From positions 2,896 to 66,895 of the IMG/VR virus record IMGVR_UViG_3300044720_000021: a DNA stretch of 64,000 bases; one strand, 5' to 3'. The position numbers and the translations under genes are program-made. The number at the start of each line of letters is the position of its first letter. The first letter of the stretch is position 1. Source of the stretch: a virus. The notes beneath the pieces are model-generated. The model had not been told where the DNA came from. It saw only the letters and a list, made by a program, of their open reading frames with translations, and ran no database searches. Below, piece after piece: positions 1 to 64,000 of the stretch.

Positions 1-900
1 GGAATCGAGTCAACGCCGCTCGTGCTCGGCGCGGCAAAGCAGATCAGCTTGACTGCCATCCCGCTCGGTGGCCCTGGGACGACGGCGAGGAAAATCTACC
101 GCTCGAAGGATGGCGGTGCCTACGCTCTCGTGACCACGCTCGCCAATAACGTGACAGTGGTTTTCACTGACAACGTGGCGGCTCCGGTCGGAGATCCCCC
201 GTCTGTCGGCACCGCAGAGCGTGTGACGGTGGCCGGCGAGGCTGAGGAGTCTGGAACGGCATACAACGCAATCATCGGTTCGATCACAGAGCTCTCCGAT
301 GTTCCTGACGGAGTGACCGACGTGACCAACCCAACAGCATTTTCAGGCGGCGGGGATGACGAGGAGATGGAGGACTTCCGAGTCCGATTGCTCGACTTCC
401 TGCGCAACCCCAAGACGGGCTCGCCCTCCGACATGGAGGCATGGGCTGAGGAGATCGAGGGAGTCGATACCGCCACCGCGTTCAACAACGACAACAACGG
501 CGTTGCGACGAACGGACACATCACCATCCGCATCGCAGGCCCGGATGGATCGATTCCAGGATCCCCGGTGATTGATGCCGTGCTCGCGCACCTTCAGAGC
601 AAGGCGATCTCGGGCGTGACTGTCCACGTACACACCTTCACTCCGGTGAGCACCGCTGTCACGGTGACAATCACTTTGGAGTCGGGTTACGTGCTCGCAG
701 ACGTGACGCCGGCAGTGCAGGATGCGATCGAGGACTACATCAACAACGTTCCGGTGGGCGGCACCGTCTACATGGCAGGACTGATCGATGCTGTGTTCGG
801 ACTCCCCGGAGTGAAAACCGTCGTGCTCAACACCCCCGCAACCGATCAGACGGCAACCGCTACGCAGAAGCGGACTCCTGGCGTCATCACGGTGAACTAG
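1..900 (+). CDS. Baseplate J-like protein (5' truncated)
   Basis: Frame open from base 1; GGGDDEEMEDFRVRLLDFLRNP..GSPSD..AWA motif typical of baseplate J; position before wedge and fibre genes. Confidence 0.85.
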   Translation, partial: GIESTPLVLGAAKQISLTAIPLGGPGTTARKIYRSKDGGAYALVTTLANNVTVVFTDNVAAPVGDPPSVGTAERVTVAGEAEESGTAYNAIIGSITELSDVPDGVTDVTNPTAFSGGGDDEEMEDFRVRLLDFLRNPKTGSPSDMEAWAEEIEGVDTATAFNNDNNGVATNGHITIRIAGPDGSIPGSPVIDAVLAHLQSKAISGVTVHVHTFTPVSTAVTVTITLESGYVLADVTPAVQDAIEDYINNVPVGGTVYMAGLIDAVFGLPGVKTVVLNTPATDQTATATQKRTPGVITVN

Positions 901-901
901 T

Positions 902-2161
902 ATGGCGCAGCCTGCACTCCCCGCTGAGGGTACATACGGCGAGATCGAACAGAATTTCATCGAGAACTCGCCGCCTGGGCTCTGGCCTGACAATCAGGAC
1001 TCCAACTTCGGTCAGCTTCGCAAGGTGCTCCTGGAACCGCTTCAGGAGTGTAGTGACAAGCTGACGGTTCTCGACTTGGAGATGTACGCAGCGACGGCTG
1101 AAATATATCTGTCGCTGTGGGAGCAGGAGTTGAACCTGCCCATCGCACCCACAGGCAAGACTCCGCAGAACCGGCGGGACGTGATCGCATCGAAGTTGGT
1201 CTATGGGCCGTTCACGAGGACGAGACTCAATGCGCTGATCGAGTCTTTCATCGTGACGACATTCGGCTCTGCCGCTTCGCTGACGCCGGAAGGGCTCGCT
1301 CTCGATGCTGGCGGCATCCCCCTCTTTTCAGGGGTGTCGTCGTTGGCCGATGCCTACCGAATCTACGAGGACATCAGAAACTACAGCTTCGAGCTCTGGA
1401 TCAAGAGCGCCGTCACACCGGACATGTCCTCTCTGACGCGAGAGCTCACGCGGATCGTTCCGGGTGGGCACAGCTACACGATCGACAACACCAAAACCAA
1501 TGTGCTCGATTACGCACGGACAGTTCGCAACAAGCAACCGAACGCGTTTTTCAGGCTCGGGCCTGACGCAAACGACACGTCGGGCTATGCAAATCACGGC
1601 ACGCTCAACGGCACCCATGCTCTCGTCTCCTCTCCGGGCCTGCTCGCGCACACAGACGTGGCAGGTGCCAACGGGGCTCGGGACTTCGATGGCGCGAGCG
1701 GCTATGTCTCGGTGCCCGACGCTCCTCAGCTTGATCTCGGTGATCACCTGACAATCGAGTTCTTGGCGCGGCCGGATGCAATCGGCGCGGTGATGCGGGT
1801 GGTGGATAAGGGAGCGAATGCCTACTCCGTCTACATCAACGCAACAGGGGCCGTCGTGTTCGAGCAGAAGGGCGTCGGCACCATTGCTGCGTCAACGATC
1901 AACCTCGTGGCCGGCACGATCTACTACGTCGAGGTCAAGAAGTCCGGGCCTCTAGTGAAAATCCTAATCGACGACGTTGACAGAACCGGCACGGTCGTGA
2001 ACAGGACGCTGGTGGATACAGCAACGGCTCTGAACATCGGACGTAACGTCTCAGGTGGAGAGTTTTTCAACGGCGCGCTCGATGAAGTAGCTCTCTACGA
2101 TCTGCGTCTGACGGCTGACGAGAGCACAAGCAACTACAAGACCGCCAAGAACATCGCCTGA
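902..2161 (+). CDS. Baseplate wedge subunit (Mu gp48/YmfQ-like N-terminus) fused to a LamG/ConA-like domain
   Basis: LWEQELNLP..RRDVIASKL at N-terminus; FDGASGYV..LTIEF..FNGALDEVALYDLRL at C-terminus. Confidence 0.7.
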   Translation: MAQPALPAEGTYGEIEQNFIENSPPGLWPDNQDSNFGQLRKVLLEPLQECSDKLTVLDLEMYAATAEIYLSLWEQELNLPIAPTGKTPQNRRDVIASKLVYGPFTRTRLNALIESFIVTTFGSAASLTPEGLALDAGGIPLFSGVSSLADAYRIYEDIRNYSFELWIKSAVTPDMSSLTRELTRIVPGGHSYTIDNTKTNVLDYARTVRNKQPNAFFRLGPDANDTSGYANHGTLNGTHALVSSPGLLAHTDVAGANGARDFDGASGYVSVPDAPQLDLGDHLTIEFLARPDAIGAVMRVVDKGANAYSVYINATGAVVFEQKGVGTIAASTINLVAGTIYYVEVKKSGPLVKILIDDVDRTGTVVNRTLVDTATALNIGRNVSGGEFFNGALDEVALYDLRLTADESTSNYKTAKNIA

Positions 2162-2173
2162 AAGGGGTGAAAA

Positions 2174-3181
2174 TTGATTAGGTACAAGTCATTCGAGGCT
2201 ACCGGAATCGCCCCCAACGGCAAGCTGTATGCGGGCGACCTGAATGGAATTCAGGACGCGGCAGCCGCACTGGCGGACTTCACGCAGCAGATCGATCTCG
2301 GCACACTCAGAATCGGTGAGGCCGGACTGACACTCTCGAAGTTCGGCACGGCAGAGGCGCAACTTGCAGGCCATCTGCGTGTGACGAAAATCCTTCGAGG
2401 ATTGGAAGGGATCATCCCCGGTGCCTTCACGACCACGCAGAGGGATGCCATCGCTGCGGGTGGTGCTCCCTACGGCCTCGGGATCATCAACACGACCAAG
2501 AACAAGTGGGAGTGGAACACGGGCTCAGACGGAGCTCGCGTGTGGGCACCGTTCGGAATCGACTCAGGTGTTGGCACCCTCGCGTTGCGACCGGCTGCAA
2601 ACGCAGTCACTCCGGGCTCGATCTACTTCGCGACCGATCAGGTGGTTGAGTACGTCAGCGACGGATCCTCTTGGTTCCGCAAGGGGTTGCCGGCGGGTGC
2701 AACGTGCGCATGGTTCGGCGCAGCGGCTCCAACAGGATGGGTGAAATACGACGGCACCAACCTCCCATCGTCCACGGGCATCTACGCAGACCTTGCGACA
2801 CATCTGGGTGGCGTTGCGACAGTGGACACACAGGGTCGAACGATCTTCGGGCAGGGGACGCACGCCGACGTTGACACGGTGAAAACCGACAACGATGGCT
2901 TGGCCGTAGGTTTGCGTCGTCCGAAGCACAAGACGAGCATCACCGACCCTGGCCATCGGACGGACTTCGAGTATTCGGACAGCGGAGTGACCTTCACGGG
3001 CCTCACCAACCGTCCCCGAATTGCTTGGAGCACGGCGTCGGACGTGAACAACCTTCTCGGTACGATCCCGGAATCCGATCGAGCGGCTACCCTGACCGGG
3101 ATCACGGCTGGCCCACAGACCGGAAACGAGCCCACAGACACGGTGCCGTACACCGTGGGGCTCTTTATCGCAAAGCTGTAA
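2174..3181 (+). CDS. Tail fibre protein with tail-collar domain
   Basis: PAGATCAWFGAAAPTGWVKYDG..DTQGRTIFG collar motif; follows baseplate genes. Confidence 0.75.
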   Translation: MIRYKSFEATGIAPNGKLYAGDLNGIQDAAAALADFTQQIDLGTLRIGEAGLTLSKFGTAEAQLAGHLRVTKILRGLEGIIPGAFTTTQRDAIAAGGAPYGLGIINTTKNKWEWNTGSDGARVWAPFGIDSGVGTLALRPAANAVTPGSIYFATDQVVEYVSDGSSWFRKGLPAGATCAWFGAAAPTGWVKYDGTNLPSSTGIYADLATHLGGVATVDTQGRTIFGQGTHADVDTVKTDNDGLAVGLRRPKHKTSITDPGHRTDFEYSDSGVTFTGLTNRPRIAWSTASDVNNLLGTIPESDRAATLTGITAGPQTGNEPTDTVPYTVGLFIAKL

Positions 3182-3203
3182 GTGAAAAAAGGAGGGCGGG
3201 AAC

Positions 3204-3443
3204 ATGGCACAGCAAATGAACATGAATCAAGCGCTCGTCGTACTTGGCGAGTTCGCACTGAAAAACCGGCTACTCGAAGATCAACTCGAATCGACAGAGG
3301 AGACGCTGCTTGCAAAGACTCTGGAATTCGAAACAGAGAAGGAGAAGGCCGAAGCACTGGCAAGTGAAAAGCGCATTCTGCTTGCAGACATAGCGGAACA
3401 GCGCGAGGAGATTGAAAATCTGAAAGGAGGGCGGGAAACATGA
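3204..3443 (+). CDS. Small coiled-coil protein (possible fibre chaperone)
   Basis: GGAGGG RBS; heptad-like Glu/Leu pattern. Confidence 0.5.
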   Translation: MAQQMNMNQALVVLGEFALKNRLLEDQLESTEETLLAKTLEFETEKEKAEALASEKRILLADIAEQREEIENLKGGRET

Positions 3444-4066
3444 GCGTCACCAAAGCAGAGTTCCGATGGCGGGTGTGGGTTCTAGGGGAGGGCGAGTTCG
3501 CGGCCAAAGGGCCACGCTCGAAGCCACGCCCGGATTTCGGTTTCGGCGGCAAGGGGCAGAAGCCTGTGCCTAAGCCGTGGTTCAAGAGGTTGGGGGAGTT
3601 CGTTGCCAAGCGCGAGAAGGACTTCGAGCCCAAGCCCGAGGCTCCTCCCAAGGACGATCCACTGAAAAGACCGGGCATGATCTCGGAGCACTTCAACGTG
3701 CGCGAGTTCGACTGCCACGACGGCAGGAGGGTGCCCAAGGCTGCCGAGCCCGCTCTTGTCAGACTCGCGGTGCAGTTCCTCGAACCGATGCGGAAGAAGT
3801 TCGGGCCTGCGCGGGTGCTCTCGGGCTATCGGCACAAGGCGTACAACCGCAGCATTGGCGGTGCGCTTTTCAGTCAGCACGACTATGACGACGATCCCAC
3901 GACGGTCGCTGCGGATCTGACCTTCGCGAAGGGCTCGCCGGCACAGTGGGCGGCTGAAGCGAGGCGGCTCTCTGACCGACTTGGCTTCGGCGGTGTGGGC
4001 GAGTACCGCAACTCGGGCTTCGTCCACATGGACAACCGCCGTTACAAGGCTCGTTGGAGCGGCTGA
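3440..4066 (+). CDS. Endolysin, peptidase M15A family
   Basis: SEHFNVREFDCHDG, SGYR..YNRSIGGA..SQH, GFVHMDNR zinc-peptidase motifs. Confidence 0.85.
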   Translation: MSVTKAEFRWRVWVLGEGEFAAKGPRSKPRPDFGFGGKGQKPVPKPWFKRLGEFVAKREKDFEPKPEAPPKDDPLKRPGMISEHFNVREFDCHDGRRVPKAAEPALVRLAVQFLEPMRKKFGPARVLSGYRHKAYNRSIGGALFSQHDYDDDPTTVAADLTFAKGSPAQWAAEARRLSDRLGFGGVGEYRNSGFVHMDNRRYKARWSG

Positions 4067-4071
4067 TTTTC

Positions 4072-4353
4072 ATGGACTTCCTTATTGGGGCGGCGGCAGA
4101 GATCCAGTGGATCGACACGATCCTCCGGGGCGGGTTTGCCGCCGCCCTCCTCTACGTCTTGTGGGGAGGTCACAAGGGGTGGTGGGTGTATGGGAAGGAT
4201 CATCGAGCAGCACTAGCTGAAAAAGACAGGCAACTTGCCGACCTGGAAATGCGGCACGACAGGTTGCGGGATGAAAAAGACGCCTGGATGCAGACGGCGT
4301 TGAAATCGGCTGGCGTAGCCTTCGCGTTGACCGAAGGAAAGGGCCAACAGTGA
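4072..4353 (+). CDS. Holin-like membrane protein with C-terminal coiled coil
   Basis: Hydrophobic GGFAAALLYVLWGG segment directly after endolysin. Confidence 0.55.
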   Translation: MDFLIGAAAEIQWIDTILRGGFAAALLYVLWGGHKGWWVYGKDHRAALAEKDRQLADLEMRHDRLRDEKDAWMQTALKSAGVAFALTEGKGQQ

Positions 4354-4544
4354 AAATTCTTGATCGCTTGCGGCGGCGAGAAGAAAGGAACGCAGTGGAA
4401 GATGGACATGTCAAGAAGGACGAGCTCGACATGCGTGTCGAGGAGGAAAAACGCACTCGGCGAAAGTTGAATGCGCGGCTGAACTCCATCGAAATCGAGT
4501 ACGGGCTCGACATCAAACCCACGAAACTGAAGGAAGTGAATTAG
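4350..4544 (+). CDS. Small charged hypothetical protein
   Basis: GTGA overlap with upstream stop; RBS. Confidence 0.5.
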   Translation: MKILDRLRRREERNAVEDGHVKKDELDMRVEEEKRTRRKLNARLNSIEIEYGLDIKPTKLKEVN

Positions 4545-4985
4545 GTGAAAATGCTCGGCGCTCTACTGACCAACACCATTGCTGTGCCTGAGCTCCTGTG
4601 GACGATATTCTGTTCGTTTGCGCTCTACTACGCAGTGCGTGTGACGCGGCGGGCGCGTCGAGCATTGCAGGCACTTCGTGAGGCAGGCATCAACTCCAAT
4701 CGCGAGTATGCGGCCATCACGACCATCTTGTTCTATGCCACAGTGTCATTTGTTCTTTTCATGTTCACCTTCATCGGCATAGCGGTGATGTTCGTTCCAT
4801 CCTCGAACGACCGGATCCAACCGATCACTTGGTTGGTCACGGGAGTTTTCATTGCAGGTGCAGCGGCTCTGGCGTTGGCGCTCTACATGAACGAGCGCCG
4901 GCGCGAGGGGCTGGAAAAGCGCATCGAGAAACATCTCCTTGACGCAGACGCAAAAGATCACCCTCTACGACGCAATGGCGATTGA
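4545..4985 (+). CDS. Membrane protein, about 3 TM segments (holin candidate)
   Basis: Three hydrophobic stretches; lysis cassette. Confidence 0.55.
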   Translation: MKMLGALLTNTIAVPELLWTIFCSFALYYAVRVTRRARRALQALREAGINSNREYAAITTILFYATVSFVLFMFTFIGIAVMFVPSSNDRIQPITWLVTGVFIAGAAALALALYMNERRREGLEKRIEKHLLDADAKDHPLRRNGD

Positions 4986-5201
4986 ATGGGCGGGGCACTG
5001 CTTTGGCGCAGGGTTCATGGCTGGCTGACAATCGCTTGGGCAATTCAGTTCTCTCTTGCATTCTGGATTTTCTCTGACCTACAACGAAGCGTTCCGTACT
5101 TGGTTGGCATCAGCATCGCAGCCGCGCTGCTCGGGGAAATGTCCTCGTGGCACGCAGTACGGGTCGAAGTGAAAATGGAGGAAAGGGGTGGTAGGGATTG
5201 A
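4986..5201 (+). CDS. Small 2-TM membrane protein
   Basis: WLTIAWAIQFSLAFWIF and VPYLVGISIAAALL segments. Confidence 0.5.
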   Translation: MGGALLWRRVHGWLTIAWAIQFSLAFWIFSDLQRSVPYLVGISIAAALLGEMSSWHAVRVEVKMEERGGRD

Positions 5202-5263
5202 CAACTAGCTACGCAGCCTGAAAGGGCGGGCTGTGCCTAGTCAGCTATTAAGGAGTTTTCTAA

Positions 5264-5806
5264 GTGAAAAAACTGCTCGTACTAACCCTCGCCGCCGCCG
5301 TGCTCGGAGGCGGCGTCGGGACATCAGCAGATGCAGCAAGTGAAAACCTGAGATACCCCGACAACAACGCATGGATCAAGCTATGGACAAAACGAGATCA
5401 GAGCATCTACTCCTCGATCAAAGTGGCCGCGAATATTTTCAGGGTCAGCGAATCGACCTTGCGTGCGGTCAACGGAGGCGAAGGAGGCAACGTCCACCCG
5501 GCCAAACTTCGGGTGACAATCTGCAACCCGTCGGCTTACGGCGGGATCGGCTGGAACACGCAAGGCTCTGCCGCGTTTGGGCCGTTCCAGTTCATGCTCG
5601 ACTACCGAGGCGCTTGCAACCGGCAGAAAGCCTGGGGCACCTTCGGTTCATACGACGACGCGGCTTTTCAGGAAGCAAAGCGACAAGGCATCTCGGTGCC
5701 GTATCGGTTCAAGCATCCTGCGTCGAACGTCGGGCAAGCACTTACCGCCGCCTACATGATCTCACGCGGCGGGCTGTACGTCCATTGGTGCGCATCCATG
5801 TGCTAG
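5264..5806 (+). CDS. Secreted lysozyme-fold lytic transglycosylase (SLT/Rpf-like)
   Basis: Signal peptide MKKLLVLTLAAAVL..ADA; LRAVNGGEGG (candidate catalytic Glu), AFGPFQF, GQALTAAYMI..HW. Confidence 0.65.
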   Translation: MKKLLVLTLAAAVLGGGVGTSADAASENLRYPDNNAWIKLWTKRDQSIYSSIKVAANIFRVSESTLRAVNGGEGGNVHPAKLRVTICNPSAYGGIGWNTQGSAAFGPFQFMLDYRGACNRQKAWGTFGSYDDAAFQEAKRQGISVPYRFKHPASNVGQALTAAYMISRGGLYVHWCASMC

Positions 5807-5810
5807 GAGG

Positions 5811-6101
5811 ATGAAAATGCCAACACAAAACACCTTGTCCACTCCCGACATCACACCGATCCAGAAACTCGTTGCTGCGGTCGGTGGACTGCTCGTGTCG
5901 GGAATGCTCCTCGTCAACGCGTTCGACATCTACGACATCAGTGGAGAACAGAGCGCGGCAGTCGTCGGCTTCTGGACGACCATTGGTTCAGTCGTAGTGG
6001 TCGCAGACGCGGTGATTCGCAATGGGCGCGCTCGTGCTCTAGCCGCGAATCCTCCCGCGCAGGCCGTGGACAAGGCAGGCGAGGCAACGATCGCGGGCTG
6101 A
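5811..6101 (+). CDS. Holin-like 2-TM protein
   Basis: Two hydrophobic helices, RNGRAR basic tail, end of lysis cassette. Confidence 0.6.
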   Translation: MKMPTQNTLSTPDITPIQKLVAAVGGLLVSGMLLVNAFDIYDISGEQSAAVVGFWTTIGSVVVVADAVIRNGRARALAANPPAQAVDKAGEATIAG

Positions 6102-6117
6102 GAGCTCGCCACAAGGT

Positions 6118-6161
6118 CGGACGGGGCTGAACCGTGCCCGCCCTCGGGGAAGCCCCGTCCG
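6118..6161 (+). terminator. GC-rich hairpin ending the lysis operon
   Basis: CGGACGGGGC / GCCCCGTCCG 10-bp stem; no U-tract. Confidence 0.45.
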
Positions 6162-6199
6162 GCAACAACAGTAGCGTAGGAGGGCTCTCACGAGTCCGC

Positions 6200-6228
6200 T
6201 TGACGCCGGCTCAGGAGGGCGCTACAGT
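6200..6228 (+). promoter_or_regulatory. Sigma70/SigA-type promoter of the replication operon
   Basis: TTGACG-17 nt-TACAGT. Confidence 0.7.
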
Positions 6229-6326
6229 CCCCGATCTGAGTGACGATCAGGTGCAGGGGAGGGGCTACGGCCTCTCCCCGCTTCTTCTGATCGCGCCGCA
6301 CCCGAACCGTCAACGAAAGGATTTTC

Positions 6327-6626
6327 ATGAGCGAGCAGTTGGCAGAGAGAACTTCGCGTCGTCGCGGGGGTGAAAACAAGTCGCGCCCGAGGTCTGCTTA
6401 TGACGCCGCACTGATCCAGGCAAAGATCGATGGCTCGTGCGTGGATCTCGTTCTTGCCGCTGACTTCGCGACACCCCTCGGAGGACTCCTCGACGCGGAC
6501 AAGACCATCGAGGCGAAGGTTTGTCACGTTGACACCTACGCCGTCGAGTTCGAAGTCATGGGAGCGAACGAAGGAAAAAAAGTTTGGATCAACAAAGGAT
6601 TCATTGCAGGGGTGTGGGTGCGATGA
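6327..6626 (+). CDS. Hfq/Sm-fold-like protein
   Basis: By-eye alignment to Hfq Sm1 and Sm2 motifs (see findings). Confidence 0.55.
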   Translation: [99 protein letters not shown]

Positions 6627-6841
6627 AAATTCGAGTTCGTCCTCTGGGTGTTAGATCACCTGTGATTCGCAAGATCTCTCTGCGAAGATTTTTTGGTTCT
6701 CTTTTCGGAAACCCCACCCCCCTTCCCGTAGGGAAGGAAGGGGCTCCTAGGGGTGAGAGTGTGAGAGAGGGGCGCGCGGAAATCATTCAGCACCCGAGAT
6801 TCGGGCCGATCATCGTGAAGTGGCCGGTGGCTGGCCAATGA
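6623..6841 (+). CDS. Small basic hypothetical protein
   Basis: ATGA overlaps at both ends. Confidence 0.5.
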   Translation: MKIRVRPLGVRSPVIRKISLRRFFGSLFGNPTPLPVGKEGAPRGESVREGRAEIIQHPRFGPIIVKWPVAGQ

Positions 6842-8196
6842 GTGTTGAAGCCCTAGTCGTCACCGCAATCGTGCAAGAGGGAGCTCAGGGGCTCCGCAAG
6901 GTCTACCAGGAGGGAATTTCATCCGATGACTTCTTGGTCTACGAGGAGGAGTTCGCCTGGATCGAGGAGCGTGTTGCTTCGAGGCAGCCGCTCAACGGAA
7001 GGATTTTCAAGGGCAAATTTGACGAGTTCGAGTGGTTGCCGCCGAACGAGAACCTGAAGGATCTGCTCGCTGAACTGAAAAAGGAACGCGCGTTCACCGA
7101 ACTTACTCAGCTTGTCAACACGCTGGCTGACGAGCTCGACATCGACAATGCGCTCTCCAAGGCTGAGTTCGCGCGTGACAGGGTGGCTGAGATCACAAGA
7201 CTGCACGCGCCGGCATCCGACCATCTCCTGATCGCCGGGTGGCGCGACCACTTGGAGGAACAGAAGCATCTGCGGACTCTGCGACGGGGTGGTGCTCCTC
7301 CTGGGATCCCGACAGGACTGGCCAACATCGATTTTCATTGGGACGGGCTAGTACCCGGCCGGATGATCGTCGTGCTCGGGCGACCGGGTGAGGGCAAGTC
7401 CTACCTGACGGCGCAGTTCGCCAAAGAAGCAATCCTTCAGCACTATCGTGTTCTGTTTTTCAGTCCTGAGATGAACAGGCGGGAGCATCTGTGCCGGCTG
7501 CACACGCTCCTGTCGGCGGACTCACGAGTGAAGGAAGCCCTCGGGCTGAAGCATTCGTTCCGCAACAGGGCATTGATGAACGGGATGGGCTACAACATGA
7601 AAAGCTATTCCCGATTCATGAAGCACTTGGAGGAGAACTACGGCGAGATCATCCTGATGACAAACACGCATCGACGGCGGAAGATGTCACCTGCGTTCAT
7701 CGAGGCGAAGATCGAGGACGTGAGGCCCGATCTCGTGATCATTGATCCGATCTACAAGCTGTCCGCTGTCCGGCCGCGTCAGAGCCGAGTCGAGGAACTG
7801 TCGGAGATCTCGGACTCGATCCAGGATCTTGCCGAGGCGTTCAGCATCCCGGTCGTGGTGACAAACCAAGCCCACCGGCAGGCGACGGGCAAGGACGACG
7901 CACCGCACAAGGACTCCTCGTTCAACTCGGACGTGCCGGTGCAGGAAGCAGATCATGTCATCGGAGTGAAAAACAAGAGCGACGAGAACCTGTTGCTGTG
8001 TCGTTGCTCGAAGTCGCGCTTCGGTGCGGATTTTCGTTTCGAGTCGCAGTTCTATCCCAACACCGGAGTGCTGCGAGAGCTCACGCAACCTGAAGGCAGC
8101 TACTACAACGGCAGTGACGATCCCGACGAGGACGAGTTGCGGGAGATCGTCGGCAATGCAACACGAGCGACCCAGGAGGTCGAAGCAGATGACTGA
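6838..8196 (+). CDS. dnaB: DnaB-like replicative helicase
   Basis: GIPTG..D; Walker A GRPGEGKS; Walker B LVIIDPIY; PVVVTNQAHR; KSRFG. Confidence 0.9.
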   Translation: MSVEALVVTAIVQEGAQGLRKVYQEGISSDDFLVYEEEFAWIEERVASRQPLNGRIFKGKFDEFEWLPPNENLKDLLAELKKERAFTELTQLVNTLADELDIDNALSKAEFARDRVAEITRLHAPASDHLLIAGWRDHLEEQKHLRTLRRGGAPPGIPTGLANIDFHWDGLVPGRMIVVLGRPGEGKSYLTAQFAKEAILQHYRVLFFSPEMNRREHLCRLHTLLSADSRVKEALGLKHSFRNRALMNGMGYNMKSYSRFMKHLEENYGEIILMTNTHRRRKMSPAFIEAKIEDVRPDLVIIDPIYKLSAVRPRQSRVEELSEISDSIQDLAEAFSIPVVVTNQAHRQATGKDDAPHKDSSFNSDVPVQEADHVIGVKNKSDENLLLCRCSKSRFGADFRFESQFYPNTGVLRELTQPEGSYYNGSDDPDEDELREIVGNATRATQEVEADD

Positions 8197-8464
8197 TGAA
8201 AAGATCAGCGTGTCGGCGCACGAGCGCAACAAGCCGCTGAAGTCGAAGCCGCCGCAAACGCGGGATGAAAAGATTCCGCACTCGCAGTTCTCGGATCCAC
8301 AGCAGCGAGTGGCCAAGGGAGTGAAAATCCTCTCGAAGTCCGAGAAGAACGACGGCACCAACATCGAGTCGAAGTCGCGGGGCGGCACGCTCGAAACCAC
8401 CGTCACGCTTGGTCGCGGTGACACAGAGCCTCTGGACGCTGATGGGCGGCGGCAGCACTCGTGA
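8189..8464 (+). CDS. Hypothetical protein
   Basis: GGAGG RBS, overlap with dnaB stop. Confidence 0.5.
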   Translation: MTDEKISVSAHERNKPLKSKPPQTRDEKIPHSQFSDPQQRVAKGVKILSKSEKNDGTNIESKSRGGTLETTVTLGRGDTEPLDADGRRQHS

Positions 8465-8631
8465 GCGAGCTCGAAGATGGAATTCCCGAGCCAACTCGTG
8501 AGGAGATCGAAAAGCACATTCACGCTGAGGCTGAAAAGTCGCTTCAGACGATGGTGCGTCATGCGTTGATTCGATTGACGCCCGATCAAGTGATCGAGGT
8601 TGTCACCAAGGAGGCGAGACTGCGTGGATGA
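8461..8631 (+). CDS. Small hypothetical protein (56 aa, not in ORF track)
   Basis: GTG start overlapping upstream stop; MSELEDGIPEPTREEIEKH.. Confidence 0.45.
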   Translation: MSELEDGIPEPTREEIEKHIHAEAEKSLQTMVRHALIRLTPDQVIEVVTKEARLRG

Positions 8632-9061
8632 AATTGTCAGCAAGATCTCCGACGAGGAGCGCAAGCGGCTGGCAGCGGAACATCGTGCAAAGGTCGCGTC
8701 CGGTGAAATCGACATCGGCCCGAAGCCGCATCACGAGCCCACTGACCCGAGCATTCGTGCAGACCGCAGGGATCCCCAGGCAATCGGTGAAAAGCTGATG
8801 GAGATTCGACGGGCGACCATGCCGGCGACGAACGGGAACGCCAACGGTGCTGCCTACGCAGGGGTAGGGCCGAGTCTCAGCGCGCTTGCTGACGAGCACA
8901 TGTCGGCGCTTCTGGCCGTGCCTGACGTGTCTCACAATGAAACCACGGTCGTTGGGACGGCACGGGCCTATCGTCAGGAGTTGGAGGAGCGTGCCGCCAA
9001 AGGTGACAAGTTCGCCATCTCGATGCTGACGACAGGTCAGCCCGGTGATTCAGACTCGTGA
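8624..9061 (+). CDS. Hypothetical protein
   Basis: AAGGAGG RBS before GTG; coding-like codon usage. Confidence 0.55.
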   Translation: MDEIVSKISDEERKRLAAEHRAKVASGEIDIGPKPHHEPTDPSIRADRRDPQAIGEKLMEIRRATMPATNGNANGAAYAGVGPSLSALADEHMSALLAVPDVSHNETTVVGTARAYRQELEERAAKGDKFAISMLTTGQPGDSDS

Positions 9062-9185
9062 CGGTCAGTGAAAAGATCCGAGGAGTTCTGATGCCTTGGC
9101 GTTGGGCTCGTCGGTGCGCGTGCCACAGCAATATTTGGCCGTGCCAATACATTGACCGACCGAATGACAATCACGGTAGCGGACG

Positions 9186-10232
9186 ATGATCTACCGAGGG
9201 CGGGATCTCAATGCTGTCGCGCTGTGGGAGCAGTGGTGCGACTTTCCTCCGAATTTCACCGGGGATGGTGGTGGCTTCTCACCGCTGGTCATCTGCCCCA
9301 ACCCAGAGCACAACACAGACAAGCGACATTTTCAGGTCAACCTGGACAAGCCGCTTGTTCACTGCTTTGCATCATGCGGAATTTCAGGGACATACGAGCG
9401 GGCCATCTCGATCATCACAGGATGCTCAGAACGAGAGGCCCGTAAGGAGCTCCTGAAACACGCTCGCGTCGGCCTCGGCCCGAGGTCAAAGCGAAAAGGA
9501 CGCACGCCGGACGGACAAGTCAAGAGGTTGCAGGATGAAATTCCAGCACCCTCGCTCGACTATGAGCGGTACATACCGCAAGCCGGCATGAATTACCTTT
9601 CTGCCCGAGGGGTCGGGGCCGACGAGATCGTGAAGTGGGAGATCGGATGGGATCCTGCCGAGAGACGGATTGTCATTCCGGCCCACGATGACAGGGGGAT
9701 CGTCCGGTTCTTGATCAAGCGGGCAGTGAGCCCGAAGGACTTCCCCAAGTACCTCTACTGGCCCGAAAAAGCCCTCTGTGGGTGGGGAAAGACAGATATT
9801 CTCTACGGTGCTTGCAGATTCGACCTGAAGCGCGTATCATCTTTTGGGCTCGTGCTCGTGGAGGGGAGCCTAGACACGGCGAGGATCGATTCCTTCGGTT
9901 TTCCGGCAGGAGGGATCCTGGGAACAGGGCTCAGTGAAAAGCAGAGAGGAGTGATCAATAGAACTAGACCCAAGCGGATTTTCCTTATGTTCGACAAGGA
10001 CGCGGCGGGCGTCCAGAACATCTGGAAGGCAGAGGCGATGCTTCCAAAGCTACCGCTGTTCGTCTGCTTGTATCCCAAAGGAAAATCCGATCCTCAAGAA
10101 TTGACCCAAGAGGAGGCGGAATACTCCATTGAAAATGCACTGTCGTTGGTCAGATTCAAACGAAGGCTCCCGAAACGTCAAGCGAGAAGGAAGGTGACGC
10201 ATGGCACAGCCCACAGTCAGACGCGTTCGTAG
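9186..10232 (+). CDS. dnaG: DNA primase (zinc-binding domain plus TOPRIM)
   Basis: CPNPEH..HCFASCG zinc finger; LVEGSLD and MFDKDAAG TOPRIM motifs. Confidence 0.9.
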   Translation: MIYRGRDLNAVALWEQWCDFPPNFTGDGGGFSPLVICPNPEHNTDKRHFQVNLDKPLVHCFASCGISGTYERAISIITGCSEREARKELLKHARVGLGPRSKRKGRTPDGQVKRLQDEIPAPSLDYERYIPQAGMNYLSARGVGADEIVKWEIGWDPAERRIVIPAHDDRGIVRFLIKRAVSPKDFPKYLYWPEKALCGWGKTDILYGACRFDLKRVSSFGLVLVEGSLDTARIDSFGFPAGGILGTGLSEKQRGVINRTRPKRIFLMFDKDAAGVQNIWKAEAMLPKLPLFVCLYPKGKSDPQELTQEEAEYSIENALSLVRFKRRLPKRQARRKVTHGTAHSQTRS

Positions 10233-11454
10233 CGTCGAAGATCGAAACGCCGGTCGTGGTCAGTTCATCACGCTGAAACAGACGAACGATCAGTTCGTTG
10301 GGTTCGCGCTTTTCAAGCCCGACCCCGAGCTCGATGACAACCCCGGCTATTTCGAATACTTCGAGCACTACACGCCAGCCACGGGGTACTTCCCGTGCAT
10401 CGGAGACGACTGCCCTCTCTGCGCGGAGGGTGACAATCCTTCCACGCGGGCAAAGACTCTCTGGCTGGTGCCGAACGACAACAAGGAAATGGATGCCGAC
10501 GACGCGATCGTGAAGGTTTTCACGATGAACTGGTCGGTGATCCAGGAGTTCGCAGATCTTCATGCGGACGACGAGACGATCCTCAGTCGCGCGTTCCGCA
10601 TCAAGCGGCTCGAAGGGAATGGGAAGTATGCGGTGCGTCCCAAGCCTGAAAAGCTGAAGGCTCCGCAGGTCAAGGCCGCGTTGAAGGACGCACCGGATCT
10701 CGAACAGCTTGCGACCAAGCAGGCCGCTCGCGTGATGGAAGATCTCGACACGGCCGAGGCGATGGAGGCCGACGAGGACAAGGCCGAGGAGAAGGCCACG
10801 GCGAAGCAGTCGTCCACGTCCAAGGCGAAGAAGGGCAAGCCCGCAGAGGAGCCGGAGCCCGAGACGGGTGAGGACTTCGACCCGGAGGAGGCCAAGGAGT
10901 TCGCCGGGGAAGTCACGGTGAAAAAGCTGAACAAGTCCAAGCTGATCCTCACCGTCGAGACAGGGGACGTGTCGTTCGACGTGTACCTGATCGAAGGCGG
11001 CGACTTCGACATCGAGGACTACAACAAGGACGACACGCTGTATATCGAGGCTGCGAAGGACGAGGATGGCGATTTCATCGCCAGCGTGGTCACGAATGCA
11101 GAGGAGCCTGCCGAGGAGCCCGAGCCCGGTGACGAAGGTGACGAACCCGAACTGTTCGAGGGAGACGACTTCGACGGCAAGGTGACGGTCGTGTCGGTCA
11201 ACTCGGAGAACGACACGCTCACGGTGAAAACCGAGGACGACAAGACGTTCGAGCTCTACTTCCTCGGTGAAGGAGAGGACGAGGACGGGAACGACTGGTC
11301 GAACCTCGATCTCGATGACTTCTCGGAGGACGAGGAGATTGTCGTCGTTGCGGAAAGGGACGGTGAGGGCGACATGCTCGCGTCCAAGTTTCCCGCGAAG
11401 GCGAAGGGCAAGAAGGCAGCAGCCGGCGCGAAGAAAGCGTCCGGTCGCAAGTAG
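10201..11454 (+). CDS. Single-stranded DNA-binding protein with duplicated acidic C-terminal modules
   Basis: YFEH..YFPCIGDDCPLC..FRIKRLEG..Y resembles phage SSBs; follows primase. Confidence 0.6.
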   Translation: MAQPTVRRVRSVEDRNAGRGQFITLKQTNDQFVGFALFKPDPELDDNPGYFEYFEHYTPATGYFPCIGDDCPLCAEGDNPSTRAKTLWLVPNDNKEMDADDAIVKVFTMNWSVIQEFADLHADDETILSRAFRIKRLEGNGKYAVRPKPEKLKAPQVKAALKDAPDLEQLATKQAARVMEDLDTAEAMEADEDKAEEKATAKQSSTSKAKKGKPAEEPEPETGEDFDPEEAKEFAGEVTVKKLNKSKLILTVETGDVSFDVYLIEGGDFDIEDYNKDDTLYIEAAKDEDGDFIASVVTNAEEPAEEPEPGDEGDEPELFEGDDFDGKVTVVSVNSENDTLTVKTEDDKTFELYFLGEGEDEDGNDWSNLDLDDFSEDEEIVVVAERDGEGDMLASKFPAKAKGKKAAAGAKKASGRK

Positions 11455-11463
11455 AGAACTACC

Positions 11464-11516
11464 CCGGTGTGGCTTCTGCGGGCTTCGAAACCACTTCAAG
11501 CCCGCAGACCACCCGG
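11464..11516 (+). other. Intergenic hairpin before the collagen-like gene
   Basis: TCTGCGGGCTT / AAGCCCGCAGA 11-bp stem plus outer CCGG..GTGG / CCACCCGG pairing. Confidence 0.55.
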
Positions 11517-11535
11517 TCAATCGATAGAGGGGAGA

Positions 11536-12489
11536 ATGAAAATGACCAAGAGGATCAGCACCATCATCTCAGCACTGATCGCAGCGATCGTTGTTGCCAC
11601 CATTGCGTCCGCAGGCGCTCCGCAGTCGGCCAACCGGCCGCTCGGTGTCAGCGGGAACGTGATCACAGCCTGCGTCGAGTCGAGCAGCGCGAAGATCAGC
11701 AAGGAGTCGCGTGGCGACCTGAAGCTGCGCAATTGCCAGCCTGGGTTCACCAAGCTGTCATGGAACAAGGTCGGCCCGAAGGGCGCGGCTGGACAGAACG
11801 GTGCCGCAGGCCCGCAGGGCGTGCAGGGATTGTCAGGCGCACAGGGTGCAACTGGCCCGCAGGGTGCTCAGGGTGGCGCAGGCCCGAAGGGTGAAAAGGG
11901 CGATACAGGTGCTACCGGCCCGCAGGGGCCAGCAGGCCCGCAGGGAGAGGCCGGCGCACCCGCACCGACTCTGCTTCGGCTCAGTGGTGACTTCGCAGGA
12001 ACGAATGCGACTGTCGCTACGTCGCTCGACGGCGTGCAGTTCGGCCCGTACCCCGATGGCGGACAGTGGGGCGGCTCGGTCGCTTACAACGGACTCAATG
12101 GGCACACGCTCAGTGAGATCACGCAGTTGTCCTACACGGTCAAGCACTCGTCTCTCGATGACAGTGCGATCTCGTCGCCGTACCTGCGGATTTTCCTCGT
12201 AGGTGACAACGACGTGCTGTTCGACGCGACCGAGTGTGCCACCGTCGTGCCGACAGAGGACGAGTTCCACACCTACGAGGTCACCACGGCTGAAAAGCTG
12301 CGCTACAGTGATGACCCATGCGGTGCCGAGTACGATCCGCAGACGTGGGAGGAGATCGTTGCAGCCCACGGTGAGGAGATCATCGACGGCATCTACGTGA
12401 CGACGGGATTTGCTGGCGGTGCTCCGCTCGCGGCGATCCTTCGCTCGCTGAAGGTGAACGGAACCGACTTCGTGTTCGGGGCCGCGTAG
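11536..12489 (+). CDS. Exported collagen-repeat protein with C-terminal beta-rich domain
   Basis: Signal peptide; about 20 Gly-X-Y triplets ([19 protein letters not shown]). Confidence 0.75.
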
Positions 12490-12500
12490 GATTGTCAGTT

Positions 12501-12574
12501 CGGGGGAGGGCCACGTCGAAGCGCTAGCGCGTGGAGGTCAGGGTGATCACCTTGATCTAACTGGCCCTCCCCCG
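12501..12574 (+). ncRNA. Structured RNA element upstream of HU gene
   Basis: Perfect 13-bp CGGGGGAGGGCCA / TGGCCCTCCCCCG stem enclosing a 10-bp stem with GATC loop. Confidence 0.45.
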
Positions 12575-12597
12575 ATTCAAACCCAACGAAAGGGCGG

Positions 12598-13071
12598 GTG
12601 AAAATGGAGACAGTGACACAGGCACAGCTTCTCAGAGGCACGCTCGACATCATGGAGGACGATCTTCGGATCACGTCGAAGCAGGCGAATGACTTCGTGT
12701 CGTCGTTGCGTGCGGTAGTCGAGGAGCAGGTGGAGTTCGGGAACAAGGTCAACCTGCTTGGGCTCGGTATTTTCACTCCGGTTGGCGTTCTTGCCAAGCC
12801 GAAGCGGAAAGGCGTCAAGCCGCAGACTGGCGAGGAAGTTGTCTACCCGGCGAAGCCCGCGTCCGTGAAGCTGAAGTTCGGCATCGCCAAGCGCGTCAGG
12901 GAGGCTCTGCCGGCCACGACGAGTAGCGCAGGCAAGTCTCTCCTCTCTACGGCCAAGCAGCGGGCAGAGGCAGCCGCAGAGCGTCGGGCAAAGCGCGAGG
13001 AGGAGGAAGCCAAGGCGGCACGCAAGGCCGAGCGCGATGCGAAGAAGGCGGCGGGCGGGAAGAAGAAGTGA
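12598..13071 (+). CDS. hup: HU/IHF-family DNA-binding protein with Ala/Lys/Glu-rich tail
   Basis: GNKVNLLGLGIF..KRKGVKPQTGEEVVYPAK..KF HU signature. Confidence 0.85.
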   Translation: MKMETVTQAQLLRGTLDIMEDDLRITSKQANDFVSSLRAVVEEQVEFGNKVNLLGLGIFTPVGVLAKPKRKGVKPQTGEEVVYPAKPASVKLKFGIAKRVREALPATTSSAGKSLLSTAKQRAEAAAERRAKREEEEAKAARKAERDAKKAAGGKKK

Positions 13072-13322
13072 GCGTCCACGACGCCAACTACCGCAAGCTG
13101 AAGAAGGAGCTCGGGATCCCCGAGGACGAGCCCATTTTCATTCTTCGTGCGAAAGACAGGCTGGCGTTGCCAGTCATCACTCGATACACGAACTCGGCTC
13201 GTCAGATCGAGAGCGCAAAGGTGCGTCCGTCTGACGAGTGGTTCGAGCAGATGGGTGAGGTCGAGCGTCAGTTCGCAGACTTCGCAAGTGCCCATCCATC
13301 GCAAATGAAAATCCCCGACTAG
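13068..13322 (+). CDS. Conserved phage hypothetical protein
   Basis: EPIFILRAKDRLA motif familiar from phage small proteins. Confidence 0.55.
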   Translation: MSVHDANYRKLKKELGIPEDEPIFILRAKDRLALPVITRYTNSARQIESAKVRPSDEWFEQMGEVERQFADFASAHPSQMKIPD

Positions 13323-13334
13323 AAAGAGGCACGA

Positions 13335-13643
13335 ATGAGTTGGAGCGTAAGCAAGAACGGGATTGCCGAGCCGCATGACATCATGGACGCCGTTGGCGCT
13401 CAGTTCAAAGAGACGTACCCGGAGCCAGCCGAGGGCGTCGATGATCAGGCTCGCGCAGCGGCAGGCGTAGCGCAGGATCTCGCGTTCGAGGCGTTCGATG
13501 GTGAAGGCCCGTTCAACGTGCAGATGTCCGGCCATGTGAAAAACGAGGACTCGGACTCGTTTGTCTCGGTCATCGTCACGAAGGTCACAGAAGCCGAATC
13601 GGACGAGACGGCAGACGCACCTGCCGAAGCAGCGACGGTCTAA
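13335..13643 (+). CDS. Acidic hypothetical protein
   Basis: AGAGG RBS; GC3-rich codons. Confidence 0.55.
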   Translation: MSWSVSKNGIAEPHDIMDAVGAQFKETYPEPAEGVDDQARAAAGVAQDLAFEAFDGEGPFNVQMSGHVKNEDSDSFVSVIVTKVTEAESDETADAPAEAATV

Positions 13644-13647
13644 CCGA

Positions 13648-13690
13648 TTACCCCGCCGTTGGCTGACGCTGGCGGCGGGGTAACTACTTT
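13648..13690 (+). terminator. Intrinsic terminator-like hairpin before dnaE
   Basis: TTACCCCGCCGTTGGC-TGAC-GCTGGCGGCGGGGTAA then CTACTTTT. Confidence 0.6.
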
Positions 13691-13704
13691 TCAGAGGAGC
13701 TCGT

Positions 13705-16700
13705 ATGGCGCGTAAGTCACTCAGGGAATACACTGCTCCCGATTTTCATGTCCACAGTGGTTACTCTCTGCTCGATGGGCAGGGGAGTCCGGTGGACATC
13801 GTTGCGCGAGCCATCGAACTCGGGTGGGGAGCCGCAGCGCTCACAGAGCACGGCTGGATGGGATCAGCGCCGGCCTTCTATCAGATGTGCCGCGCGAAGC
13901 AGTGGCCGAATGGAGATCCCAAGCGGCAGATCAAGCCGATCCTCGGGTGCGAGTTCTACGTCGTGCCTGATGAAATTCTCGGAGTCAACAACAAGGACAC
14001 GCAGAAGTCGAGCCGTCACCTGACTGTGCTCGCGCTCACGAAGGAGGGCTATCAGAACCTCGTTGCGTGGCAGACCCTCTCGATGCAGCGTGAAAATTTC
14101 TATCACCGTCCTCGTCTGAGCATCGAAGCGATGATCGAGAGCGCCCCGTGGCCGCTCCATCACAACGTCGTGCTCTCAGGTTGCATGGGTGGCGAGCTCT
14201 GCATGACGCTCGCGCAGTGCAACGGCAATGGACTCAGTGCCGGCGTTGAATATGTGGACGCAATGAAAAGCGTGTTCCCGAACTTCTATGTGGAGATCCA
14301 AAATCACAGTCACGAGTTCTTCTTCGGCAAAGGTTTTCAGTCATACGAGGAGATGTGCGTCAAGCAGGATGCGCTGAACATCGTCTTGCATGAGATCTCA
14401 GTCAGGTCGGGAACGCCCATCGTCCTGACCAACGACTCGCACTACCAGTCGAAGGAACAGCGCAAGGCACACATCGCAATGCTCGCCTCGAAGATGAATC
14501 GGTGGTCGAAGGGCGACACGCATCGCGACGAGAGCGACGAGCACAACGTCAAGGGATACGTTCGCGACTATGCCTACTGGCGGAATTTCATGATGCCGAT
14601 GGAGGAGTTGGAGGTCAGGACTCCTCTTGCGGCCGGCGCGTGCAAGACGATCTTGGAAATCGTGGACGAGGTTGACATCAGGCTCGATCCTCTCGATGAC
14701 TTTAGCTACTCCATCGCATTTTCAGGCTACGACGACACGACGCACGAGATCCGGGCTCGCTGCAAAAAGCGACTGCATGAACTGATGATCAAGCACGGTG
14801 GCGACATCGCAGTCGAGCGGTTCGAGCACGAGCTCCGCGCGATGGGGAATTTCAAGCACTACCTCCTGATGATGTCCGACTTCATCAAGTGGGCTGAGGA
14901 TCAGGGCATCTACACCGAGGTCAGAGGATCTGCGAATGCGTCCATCCTCTGCTACTGCCTGAAAATTCACGACATCGATTCAATCCAATACAAGCTGACG
15001 TTCGAGCGGTTCGTCAACCCTGAGCGGAAGAAGATGCCGGACATCGACATCGACATCGAGGCCGACCGCTACCCGGACTTCATGAAATTCGTCCAGCAGT
15101 ACGTCGAGGAGCGCGAAGGGCCGGATCAAATCGCGCTGATCTGCAACCTCGGCACGATGGCAAACCGTTCGACCTTCCGCATGGCCGCTGAGGCATACGG
15201 AATCGAAAAGGAAACCATCGATGAAATTGCAGACCTACTGCCGCAGATGATCGACTCGGGCATCGTGGAGGAGGGCGACGACGCCTACTCCGTGCTCAAG
15301 GACGAGTTCCCTGAGCTCTATGACGTTGCGCGCGGGATCTTCGACAGTCCCAAGAACGTCAGTCAGCACGCCTGCGGCTGGATTTTCGGTACGAAGGAGC
15401 GTCCGCTCAAGGACTGGATCCCGCTCTACCTGATCGCGTCGAGCGGAGCGATGGTGACGCAGTACGACTACAAGACCATCGAGAAGTTCGGGCTCACCAA
15501 GGGAGATTTTCTTCGCCAGAAATATCTGGCCGTGATGAAAAGATGCGCCCAGATGTCGGGCATGACGATCGCTGATCTGAAGGAGATCCCTCTGGATGAT
15601 CCGGCGACGATGCAGCGGATCCGCGATGGACGTACCGAGGGTGTTTTCACCCTTCAGGGAAAGACCAACCGCACAGGTGGGATGGAAGTCGAGCCTGAAA
15701 ATGAGCACGGTGTCATCGCCTCGGTTGCCATCTATCGCCCGAGCCTGACGCGTCCCGGCTACCACAAGGTCTACAACAACCGTCGTCGTGGTGACGAGCA
15801 TGTCACCTACCCGCACGAGCTAGCGGAGAGCGTCCTGGGTGAGTCGTTCGGTCTGCCGATTTTTCAGGAGCAGATCCTCGATCTTGGTTACGCCATCGGG
15901 TTCGACCACAACGACGCGCAGGAGCTCTTGGACGCGATCAAGCTGGCGAAGGGCATCGGTCGTGGTGCGAAGGAAGCGTTCGCAAAGATCAAGCCCAAGT
16001 TCATCGAAACCGCTAGTGAAAAGATGACCGTCAAGCAGGCGACGGAGATGTGGGACACGTACATGGAATCCTTCCAGGGCTACGGGTTCAACCGAGCCCA
16101 CGCGACGGGCTACGGGATCCGCGCCGACAGGGCCGCGTACCTGCTCGAACATCACACGCAGAACTTCTACGTCAGCTTGCTCGACGTGTACCCTGAAAAG
16201 CACAAGTATGTGGCGGGTGCAAGGTCGGAGGGGTTCCGGTTCCTCCCCCCGGACATCAATCAGTCATCGGCCGGCTTCACGAAGGGGACAGATGAAAACT
16301 CGATCCGTGTCGGTCTTGCCCGAATTCATGGTGTCGGGCCGGCGGCTCTCAAGTCTATCCTTGTTGGCCAGCCTTTTTCATCGCTTGACGATCTCAAAGA
16401 GCGAACGCCGGGAACTTCGGTCAAGGTCACGACGATCAACAACCTCGCGGCAGCGGGAGCGCTCTCGTCTTTGGGTGTAGAGGCGACCGAAGATGACAGC
16501 GAGATGTTGAAAATCCTCGGCTTCCTTTGCGACAGCCCGAAGGCGATGGAGGGCATCGAACCTGACAAGGGCGCAGTCAGGCGGTGGACGAGTGATCGAG
16601 GCTCGCATCACCTGGGGCTCTACCGGGGTGTCGAGATCACGGACTACAAAGAGAGCGTCAGTAAGCTGTTCTGGATCCCCGAGCTACCTGACGACGAGCT

Positions 16701-17052
16701 ACTGAAAAAGAAGGCGAGCTCTTGGGCGCGAGTCAAGACGTGGCTCATGTTGGTGGTGGATGAAAATGGCATACCGTTTCACATCATGGTCAACGAGGAC
16801 AGGAAGGAGGAAGTCGCCTACCTCGATTTCATCATCAAGAGGCACAAGGGCGCAGTCATCTGCTTCGACGGCTCGATCAAGAAGCCGTTCGACACAGACG
16901 GCCCGATGGGGTTCCGCTTCTACGAGGTCACAGGTGCTAACCGTGACAATCCGCAGGTGTGGAGCCCAAATGAGGACGAGCGCATGACAAGGGGCTTCTG
17001 CCTCCTCAGCAAGAAGAAGCGACAAGCGCGAACCAAAACAACAGGAGGGTGA
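13705..17052 (+). CDS. dnaE: DNA polymerase III alpha subunit (C family)
   Basis: PHP HVHSGYSLLDG, TEHG, TNDSHY; RGSA; catalytic MPDIDID; QHACG; GYGFNRAHA; no intein seen. Confidence 0.95.
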   Translation: MARKSLREYTAPDFHVHSGYSLLDGQGSPVDIVARAIELGWGAAALTEHGWMGSAPAFYQMCRAKQWPNGDPKRQIKPILGCEFYVVPDEILGVNNKDTQKSSRHLTVLALTKEGYQNLVAWQTLSMQRENFYHRPRLSIEAMIESAPWPLHHNVVLSGCMGGELCMTLAQCNGNGLSAGVEYVDAMKSVFPNFYVEIQNHSHEFFFGKGFQSYEEMCVKQDALNIVLHEISVRSGTPIVLTNDSHYQSKEQRKAHIAMLASKMNRWSKGDTHRDESDEHNVKGYVRDYAYWRNFMMPMEELEVRTPLAAGACKTILEIVDEVDIRLDPLDDFSYSIAFSGYDDTTHEIRARCKKRLHELMIKHGGDIAVERFEHELRAMGNFKHYLLMMSDFIKWAEDQGIYTEVRGSANASILCYCLKIHDIDSIQYKLTFERFVNPERKKMPDIDIDIEADRYPDFMKFVQQYVEEREGPDQIALICNLGTMANRSTFRMAAEAYGIEKETIDEIADLLPQMIDSGIVEEGDDAYSVLKDEFPELYDVARGIFDSPKNVSQHACGWIFGTKERPLKDWIPLYLIASSGAMVTQYDYKTIEKFGLTKGDFLRQKYLAVMKRCAQMSGMTIADLKEIPLDDPATMQRIRDGRTEGVFTLQGKTNRTGGMEVEPENEHGVIASVAIYRPSLTRPGYHKVYNNRRRGDEHVTYPHELAESVLGESFGLPIFQEQILDLGYAIGFDHNDAQELLDAIKLAKGIGRGAKEAFAKIKPKFIETASEKMTVKQATEMWDTYMESFQGYGFNRAHATGYGIRADRAAYLLEHHTQNFYVSLLDVYPEKHKYVAGARSEGFRFLPPDINQSSAGFTKGTDENSIRVGLARIHGVGPAALKSILVGQPFSSLDDLKERTPGTSVKVTTINNLAAAGALSSLGVEATEDDSEMLKILGFLCDSPKAMEGIEPDKGAVRRWTSDRGSHHLGLYRGVEITDYKESVSKLFWIPELPDDELLKKKASSWARVKTWLMLVVDENGIPFHIMVNEDRKEEVAYLDFIIKRHKGAVICFDGSIKKPFDTDGPMGFRFYEVTGANRDNPQVWSPNEDERMTRGFCLLSKKKRQARTKTTGG

Positions 17053-17615
17053 AAATGGCACCATTTCCACAGATCGATCACTACATGGGTCGCAAGATCG
17101 AAGCGATCGAGGATCACGAGCTCGGGTGGGCGCTCCTTCTTGAAGGTGGCGTTCGCTTCGTGGTCACGGATTCGCTCGCAGAGCGGCCCTTGGAGGAGCA
17201 CGTCGTCGGCAAGGCGCTTCAGCGGCAGGATCTCTCGGCGCACGGCACGACGCTGTGGTTCGGGACGGATGAAAACCGTCTCGCGATGAAGCTGATCCTG
17301 ACGCCGAACAAGTACGCCGTCGCGGAGCCGAACTACGAGGGCGGTCTGCTTGTCAATCCTCAGCAGCCCGAGGAGTACGCGGACATTCAGACCGTGGAGC
17401 CTGTCGCTCCGGGCGAGCGCAGCGTGGAAGGCCCGGACGAGGAAGGCGTTGCGGAGCGCGAGCTACTTGACCCTCAGCTTGCAGAAGCCGACGCGGCCGG
17501 CGAGGCAGCAGAAGCAGAGCGGCCCGCTCGTGAGGCGGCGGAAGCAGCAGAGGCCGAACGACTCGCGCAGGAAGCCGCTGCGGGCGACGAAACGGATCCT
17601 AGGACTGATTCCTAG
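17049..17615 (+). CDS. Hypothetical protein with Ala/Glu-rich tail
   Basis: GGAGGG RBS; overlap with dnaE stop. Confidence 0.6.
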   Translation: MKMAPFPQIDHYMGRKIEAIEDHELGWALLLEGGVRFVVTDSLAERPLEEHVVGKALQRQDLSAHGTTLWFGTDENRLAMKLILTPNKYAVAEPNYEGGLLVNPQQPEEYADIQTVEPVAPGERSVEGPDEEGVAERELLDPQLAEADAAGEAAEAERPAREAAEAAEAERLAQEAAAGDETDPRTDS

Positions 17616-17912
17616 GTGGAGCGCTCTCAGGGGCGTAGAGGGCCGCTCAGTCGGCTGGCCGACCACTTCAGCATGGACTCGCTGCGAGCCCGTCAGCAGC
17701 GCGACCATGACGCCGAGCAAGCGCTGAAGCGTCTACAGGCGCAGGTGGCTGAAAGGCAGAAGGGTGGCCCGAGGAAGAAAATCAGCACCACCCCGCGTAA
17801 GACGAAGGTGGTAATGAAACGTCGGGACAAGAAATCGAACAAACCGATTCGCAAGAACAAGACGCGGCGGCTTCGGTATCTAAAGGCTGAGAAGCAGAGA
17901 ATCAACAGATGA
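17616..17912 (+). CDS. Basic hypothetical protein
   Basis: Lys/Arg-rich C-terminal half; fills gap before recA. Confidence 0.45.
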   Translation: MERSQGRRGPLSRLADHFSMDSLRARQQRDHDAEQALKRLQAQVAERQKGGPRKKISTTPRKTKVVMKRRDKKSNKPIRKNKTRRLRYLKAEKQRINR

Positions 17913-18979
17913 AAAGACGACCGCCCTCAGCAGCAGCACAGATCCGCGATGCGGTCAACACCGCGTTGAGTGCGGACGTGATCGGGCTCGCGTCCGACTC
18001 ACGGTTCAAGGTCGAGAAGATCACGACTGGCAGCCTGACAATCGACAGGATCACAGGTGGTGGGCTTCCGCGTGGCCGGCACGTCGAGCTCTCTGGCGAC
18101 TACGCCGCAGGGAAGTCCACCATCGCCTATCGAACGATGGCTCTCGCGCAGCAACGGGGAGAGTTGTGCGCACTCGCGGATCCCGAGAAGGTGTTCGAGG
18201 CAGATTGGTTCCGTCAGCAAGGAGGCGATCCTGAAAATCTACTAATGATGCGACCGGATGAAGGGCAACACGCAGCAGAGCACCTGATCGAAGTGCTGAT
18301 GCTGTTCGCTCGCGGCGGTGAGGGTCTGCCCAAGGTCAGCATCGTCACTATCGACTCGGTTGCATCTCTCCTGCCGGGAGAGGAACTGAAAAAGCAGCCG
18401 ACCGAGGGTGAGGACAGAACGGCATCCCGAGCTCGGATGATGTCGCGTCTGCTTCGGCGGGTGACGACGGTGAATCAGGACACGCTTTTCATCTGGACGA
18501 ATCAGACCATCGACAAGGTGTCCGGTTACGGCGGCACGACGACGCCGGGAGGTCGGGCGCTCAAGTTCTATGCGTCGGTGCGGCTCGAACTGAAAAAGCT
18601 GGACAGGAAGAAAGCCGAGCGCAACATCGTGGTCAAGGGCAAGATGACGAAGAAGGAAGTTCCAGTCGGGCAGTGGGTTGCAGTCCGCGCTGAAAAGCAA
18701 AAGACGGCAAGGCCCGAGATGGAGGGGACGTTCCTGTTCGACTTCGACCGCAAGTGCATCGATCGCGAGCGCGAGATCCTGTTCCTCGGGCTCCAAGACG
18801 GGCTGATCGATCGGCGCGGTAACGTGTACCACTTCGAGGACTCAGACGGTCAGGCGTGGTCGGGCATGGAGACAGCGTTCGTCAACCTGCTCCGCGATAC
18901 GCCAGAGATGGCCGATGAAATTGCCTGGGCAATCAATGCCAACACAATGATGATGGGAGGAGATGAAAATGGCTCGTGA
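17909..18979 (+). CDS. recA: RecA-family recombinase
   Basis: TTGSLTID..GGGLPRGR; GDYAAGKST; IDSVASL; TTPGGRALKFYASVRLEL. Confidence 0.95.
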   Translation: MKRRPPSAAAQIRDAVNTALSADVIGLASDSRFKVEKITTGSLTIDRITGGGLPRGRHVELSGDYAAGKSTIAYRTMALAQQRGELCALADPEKVFEADWFRQQGGDPENLLMMRPDEGQHAAEHLIEVLMLFARGGEGLPKVSIVTIDSVASLLPGEELKKQPTEGEDRTASRARMMSRLLRRVTTVNQDTLFIWTNQTIDKVSGYGGTTTPGGRALKFYASVRLELKKLDRKKAERNIVVKGKMTKKEVPVGQWVAVRAEKQKTARPEMEGTFLFDFDRKCIDREREILFLGLQDGLIDRRGNVYHFEDSDGQAWSGMETAFVNLLRDTPEMADEIAWAINANTMMMGGDENGS

Positions 18980-19190
18980 GCAGACATGCGACATCTGCAA
19001 TAAACCAGCAGAGCTCGCCGCCAAGCTGTATCTCGGGCCGCGCGGTAGAGGGAAGGACTTCTCCTCCTACACCGCACACCTTGACGTGGGGACGTGTTGC
19101 CTCGTGAGGGTGCAGGGCTTTGGCAAGTGGCAGAAGCGCCGGAAGATCAATCGTGAGAAGAAGCCGGTCGAGGAGCCGCAGGCAGCCTGA
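18963..19190 (+). CDS. Small zinc-finger protein
   Basis: CDIC..CC. Confidence 0.55.
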   Translation: MKMAREQTCDICNKPAELAAKLYLGPRGRGKDFSSYTAHLDVGTCCLVRVQGFGKWQKRRKINREKKPVEEPQAA

Positions 19191-19567
19191 TGGACACTCC
19201 GTGGTCACGCGCAAACTCGCAAAGAAAATCTGAGAGGCAAGAGCAGAGGATTGCGGCAAAGCCGGGTGGCAAGAAGCAAGTCAACTCGGGCCGGCACTGG
19301 CCGTACAAGCGTGACAACAGGCTAAATGGGTTCCTCGTGGAAGCGAGGACGACCGACGCGGGCAGCTACCGCATCTCGAAAGAGGAGTATGAAAAGCTGA
19401 TCAACGACGCGATCTTGACCCCGCCAGGGCTCCTGCCTGGGATGGCCGTGGATCTCGGTGGGCTTGAGCTTTTCATCATTCGACAAGACGATCACGACTA
19501 CCGCGAGAAGCTGATCGGGGATCTGATCGATGAAGTGAAAACACTGAAGGAGAAGGGTGGAAGCTGA
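19190..19567 (+). CDS. PD-(D/E)XK Holliday junction resolvase-like nuclease
   Basis: SERQEQRIA..QVNSG..D..FLVEARTT pattern. Confidence 0.65.
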   Translation: MDTPWSRANSQRKSERQEQRIAAKPGGKKQVNSGRHWPYKRDNRLNGFLVEARTTDAGSYRISKEEYEKLINDAILTPPGLLPGMAVDLGGLELFIIRQDDHDYREKLIGDLIDEVKTLKEKGGS

Positions 19568-19865
19568 CGTTCTCATGTGCCCGCGATGCGGGAATGCTTA
19601 CGGTACCGAGGAGGCACAGGTGATCCCGGCCATCGCTGCGCTCGGCGGCAATGGCGTGGCGATTCCCGAGCGGTACTTGATTTTCTGTCGCGGGTGTGAC
19701 GTGCCGTTCTACACGCCGACCAAAAGCGCTGAGGAGTTCACTCGCGTCGATGGTGGGTGGGAATGTTCTGAGTGCGGGGAACAGGCACGCGAGCACGCTG
19801 AGGCCAAAATGCCGCATGAGGGTAGCTTCGTCCGGCTCTGCGATGGACGGCTGGCGAAGTTGTAG
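19557..19865 (+). CDS. Zinc-ribbon protein
   Basis: CPRC, CRGC, CSEC. Confidence 0.55.
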   Translation: MEADVLMCPRCGNAYGTEEAQVIPAIAALGGNGVAIPERYLIFCRGCDVPFYTPTKSAEEFTRVDGGWECSECGEQAREHAEAKMPHEGSFVRLCDGRLAKL

Positions 19866-20845
19866 TGGCGCGCACGGCGCTTGAAAAGAGAATCGTGGAG
19901 GAGCGCCGCGCAAAGGGCGTCCTCGTGCCGCTGCTCGAAATGCTGCTAGAGCAGTACCAGTGCGTCGAGGACGAGGAAGATCAGTGGTTCATGATCGAGC
20001 TCATGAAGGCCCGCGCAAAGGAGCGGGAGAAGGGTGTCTTTTCACCTTCGATGCTTTCCTCGTGTCTGCGTCAGTCTTACTTCGCAAAGACACAGGTGGA
20101 GAAGCGGTTGCCGGCGATGCCGCGCACGAACGGCTACTTCGTGGACGGGGATTTTCGTCACTACAAGTGGCAGTTCCTTCTCTGGAAGCTGCACCGCGCC
20201 GGCAAGCTGATACTGCTCGGTTGCGAAGTCCGCGTCTATCACCCGAACGGCGACTTCGCTGGCACGATCGACGCGCTCGTGGAGATCGACGGCAAGCTGT
20301 ACGTCGTGGACTTCAAGGGCATGAACGTCTCAGATTTTCAGAAGCTAGAGAGATACGGTACGCAGGTGAAGCACCGTGTTCAGATTGTGGGCTACGGATT
20401 GATTCTCGAACTCTCGCAGACCGCTGAGGGGTTCATGGGCACGTTCCTTGGTCTGAAAATCGAGGGCTGTCTGCTCGTCGGTGAGAACAAGGGAGGCCCG
20501 TCGCAGTCGGGCTCGCCGCTCGGGTTGCACGAGGACTTTGTTCCGATCCCAAGATACAAGAGCGAAGTGAAAAGACTGATGCACAAATTGAGGAGGTACG
20601 TCGATGCCGAGGAAATCCCCGAGCCCGCCTGCACGAGCACGCGGATCAAGCAGTACCAAGAGTGCCCATTCAAGTACCGCTGCCGGGAGGAAGTCGAACG
20701 CATCCAGCGGGAGCGTGAAGGAACTGAAAATCGCAACTCCTCGGGGCCAAAAGTTGCAGTTTCTACGCGATCTACAACTGATCGTGCCGAGCGATCTGCC
20801 AGCGGACGAAAGACGCGTGCCGCTCGACCTGACGGGGACGAGTAG
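19865..20845 (+). CDS. Cas4-like/RecB-family exonuclease
   Basis: SPSMLSSCLRQ; GTIDALV..VVDFKG; three C-terminal Cys (Fe-S type arrangement). Confidence 0.75.
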   Translation: MARTALEKRIVEERRAKGVLVPLLEMLLEQYQCVEDEEDQWFMIELMKARAKEREKGVFSPSMLSSCLRQSYFAKTQVEKRLPAMPRTNGYFVDGDFRHYKWQFLLWKLHRAGKLILLGCEVRVYHPNGDFAGTIDALVEIDGKLYVVDFKGMNVSDFQKLERYGTQVKHRVQIVGYGLILELSQTAEGFMGTFLGLKIEGCLLVGENKGGPSQSGSPLGLHEDFVPIPRYKSEVKRLMHKLRRYVDAEEIPEPACTSTRIKQYQECPFKYRCREEVERIQREREGTENRNSSGPKVAVSTRSTTDRAERSASGRKTRAARPDGDE

Positions 20846-21194
20846 CGCAGCCGTAGGACACATTCACAACGAATTTTCAGTACGCCTCGGGTATGCGATC
20901 ACTAACGCCTCGATCTTCGAGGGCCACCTGATCGAGTTGCGCCGCGCGAGCAAGCTATTGCGCGCGAACTACACGCTGCACCATCAGGGATCCGGTGACA
21001 AGAAGTACGAACTCGATGCGGCCATGATGACCGACAAGGACATCAAGGAGGTCGAGGACGAGATCGCGTTGGAGGAGATGAAGCTGACGATCTTGAACGG
21101 GGTCATTGGCGGCTACATGAAAATCGTTGAGGGCGCTAGCCGTGAGATCAGCCGGCGCGAGAACGAGGGGAAACGTGGTGGGGGCTACGTTTGA
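20715..21194 (+). CDS. Helical recombination accessory protein (UvsY-like by position and pattern)
   Basis: Coiled-coil C-terminus; near recA; start uncertain, overlaps exonuclease 3' end. Confidence 0.35.
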   Translation: MKELKIATPRGQKLQFLRDLQLIVPSDLPADERRVPLDLTGTSSAAVGHIHNEFSVRLGYAITNASIFEGHLIELRRASKLLRANYTLHHQGSGDKKYELDAAMMTDKDIKEVEDEIALEEMKLTILNGVIGGYMKIVEGASREISRRENEGKRGGGYV

Positions 21195-21219
21195 CATAAA
21201 TCCACCTAGGGTGTAGACT
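21191..21219 (+). promoter_or_regulatory. SigA-type promoter with conserved spacer element
   Basis: TTGACA-TAAATCCACCTAGGGTG-TAGACT. Confidence 0.8.
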
Positions 21220-21253
21220 TCCCTGGAATCGTCACTGACAGGGGAGGTAACTG

Positions 21254-21418
21254 ATGCTCGAACCGATCGTGAACGCGGATCCCGGCGACGAGATAGACGT
21301 GAACAAGGATTGCACCGCGAGTCCCAAGTGCTTCGGCTGTGACGGACGCGAGGGATGCACACACGTCGAAGTCATCCATCTGTCGCTCGACAATTACATG
21401 AGCAACGGGGGTCGCTGA
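21254..21418 (+). CDS. Small Cys-containing protein (not in ORF track)
   Basis: GGGGAGG RBS; CTASPKCFGC..C. Confidence 0.5.
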   Translation: MLEPIVNADPGDEIDVNKDCTASPKCFGCDGREGCTHVEVIHLSLDNYMSNGGR

Positions 21419-21753
21419 TGGCGTCCGCGAAAGAACGCAAGGAACGTCAGCCCGAGCCCGAGGCAAAGCCGGGTCGATCAGGGAGGGTGAAGATCTACAC
21501 CATCAGAGGCACCAAGGGTGAAAAGCAGAAGCGACAAGCCATCAACAAGGCGTTCCTTCCTGCGATGGGCAAGAGTGAAGGACTGTCGGCAGAGGCTCGC
21601 TTCGACATGCTGAAGCCCAGGGAGGTACACCCCTTGGAATGGTTCCGGCTTTTCACTCCGAACGAGGAACTGTGGGAGGCGATTCGCGAGGAGGCAATCG
21701 CAGCAGTCCAGAGCGGGGAGATGGAAAAGTACGATGGCCCGGTGGGACGGTAG
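21418..21753 (+). CDS. Hypothetical protein
   Basis: TGATG coupling. Confidence 0.55.
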   Translation: MASAKERKERQPEPEAKPGRSGRVKIYTIRGTKGEKQKRQAINKAFLPAMGKSEGLSAEARFDMLKPREVHPLEWFRLFTPNEELWEAIREEAIAAVQSGEMEKYDGPVGR

Positions 21754-22522
21754 CTTCCTCGTCCATGCGACGGTCAACCTCACCCTTCAGCGCACGCTGC
21801 ACGAGGAGTCAGACGACGTGCTGATCAACTTCGACGCCTACGTGCCGGCGCTCAATCACGGGCTCCGTGAAATCCTGGACGACGGCCCGATCTACATGCA
21901 CATGCCCGCAACGCCACCGCTATGCGCATCCTGCCGAGAGGAGACTGAAAAATGATCATCTCTGAAAAGACAATGGATCTAGGTGAGGGTCGTTCTGTGA
22001 CGCTCGCTTTGCACGAAGGAGGAGTTTTCACTATCGCGCTTGAGGATCCCATCTCGGTAGCTGTTACCGAGATCAGCCGCGAGCTCTTGCAGGAGTTCAT
22101 CGACACAGGAAGTCTGATGCTCGATGCCGCGTAAGACCGCCATCCAGAACGACGCAAACGTAGTGGAGGCGCTAGGGGAGTGGAAGGCGCTGACTGAGGT
22201 TCGGTACGAGCTCGCAAAGGAGGCATACGATTTTCAGGACGACGAGACGAAGGCTCTCCTCGACCGGATCGTGAATCGTCTCCGTGTCGGCGCGAGCGGG
22301 TACATCACCGTTCGAGTCAACGGCAAGCACGGATCCACGGTGCCCGTCAAGATCGAGCAGCAGTACCTCGACTTCAATCTCCTCTACGTGGCAACTGAAA
22401 TTCTGAAGGATCTTGCCCTGTTCGACATCAGAGTCGGCACCTACGAGATCCCGCCGTCGCACTGCGTTCTCTGTGCGGCCGAGATCGTCAAGGAACAGCC
22501 GAAGAAGCGGAGGCGCGTATGA
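21734..22522 (+). CDS. Three small hypothetical genes (21734-21955, 21952-22134, 22124-22522)
   Basis: Overlapping starts/stops; CxxC motifs in first and third. Confidence 0.5.
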
Positions 22523-22646
22523 GATTGTCATTCATTACTTGTGCGTCTACGGTCGGGTTCGCCTACCTGATCAACGGCTGGCCCGCAGTTGCCGGTTGGT
22601 GCATCGGCGCGCTTGCCGGCTTCTGCTTCTGCGCGAGGATGGTCTG

Positions 22647-23123
22647 ATGCGAAAGGGAATGAAAACCTCAACTGTCCTCGTGGCCACGCCGCCTTCGGTG
22701 TGGGCTCCCGCATTCAAGTGGCTCGAAAAGTGGACGCTCGATACCACGCAGTCCGTTCACGGTTCGACAGTTCGTTGCAAGCTGTGTGAACTTTTCATCC
22801 CGTTCAACCCAACGGCGCGCGAGGCTCACTTGCACACGCACGTCGAAGAACTGTGGGCGTTCACCGGCAAGACCATCACGGGTGCTGACTTCTTCGACGT
22901 GCCGGACGCGGAGCTCAGGCAACTCCTCTACGACACGCTGATGAAAACACATGACGCACTGGATGATCGTCTTGTTCACCTGAAGGGGCTCGAACGTTCC
23001 CGCGAGCTCAAACTGGTCGCGAACGAGTTGATCGGTGAGATGAAAAACGCACACGTCAAGATCGGAGAGCACGAGTTCGACGCGCCGATGTGTGCCGGCT
23101 GCATTGCGGAGATCGCTGCATGA
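22647..23123 (+). CDS. Zinc-finger protein
   Basis: CKLC..HLHTH (C2H2-like) and CAGC. Confidence 0.55.
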   Translation: MRKGMKTSTVLVATPPSVWAPAFKWLEKWTLDTTQSVHGSTVRCKLCELFIPFNPTAREAHLHTHVEELWAFTGKTITGADFFDVPDAELRQLLYDTLMKTHDALDDRLVHLKGLERSRELKLVANELIGEMKNAHVKIGEHEFDAPMCAGCIAEIAA

Positions 23124-23481
23124 CTGAGGAGCGCATCTGTCCGACGTGTTTGCGGCCATATAAGCCGAACGATCAAGACAGACGTGTGTGCGCCAAATGC
23201 GGCAATCCCATCCTCAAGCATGACAAATACCGCTTTGTGAAAAGCGCGGTGGAGCATCGTAATTGCGACAACCCAACGGCCTATCACTGATGTCACGTTT
23301 GACGCTCAAGCAGAAGAAGGCGTTGATCAAGCCGTGGCGCGCGAAGTTCGACGGGACGTGCCCGGACTGCAAGAGCAAGATCAATGCCGACCGTGATCTC
23401 GTTTGCCGTCTCAACGGCAGGGTGATCCACTACGTCTGTCATCCCGATTGGTTTCCTGCGCCGATGCCGAACCTGTCATGA
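23120..23481 (+). CDS. Two small zinc-binding proteins (23120-23290, 23290-23481)
   Basis: CPTC..CAKC..HRNC; CPDC..H..C. Confidence 0.5.
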
Positions 23482-23496
23482 AAAGATTGGATTACT

Positions 23497-24048
23497 GTGG
23501 CTCGTAAATTCAACGGAAAGAATTTCACCTACGCAGGTATTGGCTCGCGAGAGACGCCACAGGACGTGCTCGATGGCATGGAGGCCATTGCCTACACGCT
23601 TGCCGCAGGATGGAACCTTCGATCGGGCGCGGCTGACGGTGCTGATTCGGCGTTCGAGCGTGGTGCAGAACACGGGGGTGCAGGGCACGCCACCGAGCTC
23701 TATCTTCCCTGGCCTGGGTACAACGATCGCAAGGAAGCAACTCTGCATCATCCCACGCCCGAGGCATATCTATTGTCCTCTGATTTTCACCCTGCGTGGC
23801 CGCATCTGAGCAGAGGGGCCAAGTCTTTGCACGCCCGCAATGCGCACATCATTCTCGGGGCGGATCTCGACGCGCCGGCTCGCTTCGTTCTGTGCTGGAC
23901 GCCGCGCGCCAAAGGGGGAGGGGGTACCGGGCAGGGCATTCGAATCGCACGCCATTACAAGGTGCCAGTCTACGACTTGGCTGATGAAAAGATTCGAGAA
24001 CGTGTCCTCTCGACTACGAATTTCATGAGGACTCTCGGTGGCTCGTAA
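23497..24048 (+). CDS. SLOG-fold DprA/Smf-like protein
   Basis: YAGIGSRETP, LRSGAADGADSAFE, GGTGQGIRIA. Confidence 0.8.
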   Translation: MARKFNGKNFTYAGIGSRETPQDVLDGMEAIAYTLAAGWNLRSGAADGADSAFERGAEHGGAGHATELYLPWPGYNDRKEATLHHPTPEAYLLSSDFHPAWPHLSRGAKSLHARNAHIILGADLDAPARFVLCWTPRAKGGGGTGQGIRIARHYKVPVYDLADEKIRERVLSTTNFMRTLGGS

Positions 24049-24718
24049 ATTCCCGTCCAAGAAGAAGGCGACTGGCGCTCGCAAGAACCCGGCCTGGGGG
24101 GTCATCGGCGTGGACTTGTCGATGACAAGCATCTCGGGTGCGATGATTTTGCACGATGAAATGCTTGGCAAGGTGAAGGGGCCGTCGCTTCATTGCGTCC
24201 GTTGGACGAGAGACGTTCATTGGTTCGAGCGCATGGCCGCAGTGAGTCGCGCTGAAAATTTTATTCACGACCTGATGTCAGGGATCCCTGGGTGCGTGGT
24301 CGAATTGGATCGGCTTTTCATTGGGGTTGAGGAGCCCTGGCCTTTGGGGATGGTAAAGCGAATGGAAAGCGGTTGGCTAAAGCAGCAGTCGCAGATCCAC
24401 GGCGCATTCATGGGCGGACTTCTGCGCTACGGCTACCGGAACATCTTCGAGGTCAACAACATGGCGTGGAAGTCGCCCGTCGCTCGCGACCTAGGAGTGA
24501 AAATCACCAAGGATTTCAAGTGGCGAGTGCCGGCGTGGGCGATAGAGGCATACGGGGTGCCTGAGTACCCCGATCTGATTGAGAGCTCCAAGGGGCTCGT
24601 TCCACGGCCAGAGGAGAGCCGTGCGAAGGCCAAGCAGCCCGACGATCGCTACGACGCGCTCGGGATCATGAATTGGATGGAGAACGAGATCCTGTCCGGC
24701 TCCGTAGTGATGCTTTGA
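24038..24718 (+). CDS. ruvC: RuvC-like Holliday junction resolvase
   Basis: VIGVDLS, IGVEE, DDRYDALGI RNase H-fold acidic motifs. Confidence 0.7.
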   Translation: MARKFPSKKKATGARKNPAWGVIGVDLSMTSISGAMILHDEMLGKVKGPSLHCVRWTRDVHWFERMAAVSRAENFIHDLMSGIPGCVVELDRLFIGVEEPWPLGMVKRMESGWLKQQSQIHGAFMGGLLRYGYRNIFEVNNMAWKSPVARDLGVKITKDFKWRVPAWAIEAYGVPEYPDLIESSKGLVPRPEESRAKAKQPDDRYDALGIMNWMENEILSGSVVML

Positions 24719-24743
24719 CAAAAATCCACCCTGGGTATAGGAT
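24715..24743 (+). promoter_or_regulatory. SigA-type promoter with conserved spacer element
   Basis: TTGACA-AAAATCCACCCTGGGTA-TAGGAT. Confidence 0.8.
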
Positions 24744-24775
24744 CAACTCCGAAACGTCGAGAGAGGGAGGTAGCT

Positions 24776-25518
24776 ATGCTGAAAATCCCGAAGATCAAGG
24801 CGCTCGATCTGCGAACTGGTTTTCACCGGATGGATCCGACGCGCAGCTTCTTCGAACCGGACGACTGGTTCCAGACGCGCAGGTATTTCGGTCGGTTCGG
24901 AGTAGGTGGCCCTGTCGTCTCTGTTCAAGTGTCTGCCGCTGACATTGAGTGGGGCTGGCCTGTGGTGCCGGCGTGTGCCGGGGGGCCGGTGCTTGTGAAT
25001 TTGGCGCACGCAAGGCAACACGCTGTTGCCCTTTTGAGAGGGCTCGATGTCCGAGGTTAGGCAGCGCACCGTCCGGCTTCATGCTGTCCGCAAGGGTGAC
25101 GAATTTCACCACGATCACAAGTGGTGGATTGTCAAGCAACACAATGTTCCACCCGGCGCGAAGTTCTCAGGGCTCGACAAGGATGGGAACAAGCGCGAGG
25201 ATATCGTGCCCTCGTTCAGTTTGGAGCGCTCGTGTGCCATCTGGATCTCGCGCGGTCGTTTCAGCACTGTTGTTTTTGGCCCGAAGATCCAAGTGGTGAA
25301 AATCATCAGGAGGAATCATGGGAAATAGAGGACATTTCATCTTCCGTCGATTCAAGGTTCGCTCTGCCAATCCCGAGGAGCATGAAAAGGTGGGCCAGTG
25401 TTTCAAAGAGACGATGTGGGGACGCGGCAACGTGCGATGGGTTTGGCTTCGCTTCGAGGACGGAAGTGAAAAGGCGTTCGCGCCATCGCATCTGACGCCG
25501 GCAGGGGTAAAGCGATGA
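24776..25518 (+). CDS. Three small hypothetical genes (24776-25060, 25047-25328, 25318-25518)
   Basis: AGGGAGGTAG RBS at first; overlapping junctions. Confidence 0.5.
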
Positions 25519-25522
25519 TCAA

Positions 25523-27058
25523 TTGGCTTCGCGATACCTTCGAGGTTCCGAACTGGTTGGGCCTTCTGCTTGTCATCCAGATTGTCTTGAAGGTGGTCGA
25601 TCTACTGACGTGAAAGTTTCGTCGGACATTCTGCTTGGCCCGAGCGAGCTCACGCCGATCGAGTTGCGTCAGCTTTTCAAGAAGCTGGCATTCCTCGACG
25701 GCGAGCAGAATGAGGTCAAGCCGTACCGCGTAGAGCGAGGGGGTCAAATCAGACTCCCTCGTGGTGCGTGGGCGCTCCTGCCTGATCATGTGCGCTACCA
25801 CGATGACAGGATCCGGCCGATCCGTCTCGACGCGCTTGGCTTTGACCTAGAGCTAGACGCTGAAGGCTTTTCAGGTCAGAAGGCGGCGCTCGAAGCGATC
25901 ATGCAAGAGGAGCAGGGGCTCGTTATTGCGCAACCGGGATTCGGCAAGACAGCGGTGGCGCTCGCAGCTTTTCATGAATCTCAAACGACGGCGCTTGTGC
26001 TGGTTCACACTGAGGATATTTTCAATCAGTGGGTCGGGTACATCAAGAGGTACATGCCCGACGCCGACGTGGGGACGATCCAGGGCTCGCAGTGGCGGCT
26101 TGGAGACATCACCGTGGGGATGGTGCAGACCATCACTCGGCAGATGACACGCTACCGTCGTCTTGCGCACAGGTTCGGCATGGTGATTGTGGACGAGACG
26201 CATCATGCGCCGGCTGAATCGTGGGAGAAAATCCTGAACGAAACACCCGCGCATTATCGGCTCGGGTTCACTGCGACTGAGAGTCGTGCCGATGGGATGC
26301 ATCCGTTGATGCGTCATCTGATTGGCCCGGTGATTTTCAAGCAGGCGTTTGAACTGAAGGTGCCGACCAAGATCATCCCACTGAAAAGCGGATTCCAGTT
26401 CACCTATCGTGGACGCTACGATTGGGGACGCCTACAGGACGCGCTGATCAAGAATGACGATCGCAATGCGCTGATTGCAAAGACGATCGCGCGACAGATG
26501 AAAAAGGGTCACTCATGCCTTGTGCTCTCCCGCAGGATCGAGCACCTAGAGCAGATCCACGAGCATCTGCGGCTCGCGCTCGATTTTGACGAGGGATGGA
26601 TCCAACTTGTGACGACGCTGACCGGGCAGGTGCCCAAGCCGCGCCGACTGAAAATGCTGAAAGACTTTCGTGCCGGCGAGATCAAGTGCATCCTTGCAAC
26701 GCAGCTAGCGGACGAAGCGCTCGACGTGCCGATCCTCTCTCGCGTGTTCCTCACCTACCCCGGCAAGCACGACGGTCGGATCATTCAACAGGTAGGCCGA
26801 GCTCTGCGCGAGCACGATGAAAAGAACGACGCTCTGATCTTCGATGTGGTGGATGACAGGATCGGCCCATTGCGTCGGCAGTGGATGGAGCGGAAGCAGA
26901 CCTATGGCAAGTTGGGAATCAAGATTGTCAGGAAACCGAACGAGGAGGACAACTATGTCTCTAGTGCAGCAAGACGACGGGTCGTTTCAGATCGAATCCG
27001 CAAGCGACTACGAACACGCATGGGAAGTGCTCGCAACGCTGGAAGAAAGCGTCCGTGA
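25523..27058 (+). CDS. SF2 DNA helicase (UvsW/XPB-like)
   Basis: AQPGFGKT, IVDETHH, GFTAT, QQVGRALR. Confidence 0.9.
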   Translation: MASRYLRGSELVGPSACHPDCLEGGRSTDVKVSSDILLGPSELTPIELRQLFKKLAFLDGEQNEVKPYRVERGGQIRLPRGAWALLPDHVRYHDDRIRPIRLDALGFDLELDAEGFSGQKAALEAIMQEEQGLVIAQPGFGKTAVALAAFHESQTTALVLVHTEDIFNQWVGYIKRYMPDADVGTIQGSQWRLGDITVGMVQTITRQMTRYRRLAHRFGMVIVDETHHAPAESWEKILNETPAHYRLGFTATESRADGMHPLMRHLIGPVIFKQAFELKVPTKIIPLKSGFQFTYRGRYDWGRLQDALIKNDDRNALIAKTIARQMKKGHSCLVLSRRIEHLEQIHEHLRLALDFDEGWIQLVTTLTGQVPKPRRLKMLKDFRAGEIKCILATQLADEALDVPILSRVFLTYPGKHDGRIIQQVGRALREHDEKNDALIFDVVDDRIGPLRRQWMERKQTYGKLGIKIVRKPNEEDNYVSSAARRRVVSDRIRKRLRTRMGSARNAGRKRP

Positions 27059-27452
27059 GATCGAGGCGCTGTTGGAGGAGGAGTACGACTGGCTGACAAT
27101 CCAGCGAGACATCGACCAACTGAAAGCTGCGCTGGCTTCGTTCATGACGCGCAACGATGTCGCCAAGCAGATCACAGACGAGGGCCACTGGTCGTTGATT
27201 CGGCGCACGCGCGGAAGGTGGGACGAATCCAAGCTGAAGGAAAGGCTTGGCAAGTCGATGTGGCTGAAAATCACCAAGCAGGTTCTCGACACAGAGAAGC
27301 TGGACGACATGGTGCGCAAAGGCGGGATCAAGAAAGAGGAAGTCAAAGGCGCGTACATCGAGACGCCTGAAAAGCCGCACCTTCGTTTCTATGCGAAGGG
27401 CACGAGCAATGAGGACGAGGCGGTTGCACTTAAGGAGGCGATGGGCTCGTGA
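26955..27452 (+). CDS. Helical protein, Gam/Gp157-like
   Basis: GAGGAGG RBS; coiled-coil N-terminus; KQVLDTEKLDDMV. Confidence 0.4.
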   Translation: MSLVQQDDGSFQIESASDYEHAWEVLATLEESVREIEALLEEEYDWLTIQRDIDQLKAALASFMTRNDVAKQITDEGHWSLIRRTRGRWDESKLKERLGKSMWLKITKQVLDTEKLDDMVRKGGIKKEEVKGAYIETPEKPHLRFYAKGTSNEDEAVALKEAMGS

Positions 27453-27614
27453 TTTCATGGTGGGGCAGACTTCGCAACCCAGATCGATTTCGGCTGGACG
27501 TGAAGCGCGTTGTTGTCATCGACGGGCTCGACTTCATCATTCGTGACTTTCATGCGATTGGTGCGTACAGTCAAGACGACTGCGACGAGATCATGGTCAG
27601 GTTCGAGCGGTGGA

Positions 27615-27887
27615 ATGGCTCGTAAGAGCGCAGCCAAGTCACGCCGAGCCCCACAGGTGGCGCATCTGAAGCCGCCCAAGTTCGCGCACTATCTCACGCT
27701 CGGTGAACTGTCAGTGAAAATCGGGAGGGATCCAAGCCGGATCCGCGCCCTCGAACGAGAGGGCCGTTTGCCTGAAGCGAAGCGAGCTCAGGTGGGCAAG
27801 CTGCCTGTCCGGCTCTACTCGCCCGAGCAGGTGGTCGAGATCGAGAGGATTTTCAAAGAGATGCGCCCTGGCCGTCCGCGTGCTTGA
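27615..27887 (+). CDS. MerR/BldC-like helix-turn-helix protein
   Basis: YLTLGELSVKIGRDPSRIRALEREGRLP..RLYSPEQV. Confidence 0.75.
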   Translation: MARKSAAKSRRAPQVAHLKPPKFAHYLTLGELSVKIGRDPSRIRALEREGRLPEAKRAQVGKLPVRLYSPEQVVEIERIFKEMRPGRPRA

Positions 27888-27912
27888 CGAAAACCCACCC
27901 AGGGTGTAGACT
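27884..27912 (+). promoter_or_regulatory. SigA-type promoter with conserved spacer element
   Basis: TTGACG-AAAACCCACCCAGGGTG-TAGACT. Confidence 0.8.
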
Positions 27913-28082
27913 TGGTGAAAATCGAGAGGAGGAAGCATGAGAAAGCACAAGATCGAGTTGACAGAACGGGAACTGCGGGACGTGCTCAACGCGTTCGACT
28001 TCGCGGGTGAGAAGCACGACTTGTGGTTCAAGAGCAAGCGGATTGTCAAGCTGTACGAGAAGCTGAGGGGGCACGGGCTCTG

Positions 28083-28773
28083 ATGGCCGCGAAGGAACCG
28101 ACCGTCAGCGACTACATGGAATTGCACGATCTTGCCAAGTCGCTGATCGACAAGCTGGAAGATGCGAGACTCGACTGGAAGGAAGGCACGTCCGACGAGC
28201 CCGCTATCCGCAATGAAATGAAGGGTTATCGCGGCCGGCTTACTCGGTTGCGTCGGAAGGCGGGGCTCTGATGGAAGCGCGAGAGATGTTCGAGAAGGCG
28301 TCAGAACTGACTGCCACTGCGCCGTTTGGATTCGTTTACGGTCACGATGAAAACGGGCAGGCAGCGCTCGTGCTCGTGGCACGCAGCGATTCTGCTCGAC
28401 AACTTCAGCCTTTCGTCAGTGCTCTTTTCAGGCTGATGGAACGGAGCAAGTGATGGCTACAAACAAGAAGCCCATCACGGAAGTTCAGCGCGCGGAATTT
28501 CAGGCCAACGTCATCGACGTGGTGAATGCGTTCCTCGACTCCGACATCGCGAACCAACTGCATGTCGAATTCACGCAGCATCTTGGGGATGCGCACGGGC
28601 ATAAGCCCAAGGACATCACGACTCATTACGCGGTGGTGAAATTCCCTCACCGGGGATGCAACCACGAGCGCCTTATGCAGATCATCGATCTTGCAACGTT
28701 CCTCGACTGCAAGGTGTCTCTGAGTGAGGACGCTGAGGTTGTCATCTGGCCGGGGAGCGCGCGAGAGTCATGA
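28083..28773 (+). CDS. Three small hypothetical genes (28083-28271, 28271-28453, 28450-28773)
   Basis: TGATG/GTGA coupling. Confidence 0.5.
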
Positions 28774-29168
28774 GAAAAGGCGGCGGGCGCACATGGTCAG
28801 CGACGGTCACGGTTGTTGGTCTGCAATTCCGTTGGAAGGCAGATGGTCGCGAGACGTTGGCTCGCAACGTGCCGATCCCGGTGCTTCTCGAACGAGAGCC
28901 GGCGAACGAGCACGATGAAAACGCGGTCAAGGTGATCATCGCTCAGAACTACAGCCTGAAGGCGCTGAGGGGAATCCACTTGGGCTACCTGCGTCGAGAG
29001 GTTGCGGCGATGATCGCGCCCAAGCTGGACGAGGGGAGCATCGAGCCTGTCGTGCTGCGGGTCACTGCGGTGGATCCGAAGCCGGGAGAGGCGGCGCTCG
29101 AAATGACGTTCCGCGATGTCAAGCTAAAGACGACCGCTGTGAAAAAGGGTCGCAAACAAGCCAAGTGA
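28770..29168 (+). CDS. HIRAN-domain protein
   Basis: VVGLQFR..LEREPANEHDENAVKV..HLGYLRRE. Confidence 0.85.
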   Translation: MRKGGGRTWSATVTVVGLQFRWKADGRETLARNVPIPVLLEREPANEHDENAVKVIIAQNYSLKALRGIHLGYLRREVAAMIAPKLDEGSIEPVVLRVTAVDPKPGEAALEMTFRDVKLKTTAVKKGRKQAK

Positions 29169-29176
29169 CAAGCCAC

Positions 29177-29205
29177 TTGACAATCTGATTGTCAGCGTGT
29201 AGTTT
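29177..29205 (+). promoter_or_regulatory. SigA-type promoter overlaid by a perfect inverted repeat
   Basis: TTGACA-17 nt-TAGTTT with TG extension; TGACAATC-T-GATTGTCA at 29178-29194. Confidence 0.75.
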
Positions 29206-29240
29206 GTCAGTGTCCGAGACGGCGACGAAGGAGGAGAAAG

Positions 29241-30158
29241 ATGGCAGAGAACGCAATCACGCTCCGCGCAAAGGCGAAGGTGGCAGGCATCGAGGGCTAC
29301 AAGTTGATGACTGTTCCCGAGCTCGAAGCGGCGCTGAAAAAGTCCGGGGGCTCGACGGGTCGCAAGGCCGCACCCGCAGCTTCCTCGAACGGATCCGGGC
29401 GCAAGCAGGCCACGGGTCGCAAGGTGGCGAGCACGACCGTCAAGAAGCCGGCGGCGTCCACCGGGCGCAAGCAGGCCACGAGTGCGAAGCAGGCACCTGC
29501 CGCGAAGTCCGAAACTTCGGGCAAGGCGAAGCGGCCTGCCACTGGCACTCGCAAGCAGGCGGCGGCGACCACGAAGAAGGCACCCGCCACGACCAAGAAG
29601 CAGGCCGCGCCGAAGGCGGCAAAGGTCAACGCCGATGCTCCGGGTCGCGCGGCCATCGACAACAAGGCCGTGGACTGGAAGAAGGACACGACCATCGGCA
29701 AGGCGGACGGCCCGCGCCAGGACATCATGCGTGCGCTGCGCAAGTTCAACGGGAACAAGGAGAAGGTTTTCACCGCGCTCAAGGATGCGGCGCAGACCCT
29801 CTACCCGAGGAACAAGCGGAGCGGCGAGCGCTACAACAAGGCCAAGTCGCTCGAACTGCTCCGCTGGCACATCGGTCGGGTGGCGTTCGACTACGTGGTT
29901 CAGACGGGGCAGCACACTGTCTCCTCGAACCGCGCGGCCTACGGCCACTCGACGGATCCGCAGGCGGTCAAGCGGCGCGAGGCACGCGGGGTGAGCTCTA
30001 CGGGCACCACAGGCCGCAAGAGCGCGCCGAAGGCCCAGACCGCTCGGAAGCCCGCGCCGACGCCGAAGAAGGCACAGACGCCCGCACGCAAGCCCGCAGC
30101 GGCGTCCACGCCGAAGTCGGCAGCCGGTCGCAAGACGGCCGCAGCGCGGAAGCGGTAG
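29241..30158 (+). CDS. Histone H1-like basic protein: Rho-N/HEH-like N-terminus, folded core, Lys/Ala/Thr-rich arms
   Basis: AAGGAGG RBS; TLRAKAKVAGIEGYKLMTVPELEAAL; repeated GRKQAT/KKPAA/KAP motifs. Confidence 0.7.
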   Translation: MAENAITLRAKAKVAGIEGYKLMTVPELEAALKKSGGSTGRKAAPAASSNGSGRKQATGRKVASTTVKKPAASTGRKQATSAKQAPAAKSETSGKAKRPATGTRKQAAATTKKAPATTKKQAAPKAAKVNADAPGRAAIDNKAVDWKKDTTIGKADGPRQDIMRALRKFNGNKEKVFTALKDAAQTLYPRNKRSGERYNKAKSLELLRWHIGRVAFDYVVQTGQHTVSSNRAAYGHSTDPQAVKRREARGVSSTGTTGRKSAPKAQTARKPAPTPKKAQTPARKPAAASTPKSAAGRKTAAARKR

Positions 30159-30176
30159 GTGTCGGCAACTCGGACA

Positions 30177-30209
30177 GGTGGGAGGCCCGGAGAGATCCGG
30201 GCCTCTACC
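30177..30209 (+). terminator. Hairpin after the H1-like gene
   Basis: GAGGCCCGGA-GAGA-TCCGGGCCTC stem with GNRA loop; no U-tract. Confidence 0.5.
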
Positions 30210-30214
30210 GTCTG

Positions 30215-30478
30215 ATGATCGCACAGACTTTCACGCTGTCGGAGTACGCGATTGCAGGCTGGCTCGCGCTTGCACTCACGCTGCTCGTGCTACACGCCCT
30301 GGTCGATTTGTCTAGGCTTTTCACGCGCCTGATGAATCGCACGCCGACAGTCAACGTGGACGCCGACGTGCAGGCAGTCATCACAGAGTCGCTGCATGTT
30401 CATCGCGACCCGCTTGCGCCTGACGCTCGATACGGGGCATTCAACGAAGCCCGAGAGAGATTGAGAAGGAGGAGATGA
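30215..30478 (+). CDS. Single-TM membrane protein
   Basis: AIAGWLALALTLLVLHALV. Confidence 0.5.
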   Translation: MIAQTFTLSEYAIAGWLALALTLLVLHALVDLSRLFTRLMNRTPTVNVDADVQAVITESLHVHRDPLAPDARYGAFNEARERLRRRR

Positions 30479-30642
30479 AAATGCCAAGCAGATCGATCAA
30501 GGTCAAGGCAGGTGACAGGGTGAACTACGAGAACCGTCCCGTCACCGTGCTGCAAGTCAAAGGCTCGACCGTCCAGATCCGCAACACGTTCGGCTATCCG
30601 CAGGACGTGAAGAAGTCGGAGCTCACCGAAATCAAAACCTGA
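30475..30642 (+). CDS. Small SH3/KOW-like beta protein (55 aa, not in ORF track)
   Basis: AAGGAGGAG RBS; KVKAGDRVNYENRPVTVLQVKGSTVQI. Confidence 0.55.
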   Translation: MKMPSRSIKVKAGDRVNYENRPVTVLQVKGSTVQIRNTFGYPQDVKKSELTEIKT

Positions 30643-30650
30643 CCAAATTT

Positions 30651-30803
30651 TCACCCGGTTGCCCGTGTCAGGGAATTGCCGGCGACGTTCCATCTTGACG
30701 TTCTGCGGAATGCTGCTACGATTTGCTGGTGCCAGAGCGTCAAGTGGCTCGGTCGCAAAGCGGGGAGGGTAAACAGGCGTGAGCTCTCCCCGCAGATTTT
30801 CAT
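30651..30803 (-). CDS. Possible 50-aa minus-strand ORF (MKICGESSRL..)
   Basis: Same AGGGAGGTAG RBS as neighbouring early genes; codon usage atypical. Confidence 0.3.
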   Translation of the reverse strand: MKICGESSRLFTLPALRPSHLTLWHQQIVAAFRRTSRWNVAGNSLTRATG

Positions 30804-30967
30804 AGCTCACTACCTCCCTGAGTAGAGAGCGGAACATGACGGCCCGTCCTTCACCGGCACGGGCCGTCACCGTTCTAGGGCTCAACGCTCGAACCGTAGA
30901 GCCGGATCCGTGAGTAGGTGCGCTAGCTGCGAAGGTGGATCGCGTAGCCATGCATGAAAATCCACCC

Positions 30968-30996
30968 TTGACATGCCGTGGCCGTTCAGGTAGATT
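30968..30996 (+). promoter_or_regulatory. SigA-type promoter of the plus-strand early operon
   Basis: TTGACA-17 nt-TAGATT; AAAATCCACCC just upstream; TTGTCA twice at 30995-31006. Confidence 0.75.
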
Positions 30997-31029
30997 GTCA
31001 TTGTCAAGCAAACGAGAGGGAGGTAGCGC

Positions 31030-31374
31030 ATGAGCGAAACCCTGGATACGCGGCAGTTGATTGAGGAGTTGGACGCGCTGGATGATCGCGATAGCGCGGA
31101 TTCCGACGATCCACTGGACGACGAGGAGCGCGAGCGCCGCGATGCAATCCGCGAACTGGCCGATGCCGGGATCGAGGATTGGGAGCACGGTGCGACTCTG
31201 ATTCCAGAGGACGGGTTCGAGGACTACGCGCGTGAACTCGCTGAGGACATCGGCGCAGTCGATCCCAACGCCGCATGGCCGGCCACGTACATCGATTGGG
31301 AAGCCGCCGCTACGGCTCTGCAACAGGACTACACGTCCGTAGAGTTCATGGGCGTCACGTACTACGTCCGATGA
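31030..31374 (+). CDS. Acidic ArdA-like antirestriction/DNA-mimic candidate
   Basis: Very Asp/Glu-rich; FEDYARELAEDIG..YIDWEAAATAL resembles ArdA C-terminal domain. Confidence 0.55.
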   Translation: MSETLDTRQLIEELDALDDRDSADSDDPLDDEERERRDAIRELADAGIEDWEHGATLIPEDGFEDYARELAEDIGAVDPNAAWPATYIDWEAAATALQQDYTSVEFMGVTYYVR

Positions 31375-31397
31375 AAAACTCAAATAGGGAGGTAGCA

Positions 31398-32345
31398 ATG
31401 AGCGAAACCCTCAAATGTCCGGAATGCGGTGAGGTCGTATGGGATTTGCCGCACGGATCCAAACTCGCAAAGTGTTGGGCCGTTCACCCTTCGACGGGTG
31501 GAACTCTCGCGTTCGACACTATGAGCGATGACGACGATGACGAGGAGGAAAACGTGACAGTCGAAACCCGAACAATCCAGATTTTCAAATTCGAGGAACT
31601 GTCCGAGGAGAGCCCTCGTGCCTACATCGGGAGTATGTCTCCAAAGGATCGGGCTCGTGACAAGATCAGTCAGTGGCTTCACGAGGATGCAAACGAAACA
31701 CTGAATGATCTTTTCAGTGAGCGTTTGGACGAATACGGATTCCCAACCGATACGATTGAGTGGTCGCTCGGCTACTCTCAGGGTGACGGAATGGCTTTCT
31801 ACGGATCCGTGGACGTGAACGCTTTCCTTCGCAAAATCAAGCAGGTGAAAAGGTTCCGCACTCTGCTCAGTGAAAATGTGGACGTGTCTGCCGACATCTC
31901 GCGCAATTCGTTCGGTTCTCACTACTCGCATTGGAACACGATGAACGTGGACGTGGATTACAGCGGGGTCGAGACTCCCAAGCGCGATGCCCTCCTGAAA
32001 GAACTCTGTGATGTCATGACTGAAAAGGTGCAAGACATCTCGCGCGAGCTCGAACAGGCAGGCTATGCCGCGCTGGAAGTCTCAGACGAGATAATTGCCG
32101 AGCACTGTGAGGCAAATGAGTACCGTTTCCTCGTTACTGGCGAGTTCGCGCCGGAAGGGGAGAGCACTGAAAAGTCAGAGCCCAACACCGCTGCTAAGGC
32201 ACGCCTAGAGGAGCTAAGAATCGAACTTCGAGCCGAACGCATGAGCTACGGCGAATTGGCCGAATTGCAAGGTCTAGCCGAGCACATCGACCCGAGCGAT
32301 GCCGAGCTACTTGAGGCCGCAGGCGTTCCCGAGGGGGATTCATGA
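31398..32345 (+). CDS. Multidomain acidic early protein
   Basis: CPEC N-terminus; FKFEELS..YSQGDG..EANEYRF core; RLEELR..SYGELAELQ..LLEAAGVPE C-terminus. Confidence 0.6.
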   Translation: MSETLKCPECGEVVWDLPHGSKLAKCWAVHPSTGGTLAFDTMSDDDDDEEENVTVETRTIQIFKFEELSEESPRAYIGSMSPKDRARDKISQWLHEDANETLNDLFSERLDEYGFPTDTIEWSLGYSQGDGMAFYGSVDVNAFLRKIKQVKRFRTLLSENVDVSADISRNSFGSHYSHWNTMNVDVDYSGVETPKRDALLKELCDVMTEKVQDISRELEQAGYAALEVSDEIIAEHCEANEYRFLVTGEFAPEGESTEKSEPNTAAKARLEELRIELRAERMSYGELAELQGLAEHIDPSDAELLEAAGVPEGDS

Positions 32346-33067
32346 ACTGGCGCGAGGCTCGTGACATGCTCGATGGCAAGGGCAAGCGGAGAGGGCCGCA
32401 GGACAGTCTGAAAATCGCTCGAAACACTGTGCTCGAACGTGGACGTTCATTCAACCCCGCGCTTGCTCGTGCGCCAGTGTCGAATTCGCAGTACCCCGAG
32501 ACTGCAATTGGGCTCAGGTTCCACAACACATATGTGGCAGTCCTCACGCCGCGTTGGACGGAGCTCAACACGGGAGGATGGAATACGAGGTCTACGCGCG
32601 ACAGGATCGAATTCGTGAGTGGAATTTCAGTAGGCAATCAAAGCGGCAAGGGGTGGGCCGTCTACCTCACGCGTGACGATCTCCCGTGCTACTGCCTACG
32701 CCATGCCGAGGCAGGGAAGCCGACAGGGGATCCTGAGAGGGCAATCGTCATCCGTGGCGACTACGCACCGGGGCTCGATTTTCATTTCACGGGAGAGTAC
32801 GAGGGTACGTCTGACGTGAACCCGTCCGGCAAGCCGATCTATGAATGGATCCCATGTTCGACGTGCAAAGGCTCAACATTGCGCGCCGGCATCGACTACG
32901 AAAGTGGCGGGCATCCTTTCTACGACGGGATCCGCGTTAGTGCGGACGGAAAGCGGATCATGAAAAGCCAACCGCACAAGCCGGCACGCGTCACGCCTGT
33001 CATCACTGAATCCGGGTTCGACATGGCAAGTAGTTACTCACGCCCGCGCATCTACGGGGGATGGTAG
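32342..33067 (+). CDS. Conserved phage early hypothetical protein
   Basis: LRFHNT..LNTGGWNTRSTRDRI motif. Confidence 0.6.
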   Translation: MNWREARDMLDGKGKRRGPQDSLKIARNTVLERGRSFNPALARAPVSNSQYPETAIGLRFHNTYVAVLTPRWTELNTGGWNTRSTRDRIEFVSGISVGNQSGKGWAVYLTRDDLPCYCLRHAEAGKPTGDPERAIVIRGDYAPGLDFHFTGEYEGTSDVNPSGKPIYEWIPCSTCKGSTLRAGIDYESGGHPFYDGIRVSADGKRIMKSQPHKPARVTPVITESGFDMASSYSRPRIYGGW

Positions 33068-33351
33068 GTATGACGCCCGCGCCGACGCGCCACGCCGCGC
33101 CTAAGCGCCGTCGATATCTTGTCGGATGGTCGGAGCACGGGGTGCTGTTCGAGCCGCTTACGGGGCTCTACGCAACGCACGAGAGAGCTCTAGCTCGATT
33201 GGACAGGATCCTCGGAGAGATGCGGCGCAAAAGGATCCGCGAACCGGACGGTTGGTATTTCATCTACGGCCCGGATGGCGTTCAGGACGTGGTTGGGACG
33301 GGAAAGGAGAAAGGCAAGGAGATGCCTAAATTCAGCGCCAGCGTTCGCTAG
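33061..33351 (+). CDS. Hypothetical protein
   Basis: Last gene before terminator. Confidence 0.5.
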   Translation: MVGMTPAPTRHAAPKRRRYLVGWSEHGVLFEPLTGLYATHERALARLDRILGEMRRKRIREPDGWYFIYGPDGVQDVVGTGKEKGKEMPKFSASVR

Positions 33352-33355
33352 AAAC

Positions 33356-33384
33356 AGGGCCGGGAAACCGGCCCTTTTTCTTTC
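33356..33384 (+). terminator. Intrinsic terminator
   Basis: AGGGCCGG-GAAA-CCGGCCCT-TTTTCTTT. Confidence 0.85.
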
Positions 33385-33709
33385 TGAAAATCTGGGATAA
33401 TTTTCACGCGTTTGCCGATGTCAGACGATCTCACCGGCGAAGCTGGACGCGCTTTTCAGGAATGCGCGAGCGATACCCGGATGAAATGCATCCCGGAGCT
33501 CAAGCGCAATGCAGACGTGCAAAGACAGATCGACGTTGCGGCCGGCATTCTTCTGCCGACAGGGAACGACAAAATACCCGGCGGTTGCCGGGTTTGTTGA
33601 AAATCTCTCGATTGTGGGATCCTCGCAACCCGTAGCGGACTGCAAGCGATGATCCCTAAAACGTCCTCGCAGGTCTACGCATAGCCCTCCTCGAACTCTC
33701 TACATACAT

Positions 33710-33736
33710 GCATGAAAAACCGTTGTGGATAGCGGC
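33710..33736 (+). repeat. 27-bp inverted repeat, left copy
   Basis: GCATGAAAAACCGTTGTGGATAGCGGC; 26/27 to reverse complement of 34659-34685. Confidence 0.8.
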
Positions 33737-33757
33737 TATACGCGCAATTGAGTTTAC

Positions 33758-33997
33758 TTAGACGAAGGTAGGTTTGCCATCGACAATTTTCACGGTGCCG
33801 ATGAACTCGTTAGACCCGGATCCGCTAGACCCGGACGTTGCATAGAGGTTGAAAACGTCCTGTCCCTCGAAAACGTGGCCATCGACAAGAACGCCAACAT
33901 TCCAACCTTGTGCTTGCGCGCGGATCCCGCTTGCGGAAGAACCTAGGCGGGATGCTTCTCCGCGTGAGCCCTTCACGTAGCCTATGAATTGCGCCAT
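33758..33997 (-). CDS. Conserved phage early hypothetical protein
   Basis: MAQF..GSRGEASRLGS..GW motif; AGAGGAG RBS. Confidence 0.65.
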   Translation of the reverse strand: MAQFIGYVKGSRGEASRLGSSASGIRAQAQGWNVGVLVDGHVFEGQDVFNLYATSGSSGSGSNEFIGTVKIVDGKPTFV

Positions 33998-34114
33998 GAC
34001 TTTGACTCCTCTCTGAGCCCGTTACGGACTGTCCTGCGACTGTCACGCGGTTTCAGTACGCGGCCATCGGAACGCTTTTCGTCTCGCATACGGATCCGCG
34101 AGTCTTTGAACGTC

Positions 34115-34630
34115 CTAGACATAGCCGGTACCTGCGTGCTTGAGCGTTGCCGGGTTTTCAGGATCGACCACGAGCAGTTCGGTATTGCCTCGCTCGTTCA
34201 CTTCCCACATTTCGGGAAAGTAGTTGTGCTCGTTAGTCCACGAGACGAGGAATTCCCTAGCAGCGTCGATGTCAGCGAACGTCCCTAGGTGGAACTGCTC
34301 GCTTGACACTGAAAACCCGTCGCGCGTCTCGGAAATAAACGCGTCCGATTCCTGATCGGGTCTAGGCGGCTCGCTTTCGCGAATCACCTTGCCGCAGTCA
34401 TCGCACGTAATGCCATTTTCCGTTTCATCCCACGGCGCGATTGCGCCTACGGGATTCCCTTCACTGTCTCGCGCTGATTCCGGGATAAAGCCATTTTCAT
34501 CGACCCCGAACATTTCAGCGGTGCAAGCAGGACAGTTCTCGGACGCGTTGTAGGTATAAGCGATCGGGTGCGGGTATTCCTGGTTCAGATAGTCGCCTGC
34601 ACCTTCCGTACCTGCGGGTAGAGCTCGCAT
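34115..34630 (-). CDS. Acidic zinc-binding early protein
   Basis: AYTYNASENCPAC..TCDDC; GGGAGG RBS. Confidence 0.65.
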   Translation of the reverse strand: MRALPAGTEGAGDYLNQEYPHPIAYTYNASENCPACTAEMFGVDENGFIPESARDSEGNPVGAIAPWDETENGITCDDCGKVIRESEPPRPDQESDAFISETRDGFSVSSEQFHLGTFADIDAAREFLVSWTNEHNYFPEMWEVNERGNTELLVVDPENPATLKHAGTGYV

Positions 34631-34658
34631 TGCTTCCTCCCTGAGAGAAAGCGCGCAC

Positions 34659-34685
34659 GCCGCTATCCATAACGGTTTTTCATGC
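34659..34685 (-). repeat. 27-bp inverted repeat, right copy
   Basis: GCCGCTATCCATAACGGTTTTTCATGC on + strand. Confidence 0.8.
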
Positions 34686-34765
34686 TGTATGCAGTTGTCA
34701 AAGAACGTCGGAGCGGGTTCTAGTGCTCCGAACCCGTCCCCCGCGAGGGAGGACGGATCCGCAAC

Positions 34766-34999
34766 CTAGCTACCGTGAAAAGCCGTGAGGCATTGCGCGC
34801 AATGCTCCTCCTCGGACGGATCCTCCAAAACTTGCAGTCCTTCGAGCCGCCAACCGTCTGCCTCTCCTCCGGCATGGACAGGATTGGAGGGCTCGTTCAT
34901 GCAGTCGCCGCATAGCATCTCGCTATCGTCCATGACGTAGCCGATTGGATAACCGCCCGGCCATGCGTACTTTTCAGCGGGTGCAAATGGGAAGTTCAT
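34766..34999 (-). CDS. Small zinc-binding early protein
   Basis: YAWPGGYP..LCGDC..CAQC; ATG coupled to upstream stop. Confidence 0.6.
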   Translation of the reverse strand: MNFPFAPAEKYAWPGGYPIGYVMDDSEMLCGDCMNEPSNPVHAGGEADGWRLEGLQVLEDPSEEEHCAQCLTAFHGS

Positions 35000-36065
35000 C
35001 GAACTCGCTTTCCCTTCGAGGTCGGCCGGATATGAAAAGCGCGAGCAGGGCGCTTGTGCTTCCCCTTCTCTGTACGCGTCTGAAAGCGTCTCCAACCATT
35101 CTCAGACTTGTGAACGTTATCGGCCATGCTTCCCCCTAGATTGTCATTCGATTGACTGTGCGAGGCTTGAGCGCTTCCGCTGAGATGCCATAGCGCGCGA
35201 GAACCTCGGAAACGACACCTAGCTTTTCTTCCTCGTCCAACCACGCTGCTACCCGGATCCCTTCGAGCGTGAGCAAATCGACCGTGGACGGGCTCAACTC
35301 TCGACCCGTGAGCGTGTCGATGGCCAGAGAAGCCAACTGTGCCGAGTTCAGCATGGCAATGCCCGCGCGATGTCTGCGTAATGCGGCGACACGAGATGCA
35401 TCATGCTCCGCATCTCGGCTTGCCAGTCGCGGCCGGCGCGCTCGTTCAAGCGGGTATCCATGAGGAACCGTCCGGCAAGATCCTTCGTCCTCTCGTCGGC
35501 AGTGAAAAGCATTTCATGGACTGAGCACGTCCGGTAGATGAAGTTGATTGCCTCGTCCTCGAACGCGACCACGGCGGTTTCGTTGCAGTAGTCGCACGGC
35601 TTCCCGGAGACTGATAGACGGTATGACGAGATTGTCACGGTAGGAACCTTTCTTTGTAGTCATCGACGCATTGAGTGAAAAGGGATGAATCGTAGGCATC
35701 CCCTGCGAGAACTTCGGCGGTGCAGGCGAAAGCGGCATCCGTTGTCATGCGGACGGATGAAAAAAGCGCGAACGTCACAAGGACGATAAGCAGGAAGAAC
35801 GCGATAGCGCCTCTCATGACTGCCTCTCGCCTGCCGCCGCACGCAAGCCATCGCGAAGCGTGCGCGCGAGGATGGCCGCTAGGCACTGTCCACGGGATGC
35901 TTGCGACCATCCCTCGCAACGGTAGATCACTTCCCCCGTCTCAGTGTTGCGCGCTTGCGCCTCTCTCTGCGGGGTAGTCAGCTCGATCGACCACGGCGCG
36001 TAGCGCTCGTTCAATGAGGCAACGTCGGCCGTTCTGACCATCGGGTGTGCGTGCGTGGATCCCAT
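34996..36065 (-). CDS. Five small minus-strand genes (34996-35127, 35136-35354, 35348-35638, 35635-35817, 35814-36065)
   Basis: RBSs and overlapping junctions; one TM protein, one CxxC protein. Confidence 0.5.
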
Positions 36066-36384
36066 GCTGCTCCTCTCGTCTCGTGATGTAAGTGAAAATC
36101 TAGCACAGTCAGCGGACAAATGCAGGTTCGGCGTCAACGCGTCCGCTCCTCCTCTACCCCGCAAGCGGGGGAAGGGTCGGACTGTGGGATCCTGCCAACT
36201 GACCATCTCCCCCTAGATCGGCGGCTAGAGGAGCATCCTGCATCCCTCACTAGGGGGATCCCCTCTCCGGGCTCGTGCGGCACCGCTGCGGGGATGCCCG
36301 TAGGCGGGAGAAGGGATCTACCCCGCTATAGATACGCACCCCCTGAGAGCCCTCTCTGTGAGCCCCTATGCCTAGGGTCGTGCT

Positions 36385-36416
36385 CGTGCGCGCGCGCGTG
36401 CGTGCGTGCGCGCATA
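36385..36416. repeat. 32-nt alternating purine/pyrimidine tract
   Basis: CGTGCGCGCGCGCGTGCGTGCGTGCGCGCATA. Confidence 0.85.
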
Positions 36417-37031
36417 GGGGGATTGTCATGGGCTAATGCAAGCAGGGTGCTAGCCCTCTATCCATGCCACATTGAGCGCTATATGAAAACCCGTCCCTGA
36501 AAGCGGGCAATGGGAGACTATTCACCTATCCACACTGCATAGAGAACAGGCATTCAATCCCTTCCTTTCCTAGTCTCATTCTCCCCTTGCACGGGGCCGC
36601 TCAGCACAGTGACAGGATGAAAAAAGAATCTGATCATGGCATCACTGGATTGTCACTCTACTGGCATGTACCTATGCAGGGATGCCCGCTTAGATTTTCA
36701 CCTATGCCACTGTCTGAGGGCTCAAGTAGTGAAAATCACAAGTACGATTCAAGCGACCTTCCGAGGCAGTACCGGATATTTTCATCGAGAAGGTGTTTGG
36801 ACGTATCGGTGCGGGGGGCGCATCAACACACCGCTTCTCGGATTCTGGATCAGGGAGTATTTTCATGAGGAATACCCTGGGTGGATTTTTTCTGGGTAGG
36901 AAAAAGCACTCGGGAGGACGAGGGCGCAAGCGGAGGCACAGCAAACGGGGACAGGAAGCGCTGAGAGGCCCAAAGCGGGGTGAAGGGGGGTGGAGGACGG
37001 ATTCCCGCTTCCGGGGAGCCTGTGGGCGGGT

Positions 37032-37060
37032 TTGACAGGCAAGGGAAAGGGGAGCAGACT
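37032..37060 (+). promoter_or_regulatory. SigA-type promoter of accessory operon
   Basis: TTGACA-17 nt-CAGACT. Confidence 0.55.
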
Positions 37061-37118
37061 CGATCTACCCGAAAGGCCAAGACCCCGCCGAAAGAGTGCA
37101 GGAACGAGAGGAGGAGGA

Positions 37119-37478
37119 ATGCTGGTGGCAGAACACGGACTCGGAGTCGTTTGGCACTGCCCATCGTGCGGTGCTCACTCCAAACGGCGCTTCGACAGTG
37201 TGGAGGTAGCTGCTGTCGCGCTGAAAAGACACAAGACGATGCTGCATGGCCCATCGACTGAGCGGTGGATCCGGCTGCGTGCGGGTCACTACCGATTGCT
37301 TCGAGATGGGGAGAGCGTCGGGGACGTGATCTACGAAGTGGACGTGTGGCACATCTACCCGTTCGCGGAGATCGCTGTCTACACGAAGGACATGGACGAG
37401 CCCTTCGGCACAAAGCGCGAAGCGAAGGTCGCGTTGCGGGAGGTTGCACATTCGACGGCGAAGGTTGCTTTCGTCTGA
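37119..37478 (+). CDS. Small zinc-finger protein
   Basis: GAGGAGGAGG RBS; WHCPSCG..H. Confidence 0.6.
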   Translation: MLVAEHGLGVVWHCPSCGAHSKRRFDSVEVAAVALKRHKTMLHGPSTERWIRLRAGHYRLLRDGESVGDVIYEVDVWHIYPFAEIAVYTKDMDEPFGTKREAKVALREVAHSTAKVAFV

Positions 37479-37533
37479 TGCGGCTGCTAGCTTTCGCGCG
37501 GAGCGAGATGGGGTTCCCCTTGATCGCTTTGGT

Positions 37534-37668
37534 GGAGCTCGGTGTTACCCCGGACGGTGCCGAAAGGGTTAGGCCAGAGGGGCGACGTGACATCGGCCGG
37601 CGAGTAGTGGTCACGCACTTGCTGACTCGGCGGCATGGAGGTTCGAAACCTCCCACCGGGCCTCCACC
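37534..37668 (+). ncRNA. tRNA-like RNA with an extended hairpin in place of the anticodon loop
   Basis: Acceptor CTCGGTG/CACCGGG, D-arm ACC/GGT, stem GCCGA/TCGGC, 5-nt variable region, T-arm GGAGG-TTCGAAA-CCTCC. Confidence 0.6.
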
Positions 37669-37691
37669 GCCAACTCTGAGGGGAGGTAGCG

Positions 37692-39749
37692 ATGGAAGCA
37701 GAATTCGAAGTCAATCCTGAAAAGCTGAAGGAGCTACAGGATTGGGCCAACTCCGAGCAAGGGCGCGGCGCGGCGGCTGTCGGGCTTTCCTTCGAGACGA
37801 CATGGTGCCCGAAACACCTTGAGCCCTACCGCGCAAACTGGCCCATGTGTGCCGCCGCTGCGATGGTGAAGCTGTTCGAGGCGTTTGTCGAGGACGAGCG
37901 GGCTATCAGCATGGCGGGGGGAGACTCGCTCAAGTTGAACGCAGTCATGATCGAATGCAGCCCAATCTGCTGCTTCATCTCTGAGGACGCGCTGAAAAGA
38001 GTCTACGAGGAAACGGGGGTCAGCAATGGATGAAAAGCAGATCGCGGCGCTGCGCTACATCGCTGGTGGTTCGCCTTGGAAGGAAAAGCTAGGAGCGGAG
38101 TCGATTGTCATTGAGTACGAGGAGGTTGCCAAGGCTGCGTTGCGAGGCGACTACAAGGAACCCGCGACTCCGGCGCAAGCGGAGGGTGCATGAGCAATCT
38201 CGACAGGGCAGCAATAAGGCGCGTCAATCGAGCGGTCGAGACAGCGAAGAAGGCTGCGACAGACCGGCAGTTACAAGACATTCATCTCAGACGTTTTCAT
38301 CGAGCGATGGATGACTTGGAATCGCGCGAGGAAGGCGAGGCGGTATACGACCAGTTGCGCAGTGAGGGCTGGTACGAGATGGCGGCGCGGGCGTTGTCGA
38401 AAGCCGGCCGGTCATGAATATCGAGGAGCAGTTCGAGCTCTCGTCACGGATCCGCGAGTTGATCCGCGTCACGTACAAGGCGGACGGCATCACGATCTCG
38501 AAGGCGCAGGAGATCCTTGGTGGCTACGCAGATGCCGACCATCTGATCCAGAAGATGTGGGACGACAAGATCCTTTTTCAGTCTGCGATGCGAGAGGACG
38601 AGGCGAAGTACGAGTTCACGTTCGAGGGACTTCAACAGGTTTTCAAGGTAGCGATCCCGGAAGCGCGCGACCACTACGGCGTCGAGGACGTGAACGAGGA
38701 TCAGCTACTCACTTTCGTTACGAGGCATTGGTAGAGGAGGTTTTCATGTTCGCAGGAATGTTCGATCCGAAGAACCACAGTGAAAAGGCGTGGGTGCTGC
38801 GAGGCATCGCAATCGCTTGGGTGGGCTATCTGATCTGGACTCTCGCATGAACGGTCATCAGGAATCCGGCCGGATTCTCGCGGAGAGGCTGGAACTGGAT
38901 ACTGACAATCCAGACATCGAGTTTTCGTTCAACGGAAAGCTAGGCGCTCTGCTCGACGCAGCCCAACGACTTGCGTTCAAGGGGACGCAGGCAACGCACA
39001 TGCCCAAGACAGGTGAAAATACCGAACGGGGCACGGTGATCTTCGGAGGGACGACGGATGCTGCCACGACGCCGGACGGAGCTCCGTACCACGCGTCTCT
39101 CGAATTCCCGGCCTATCTTTGGCAGGTGCTTGACCGGCCCGAGGAGATCGAAGTGTTCTTCCGCGTCAGGAAGCCGGCATGAGCGTCCACGATGACAAGC
39201 CGGTGCGTTACATGGAGGAACTAATCAGGCCCAAGTTCATCGGAGGGGAATTTCATACAAACGAACTGTTCGAGCAATGCCCTGCGATCGTTCTGGCCGA
39301 AGCTGTGATTGCGGGCGGCAACATCGCCTTCGACATGCATCACACGGCCGAATACACACCACACGGTCAGGCGGTCGAGAACTTCTGGGTGCCGACAAAC
39401 TTCAGGGTGGTGAAGCCGCGATGAAAATAACAGACAGGCTGCTCGACATGGGGTGGCACGACGATGACATATGGTGGGTGATCGGCTTCTTTGTCGCGGT
39501 CATTTTGCTTGTCATCGTCGCTATCGGGCTCGTGTCGGTGTACTTGTGAAAACCACGGAGTCGGTCAAAGGTGAAATTACCGAGGTCAAGTGGAATCACG
39601 AAGCGCAAGGTACGAACAAGCACACGGCATTCGTTCACGTCAAAACCGACTCAGGAGCTCGACTGACAATCGAAGTAGAGCGGAGTCGCAACATGGACGA
39701 GTGGAAGGTGTCGGTGCGTCGTCAGTTCGAGGTCAGGGTGCGGCGCTGA
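37692..39749 (+). CDS. Run of small hypothetical genes (37692-38033, 38190-38417, 38414-38734, 38847-39182, 39179-39424, 39421-39549 TM, 39546-39749)
   Basis: RBSs, ATGA/GTGA coupling, GC3-rich codons. Confidence 0.5.
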
Positions 39750-39873
39750 ACTTCATGGAGAACGCGATCTTTCGAATGCTCGTTCACTTCGTCATGCTTG
39801 ACGGGGTTGACGAGGAGAAGTAGGCTCGCGCAGCGCCGAAATCGTTCGACGCGTCTACCATTGGAGGAAAAGC

Positions 39874-40146
39874 ATGAAAAGACTAATCCTCGTTCCGCTT
39901 CTGGCGCTCACGTTTTTCATCGGGCTTGCGGTTGGCCCCGGTGACTCAGTAGCGGACTCGTGCGCTGCCGGCTTCGTGCAAGACGCAGCGGCGTGCGGCA
40001 GCACTGGCCCTACCAACGTGCATCTCTACGACTACAACTGTAGCCAGCGTTGGGAGCCGCCGGTCACGTTGCAGGGTCAGACTTCGACCTACGCAATGTG
40101 GTGCAACAACAATCACATCGGGCTGCACCAGCACAACAACATGTGA
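39874..40146 (+). CDS. Small secreted protein with four Cys
   Basis: GGAGG RBS; signal peptide MKRLILVPLLALTFFIGLAVG. Confidence 0.65.
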   Translation: MKRLILVPLLALTFFIGLAVGPGDSVADSCAAGFVQDAAACGSTGPTNVHLYDYNCSQRWEPPVTLQGQTSTYAMWCNNNHIGLHQHNNM

Positions 40147-40234
40147 TCTTGCAATTCGTCGTCTGACGAAGTATGCTTCCCTTCGGTGCGCCGGTTTCCC
40201 CCGGTTCATCCCCAATAGCACGCGAGGCCCGCTC

Positions 40235-40263
40235 TTGACGGCGGGCCTTCGTGTCTCTAGGAT
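40235..40263 (+). promoter_or_regulatory. SigA-type promoter with its -35 in the loop of a terminator-like hairpin
   Basis: TTGACG-17 nt-TAGGAT inside GAGGCCCGC / GCGGGCCTT stem. Confidence 0.65.
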
Positions 40264-40426
40264 CTGATTCTCACGAGTCGGCGTCGTGCTCCTAGGCTTC
40301 AGGAGTTCAACGGCCGGCTCAAGTTGGAGCCACAGGCGGCGGATCTCTCACAGATCCCAGGAGATCCGTCGCCTGACAATCTAAGGAGGGAGCCCAAGTG
40401 GCTGAGAACTCAGAATTGATGAAAAG

Positions 40427-40549
40427 ATGATTGCCTGGGTGGAAGTCCTAGCATGGCCGGTGGCTGTCATTATCGCGTCTGCGAATCTGCGGCGTGCGAT
40501 CGGCGCGCTCGCGCTTGTGTGGTTCGAGAAAGTGAAGTCGGGTGCGTAA
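40427..40549 (+). CDS. 40-aa hydrophobic peptide coupled to a 10-codon leader ORF (40398-40430)
   Basis: AAGGAGGGAG RBS before leader GTG; ATGA overlap; MIAWVEVLAWPVAVIIASANLRR. Confidence 0.45.
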   Translation: MIAWVEVLAWPVAVIIASANLRRAIGALALVWFEKVKSGA

Positions 40550-41099
40550 GGGCTCACACCCGATCGCGCAGTTCGATGGCGAGGCTGCGTTCCTCTCGAA
40601 CTTCTGGCCCTGGAACGGGAAGGTCTACGTTGCAGATCATCCGGTCACGTACAACGGCGTTCACTACAAGACGGCTGAACATGCTTTTCAGTCAGCCAAG
40701 ACGCGGTTCCCATCTCAGAAGCGCATGATCGCCGCTGCGTTGACTCCGGGGCAGGCCAAGCGGTATGGCCGGCGAGTCGATCTCCGTGAGGATTGGGAGG
40801 ACGTGAAAGTCTCTGTGATGCGGACAGTGCTTCGCTCGAAGTTCGAAGTCCTCGCTCTCCACGAGAAGCTGCTCGCGACCGGCGACCGCTTGCTGATCGA
40901 GGGCAACAGTTGGGGTGATGCATTTTGGGGTGCTGTCTCGATGTCTCAAATGCCGATGACCAGCGAGCTTGCTGACGTGACGATGTGGAAGCTGCCGCCA
41001 GGGCCGAATAGCAACTTGTTCGGTGAAAATCATTTGGGCAAGTTGCTCATGGAGCTCAGAGAGGAACTGCGTGCCGAAGCCAGTCACCCCCATCGTTGA
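40542..41099 (+). CDS. NADAR-family protein
   Basis: FLSNFWP..YKTAEHAFQSAK..AKRYGR..DWEDVKVSVM..LLATGDRLLIEGNSWGDAFWG..NHLGKLLMELR. Confidence 0.9.
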   Translation: MRKGSHPIAQFDGEAAFLSNFWPWNGKVYVADHPVTYNGVHYKTAEHAFQSAKTRFPSQKRMIAAALTPGQAKRYGRRVDLREDWEDVKVSVMRTVLRSKFEVLALHEKLLATGDRLLIEGNSWGDAFWGAVSMSQMPMTSELADVTMWKLPPGPNSNLFGENHLGKLLMELREELRAEASHPHR

Positions 41100-41392
41100 G
41101 AGATTCGAGAAGCTGAAAATAACTTGCCCTGCGTGTCAGTTCACCGTGGTTCGCAAGCTGACGGAGAAATTGCCGGCGTCATGCCAGCGATGCGAGGTTC
41201 CGTTCGAGAGAGGAGACTGAAATGAAAAATTGGATCGAGATGTATCTGTTTGCCATGCTTTTCATGATCTACTACCGCGCATCTAGGCCCGGTAGCTACC
41301 CGACGCAGGACGGAGCCATTGCCCTGATCGTCGGGCTCGTGCTTGCGTTCCTCGGCCTCGTCTACATGTGGGGCGATCTTGTCCGTTCCTAA
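41071..41392 (+). CDS. Zinc-ribbon protein (41071-41220) and 2-TM protein (41222-41392)
   Basis: CPAC..CQRC; two hydrophobic segments. Confidence 0.5.
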
Positions 41393-41837
41393 TCTCCTCA
41401 CCCGGTCGGTCGCAATCTCGCTGATCCTGAAGGAGCGCGAGCGGCAGGAGGATCTGAAAGCCGAAGGGCGCTTTCGGTTCACGCTCTACGATGATCCAGG
41501 GCTCAGCGAAGATGAAAAGCTGTTAGGGATCCTCGAAGAAGTCGCGGAAGTCGGCAAGAACCTCTTGGCCCGTCGTGGGCTTGTCACAGATGGCGACACA
41601 ACCGACGCGGCGCTCTTGAAAGAGATTGTTCAAATCGCGGCTCTTTCTCTTGCTTGGATCGAGCGCATGGCCGAGGACGCAGGCATGGAGGAGACGACGA
41701 GTGAGACTTTTCAGTCTACCGTGTTGCTCGATGAAATTAATCTGATGCGTCGAGTCATGCAAAATGCTGGCTATTGGGATCGGTTCATCGCTGACTACAC
41801 CGCCTACAAGTACGACAGGGTAGTGCGCAATGGGTGA
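41343..41837 (+). CDS. MazG-like nucleotide pyrophosphohydrolase (start uncertain)
   Basis: ERERQ..LGILEEVAEVGK..LLKEIVQIAALSLAWIE. Confidence 0.65.
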   Translation: MRSSASSTCGAILSVPNLLTRSVAISLILKERERQEDLKAEGRFRFTLYDDPGLSEDEKLLGILEEVAEVGKNLLARRGLVTDGDTTDAALLKEIVQIAALSLAWIERMAEDAGMEETTSETFQSTVLLDEINLMRRVMQNAGYWDRFIADYTAYKYDRVVRNG

Positions 41838-42228
41838 AAACCCTGAAGCTGAAGGCGGACGACAGAGGATTTTCGAAGGAGAAGCGGTGTGGGTTATCCT
41901 GCCCGGAGATCCGCTGCCTACGGTCGAGCCTCTTGGCACGGCTGACCCATCAGTCCCTTGCTATGGGATTACTCCGACGAAGATTTTTGCTTTTCATCCC
42001 CAGACGTTCTGGCGTCGAGCTTCACAGGTGGACGAATGGATGCGGAGGTCGCAGGCTATCTTGCGGTTGATGATCGCGCAGCGAGTCGGGCTTGACAATC
42101 ACATTCGAGAGCTTCTACCCAAGGCGCAGCGATACGATGAAATCATGGAGGCGGTCGAAAATGATTCGCTCGCCCGAGACGGCCTTGAGATGATCGAGGC
42201 AGGAGAGAGGAGACTGAAAAATGGATGA
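41830..42228 (+). CDS. Hypothetical protein
   Basis: Coupled junctions. Confidence 0.5.
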   Translation: MGENPEAEGGRQRIFEGEAVWVILPGDPLPTVEPLGTADPSVPCYGITPTKIFAFHPQTFWRRASQVDEWMRRSQAILRLMIAQRVGLDNHIRELLPKAQRYDEIMEAVENDSLARDGLEMIEAGERRLKNG

Positions 42229-42880
42229 CGCGCAAGATGCAGTGATCAGTGACATCGAGATTCCGTATCCGCTCATGAAAGGTAACGCGAGAATGGCTCT
42301 GGGGGCGGGCTATTTCGAGGTTCCGCTTTTCACTCCGTTGACACGATTCCTGTGGACGGGCTGCTCGCCGGCTGAATTCCCGAACGAGATGGAGGAGTTC
42401 GACTACGATCCGATGAAGGTCTACTTCTCTGGCCCGTTCAAAGAACCTATCGAGTGCAAGTGGCTCTGGCAGTCGAAGTCGTCAAGCGAAGCGGCGGCTG
42501 AAAATGATTGGGAGGAGCCCCCGCCGTTCTTCGATTCGATCCTCAATCTCTACCCTTGGGGCAAGTATGTGGTGCCCGAAGGCGTCGAGTACCGCGAGGT
42601 CGAGCTATACGACTCGGCTGACGAGCCCGACGTGGAACAGATCGAGGAGTTGGCCGCGTGGGTGATCTCTCGCCGGGGCGAAGGGCAGACAGGACGCGTG
42701 CTTGTGCATTGTCAGGCGGGGCTCAATCGCTCGGCGCTCGTGGCGGCGCGGGCGTTGATGGTTGCCAAGGGAATGACAGCGGACGACGCAATCGGACTGA
42801 TCCGTGAAAAGCGCAGCCCCACTTGCCTATGCAATCCCACCTTCGAGCGGTTTCTGAGGAAGTTCGATGCCAAGTCCTGA
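42221..42880 (+). CDS. Dual-specificity/tyrosine phosphatase
   Basis: LYDSAD acid loop; VLVHCQAGLNRS (CX5R); NPTFERFL. Confidence 0.85.
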   Translation: MDDAQDAVISDIEIPYPLMKGNARMALGAGYFEVPLFTPLTRFLWTGCSPAEFPNEMEEFDYDPMKVYFSGPFKEPIECKWLWQSKSSSEAAAENDWEEPPPFFDSILNLYPWGKYVVPEGVEYREVELYDSADEPDVEQIEELAAWVISRRGEGQTGRVLVHCQAGLNRSALVAARALMVAKGMTADDAIGLIREKRSPTCLCNPTFERFLRKFDAKS

Positions 42881-43271
42881 AAAGCCCCCGTGCGTGCTAT
42901 GCACCAAACCGATCTATGCGGGGAAGCCGCACGAGACGAGTATCGGCTTGATGTGCCCTGACTCGACGGGTTGCCGGCGTCGGGCCTACGATCTGCTCCA
43001 CCCCCCTCTGCGCAACCGTGAGGGAGATCAGCCACTTCCGGTCATCAACGATGAAAAGTCGATTCAGGATCGGGTGATCGAGGACATCTTGGCGCGGAAG
43101 GAACTCGGCATCAAACGGTACGGGACGGCGCTTCAGCCGTTCAATGGCCGGGATCCTTTGCAAGACCTGTACGACGAACTGATCGATGCAACGCAGTACG
43201 TGAAGCAGGAACTTGTCGAACGCGATGAAAAAGGGGGTTCTAATGCCACAGAGGAGAGTAGTGCTAGGTGA
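42867..43271 (+). CDS. All-alpha NTP-pyrophosphatase-like protein with N-terminal zinc finger
   Basis: RKELGIKRYGT..DLYDELIDATQY. Confidence 0.55.
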   Translation: MPSPEKPPCVLCTKPIYAGKPHETSIGLMCPDSTGCRRRAYDLLHPPLRNREGDQPLPVINDEKSIQDRVIEDILARKELGIKRYGTALQPFNGRDPLQDLYDELIDATQYVKQELVERDEKGGSNATEESSAR

Positions 43272-43581
43272 TGATCGGGGTGGGGTTGCTTATGCAGAGC
43301 TCGGCCCGGTCAAGGTGCCGAGGCGCAGCGACGGCCGCATTATCCAGCCCACAGGCGACCGGAGGCACATCACCGGGATCCGCGAGGGTCGGATCAGCTT
43401 CGAGTCTTTCAGTCGGGCGAATCGGGAGAAAATCCCGGTCGATCATGACGTGGAGACTGTCGTTGCAGTGAAGTCGGCAAAAGCCGAGGTCGTGCCTGTC
43501 AAGGTCAAGGTCACTGATGAAAAGCCTGTGTCTACGGCCAAGGCTCGCAAGAGACAAGTGACGAAGAAGAAGTCGGTCTAG
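43213..43581 (+). CDS. Basic hypothetical protein (start uncertain)
   Basis: Fills gap; Lys/Arg tail. Confidence 0.45.
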   Translation: MSNAMKKGVLMPQRRVVLGDDRGGVAYAELGPVKVPRRSDGRIIQPTGDRRHITGIREGRISFESFSRANREKIPVDHDVETVVAVKSAKAEVVPVKVKVTDEKPVSTAKARKRQVTKKKSV

Positions 43582-44072
43582 TGGCTTCGCGGCAGAAGCA
43601 TCCCGGCTTTACCAACGCTGAGTTCAAACGGCTCGGGGAATATTTTCGGTGGGCAGCCGATCAGATGGGGCTCCGCGATTGGTACATCGATCTGATGTAT
43701 CGACCGCCAGAGGAGAAGGACGGCACCCCGGACACGAACGCGGCTGCTCGTGTCGAGATCCCGTGGGGGAAGCGATATGTGCAGGTTTTCATCTGCGCCG
43801 AATTCATGGAGTATCGGCCTGAACGGCAGAGGCAGTTCGTCGTGCATGAACTTCTGCATTGCCACTTCGATCATCTCGATTCGCTCACTCAGAACGAACT
43901 GCGTGACCATGTAGGTGAGATCTACTGGCAGGCGTGGCATCCTGGGTTTTGGCTCATGTTCGAGAACACCATCGATGCAATCGCAAACGCGTGGGCTGAA
44001 AAGCTACCTGTGATCTCGTGGCCGAAGCCGCCTCCGAAGGCAGCGCCTAGGCGGAAGGGTAAGCGGGGTTAG
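43581..44072 (+). CDS. HExxH zinc metallopeptidase-like protein
   Basis: VVHELLHCHF. Confidence 0.65.
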   Translation: MASRQKHPGFTNAEFKRLGEYFRWAADQMGLRDWYIDLMYRPPEEKDGTPDTNAAARVEIPWGKRYVQVFICAEFMEYRPERQRQFVVHELLHCHFDHLDSLTQNELRDHVGEIYWQAWHPGFWLMFENTIDAIANAWAEKLPVISWPKPPPKAAPRRKGKRG

Positions 44073-44779
44073 TGCCGTCGAATCGACTGCCGGCCAGATT
44101 CACCACTCCACTCCCTCTCCCGCCGAAGGAGGAGATGGAAAGGCTCTATCTCAGTGAAAATCTGAGCATGGGGAAATTGGCCAAACACTACGGCGTTGGC
44201 ATCGGCACGATTCACAGGTGGATCCATCAGCTTGAAATTCCGGCTCGGCCAAAAGCGACCAACGCCATCGTTGCTGTCAAGCGAGGTCGGAAGATGCGGT
44301 TGTGCAAGGGAGTCCTCCACCCCGAGGGAGAGTGGGTGAAGGAGTCCAATTTTCATCACTACCGAAAGGTGGGTCGGAAGAACAAGGTCATCCGGCTCAC
44401 CTGCCTCGACTGTGACGAGATGGCCGGACGCCGCCATTCTGTTGCCTACAGTCCGATCTACCAGGGGTGGGTGAAAAGCATCATCAATCGCCTCGGTGTG
44501 ATGGAAGCTGCTCGGCGGATTGGCATTCACGATCACACACTGCGCCGCTGGCGAGCCTCTGACAAGCCGAAGCATCTTTGGAGGCCGCACGCAAAGGCCA
44601 TCGTCAGGGTGATGGGAGAGCTCCGGGTGACTGGTGAGGTTCGTCATCGGGACTCGATCCATTACGGAGCCACTGCGCGAGGCGGGGATGAAAAGGCGGT
44701 ACAGCGATCGGCCGATCTCTACCGCCGTCACGGCGACCACGACACTGAAGTTCGTCGTCGGCATCGTTTGACAAGCTGA
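44072..44779 (+). CDS. Regulator candidate with two HTH motifs flanking a Cys/His region
   Basis: LSMGKLAKHYGVGIGTIHRWI; GVMEAARRIGIHDHTLRRWR. Confidence 0.65.
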   Translation: MPSNRLPARFTTPLPLPPKEEMERLYLSENLSMGKLAKHYGVGIGTIHRWIHQLEIPARPKATNAIVAVKRGRKMRLCKGVLHPEGEWVKESNFHHYRKVGRKNKVIRLTCLDCDEMAGRRHSVAYSPIYQGWVKSIINRLGVMEAARRIGIHDHTLRRWRASDKPKHLWRPHAKAIVRVMGELRVTGEVRHRDSIHYGATARGGDEKAVQRSADLYRRHGDHDTEVRRRHRLTS

Positions 44780-44837
44780 TCGAGGGGACATACCCTCGAT
44801 TCGCTGCCGCCTTTCGAGGACGCGGCGTTTCGGGTAC

Positions 44838-44877
44838 AGGCCCGGTGGGTTCCTCCTCTCCCCACCGGGCCTTTTTG
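44838..44877 (+). terminator. Intrinsic terminator before the packaging genes
   Basis: AGGCCCGGTGGG / CCCACCGGGCCT then TTTTG. Confidence 0.8.
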
Positions 44878-44944
44878 TTTGTCATGTAAGCCTCGCGTAC
44901 ACTGGTACACGCATTCATGAGCAGCGAATTGTCAGAGGCCGGGG

Positions 44945-46654
44945 TTGGCGCGTAAAGCGACGAAAATCCCAGGAAAAACTGTGATTTCATCGTCGCAACC
45001 GTCTGCGTTCTCTCAGCGAGCTCAGGCGAATGTCTACGCAGACGCTTGGGCGGCTCTCCTGAAGTTGAAAGTAGACGGACATGATTTCGACCTGAGAGGC
45101 CGGGAGTACCAAATCCCGATCATCAGGGACGAATCAGATTGGATTGTCATGCCCAAGGGGGCTCAGATGGGTTTGACGACCATCTTCCTCGTTCGCACTT
45201 TTCATTGGATTGTCAAGCGGCGCTGGCATGGGCTCTATCTGATGCCGCTGAAAACAGGAGCCATCCCGTTCGTCCAGGGCAGGATCGACCCAATCATCAA
45301 CTCGAACCCGGAGCTAGCGAGTCTGTTCAAGTCAGTGGACAACAGGCTTCACAAGCAGACGATCCACGACATCGCCCTGCGAATCCGAGGAACGAACATC
45401 TGGACGGAACTGCGCGAGATCCCGGCCGACTTCGCCGTCTTTGACGAGCGCGACAAGATGATCGAGGACAACATTCCCGAGGCGATGGCTCGACTCGACG
45501 GATCCAAGGTTAAAAGGATCACCGAGCTCTCGACGCCGACGCAGCCGGGACACGGTGTAGACGCAGAGGATGCATGGCACGCGAGCGATCAGCACAGATG
45601 GTTCGTTCCCTGTCCTCACTGCTCGCGCCGGCAGACCTTCATAGTCGATGAAAATATCTACATCGGTGACACGAAAGAGGAGTGCTACCTGCACTGCGCG
45701 CACTGCAAGAAGAAGATCAGTGACGACGATCGGGCTCTTGCCAACGCCTTCGGAACTTGGGAGCCTGACAATCCAAGCGGCTCGAAGCGTGGCTACCACA
45801 TCAACCAGCTTCACAGCCCGACGCAGACAATCTCCTCGTTCATGCACAACTACTTCCTCGGGCAGACTGACTCGCGGAAGCTGAGGGCGTGGTTCAACAA
45901 CAACCGAGGCGAGCCCTTCGTCGCCTTCGGTGATCAGATCACCCCGGAGCTATTGGACAAGTGCCGCAAGGCGGGTCTTGTGCTCGGCGGGATTCCACCC
46001 GGCCCTCTCTACATCGGGGTGGACGTAGGAAACGTCCTCCACGTCAGGGCCAACTATCTCGACCGTGCAGGCAACACGATAGCGTGGCAGTTCAAGATTT
46101 TCACGGACAAGAAGGGCCAGTCGATGTGGAAGCAGTTGGACGAGTGGTTCTACGGGCTCGGTTCTTTCACGGCTGTCATCGACGCTCACCCTGAAAAGAG
46201 TGAGGCCAAGACGCTCGCACTGAAGTACCACAAGCGAGTGTGGATCGGATTCGAGCAGGATCGGCCCAATCAGGCTGAGACGGCTCTTTTCAACAACCCT
46301 GGCCCTGGCGAGGTTGGCAAGGTCAACATCGACCGGACAGCCGCGTTCGACAACGTGATCCGGCGCGTCATCGATGGGCGTTTTCATCTGCCGCCCGATG
46401 CTCGTGAGATCGGTGAGCTCATGGCTCGGATGCCGTACAACGGCTACTACTACCACCTGAGCCAGCAGGTGCGTGACGAGGAGGAGGACGCGAACGGTCG
46501 CATCGTCGCTCGGTGGAAGAAGAACAGGAACCCCGATCACTGGCACCACGCAGAGATGTTCGCGGAGGTAGCCACGGCCAAGCCTCCCTACGTTTCAATC
46601 ACCCCCGAGATTGGTGAACTTTTCGCCAAGGCAGGAAACCTCGTTGCCGCGTAA
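44945..46654 (+). CDS. terL: Terminase large subunit (lambda GpA-like)
   Basis: PKGAQMGLTT Walker A variant; VFDERD; STPT; CPHC..CAHC; YIGVDVG nuclease. Confidence 0.9.
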   Translation: MARKATKIPGKTVISSSQPSAFSQRAQANVYADAWAALLKLKVDGHDFDLRGREYQIPIIRDESDWIVMPKGAQMGLTTIFLVRTFHWIVKRRWHGLYLMPLKTGAIPFVQGRIDPIINSNPELASLFKSVDNRLHKQTIHDIALRIRGTNIWTELREIPADFAVFDERDKMIEDNIPEAMARLDGSKVKRITELSTPTQPGHGVDAEDAWHASDQHRWFVPCPHCSRRQTFIVDENIYIGDTKEECYLHCAHCKKKISDDDRALANAFGTWEPDNPSGSKRGYHINQLHSPTQTISSFMHNYFLGQTDSRKLRAWFNNNRGEPFVAFGDQITPELLDKCRKAGLVLGGIPPGPLYIGVDVGNVLHVRANYLDRAGNTIAWQFKIFTDKKGQSMWKQLDEWFYGLGSFTAVIDAHPEKSEAKTLALKYHKRVWIGFEQDRPNQAETALFNNPGPGEVGKVNIDRTAAFDNVIRRVIDGRFHLPPDAREIGELMARMPYNGYYYHLSQQVRDEEEDANGRIVARWKKNRNPDHWHHAEMFAEVATAKPPYVSITPEIGELFAKAGNLVAA

Positions 46655-47231
46655 GCTAGACGATCCAATGGTTTTCATCGCACCCCGCAACAAGGCGGGT
46701 GCTTCTGTGTTGAGCCGGCGAAAATCCGCCAAGGTCACGAACCTCGATGACATCACGAAGGCAGAGTTGCAATTCGCTCGGGTCTACTCAGCAACGCTCA
46801 AGGCAACCGGGTGGTCGTGGCGGTACATCTCCGACACGGTGAATATCCAAGGCTCGCTTGTGAAGGCGTGGGCTGATGACCCCGAGTGGATCGCGATGGT
46901 CGAGAAGGTTGCCGGCGACATCGTGGAGGGATCCGTCGAGCACCTGAAGCGTCACTCCATCGACCTGACTGAAATGCTGCTTGAGCTCGCACGCAAGACC
47001 ACGGACGACGCAGTGAAGCTGCGAGCGATCGAGTCGGGTCTGGATCGTGTCGGAGTCACCAAGGTGAACAAGTCCGAGTCGATTGTCACCAAGAAGGATC
47101 AGCAGGAGCATTCGTTGGCCGCAGATCTGTTCGAGCGCATGGAGGGACTGCCGCTCGAAACACAGCAGAAGATCGCGGCGCTTGCAACTGAACTGGACGA
47201 GCTAGTCACGTCCGCGAGAGGAACAGAATGA
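46611..47231 (+). CDS. Terminase small subunit-like HTH protein (start uncertain)
   Basis: HTH-like GWSWRYISDTVNI..VKAW; KLRAIESGLDRVG. Confidence 0.45.
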   Translation: MVNFSPRQETSLPRKLDDPMVFIAPRNKAGASVLSRRKSAKVTNLDDITKAELQFARVYSATLKATGWSWRYISDTVNIQGSLVKAWADDPEWIAMVEKVAGDIVEGSVEHLKRHSIDLTEMLLELARKTTDDAVKLRAIESGLDRVGVTKVNKSESIVTKKDQQEHSLAADLFERMEGLPLETQQKIAALATELDELVTSARGTE

Positions 47232-48814
47232 AATTCTTTCAGACATTGACCGAACAATTCGTTCCCGCCTTCGGGCTCCCGACCTGGGGTGGGACACTGC
47301 GTTCGGTTTTCAGGGTTGTCAGCAGTGCGTTCTTCCCGGCGCAGCCGGCTTACGACAAGACGGTGATCAATTACGACGTGGCGCGGCAGCTATATCGCAA
47401 CGATGGTTCGGACACGAATCTCGGGGCAGGCTTCTGCAAGCCGATCATCGACAGGGCCGTCGAATTCATGGGCATCCCGTCTGTCTCCTCGGATGACGAC
47501 GAACTCGACGCAGAGGTAAACAACGCGATCGAGCGACACTGGAAGCCTCAGCTTCAGGAGATTTTCAGAAACTCGATGCGCGACAGCAAAACGATCGTTC
47601 GGATCTGGCAGCCTCTCCTCAATGACAAGCTGACGACAGAGGAGGAGCGAACCGCTTGCGTCCTTCAGGTGTACGAGCCCGAGCGTGTGACGCTCACCTA
47701 TGACCCAAAGAATCCGAAGCGGGTCATTCGGGCTCTAGTCATCTCCAACGTCGAGTGGCCGGACATCGAGACGCAGCCCAGGCCGGATCCGCAGCGCGGA
47801 GCAAGGCCCAACGTGAAAATACACGAAATTTGGGAGATCATCACCCCCGATCGGTACACCTACTACGACAAGACGGACAACAGGTGGCTGGACACATGGG
47901 CGCGTGACAATACGGCTGGCTTCGTGCCGATGCTCGAAGTCTGGAACGAGTACGACAGCGCGCTTTCAGGTGGGCAAAGCGACTTGGAGAGCCCGTTCCC
48001 GTTCATCAAGGCTTTTCATGAGGTCATGCGTCAGGCACTTCAAGCGCACAAGTACCATTCGACTCCGAAGTTGGGGATCAAGGTTGCGCAAATGGAAGGC
48101 TTCCTGAAAAACAACTACCCGGACGTGTTCGACGCCGATGGGAAGGTCATCTCCGGCGCTACGATCTCGTGGAAGGGTCGGGAAGTGTTTTTCATCGGTG
48201 AGAACGACGAGATCAGTTTCATCGAGGCCAAGTCGGTGCTCGGTGACTCGAAGGTGATGATGGAGTTCCTGATCGACTGCATCTCGATCTCGTCCGAGAC
48301 ACCCGAGGAGATGTTCATGCGTTCGGAGTCCGGCGTCTCGGGCTCGTCTGACAAGAAGATCATCGCCTTCGAGAAGAAGATCGAGCGCAAGCGAACCAAC
48401 TACCAGCCTTACGTTCAGCAGATGGTGAAAATGATGATGGTCATGAGTGGACGAACTCCCGCGAATGTGGACGTTCTCTGGGAGGAGATCCGCACGGAAA
48501 CCCTCGTCACGCTCTCGCAGTCTATGCAGCAGCTTGTCATGTCGCTGGAAGTGCTCTTGGAGCGCAAGCTGATCAGCGACAACACGGCCCGCTACACTCT
48601 GCGCAGCTTCCGGCTGTTCCGCAAGATGAAAACTCCGGCAATCGAGGCCAGGGAGGCACAAAGCAACCTGAGCCTGGACGAGCGGAACGCAGAGCTCGAT
48701 CAGAAAACGCAAAGACTCGCCATCACGGCGGGCGGCGGGAGCAGCAGCAACGGAAATGGCTCCACTCGCACTCCGGTGACAAGTAGTCGCAATGGAGGGG
48801 GCAAGAACGAGTGA
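47228..48814 (+). CDS. Portal protein
   Basis: 528 aa after terminase; CKPIIDRAVEFMG, PMLEVWN..GQSDLE. Confidence 0.8.
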   Translation: MKFFQTLTEQFVPAFGLPTWGGTLRSVFRVVSSAFFPAQPAYDKTVINYDVARQLYRNDGSDTNLGAGFCKPIIDRAVEFMGIPSVSSDDDELDAEVNNAIERHWKPQLQEIFRNSMRDSKTIVRIWQPLLNDKLTTEEERTACVLQVYEPERVTLTYDPKNPKRVIRALVISNVEWPDIETQPRPDPQRGARPNVKIHEIWEIITPDRYTYYDKTDNRWLDTWARDNTAGFVPMLEVWNEYDSALSGGQSDLESPFPFIKAFHEVMRQALQAHKYHSTPKLGIKVAQMEGFLKNNYPDVFDADGKVISGATISWKGREVFFIGENDEISFIEAKSVLGDSKVMMEFLIDCISISSETPEEMFMRSESGVSGSSDKKIIAFEKKIERKRTNYQPYVQQMVKMMMVMSGRTPANVDVLWEEIRTETLVTLSQSMQQLVMSLEVLLERKLISDNTARYTLRSFRLFRKMKTPAIEAREAQSNLSLDERNAELDQKTQRLAITAGGGSSSNGNGSTRTPVTSSRNGGGKNE

Positions 48815-48960
48815 GAGTTGGCCGGCCACGCAGCATCAGGGTGAAAAAGTCCGTGAAGCGGCGTCGGTATGGCAATCGTCGCAAGGGCATGAAAAATCCG
48901 AAGCAGGTAGCAGCCAAGGTAGGGCGGAATCGCGTCCGCAGACGCAGAAGGAGAAGATGA
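48811..48960 (+). CDS. Arg-rich protamine-like micro-protein 1 (49 aa, not in ORF track)
   Basis: MRVGRPRSIRVKKSVKRRRYGNRRKGMKNPKQVAAKVGRNRVRRRRRRR; GTGA overlap with portal stop. Confidence 0.55.
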   Translation: MRVGRPRSIRVKKSVKRRRYGNRRKGMKNPKQVAAKVGRNRVRRRRRRR

Positions 48961-48963
48961 AAA

Positions 48964-49098
48964 ATGCGTTGGAACAACAAGAGCGGCAAACTGAGTCCCA
49001 AGTCGAGGACTCGTTCGCCTGCCGCGAAACAGCGGATCGCTCGTCGGCGCACCATCGTGCCCTACGGCCGCGAGATCCGGGTCAGGGGTTCTGTCTGA
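48964..49098 (+). CDS. Basic micro-protein 2 (44 aa)
   Basis: AAGGAG RBS; MRWNNKSGKLSPKSRTRSPAAKQRIARRR.. Confidence 0.5.
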   Translation: MRWNNKSGKLSPKSRTRSPAAKQRIARRRTIVPYGREIRVRGSV

Positions 49099-49229
49099 TG
49101 GCGCTTAGGGTTTTCAACGCCAATGGCGACTACGGCAAGACAAAGGTTGGTCGGACACGTTCGAACCGCAAGAGGGGTTCCACGCCTCCCGGCCTGCATC
49201 TGAAAATCCGACGTAGAGGAAGGAGGTAG
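49098..49229 (+). CDS. Basic micro-protein 3 (43 aa)
   Basis: TGATG coupling; MALRVFNANG..KIRRRGRR. Confidence 0.5.
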   Translation: MALRVFNANGDYGKTKVGRTRSNRKRGSTPPGLHLKIRRRGRR

Positions 49230-49234
49230 ACCGC

Positions 49235-49525
49235 ATGAGGATCCTCAGTGGAGGCGCACACAAGGCAGTCGGCCGTCCCGGCTATTACCCGCTGTCGCGG
49301 GCAATGGGCAGCGCAAAGCGCGGCGTTCGTCGTCTGATCAAGCGTGACCCGGCCAAGGGAACGTCACTGCCCGAGTTCGACCGTTACACCGAGGTTCATG
49401 GCGTGACGGGGCTCTCCGGGCCTACGTCGGCTACGCAGATGTCCAAGGCTCGCTCTGCACGCCCAGGAGCAGGGCAGACGCGGATTCGTGATCGAGGCAA
49501 GAACACGAACCTGAAGAAGCGGTAG
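49235..49525 (+). CDS. Basic protein 4 (96 aa)
   Basis: AAGGAGG RBS; Arg/Lys/Gly-rich. Confidence 0.55.
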   Translation: MRILSGGAHKAVGRPGYYPLSRAMGSAKRGVRRLIKRDPAKGTSLPEFDRYTEVHGVTGLSGPTSATQMSKARSARPGAGQTRIRDRGKNTNLKKR

Positions 49526-49531
49526 GTCATC

Positions 49532-50644
49532 ATGAGCAATATTTTCACCGACATCGAACTGGAACTCCCCCTCGAAGTCTCCGAGATGGCGACGGAGGCG
49601 GGCCAGATCGTGACGTTGAATCAGACCCGCGTTGCAGAGCTCCTGGCGGACTATGGTGATGAAAAGCCACAGTTCCCAATTCTGCGGGTCGAGGCCGGCC
49701 TGAGCAACAACAACAACAACTGGTCGGAATCCCTGCTCGTGGACATCGCGGAGCAAGTGAACAAGTCTGAAAAGCCTGGGTATTGGGGGCACATCAAGCC
49801 GGATGAACGTGGCTATGTGTTCCCTGACCCGGAAACGCTGTGGCTCGGTGCCACGGTGAAAAGGGAAGGTGGCAAACAAGTCCTGTACGTCAAGGGCTAC
49901 AACATTCCTGGTGGTCGAGCTCGGAGGCATCGCTCGCTCGCGAAGGTGACTTCGTGGGCAGGCAAGGCGTCCGGCAAGGTCGTCGGGGGTGTGCGCATGA
50001 TCGAGAAGTTCGCGCTCGAAAGCATCGATTGGGCTCGCCCAGGTGCCGAAGGCATGAACGCGCGAGTCGTCGGAATCGCAACGGAAATGGAAGGGAGTGA
50101 CAACGAAGTGGACGATCTGAGCAAAGTCACGGTCGATCAGCTTCGGGCAGCGAACCCGTCGCTTTTCACCCTGGTCAAGAACGAGGTCGAGAAGGACTAC
50201 GAGTCGCAGGTTCAGGAGATGACCGAGAAGGCGAAGAAGGCCGACGAGGCCGAGTCGCTTTTCAGCAAGCTGCGCACGTTGCTGAAGATCGATGAAAAGG
50301 ACGACATCGTGGAGGCTGTGACCAAAGCAGTCGAGACGGTCGAGAACGTCGGCAAGGGCGAACTTCGCGAGAAGATCGCGGCCTACCTGAAGGGCAAGGT
50401 CAAGTCGGACTCGGCGCAGAGCACGCTCATGCGTCTGATCCCCGTGACCGAGATGGCGGGAAAGTCGGACGAGGAAATCGGCAAGTACGTCGATGAATTC
50501 CTCACGACCGATGACGACGCCAAGTCGGTTGTCACCGAGATGGAGCAGGCACCTGCCCCTCTCACGCGACATCGGACTGGCGACGGGCAGCGGGACAAGA
50601 TCGGCTCGTCCGGCATGGTTCGCAAGCAGACCGTCAAGCTGTAA
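49532..50644 (+). CDS. Prohead protease/scaffold fusion
   Basis: GH..; ESIDW..PG N-terminal domain followed by long acidic helical region; position. Confidence 0.6.
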   Translation: MSNIFTDIELELPLEVSEMATEAGQIVTLNQTRVAELLADYGDEKPQFPILRVEAGLSNNNNNWSESLLVDIAEQVNKSEKPGYWGHIKPDERGYVFPDPETLWLGATVKREGGKQVLYVKGYNIPGGRARRHRSLAKVTSWAGKASGKVVGGVRMIEKFALESIDWARPGAEGMNARVVGIATEMEGSDNEVDDLSKVTVDQLRAANPSLFTLVKNEVEKDYESQVQEMTEKAKKADEAESLFSKLRTLLKIDEKDDIVEAVTKAVETVENVGKGELREKIAAYLKGKVKSDSAQSTLMRLIPVTEMAGKSDEEIGKYVDEFLTTDDDAKSVVTEMEQAPAPLTRHRTGDGQRDKIGSSGMVRKQTVKL

Positions 50645-50664
50645 CGGGAAAGGAGCAGCTTTTC

Positions 50665-51252
50665 ATGGCAACCACGAAAGACAATCTGGAAGTCGCACGC
50701 GCAGTCGTCGGTGACACGCCGCCTTCTGCTCTCGTCAACCCCTCACTTCGACAGGAGGATCAGCACATGGCTGAGGAACTTCAGCCTGTCGTTGTCGGCC
50801 CGCCCGCCTACGCGAGCCCGGATCCGGCGACGAACCAGGGCCGGCTCGTTCCGGTCGAGACGCACCCGCTCTCTGGGGACATCTCCGACGACTACGGCGC
50901 GGCCGTAGCGGATCGGACTCCGGGTCAGCCCGACACCCTCACTGCGACCGAGGCAGACGCAAAGCCTCGCGAGGAGTGGGAGGGCGAGGACTGGCGCAAT
51001 CAGGCCGAGAAGTACGGTCTGTCGAAGGGCGGCTCGAACGCAGATGTTCAGGCGCGCGTCGAGGATCACGAGAAGGCGCTCGAAGCGGACAAGGAGATGG
51101 GCGCGAAGGAATGGATCTCCGAGTTCGAGGACGCCGACAACGCCGAGTCACTCTCAGCGGTGAAAAGCCGCTTCGACGCATCCGGCGCGACGTTCACCAC
51201 GTCCCAGGCCGCGTATGACAAGCGGTACCAGGAACTCAACGCGGGCTCGTAA
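50665..51252 (+). CDS. Head-module protein with SAP-like motif
   Basis: WEGEDWRNQAEKYGLSKGGSNADVQARV. Confidence 0.5.
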   Translation: MATTKDNLEVARAVVGDTPPSALVNPSLRQEDQHMAEELQPVVVGPPAYASPDPATNQGRLVPVETHPLSGDISDDYGAAVADRTPGQPDTLTATEADAKPREEWEGEDWRNQAEKYGLSKGGSNADVQARVEDHEKALEADKEMGAKEWISEFEDADNAESLSAVKSRFDASGATFTTSQAAYDKRYQELNAGS

Positions 51253-51286
51253 GCCCGGTGAACACCCGAAAGGAGTGAAAAGCTAA

Positions 51287-51661
51287 ATGGGTAACAAGAT
51301 CAGCGATGGCAAGGCCATCGATGTGCAGGCACCCGGCGCAACCGTCATCAACGATGGCGACATGTACCGGATCTCCGGGTTCACCGGGTTTGCAATCGGC
51401 AAGAAGGACGGCGTTCAGACCGATCTCGGGATGGCTCTCGAAGTCGATACGAATGCCGTGTGGTCGGTCAAGCTGCCCGCAGCACTGAACCCCGCCGTGG
51501 GGACGAACCTGAAGTGGTCTGCCGGCGCAGGCTTCAAGAAGGGCGACACCGACTTGATCGCTGGCGGTGCGCTCGAAACCGGAGTCTGCAAGGTCGTCGC
51601 AGTGAAAAATGCCGCTGGCTACGCGCAGGTTCGCCTGACGGGCCAGATCCCCGAGGTCTAA
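51287..51661 (+). CDS. Capsid cement/decoration protein (DUF2190-like)
   Basis: Small Gly-rich beta protein directly before MCP. Confidence 0.6.
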   Translation: MGNKISDGKAIDVQAPGATVINDGDMYRISGFTGFAIGKKDGVQTDLGMALEVDTNAVWSVKLPAALNPAVGTNLKWSAGAGFKKGDTDLIAGGALETGVCKVVAVKNAAGYAQVRLTGQIPEV

Positions 51662-51695
51662 GCCTCTAACTGAAGTGAAGGGAGTGAAAAACTAG

Positions 51696-52757
51696 ATGCA
51701 GCCTTACTGGCAGACCCTCGACAAGTCCTCCGCGCTGAAAGCGTGGCGGACAGCGATCAACGAGGGTGATCTTCGCCGCGAGCTCCTGATCTCGGAGATG
51801 ATCTGCGAGATGGTGGACGTGGAGAACGGCGGGATCCAGAACATCGAATGGGGCTCAGAGGACGCGGTGAACATCGCAGAGATGATCAACACGTCCCAGG
51901 GCTCGATGGATCTGCTCGAAAAGGTGCGGGTGGACGTGGCCTTCGGGCTCGCTGAAATTCCGCTTCTCTACGGGCCGATCTACGAGCGGGTCGATGGCCC
52001 GTTCCCCGGCGGCGTGTTTCAGATCGATGAAAACACGTTGCAGGCCGATGTCGTTTTCCTCGAAAAGTTCGAGGGAGGCGAGGTTCAGTTCGGAACGCTC
52101 CGCAAGGGAGCTCCGTCGCTCGGGAAGATCCAGACCTACGCGGCTGGATTCGAGTGGACGGAGGACATGGTGGAGTTCGATCAGACGTGGAGCATCACGC
52201 TTCACAACCGCGCCTTCGGGCGTGCGTACAACGCTCTGATCAACCATCTCCACCTGTCTCCGATCATCGGCTTCACCTACGGCGCAGGGAACTCGTCAGC
52301 CGCCGTGACCACCGGAGCAACGCTTCAGGAGGACACGCACCTGACGTTCCAGGCGGCGTACAAGGAGACGGTGATGGCTGCTCCGCAGCGCAGGGGCTCC
52401 GTGCTGCTCGCGTCCGAGTCGGATCGCTTCCAGATCGAGGAAGCGCTTCTGACCCCAGTGCGGGACGTGCAGGGCAACTCGCTGCCGACCATCCCCATCG
52501 ACACCATCATCTACTACGACGGCGAGACGTTGCAGCGCGGCTCGGACGTTTTCACCTATCCGGGTGTGACGCCGGGAACCGCGTTCATGATCTTCCCGAA
52601 GCAGAAGATGAAGGAGATGCTGCATCACGATCTCCGCATCGACATCGGCCCTGCCGACATCTCTCGGTTGGTCGAAGGTCAGCAGGTTGGTCGGGCTCGG
52701 CGCGGTCTGTACGCAGACATCGCCGGGAGCGTCGAGAAGATCACGCTGCCGACCTAA
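51696..52757 (+). CDS. Major capsid protein
   Basis: 353 aa; position; TYAAGFEWTEDM..FGRAY HK97-like pattern. Confidence 0.8.
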   Translation: MQPYWQTLDKSSALKAWRTAINEGDLRRELLISEMICEMVDVENGGIQNIEWGSEDAVNIAEMINTSQGSMDLLEKVRVDVAFGLAEIPLLYGPIYERVDGPFPGGVFQIDENTLQADVVFLEKFEGGEVQFGTLRKGAPSLGKIQTYAAGFEWTEDMVEFDQTWSITLHNRAFGRAYNALINHLHLSPIIGFTYGAGNSSAAVTTGATLQEDTHLTFQAAYKETVMAAPQRRGSVLLASESDRFQIEEALLTPVRDVQGNSLPTIPIDTIIYYDGETLQRGSDVFTYPGVTPGTAFMIFPKQKMKEMLHHDLRIDIGPADISRLVEGQQVGRARRGLYADIAGSVEKITLPT

Positions 52758-52819
52758 CAGATGAAAAACTGATGGGTGGCGGCGCGGGCCACCCTGATGT
52801 TTTCATCAAGGAGACGTGA

Positions 52820-53495
52820 ATGTCGCATCTCAAGAAAGCAGAGCCCTCTCGGGCGAAGGTGAAAGTGAAACTAGGAGCCGTGAAAATCCACGGCCCCAAT
52901 TCGCCTATCGGCTTGGAGGGAACACGCGAGCACGTCGAGGGCAGTGAGATCGCTGCCGAGCTCACCTACGCAGAAATCGAAGCAGGGTGGGGGAAGGAAG
53001 CAGCCGACGCCGTATTCGCCGGAATCGACCCCGAGGAGGCACAGGATGGCTGATGAAAATAGCGGCCTTCCCAACACCATCGTTCAGTGCGATGGTTGCG
53101 AGAAGCCGTTGAACGTCCTGAAGCCCTTCCTCTCTGTCGTCGTCAAGGCGCAGCGGCAGGTACTCGTCACAACGGTCGCACAGGCCGAAGGTGACAACTT
53201 CGAGGAAGTGGAAAATCCCGAGGCGGAAGCCCCGGACGTGTACCTCGGCACTCGCTCAGGTCGCGGTCGGATTCTCTCGCTCCACGATTTTTCATGCCTC
53301 AATCGCTACGCAAGGGACGACAAGCGGAAGGACGCACCCGCAAAGATCATGCAGCATCACGAACCGGGCGAGATCTACGTGCCGGCTGACAATCGCTCCC
53401 CCGAGGAGTTGGTCGAGGCCGGAGATCTTCCCGAGGCGATGCTGGCGGTCTACGCGGAACAGGCCGATGCAATCGAACCAGGGGAGGGTGAGTGA
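52820..53495 (+). CDS. Two hypothetical genes (52820-53053; 53046-53495 with CDGC..H..C)
   Basis: RBSs, overlap. Confidence 0.5.
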
Positions 53496-53950
53496 TGGAT
53501 CACGCACTCGATCTGCCACGGGCCTTCCCGAGCCTGCGTGAGCTCTGGCGGCGGCTGATCCACTTGGCCGTCGTCGTGACAAACGCAGGTGAGGAGTTCG
53601 TGGTTGACAAGCTGAACGAGACAGTGCAGACCAAGCCCGAGTATTGCGGTTGGGGTGAGGGGGCGGGAACGGCTGCGAAGGCCGACACCGATCTTTTCAC
53701 CCCTGTGAACACGGATCAGGCGAACACGACTCTCCGTCAGCTTTCAACGACGAGCAAGACCGGCACGGGAGCCACGGCGAAGTATCAGGCCATTGCCACG
53801 CTCACGAGCCCGAACGCGAACAACAAGACGAACGCCGGCTTGTGGACGGCGGCGACGGCGGGGACGTTGATTGTCAAGGGCGACCATGCATCGACCCCGA
53901 TGGCGATTGGCGACCGAATCGAATACACGTTCACCATCGACCCGAGCTAG
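53492..53950 (+). CDS. Structural beta protein (fibre-attachment type)
   Basis: VTNAG..YCGWGEG..DTDL..NAGLWTAATAG..FTI. Confidence 0.55.
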   Translation: MMDHALDLPRAFPSLRELWRRLIHLAVVVTNAGEEFVVDKLNETVQTKPEYCGWGEGAGTAAKADTDLFTPVNTDQANTTLRQLSTTSKTGTGATAKYQAIATLTSPNANNKTNAGLWTAATAGTLIVKGDHASTPMAIGDRIEYTFTIDPS

Positions 53951-54047
53951 ACCATGAGCTCCTGGGCTGATGAAAACAGGGTCGGGTAGTGCAATCAGGC
54001 TGCCCGACCCTCGGCGTCGAAGGGTGGGATGAAAAATAGCGACGTTC

Positions 54048-54454
54048 GTGCCCAAGGACTTCGATCAGGCGTTGAAACTGGCAACAATGTGCCCGGTGCA
54101 GGTGTATGCCAAGACGGGAGCTACCTACACGATAGCTTTTCTTCCGCTCGACATGGTGCGAACCGGAGTAACGCAGGCGCAACTCGATAGAGCAAAGGCA
54201 ATGCTTCCTGATCTCGAAGAAGTAACCAGCATCACACCCTAGGAGGAACCTTGGCGCAAGTGACACCCAAGAACGTGAACGACTTCATTGCATTGGCAGG
54301 AGCATGTCCCCTGTCGGTCTATACCGATGACGGCGGGACGTACACCGTCGCAGGTTGCCCCTTCGACGCGATCCTGTCCAATGTGTCGCAGGCTGACTTC
54401 GATGAAATTCTGCTTGCGCTGCCCGGCATCATGGAGGTCGAGCGGATCGCATGA
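54048..54454 (+). CDS. Tandem paralogous small proteins (54048-54242, 54251-54454)
   Basis: Both: LA..CP..VY...G.TYT.A..P.D.....V.QA..D.....LP...EV. Confidence 0.65.
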
Positions 54455-54993
54455 AAATCGAGGACGGCATCATCCTGGATCCGATCACCGGCAAGCCGCG
54501 TGACTCACTCGATCATATCGAGGAGATGCTGTCGCTCTCTGAAAAGTATCCCTGGCTTGTAGGGACGACGACGACCCGCCGCTACCTCTGTACCCCGGCG
54601 GCGGCGGCGGGTCTGACGTACACGATGAACGCGACCGCTTGGAACGCGGCGAGCACTTGGACGCAGATTGTCGCGTCAGGTGGCATCGGAGATCCCTACT
54701 ACATCACGGGCTTTACCTGCCAGTACCACAACACGCCGACGATCACGGTGGACACGACCCTTCAGGTCGAGATGCAGATTGCGACCGGCGCAGCGGCGTC
54801 AGAAGTGATGAAAATTCAGTATCCGTTCAGCGTGCGCGTGGACTCCGCAGTTGGACACCATCCTGTACTCAGCTTCGATCTTCCCGAGCCCTTCACTGTC
54901 ACCGGCAACCCCCGACTTGCCTTCCGCATGTTGTCCTCGATGGCTGTGGCAACCGTGTGGCAGGGCATCAAGTTCAAGTATCAGATCACATGA
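54451..54993 (+). CDS. Beta-sandwich structural protein
   Basis: Paralogous to central domain of 54990-57542. Confidence 0.55.
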   Translation: MKIEDGIILDPITGKPRDSLDHIEEMLSLSEKYPWLVGTTTTRRYLCTPAAAAGLTYTMNATAWNAASTWTQIVASGGIGDPYYITGFTCQYHNTPTITVDTTLQVEMQIATGAAASEVMKIQYPFSVRVDSAVGHHPVLSFDLPEPFTVTGNPRLAFRMLSSMAVATVWQGIKFKYQIT

Positions 54994-57542
54994 GTGCCTA
55001 CGGACTGAAAAGCGCGTTCACAGGTGCGGAGACTCCTCTGTCCGAGGGTGGCAATTGGGACGGTGTTGGTGATGGCACTGGAACAGGTCAGTACGTTTTC
55101 TTGGACATCGGGATCTTCGTTGCGTCTGACAACTCGATGATCAAGAACGCCGACAAGGCCAGGGCTGTAGCAGTTGCAGGAACGCAAGGGTATGCAGCTT
55201 GGACACCTGAATCTTTGGACATGACAAAACGAGTGAAAATCGGCGCTGACTTGACAGGATACGCGGGTGCCAACACTGCAAGCACTGATCAGGTTGGCAT
55301 TTTCATTCTGGGGTCGAGCGGCAGTGTCTCTGACGGGTACGGAGTCACAATTCGCGACAACGGAACCACGGGTGCGGCCTACTTCGCCTGTCTGCGCAAG
55401 CTGACTGGATCATCGACTTTTGGGAACCTTGGCGAGTTTTCACTCGGTGCAACCGCGACTGCCTTTGTCGAGCTAGAGATTTATGGCGATTACGTGATCA
55501 TGTACGTCAATGGCGTTGAGCGTGTGCGCTGGCGCGACGATGACTACAGGTACGCGACTGCATACGGCGTGATCGCAGCATCCTGCGATCCTCTTAGTGG
55601 TGCAACATTTTCAACGGTTGACAACTTCAACCTTGGCACTCTTGCTGACATCACTGAGGAGAGGCACATCTCTTTGCCTGGTGGCCAAAGCGGCTTCGCG
55701 ACCGTGGCAGCAGGTGCAAGCGCGTGGGCGAATACCGCCTGGGTAGAGCTCGTAGGCAGCCACCCATTCGGGTTGGCGCTTGAGCGAGTTGACTTCTATC
55801 CCCAGGTGGCAAGTGCAACCTATCTCGTGAACACAACTTACGAGATGGAGATTGTCATTGGTATCGGTGCTCCCGGTTCAGAAGTTGAGAAGGTTGTCAT
55901 CCCCTGCTCTTGGAGAATCAACGATCGCACCGGCCATTGCGAGATTACGTTGCCTCCGAACCTCCCTGAGCCGTATGAAATTCCGGCTTTTACCAGGGTG
56001 GCTGTGAGAACGAGACAAAGCGTTGCGTCTGCTCCGGGGATCCAGGCGCTCAAGGGAATGTTCAAGGAAGTTGTCCCGGCAGGAGTCGTGACTACTCCGC
56101 TCACCCTCGCAGCAACGTTGGTGCTGACTCCTCTCGTCGCCCGACAGATGAAGCCGCTTCCCAAGGCAGTGACGCTGACGTTGACGCCGGCCGTGTCGAG
56201 GCGAGTCTACGTGCCTGAAAATGTGGCAGCCAGTCTGACTGCTCAGGTGAGCCAAGTGAAAAAAAGCCTTGTGCCTCTCAGCGCCAGCATTCCTCTCGTG
56301 CCGGCGCAGATCAGGAAACGACTGATCCCCCTCAGTGGTGGGCTCACGGACGTGGGCGCGGTCGTGCGGAAGATGTACGTGGCCGAGGCAGCCTCTCTGC
56401 CGCTTGCGAACGCACTGGCCAAGAAGGTCAGCCGTCAGGAAAGTGCCAGCCTCAGCACGTCACCTGTCATGCTTTTCACCAAGACGGCTCCGCGATCGTT
56501 GGCGGCGAGTCTCGCTCTGACAAGCAACGTGGCCATGCGCCGTACCGGACTGATCGCACTTGGTGCTGGCCTTCCGCTGATTATCACCGAGGCAGACATC
56601 GTGCAGCACTACCTCACGCTCAACGGTGGGCTCGTGGTCACACCTGCGCTTGTGAAGGAGCCCTCGCGCACAATGGCGGCGAACCTGATCGAGACGGCGG
56701 CGCTCGCGAAGAAGGTCAGTCGGCTGATGGCGCTGACAGTCTCGATGAATCCAGCAATGACAATCAGAAAAACTGCTCCTCGGTCATTGGCTGCGAACTT
56801 GCCTCTGGCGGCAGACATGATCAGATTGAAACTGCCGACAGCCATTCCACTTGCCGCAGGATTGTCATTGGCTTCCGCAATCACGAAAGAGCCCTCTCGT
56901 CAGCTTGCGATCACGCTGGCGCTCGCGGCAGAGCTCAACAAAGAGCCCTCGCGGACGATGGCGACAGGACTGCCGCTGACAACTGCTTTGTTGCGTGAAA
57001 AGCAGTTGCTTCTTGTGGCCCTTCTGCCGATGGGGCAGAACATGACCTTCCTCAAATTGGCCGGATTGTTCCCAATCTCTCTCAGCGCGTCTCTCGTGCT
57101 CGTTCCTACGCTGGCGAAGGTCAAGACTGCCCCGAGGCAGTTGAGCAGCACTGTGGCGCTCTCAGCGGCGCTGACGCGGTTGCTGTGGCGGGACATGGCA
57201 GCAGGGATTCCGCTCGACGCGGCGATCCTTCGGGAGTTCGACAAGACGATGGCTGTCAATCTTCAGCTTTTCAATGAGTTGGCGTTCCAGAGACTCGGCG
57301 GCGAGATCGCGATGGACGTGACTCTCAATCTGACCGCAACCTTGCTCGAACTGATACAGCGTTTCCGCGATGGACTGATCAGCAGTGGATTGTCACCTGC
57401 GGTCTTGCTCGCAGCAGGCGCGGAACCGGCAACGCTGTTCGGCTCTGCCCCGAGCGAGGGTAGTCTGCACGAGGTACACGAGGAAGTTCCTGAGTTGTCC
57501 ATCAAGCCCGTCTCCATTCCGCACATCACAGAGGTCAGGTGA
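54990..57542 (+). CDS. 850-aa fibre-like protein with lectin-like N-terminus and about 20-aa repeats
   Basis: ATGA coupling at 54990; repeated R.LAA.L.L..A..K units. Confidence 0.65.
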   Translation: MSAYGLKSAFTGAETPLSEGGNWDGVGDGTGTGQYVFLDIGIFVASDNSMIKNADKARAVAVAGTQGYAAWTPESLDMTKRVKIGADLTGYAGANTASTDQVGIFILGSSGSVSDGYGVTIRDNGTTGAAYFACLRKLTGSSTFGNLGEFSLGATATAFVELEIYGDYVIMYVNGVERVRWRDDDYRYATAYGVIAASCDPLSGATFSTVDNFNLGTLADITEERHISLPGGQSGFATVAAGASAWANTAWVELVGSHPFGLALERVDFYPQVASATYLVNTTYEMEIVIGIGAPGSEVEKVVIPCSWRINDRTGHCEITLPPNLPEPYEIPAFTRVAVRTRQSVASAPGIQALKGMFKEVVPAGVVTTPLTLAATLVLTPLVARQMKPLPKAVTLTLTPAVSRRVYVPENVAASLTAQVSQVKKSLVPLSASIPLVPAQIRKRLIPLSGGLTDVGAVVRKMYVAEAASLPLANALAKKVSRQESASLSTSPVMLFTKTAPRSLAASLALTSNVAMRRTGLIALGAGLPLIITEADIVQHYLTLNGGLVVTPALVKEPSRTMAANLIETAALAKKVSRLMALTVSMNPAMTIRKTAPRSLAANLPLAADMIRLKLPTAIPLAAGLSLASAITKEPSRQLAITLALAAELNKEPSRTMATGLPLTTALLREKQLLLVALLPMGQNMTFLKLAGLFPISLSASLVLVPTLAKVKTAPRQLSSTVALSAALTRLLWRDMAAGIPLDAAILREFDKTMAVNLQLFNELAFQRLGGEIAMDVTLNLTATLLELIQRFRDGLISSGLSPAVLLAAGAEPATLFGSAPSEGSLHEVHEEVPELSIKPVSIPHITEVR

Positions 57543-57545
57543 AAA

Positions 57546-58235
57546 ATGGCATCAGCACGTCTTGACTTTGTACCGCCTCCTGAACCTGACATCGTTGCGC
57601 TTCGGATCTATGAAGCTGCGACACAGGACGGTGTGTATGCGCAGATCGAACGAACCACAGCGGTCGGCACGGCACCCGACTGGATCAGCTACTACACGAC
57701 CGACGATGCAGCTTCGGCAACAGGGTGGTTCAGGATTGCCTGGGAGACGACCGGGGGAGTCGTCGGGCCATTTTCACCGCCAGTGCAAGGGGGAACTTCC
57801 TCACTTATCTCGAAAGTGGTCGCGCGGGTGATGCAGCGCAACGTGAACTTGGACGAGGCTTTGGTCTACCAGTCGGCGCAGTACGTCATCGCCACGTTCC
57901 TCAACACTGAAAACCCGGATGATCCTGCGTTGACTGTCACGATCAAGGAGCTCGAAGGGCTCACGCTCCTGACGTTGGCCCGAGCCTCGATGCAGACGGT
58001 GATGCAAGGTGGACAGAGTGAGTCCTTCACTGCCGGCCTCGTCAGCATGAAAAGCGAAACAAAGGTGGGGGATCTGCGCGACCTGATCAAGTACCTCACC
58101 GACGAAGCCGCTCTCTTGCTCGGGATCACGAACGTCTACATCATGCTCTTGGAGGACATCGACCCGACAGGGATCGGCAGCATCTCTGCGATCGATTACG
58201 ACCAGTCCCGCCTCTTGATGACGGAGATCCCGTAG
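57546..58235 (+). CDS. Head-tail adaptor-like protein
   Basis: Position; QSESFTAGLVSMK. Confidence 0.5.
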   Translation: MASARLDFVPPPEPDIVALRIYEAATQDGVYAQIERTTAVGTAPDWISYYTTDDAASATGWFRIAWETTGGVVGPFSPPVQGGTSSLISKVVARVMQRNVNLDEALVYQSAQYVIATFLNTENPDDPALTVTIKELEGLTLLTLARASMQTVMQGGQSESFTAGLVSMKSETKVGDLRDLIKYLTDEAALLLGITNVYIMLLEDIDPTGIGSISAIDYDQSRLLMTEIP

Positions 58236-58784
58236 ATGGCGGGCAACCGCGATAGGTTCCTCGCTCTCCTAGCGCTGCGGGGAGCAGACGTGACTTTTCA
58301 TCGGGAGACGGGTGGGATCGATTGCCCCTGCTTGTCACCCGAGGGCTACCGAAGCCCGAAGTGGCATCGCGACCATCCGACAGGCACTCCGAACGCTGCG
58401 CTGGCCGGCCCTCCTTGGAACGGGCTCAACCCGCCTCCGTGCAATGAGGAGGGCAAGCAGGCAACGGTCATCATCAACAGAATCATCAAGGGGTTCGTTC
58501 AGCCGGCGCAGAGTACGAGGGCGACTCGCATGAGCCCGGAGACGGTGGAACTGATGTTCGGTGAAGTGCAGACCGATGACCACATTGGGATTTTCCCCGC
58601 AACCTGGGCCGGGAGCTCCGTGGACTTCGAAGCGTGGTCGCAGGACGGCGAGGACTACCTTCTCTACGACGGCAAGCGGTACATGGTCGTCGCATGGAAC
58701 TCAATGCCGGATCCCGCAGACCATGAAAAGCATCATTGGGAAGTCGGAATGCGCCTGATCAAGTCGGGGAGGCCCGTTGCCTAG
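58236..58784 (+). CDS. Head closure/neck protein
   Basis: CPCLS; EDYLLYDGKRYMVV..HHWEVGMR. Confidence 0.6.
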   Translation: MAGNRDRFLALLALRGADVTFHRETGGIDCPCLSPEGYRSPKWHRDHPTGTPNAALAGPPWNGLNPPPCNEEGKQATVIINRIIKGFVQPAQSTRATRMSPETVELMFGEVQTDDHIGIFPATWAGSSVDFEAWSQDGEDYLLYDGKRYMVVAWNSMPDPADHEKHHWEVGMRLIKSGRPVA

Positions 58785-59358
58785 GTGGCCCTCGTCAGCA
58801 GGCTCGCACAACAACCTCCCCGGCGCGTTTGGGATCTCTCGCTCGACGTTCAACGATGTCGATGCGTTGATCTCCTCCGTGCGCATGGGCTCAAGGGAAT
58901 TTCAGTCCGTGATGAACGTCGCCGCAGAGTTGCTTGCCAAGACAAGTCAGGGCTTCGTTCAGCAGAAGATGCGCGGGCCATACGACCCGCAGCAGCGTCG
59001 TCGCTCTGCCGCGTTCAAGATCCCGGTCAGGCGGATCACGCAGCGCACCTATCGCGGCTGGCTCGTCCGGCAGATCCGTCCGGGCATGTGGGAACTTTTC
59101 AACGAGGAGCGCGGAGCCTATGTGGTCGAGACAGGAATGACGCCGGAAGGCAAGTCTGTCGGCCCTCGCAGACCCGTGCTGAAAATGTCCTCGATCGCCA
59201 CCCTTCGCTACGTCCAACGCACTCGCTTTGCGGAACGGATCATGCATGATACGTTTGGCAGCCTCAGAACCAACCGGGGTCAGTTCCGCACCTTTTCAGC
59301 GAGGATGCGTGGCTCAAGCCTCCTTGGAGTGACTGGCCCGACGGGATACCTGCCGTGA
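58777..59358 (+). CDS. Neck protein (HK97 gp10-like)
   Basis: Basic; GAYVVETG..RRPVLK. Confidence 0.55.
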   Translation: MPRWPSSAGSHNNLPGAFGISRSTFNDVDALISSVRMGSREFQSVMNVAAELLAKTSQGFVQQKMRGPYDPQQRRRSAAFKIPVRRITQRTYRGWLVRQIRPGMWELFNEERGAYVVETGMTPEGKSVGPRRPVLKMSSIATLRYVQRTRFAERIMHDTFGSLRTNRGQFRTFSARMRGSSLLGVTGPTGYLP

Positions 59359-59960
59359 GCACATACAACCCTGACAATCACGTCACGACGATGTTCCGTG
59401 CGCTGCGTGCGTACATGGAAACGCTTTTCACTTCCGATCTCTACACCTTGATCGATTCCTTCCCTGAGCCCGACGAGATGCAGACACGGATGCCTCTTGA
59501 AAAGACTTTGGTTCATATAGACATCGACAACATCGAGCCCATCGTGTTCGGACTCGGTGACAATCTCGTGGACGCTCTCTACGACAACGGAGCAGGAACC
59601 GTCGAGGAATGGGAGGCTCGTTGCCATGAAGTAACGTTCGACATCGGCGTGTGGGCTAGCGCTGAAACGGGTGGAGTGACGGCCCGGATGGAGGCGCGAG
59701 AGTTGCTTGACAAGCTGTTCGTCGGATCCACGGCGTATGAGGCTTGTCAGACAACGACGGATGGCGTCGAGATCCTTGGCTTTTCAGGGGGACAGAACAT
59801 CATCGATACTGTTGGTGACGTGAAGGTTTTCAGGACGATCGGACTCGAACTCGTCGTTCGGATCTTCTCGCGGATCCGCAGACCCGTCACTGAGTTCATC
59901 GACGTGATCGAACAAGATCCTCAGAACGTCATCGACGGCAATGTAACCATCACCGGATAG
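59355..59960 (+). CDS. Tail terminator/completion protein
   Basis: Acidic beta-rich protein just before sheath. Confidence 0.55.
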   Translation: MSTYNPDNHVTTMFRALRAYMETLFTSDLYTLIDSFPEPDEMQTRMPLEKTLVHIDIDNIEPIVFGLGDNLVDALYDNGAGTVEEWEARCHEVTFDIGVWASAETGGVTARMEARELLDKLFVGSTAYEACQTTTDGVEILGFSGGQNIIDTVGDVKVFRTIGLELVVRIFSRIRRPVTEFIDVIEQDPQNVIDGNVTITG

Positions 59961-59977
59961 AAAGAAGGGAGTGAAAA

Positions 59978-61102
59978 TTGTCTACGCAGCTTTACCCCGA
60001 AGTGAAGGATGCCACAACTCTCGGCGCTCGCTTTTCACAGCCGCTTTTCCTGCCCATCGGCGTCGAAGGCGCTAGTGCGGTAGGAGGCACGGCTGTCGAG
60101 GCAACGCTGTACGACGTGTCGCGGCCCGCAGATGCCGACACGTTGTTCGGAGCGGCGTCCTCACTGTCTACGTTGGTGAAATTCCTTCTTGGTCGGGGAG
60201 TCCCGACTGTGAAGGCAATCTCGTCCGAGACGGACGGCACGGCACCAACGCTCGTGGAACGTCAGGCGGCATGGGCTCTGCTCGAATCGGATCAGTCGAT
60301 CCGCCTTCGTCTGACCGACTCCGTGACGCAGGCGGATCTCGTCGCGCTCGCGGACTCTGCCGAGTGGGCAGAGGGGATCCAGAACAAGCAGGTGGCGATC
60401 ATGGGCATGGCGGCTGCAACAGCGTCGGCCGGATTGATCACCGCCGCAGGAGCGATCCTGTCGAAGCGGGGAGTGCTCGTTGCTCCTGGCTTCTACGATG
60501 AAAATGGTGTTCTTCGTGGTGGCAACTATCTCGCAGCCGCAATCGCGGCCGAGGTTGCGAAGAACAGCGATTTGGGCGACGATCTCGACACCCTCGCGCT
60601 CGCTGGCTTCACCGGGGTCGAGAAGGACGCGAACGGGATGCCGCTGTTCCGCATCAAGGCCGGCGCAGGCACCCCGATCAACGACTTCGAGACTCTGCTC
60701 GTCGGTGGCGTGAGCCCCGTCCGGGCAGGGCGGAACGGTGGAGTCGAGATCACCCATCTGCGGACGACGTGGACGACAGATGCCACGTTCGACTCGCTGA
60801 TGACGCGTCTCATTGTCGATCAAATTTTCATCGACGTGAGGAACTACTGCGAAGCACAGAACTTCCTTCGCAGGGGCAACACGCAGAAGAACCGCGACGA
60901 CTTGAAAGCTGGCGTCGAGGCGCTTCTGAATGAGCGCTCGAACTGGATCAAGCCGCTGGTGCAGCCGGACAATACGTTCGGCTACTCGGTCGCGATTATC
61001 CCCTCGGGCGACAACCGATCGGTGACAATCAGCTACAAGGGCGAAGTCGTGCGTGGGATCCAGACGATCCTCGTTGCCCCTGAGCTCGTCATCGCAGCGT
61101 AG
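59978..61102 (+). CDS. Contractile tail sheath protein
   Basis: LLVGGVSPV..ITHLRTT..LMTRLIVDQI..RGNTQKNRDDLKAGVEALL. Confidence 0.8.
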   Translation: MSTQLYPEVKDATTLGARFSQPLFLPIGVEGASAVGGTAVEATLYDVSRPADADTLFGAASSLSTLVKFLLGRGVPTVKAISSETDGTAPTLVERQAAWALLESDQSIRLRLTDSVTQADLVALADSAEWAEGIQNKQVAIMGMAAATASAGLITAAGAILSKRGVLVAPGFYDENGVLRGGNYLAAAIAAEVAKNSDLGDDLDTLALAGFTGVEKDANGMPLFRIKAGAGTPINDFETLLVGGVSPVRAGRNGGVEITHLRTTWTTDATFDSLMTRLIVDQIFIDVRNYCEAQNFLRRGNTQKNRDDLKAGVEALLNERSNWIKPLVQPDNTFGYSVAIIPSGDNRSVTISYKGEVVRGIQTILVAPELVIAA

Positions 61103-61119
61103 GAAAGGAGGACTGACAG

Positions 61120-61512
61120 ATGGCATGGTTGGAAGGGCTCAACGCTCCTGATCTCGGCATTTTCATCGCTGGCGAGGACTTCGCGGCAACGATGGACATG
61201 ACCGAGGAGTTCAACCAGGAAGTCGCCTTCGAAGGAGCCTTCGGCTCTGACGGGCCTGTGCTTCGGACTGTGAAGGGTGCAGACGAAGATCGGGTTAGCT
61301 TTTCAGCGGTTCTCCTGAAGCGCGGCGTTGCGCGAGGGCTGAACAGCGAGAAGAAGCTACGGACGCTTCGTGACTTCGAGGTCATGACGCGCCGAGGCGA
61401 AGATCGCACCGTCTATCGAGGGTGCAACTGGACGCGCATCACGATCAACTCGACGCGTGAGAGGGTCACGCTGAATTGTGACATCTCCGTTCCCGGATTC
61501 GTTCGGGACTAA
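61120..61512 (+). CDS. Tail tube protein
   Basis: 130 aa after sheath. Confidence 0.7.
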   Translation: MAWLEGLNAPDLGIFIAGEDFAATMDMTEEFNQEVAFEGAFGSDGPVLRTVKGADEDRVSFSAVLLKRGVARGLNSEKKLRTLRDFEVMTRRGEDRTVYRGCNWTRITINSTRERVTLNCDISVPGFVRD

Positions 61513-61527
61513 CGGGAGAAGGGCGGG

Positions 61528-61857
61528 ATGGACAAGGAAACTGAAAACCTGCTCCGCGAAGTGGTTGGTGTGCTTGAGCGGAGTGCGGTCGCAAATGAAA
61601 AACTGCTCGAACTCGCTGAGAGCGAGCAGATGCAATTCGAGCACGGGCCGACTGTCTGTCCGGGCTGCGGGAAGCTGAACCCCCAGGTGACAATCCTGGC
61701 TCCCGAGCCCGGACAGGATGGCCATACGGACGAGTTCATCATGAAATTCGAGTCGCACTGTTGTAACAGGGTTCTGTTCGGCGTGCCCGTCGCCTGGAAC
61801 CTTGTAGATGACATCGATCTCGCAACCGACATCATGAATCAGAAGGGCGGTGGGTGA
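61528..61857 (+). CDS. Zinc-binding hypothetical protein
   Basis: CPGC..HCC. Confidence 0.55.
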   Translation: MDKETENLLREVVGVLERSAVANEKLLELAESEQMQFEHGPTVCPGCGKLNPQVTILAPEPGQDGHTDEFIMKFESHCCNRVLFGVPVAWNLVDDIDLATDIMNQKGGG

Positions 61858-62405
61858 AAATGAGCACGGTGATCGAGCAGATCAAAGAGGACAGCCGGCT
61901 CGCAAGAATGCGACTCGGGCAGGATGCACCTGACATCGTTGCGCTGAAAAGCGCACCAAGCGTGAGAGTGGCTCTCGTGCCGCTGGTTGGCAAGGAGGAT
62001 CACCTTGCGTGGCTGGCAGCGGCGTCACTCGAACTGCCTGAAAACGATTACGCTCGCGAGATCCGCGACAACGTGCTGCGGCAGAACACGCTCCTGCACG
62101 CAGTGCGCAATGTCGAGAACTTGGAGGAGCGGGTTTTCAGCAGCGTGGAGGAGTTGCTGGAATCGTTGGAGGACGTTGACATCAACATGCTCTCCGAGCG
62201 GTACATGATGATGAAAATGGACTCGAACCCGGCAATGGACGGCCTCAGCGACGAGCAGATGGCCGATCTAAAAAAAGTATGGAGGAAAATCGACTTGAAC
62301 GGGCTATCTGGAAGGTCATGGGAGTTGGCAAAGGCGCTGCTTTTGGAACTTTCGCTGATCTCACTGACGGGCAGATCTGTTGGATTTTCCTCAACTACGA
62401 AGTAG
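61854..62405 (+). CDS. Tail assembly chaperone (G product)
   Basis: Between tube and TMP; slippery A7 run in frame. Confidence 0.7.
   Translation: MKMSTVIEQIKEDSRLARMRLGQDAPDIVALKSAPSVRVALVPLVGKEDHLAWLAAASLELPENDYAREIRDNVLRQNTLLHAVRNVENLEERVFSSVEELLESLEDVDINMLSERYMMMKMDSNPAMDGLSDEQMADLKKVWRKIDLNGLSGRSWELAKALLLELSLISLTGRSVGFSSTTK
62270..62277 (+). promoter_or_regulatory. Predicted -1 ribosomal frameshift site
   Basis: CTA AAA AAA GTA; -1 slip enters the 62279-62665 frame. Confidence 0.7.
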
Positions 62406-62665
62406 ACGACGAGGAGCGTAGAGATCGAGTTCACCTGCATTGTGAACATGAACTTGAAATCACGCGCTGCGAGGTCTGCCACGAGCCCGTGAACGTGGAG
62501 GCCAAGAAGGAGATGCTTGAAAAGTACGCGGACAACATCTACCGACCGGGCGAGGAGATAGACGAGTTGGAGAAGTTGACCGAGGAACAGATGACAGACA
62601 GGCGACGAGAGATCGAGTCTCTTTTCAGTGACCCAAGCGGCATCCTGGTGAGTGAAGGAGAGTAG
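62279..62665 (+). CDS. Frameshift extension of tail chaperone (GT product)
   Basis: -1 frame relative to 61854-62405; ends at TMP start. Confidence 0.65.
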   Translation: MEENRLERAIWKVMGVGKGAAFGTFADLTDGQICWIFLNYEVDDEERRDRVHLHCEHELEITRCEVCHEPVNVEAKKEMLEKYADNIYRPGEEIDELEKLTEEQMTDRRREIESLFSDPSGILVSEGE

Positions 62666-64000
62666 TGAGTCAGTCGAACTACAGAATGAACTTGGTCTGG
62701 ACGAGCCACGGAGAACAACTCCGGGGAGATCTCGACCGGATTGTCAGTCATCTCACAGGCGTCGAGAACGCGGCGCAGCGTGTCGCGCGTACCGGATCTC
62801 GTCTCGGATGGTGGGGGCAGGAGCTCAAAGCCATCGGGACGACGATCCGGTACGCGTTCGCCGGCTCCATCGTCTACGGGCTTGTCACCGCGACTGACTC
62901 GCTCGCGCAGTTCAACAACCGGCTCGGTGAAGTCGATGGACTCGCGGCCAAAGTCGTCGGCGGCAATCTCGTGGGGCTCGGCAAGGAGCTCAACGACGTG
63001 GGCGACTTCGCGCTTCAGACGAGCAACAAGTTCGGACTCGCTGCCGATGGGATCAGCCAGTTCATCACCAAGTTCTTTTCATCGAACCTCCCAGGTGGCA
63101 TTGCGCAGATGCGCGGCTTCGTGGAGGAGATGGCCCGGATGCAGCTTGTGCTCGGCGGTGAGGTCGGAGATCCGCAGGCGCTTGCAGGTGGCGTGGCTGG
63201 CATGTTGCACGCAACGGGTACTCAGGCGAACCCAACAAAGGGTGCGCGACGCATGGGCAACATCTTCGCGGAGCTCACGCGATTGTCACCGGGCTTGACC
63301 GGCGTGGACATCACCCGAGACATCGGCCGACTGTCCGGCGCGGCAACGGCCATGCGAATGACGCCCGAGGAGATTTTCGCTGTGTACGGCACAGCGTCTA
63401 TGGCTGGTGGCTCAACTCCGGTGATTGGACGCGGCGTGGCGCAGCTTCTCACGTCGTCGCTGCTCAACCCGAAGTCGAAGGATCAGAGGGCGGCGTTCCT
63501 GCAAATGGGACTGCCGACCGATCCGAACGCGTTGCGTGCAAAGGGTGGCTGGAATGTCCTTCAGCAGATGATGCGAGCGACGGGTGGTTCGAGCATCACG
63601 TCAGCGCAGCGGCAGTCGCTTCTGAACATCGAAGATCCAGCGGAGGCGTTGTCGCAAGCTGGAATTTCAGGCCCGAACGTCAGCCTCTTGACCAAGGCTG
63701 TCGGTCGCATCGAATCTGTCCGTCAGCTTCTCAACATCTCGGCTGTCGGAGGAACGGAGGCGCTTGACAAATTCAGGGAAAGCCTTCTCACGGCCACCCG
63801 TGAAAATCGCGCAGCGCAGAGAGAGAAGCTGATTCAAGATCGGCGTGCTCTGACGCTGGCGGCGAACGCACAGAAAAACCTTCAGCTTCAGGTGGTGCGG
63901 TCAATCGAACCTCTCCTCAATCCTGTCGCTCGTGGGCTGAAGCGAATTTCGGATTGGTCGGTCGGGCAAGACCCGAAAGCGACGGGTGCTGTGATTGCCG
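62665..64000 (+). CDS. Tape measure protein (3' truncated, not in ORF track)
   Basis: GTG at 62665; frame open where checked to window end; Ala/Gly-rich helical. Confidence 0.8.
   Translation, partial: MSQSNYRMNLVWTSHGEQLRGDLDRIVSHLTGVENAAQRVARTGSRLGWWGQELKAIGTTIRYAFAGSIVYGLVTATDSLAQFNNRLGEVDGLAAKVVGGNLVGLGKELNDVGDFALQTSNKFGLAADGISQFITKFFSSNLPGGIAQMRGFVEEMARMQLVLGGEVGDPQALAGGVAGMLHATGTQANPTKGARRMGNIFAELTRLSPGLTGVDITRDIGRLSGAATAMRMTPEEIFAVYGTASMAGGSTPVIGRGVAQLLTSSLLNPKSKDQRAAFLQMGLPTDPNALRAKGGWNVLQQMMRATGGSSITSAQRQSLLNIEDPAEALSQAGISGPNVSLLTKAVGRIESVRQLLNISAVGGTEALDKFRESLLTATRENRAAQREKLIQDRRALTLAANAQKNLQLQVVRSIEPLLNPVARGLKRISDWSVGQDPKATGAVIA

What the first reader, a model, noticed from the sequence alone, without database searches (positions are those of the whole stretch)
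37534..37672. tRNA-shaped RNA with no anticodon loop
Seen: 7-bp acceptor CUCGGUG/CACCGGG abutting a canonical T-arm (GGAGG-UUCGAAA-CCUCC), UU linker, 3-bp D-stem with GG loop, 5-bp GCCGA/UCGGC stem and 5-nt variable region. The 7-nt anticodon loop is replaced by 63 nt that fold as a further helix (GUUAG.C/GCUGAC, CGUGAC/GUCACG). The acceptor can extend by GGAG/CUCC past a bulged C and ends CUCCACCG, like the tmRNA end CUCCACCA. It is too short for tmRNA and has the non-permuted order unlike YrlA Y RNAs. Inference: a tRNA mimic (decoy for tRNA-targeting toxins, synthetase or RNase P substrate) or an intron-bearing tRNA.
Basis: partly seen in the sequence, partly recalled or inferred. Interest (0 to 1): 0.7.

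Follow-up and report, generated by a model that had tools for sequence, protein, structure and literature searches.

The report
Clamped tRNA-like RNA in soil phage
A gap between two genes of an uncultured soil phage holds a roughly 140-base sequence that copies the upper half of a transfer RNA, locked by an extra-long end helix and lacking any usable anticodon. It is probably a non-decoding tRNA look-alike, but it is a one-off with no relatives or expression data, so its function is unproven.

Summary
The core observation holds and is stronger than reported. Window 37531-37669 (+) carries a canonical T-arm (GGAGG-UUCGAAA-CCUCC) directly abutting a 7-bp acceptor helix with U8.

This "top half" is 29/31 identical to real actinobacterial tRNAs. 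The helix continues outward through 7 more Watson-Crick pairs past a single bulged C, and is followed by GCCA. With the full helix included, acceptor, clamp and T-arm each have about 1.0 ensemble probability.

The interior fold is therefore open.

ARAGORN (default) and the Rfam tRNA, tmRNA, permuted tmRNA and YrlA models all fail to call it. No splice position restores a credible anticodon loop, and the insert is far too short for a group I intron.

It is a singleton. Both flanking ORFs are orphans among 5.8 billion proteins, and the sequence is absent from the viral, metagenome and genome collections searched. Covariation is therefore unobtainable, and no RNA run holds it.

Related phages carry a tmRNA that ARAGORN misses, plus another long-stem T-arm element, on the same side of the terminase.

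Best reading (about 0.4): a tRNA-derived, non-decoding RNA module recognised by host tRNA-processing enzymes. A decoy and a decaying tRNA relic remain live rivals.

The parts
37501..37529 (+). Predicted hairpin directly upstream of the element, inside the same 213-nt gap. Prediction only.
   Evidence: MFE of 37470-37720; sequence.
37531..37537 (+). 5' strand of the clamp (GGUGGAG). It pairs with 37662-37668. U37530 lies at -1 and G37531 at +1 of the long helix.
   Evidence: pair probability about 1.0; 0.5 for the innermost pair.
37538..37544 (+). Acceptor 5' strand CUCGGUG (tRNA positions 1-7), followed by U8 and U9 (37545-37546).
   Evidence: probability 0.92-1.0. It is 6/7 identical to the CCCGGUG of actinobacterial tRNA-Ile in L050/L058.
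37547..37558 (+). Possible mini D-arm, ACC-CCGGAC-GGU (3 bp, 6-nt loop containing GG). Complementary letters only.
   Evidence: pairs exist; probability about 0.01.
37559..37631 (+). Interior of 73 nt in place of the anticodon arm. GCCGA (37559-37563) and UCGGC (37627-37631) could close it. A second UCGGC at 37593-37597 and a local hairpin at about 37598-37624 compete. No canonical anticodon loop; fold unresolved.
37632..37636 (+). 5-nt spacer GGCAU at the position of the variable region.
37637..37653 (+). Canonical T-arm GGAGG-UUCGAAA-CCUCC.
   Evidence: probability about 1.0. It is 16/17 identical to the T-arm of real tRNAs in L050, L058 and L067.
37654..37660 (+). Acceptor 3' strand CACCGGG (positions 66-72), abutting the T-stem.
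37661..37661 (+). Single bulged C at exactly the discriminator position (73).
37662..37672 (+). 3' strand of the clamp, CUCCACC (37662-37668), then G37669 and C37670-C37671-A37672. Together these form an RCCA-type end after the long helix.
   Evidence: The RCCA reading is inference.
37678..37694 (+). Shine-Dalgarno GAGGGGAGG and the ATG (37692) of the downstream orphan ORF (113 aa). The element ends about 20 nt before it.

Best explanation
The element (about 37531-37672, + strand) is a real, tRNA-derived but non-decoding RNA module.

Anatomy:
- It keeps the tRNA "top half": a 7-bp acceptor stacked on a canonical T-arm.
- That half is locked by a further 7-bp leader-trailer helix (the clamp).
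- The bottom half (D and anticodon arms) is replaced by about 90 nt of unrelated sequence.

Proposed mechanism:
- The element has no promoter or terminator of its own. It is transcribed inside the rightward polycistronic message, between two orphan genes.
- It is recognised there by host enzymes that read the tRNA top half. The first candidate is RNase P, then 3'-end trimming and CCA enzymes, and possibly TruB or TrmA.
- Cleavage would release a stable RNA of about 140 nt ending in GCCA. It would also separate the upstream message from the downstream one, whose ribosome-binding site starts about 10 nt after the helix.

Shown: the anatomy, its thermodynamic dominance, its near-identity to real tRNA top halves, and the absence of an anticodon loop.

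Inferred: transcription, processing, and any trans-acting role.
For: 1. All top-half pairs and the conserved T-loop letters are present.
2. With the whole helix included, clamp, acceptor and T-arm form the free MFE with probability about 1.0. They also appear in the MFE of the 251-nt context.
3. The chance rate of T-arm + acceptor + U8 is 0.0075 per shuffled genome. The 7 extra Watson-Crick pairs make chance negligible (inference).
4. The top half is 29/31 identical to genuine tRNAs: Umezawaea tRNA-Ile(GAU) (L050/L058) has the same acceptor 3' strand and a T-arm differing at one loop base; Frigoribacterium tRNA-Arg(UCU) (L067) shares these T-arm and 3'-strand letters.
5. The exact 21-mer occurs in none of 185,579 species genomes. 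It is therefore a diverged derivative, not a fresh capture.
6. It fills a 213-nt non-coding gap on the coding strand. Overlapping ORFs lack the coding GC3 signature. No promoter-like or terminator-like site lies beside it.
7. The long-helix end reads U(-1)/G(+1)...G-CCA. These are the letters bacterial RNase P prefers at a cleavage site (established knowledge of U-1, G+1 and 3'-RCCA; inference for this case).
8. Relatives G004/G002 carry a long-stem T-arm element and a tmRNA on the same side of the terminase. tRNA-like RNA genes therefore recur in this accessory region.
Against: - There is no evidence that an RNA is made. The only listed holder is the source DNA run.
- There is no homologue anywhere, so there is no covariation.
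- A paired leader normally hinders bacterial RNase P.
- The GCCA end lies 14 bp plus a bulge from the T-stem. That is not the 12-bp acceptor/T-stem distance RNase P measures. At the classical register (G-1/C+1, discriminator C) there is no CCA.
- The interior fold, and therefore any L-shape, is unsupported.
- The RF00005 tRNA model gives no match even at E<=10.
- No phage gene for a tRNA-handling protein was found.
Confidence: 0.4

Rival explanations
1. Trans-acting tRNA mimic or decoy. The stable clamped RNA occupies a host protein that binds the tRNA acceptor/T-arm. Candidates are a tRNA-targeting defence nuclease or transferase, a maturation enzyme, or a synthetase. It cannot itself decode.
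For: The anatomy is the same as for the best explanation. The top half is kept almost letter for letter as in real tRNAs, while the anticodon end is replaced. This is the pattern expected if only top-half recognition matters. The encoded GCCA end would give it a tRNA-like 3' terminus. This reading overlaps with the best explanation rather than excluding it.
Against: No partner protein or defence context was identified. Neighbouring ORFs are orphans with no family. The element occurs in a single genome. No identity element for an anticodon-independent synthetase is present: there is no G3:U70, and G-1 pairs better with C74 than with C73. There are no expression data.
Confidence: 0.2
2. A decaying tRNA gene (pseudogene) whose lower half has been scrambled by insertions. 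It has no present function.
For: The top half closely resembles real tRNAs. The lower half fits no model. It lies in a hypervariable accessory region not shared even with the 71%-identity relative. It is unique to one genome.
Against: Seven additional perfect Watson-Crick pairs between leader and trailer, and a fully intact T-arm and acceptor, are not expected from neutral decay. Positions 2:71 and 3:70 differ from common tRNA sequences while pairing is kept (inference). A compact phage genome rarely keeps 213 nt of junk.
Confidence: 0.2
3. A cis-acting mRNA structure unrelated to tRNA function. Examples are an RNase III-type intercistronic processing or stability hairpin, or a translational switch. 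In a switch, the two CCUCC copies would compete for GGAGG of the T-stem and for the downstream Shine-Dalgarno sequence.
For: The element sits about 10 nt before the downstream ribosome-binding site. A rival 15-bp hairpin (GGCGG..GGAGGUUCG / CGGGCCUCC..CCGCC) is the MFE when the 5' clamp strand is left out. GGAGG/CCUCC words recur in it.
Against: The alternative hairpin disappears once the full helix is present. The T-loop matches the tRNA consensus at every conserved position and real tRNAs at 16/17. A generic hairpin does not require that.
Confidence: 0.1
4. A functional decoding tRNA interrupted by an intron in the anticodon region.
For: ARAGORN in intron mode at 80% stringency draws a tRNA-Ser(GCU) with a 54-nt intron.
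Against: Nothing is found at default stringency. The intron would lie before the anticodon loop (27/28 by ARAGORN's count). The stem would carry an A.C mismatch. A bacterial tRNA-Ser should have a long variable arm. A 37/38 splice gives A33/U37. There is no bulge-helix-bulge motif. The insert is too short for a group I intron (established knowledge). No ligase or endonuclease gene was found.
Confidence: 0.03
5. A miniature tmRNA-like or Y-RNA-like RNA: a partner of SmpB, or of Ro60/Rsr.
For: Related phages carry a tmRNA at the corresponding side. D. radiodurans Yrn1 is described with the opposite arm order to YrlA (PMC4201824). I infer from this that its terminal stem stands in the acceptor position, as here. 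The word GCCGAAAG (37559-37566) fits the YrlA motif GNCGAAN0-1G.
Against: RF00023, RF04321 and RF02553 give nothing at E<=10. There is no G3:U70 and no tag reading frame. No SmpB or TROVE gene is present in 81 ORFs. The motif lies on the strand leaving the core, opposite to YrlA topology, and is expected by chance about 0.07 times in 139 nt (inference).
Confidence: 0.04
6. attP-type remnant of a host tRNA 3' end, used for integration.
For: The 3' 24 nt are near-identical to the 3' ends of real tRNAs.
Against: No integrase or recombinase family was found among 81 ORFs. An attP core would not carry the matching 5' acceptor strand or a 7-bp leader-trailer extension. The exact 21-mer exists in no genome searched.
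Confidence: 0.02

Closest known systems
Canonical bacterial or phage tRNA (Rfam RF00005)
   Same: 7-bp acceptor, U8, a 5-bp T-stem with loop UUCGAAA, and a 5-nt spacer before the T-arm. The top half is 29/31 identical to actinobacterial tRNA-Ile.
   Different: No 7-nt anticodon loop. The D-arm is at best 3 bp plus a 6-nt loop. About 73 nt stand where 17 should be. The leader and trailer form 7 more pairs. Not called by ARAGORN or RF00005.
tRNA-like domain of tmRNA (RF00023)
   Same: Acceptor plus T-arm, with a long irregular arm replacing the anticodon arm. Related phages G004/G002 carry a genuine tmRNA on the same side of the terminase.
   Different: 142 nt against about 350 nt. No G3:U70, no pseudoknots, no tag frame. 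A 5-nt spacer rather than 1 nt before the T-arm. No model hit.
Bacterial Y RNAs: YrlA (RF02553) and D. radiodurans Yrn1 (Chen et al. 2014, PMC4201824)
   Same: Non-decoding RNAs with a tRNA-like T-arm and a long terminal stem. M. smegmatis YrlA is cut by RNase P and receives CCA. By inference from that paper, Yrn1 has the non-permuted arm order, as here.
   Different: YrlA is permuted (T before D). It lies within 4 kb of a Ro60 gene and carries GNCGAAN0-1G near its 5' end. Here there is no Ro60 gene, no model hit, and the motif-like word is on the wrong strand.
Phage T4 RNA C and RNA D (small stable RNAs of the T4 tRNA region)
   Same: Phage-encoded small RNAs of similar size, from a tRNA context, with unknown role (PMC3014915).
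   Different: They lie in a cluster of real tRNA genes, whereas this phage has none. I could not compare sequences or structures. The resemblance in tRNA-like ends rests on memory only.
mascRNA / MALAT1 3'-end module (RF01684) and gammaherpesvirus 68 tRNA-like RNAs
   Same: tRNA-like folds embedded in longer transcripts. Host RNase P and RNase Z use them to cut the transcript. They receive CCA but are not used for decoding (established knowledge).
   Different: These are eukaryotic systems and have no terminal clamp. RF01684 gives no hit here.
Element A of related phages (L005:1068-1190, identical in L003)
   Same: T-arm AGAGG-UUCGACU-CCUCU next to a 14-15-bp terminal helix. A 3-bp/6-nt-loop hairpin ending in GAC (GGC-UGAGAC-GCC) lies at the same offset from the helix as ACC-CCGGAC-GGU. 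It is in the accessory region upstream of the terminase.
   Different: Two mismatches between helix and T-stem. No bulged discriminator and no CCA. It is followed 10 nt later by a tmRNA. The covariance model of the G000 element scores it 12.8 bits, no better than the tmRNA 3' end at 12.6 bits. Common descent is therefore not shown.

Membership tests
tRNA (RF00005) | Scores above threshold with the tRNA covariance model or a tRNA detector | tested here: not met
   ARAGORN default finds 0 genes. Rfam gives no match at gathering score or at E<=10. RF00005 on the whole record gives no match at E<=10.
tRNA (RF00005) | 7-bp acceptor stacked on a 5-bp T-stem with a T-loop of consensus UUCRANN | tested here: met
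   29/31 identical to real tRNAs.
tRNA (RF00005) | 5-bp anticodon stem closing a 7-nt loop with U33 and a purine at 37 | tested here: not met
   63 nt lie between GCCGA and UCGGC. No deletion restores a canonical loop.
Intron-bearing tRNA | Recognisable intron class: group I in bacteria, or bulge-helix-bulge in archaea | tested here: not met
   No Rfam intron hit. The bulges lie on one strand only. The 54-63 nt length is below group I size (established knowledge).
tmRNA (RF00023 / RF04321) | Model match, G3:U70 pair, and a tag reading frame | tested here: not met
   No hit at E<=10. Pairs 1-3 are C-G, U.G and C-G. The same search does find a tmRNA in relative L005 at 57.6 bits.
YrlA / Y RNA (RF02553) | Model match and permuted T-AS-D order | tested here: not met
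   No match at E<=10. The order here is D-like then T.
YrlA / Y RNA (RF02553) | Encoded within a few kb of a Ro60/Rsr (TROVE) gene | tested here: not met
   No TROVE hit among 81 ORFs scanned against Pfam.
RNase P substrate (functional class) | Cleaved by RNase P at the 5' end of the acceptor helix | not testable with these tools
   Only the sequence determinants can be read: U-1/G+1 and 3'-GCCA at the long-helix register, and a 12-bp acceptor/T stack at the classical register.
Conserved structured RNA family | Covariation in homologues | tested here: inconclusive
   No homologue was found in the viral, metagenome or genome collections, or among 20 related phage loci.

The most novel reading that the evidence does not exclude
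The element and Element A of the related phages would be two members of an undescribed class of phage "clamped T-arm RNAs". These would be stable, non-decoding RNAs with a tRNA top half on a double-length acceptor helix, here ending in GCCA. They would travel in the same accessory slot as phage tmRNA genes and act in trans on the host tRNA or ribosome-rescue machinery, or on a tRNA-targeting defence.
Probability: 0.15. Interest if true: 0.6.

Novelty: new variant of a known kind. Interest (0 to 1): 0.38.

Why it matters
Phages carry tRNAs, tmRNAs and tRNA look-alikes to exploit or escape host translation and tRNA-targeting defences. A look-alike that keeps only the part read by RNase P, CCA-adding and modification enzymes, held shut by an extra helix, would be a compact natural handle for those enzymes. 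It would add a variant to the small set of known bacterial and phage tRNA mimics (tmRNA, YrlA, T4 RNA C/D).

The practical point is that standard detectors (ARAGORN, Rfam) miss both this element and the tmRNA in its relatives, so such RNAs are under-counted in viromes.

The weight of the finding is limited. It is a single sequence from a soil metagenome, with no host, no relatives and no transcript evidence.

Tried and rejected
- Homologues by DNA. None in blastn against 50,697 phage records. None in exact 24-mer scans of viral contigs and metagenome contigs. None in a 21-mer scan of genome contigs. Also none by blastn, nor with a covariance model built from the element, in 4 related phage genomes and 18 related loci.
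- Homologues through neighbours. Both flanking ORFs are orphans. The 30.5-42 kb region is not shared with relatives.
- RNA evidence. No RNA holder is listed; the only run is the probable DNA source.
- Isotype assignment. A degenerate T-arm/acceptor pattern hits tRNA-Asn, Ile, Arg, Met and Gln in many phyla. No isotype can be assigned, and it gives only a weak host hint.
- Repeats. No copy of any part of the gap occurs elsewhere in the four genomes.
- Partner proteins. Pfam and PHROGs on 81 ORFs show no SmpB, TROVE, CCA-adding enzyme, RNA ligase, Pth or integrase. The Atlas look-up of the downstream ORF gave nothing usable (pLDDT 0.44).
- Same family as Element A. Rejected as unproven, because the model scores Element A no better than a tmRNA T-arm.
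- The GCCGAAAG word as a Ro-binding motif. Rejected because of the wrong strand topology and the absence of a Ro60 gene.
- The genome search "relatives" is not available for virus records.

Full report
**Setting**

The window is part of an IMG/VR virus record of 69,205 bases, judged complete by CheckV and recovered from a soil metagenome.
- Its G+C content is 59%.
- It has bacterial-type replication genes: Pol III alpha, DnaB, primase and RecA. It also has a gpA-type terminase and a capsid gene.
- No integrase was found.

The finding lies in a 213-nt gap (37479-37691). The gap separates two + strand ORFs that have the coding GC3 pattern. ORFs overlapping the gap in other frames lack that pattern. 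No sigma-70-like promoter or intrinsic terminator flanks the element, so it is most simply part of a polycistronic transcript.

The robust part is the tRNA "top half":
- C37538-G37544 pairs with C37654-G37660 (7 bp, one U.G).
- This helix runs directly into the T-arm G37637-C37653 (GGAGG-UUCGAAA-CCUCC), which has all conserved T-loop letters.
- U8 follows the 5' strand.

GGUGGAG (37531-37537) pairs with CUCCACC (37662-37668), leaving C37661 as a one-base bulge exactly at the discriminator position. GCCA follows.

Folding gives different answers depending on the ends chosen:
The tRNA-like fold then has only 0.19 probability and is not the MFE.
- Folding 37526-37676 makes clamp, acceptor and T-arm the unconstrained MFE, with probability about 1.0.
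- The same helices appear in the MFE of the 251-nt context.

Chance was tested with 400 first-order Markov genomes:
- A T-arm motif alone is expected 0.335 times per genome. It is therefore not evidence on its own: a second copy sits inside a coding region at window ~1139 (-).
- T-arm plus abutting 7-bp acceptor plus U8 occurs 0.0075 times per genome.
- Seven further Watson-Crick pairs (about 1e-4, inference) and placement in a gap on the coding strand make chance negligible. This holds even across the very large number of windows this scan reads.

**Relation to real tRNAs**

- The 21-mer T-arm+CACC is absent from one genome of each of 185,579 species.
- With the variable loop positions freed, 39 genomes match, mostly at tRNA-Asn(GUU) but also at Ile, Arg, Met and Gln.
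- The actinobacterial tRNA-Ile(GAU) genes (Umezawaea; L050/L058) share CACCGGG, the whole T-stem and CCCGGUG. A Frigoribacterium tRNA-Arg(UCU) (L067) shares CACCGGG and the T-arm, but its 5' strand reads CCCGAUG.
- Against the tRNA-Ile genes the element's top half is therefore 29/31 identical.

It is thus tRNA-derived or tRNA-mimicking. No isotype can be named, and the host hint (Actinomycetota) is weak.

**What is not supported**

- The 3-bp D-stem, the 5-bp GCCGA/UCGGC stem and the two inner helices have ensemble probabilities of about 0.
- A second UCGGC (37593-37597) and a strong local hairpin (about 37598-37624) compete with them.
- ARAGORN default, Rfam 15 at gathering score and at E<=10, and targeted RF00005 and RF02553 searches all return nothing.
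- ARAGORN in intron mode needs 80% stringency. It then proposes a class-I tRNA-Ser(GCU) with a 54-nt intron at position 27/28 by its own count, before the anticodon loop, and a mismatched stem.
- A 37/38 splice would give A33/U37. There is no bulge-helix-bulge motif, and 54-63 nt is far below bacterial group I introns.

The intron reading is therefore very unlikely.

**Relatives**

Terminase searches recovered 20 related loci.
- None contains the element by blastn or by a covariance model built from it.
- The whole 30.5-42 kb accessory region is unshared, even with the 71%-identity relative.
- Both flanking ORFs are orphans among 5.8 billion proteins.
- The element's 24-mer is absent from viral and metagenome contigs.

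The only sequencing run holding the locus is the probable DNA source.

**A related observation**

Two relatives, G004 (complete, with terminal repeats) and G002, are identical to each other over this region. About 8.5 kb upstream of the terminase they carry a roughly 520-nt gap with two T-arms. In G000 the element lies 7.3 kb upstream.
- One T-arm belongs to a bona fide tmRNA: RF00023, 57.6 bits against a 47-bit threshold, with a G3:U70 acceptor and no encoded CCA. ARAGORN misses it at every stringency tried.
- The other, Element A (L005:1068-1190), has a 14-15-bp terminal helix beside a T-arm. It also has a 3-bp/6-nt hairpin at the same offset as the G000 "D-arm".

The G000 model scores Element A at 12.8 bits, no better than the tmRNA T-arm region at 12.6 bits. 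I therefore treat the resemblance as architectural and do not claim homology. G000 and G001 have no Rfam family at all.

**Mechanism**

The anatomy preserves what top-half readers use: the acceptor/T-stem stack, the T-loop and a 3' RCCA. These readers are RNase P, the CCA-adding enzyme, TruB and TrmA.

Two cleavage registers are possible:
- The classical register is 12 bp from the T-loop, between G37537 and C37538. The bulged C37661 would be the discriminator.
- The long-helix register lies between U37530 and G37531, with G37669-CCA as the RCCA. It carries the U(-1), G(+1) and RCCA letters favoured by bacterial RNase P (established knowledge; inference for this case).

Either cut would free a stable RNA and separate the upstream message from a downstream message whose ribosome-binding site begins about 10 nt after the helix.

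A paired leader usually hinders RNase P, so this remains an inference. A trans-acting decoy role is compatible with the anatomy but has no specific support. No tRNA-handling, SmpB, Ro60, ligase or integrase gene is present, and the downstream orphan gives no usable structural lead.

**Comparison and novelty**

The element works most like the tRNA-like modules of tmRNA, of bacterial Y RNAs and of mascRNA-type processing signals. M. smegmatis YrlA, for example, is cut by RNase P and given CCA (PMC4201824). The element fails the membership tests for tRNA, tmRNA and YrlA.

This scan has already reported several unrelated anticodon-less tRNA mimics in other phages. None resembles this sequence.

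I rate it a new variant of a known kind: a real and unusual structure, but a singleton without expression, conservation or a partner. Interest is moderate to low (0.38).

Noticed in passing
L005:1200-1551 (+), identical in L003; = G004 contig ~11205-11556 (-): A phage-encoded one-piece tmRNA. It scores 57.6 bits on RF00023 (threshold 47, E 7e-22). Its acceptor is GGGGUAG/CUACUCC with G3:U70, and CCA is not encoded. A possible 26-residue tag (AKDEVANEAARGIVEIEAFLSESALVSA) starts at L005:1292. ARAGORN fails to find it at every stringency tried, from default down to 70%.
   Followed up: partly
L005:1068-1190 (+), identical in L003: "Element A": a 14-15-bp terminal helix (GAUUGAGAGACGAGC / GUUCGUCUCUCAAUU) enclosing a T-arm AGAGG-UUCGACU-CCUCU and a GGC-UGAGAC-GCC hairpin. 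It lies 10 nt upstream of the tmRNA. No Rfam family matches it (best is 14 bits to mascRNA). MFE z-score is -2.65.
   Followed up: partly
window ~1123-1139 (-), inside ORF 902-2161: A second T-arm-like motif, GCAGG-UUCAACU-CCUGC, with no acceptor helix. It is consistent with the chance rate of 0.335 per genome.
   Followed up: yes
window 30500-42000: A block of about 12 kb of small ORFs with divergent transcription. It has no counterpart in the relatives G001, G002 or G004. In G001 the homologues of the genes on either side of this block lie at the two ends of the contig.
   Followed up: partly
window 42221-42880 (+), and one unlocated ORF among those scanned: A dual-specificity phosphatase domain (DSPc, 7e-15) at 42221-42880. 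A NADAR domain (1e-28) and a HIRAN domain (1e-10) occur in small ORFs whose positions I did not resolve. NADAR proteins are known to reverse ADP-ribosylation, which suggests a possible counter-defence role.
   Followed up: no
Pfam gives no family for it even at E<=1.
   Followed up: partly
window 36990-37478 (+): In the protein collection the upstream ORF is called as a 92-residue product, not 162 residues, so its true start is probably near 37200. It contains a CPxC-type zinc-ribbon-like word with only sub-threshold Pfam hits.
   Followed up: partly
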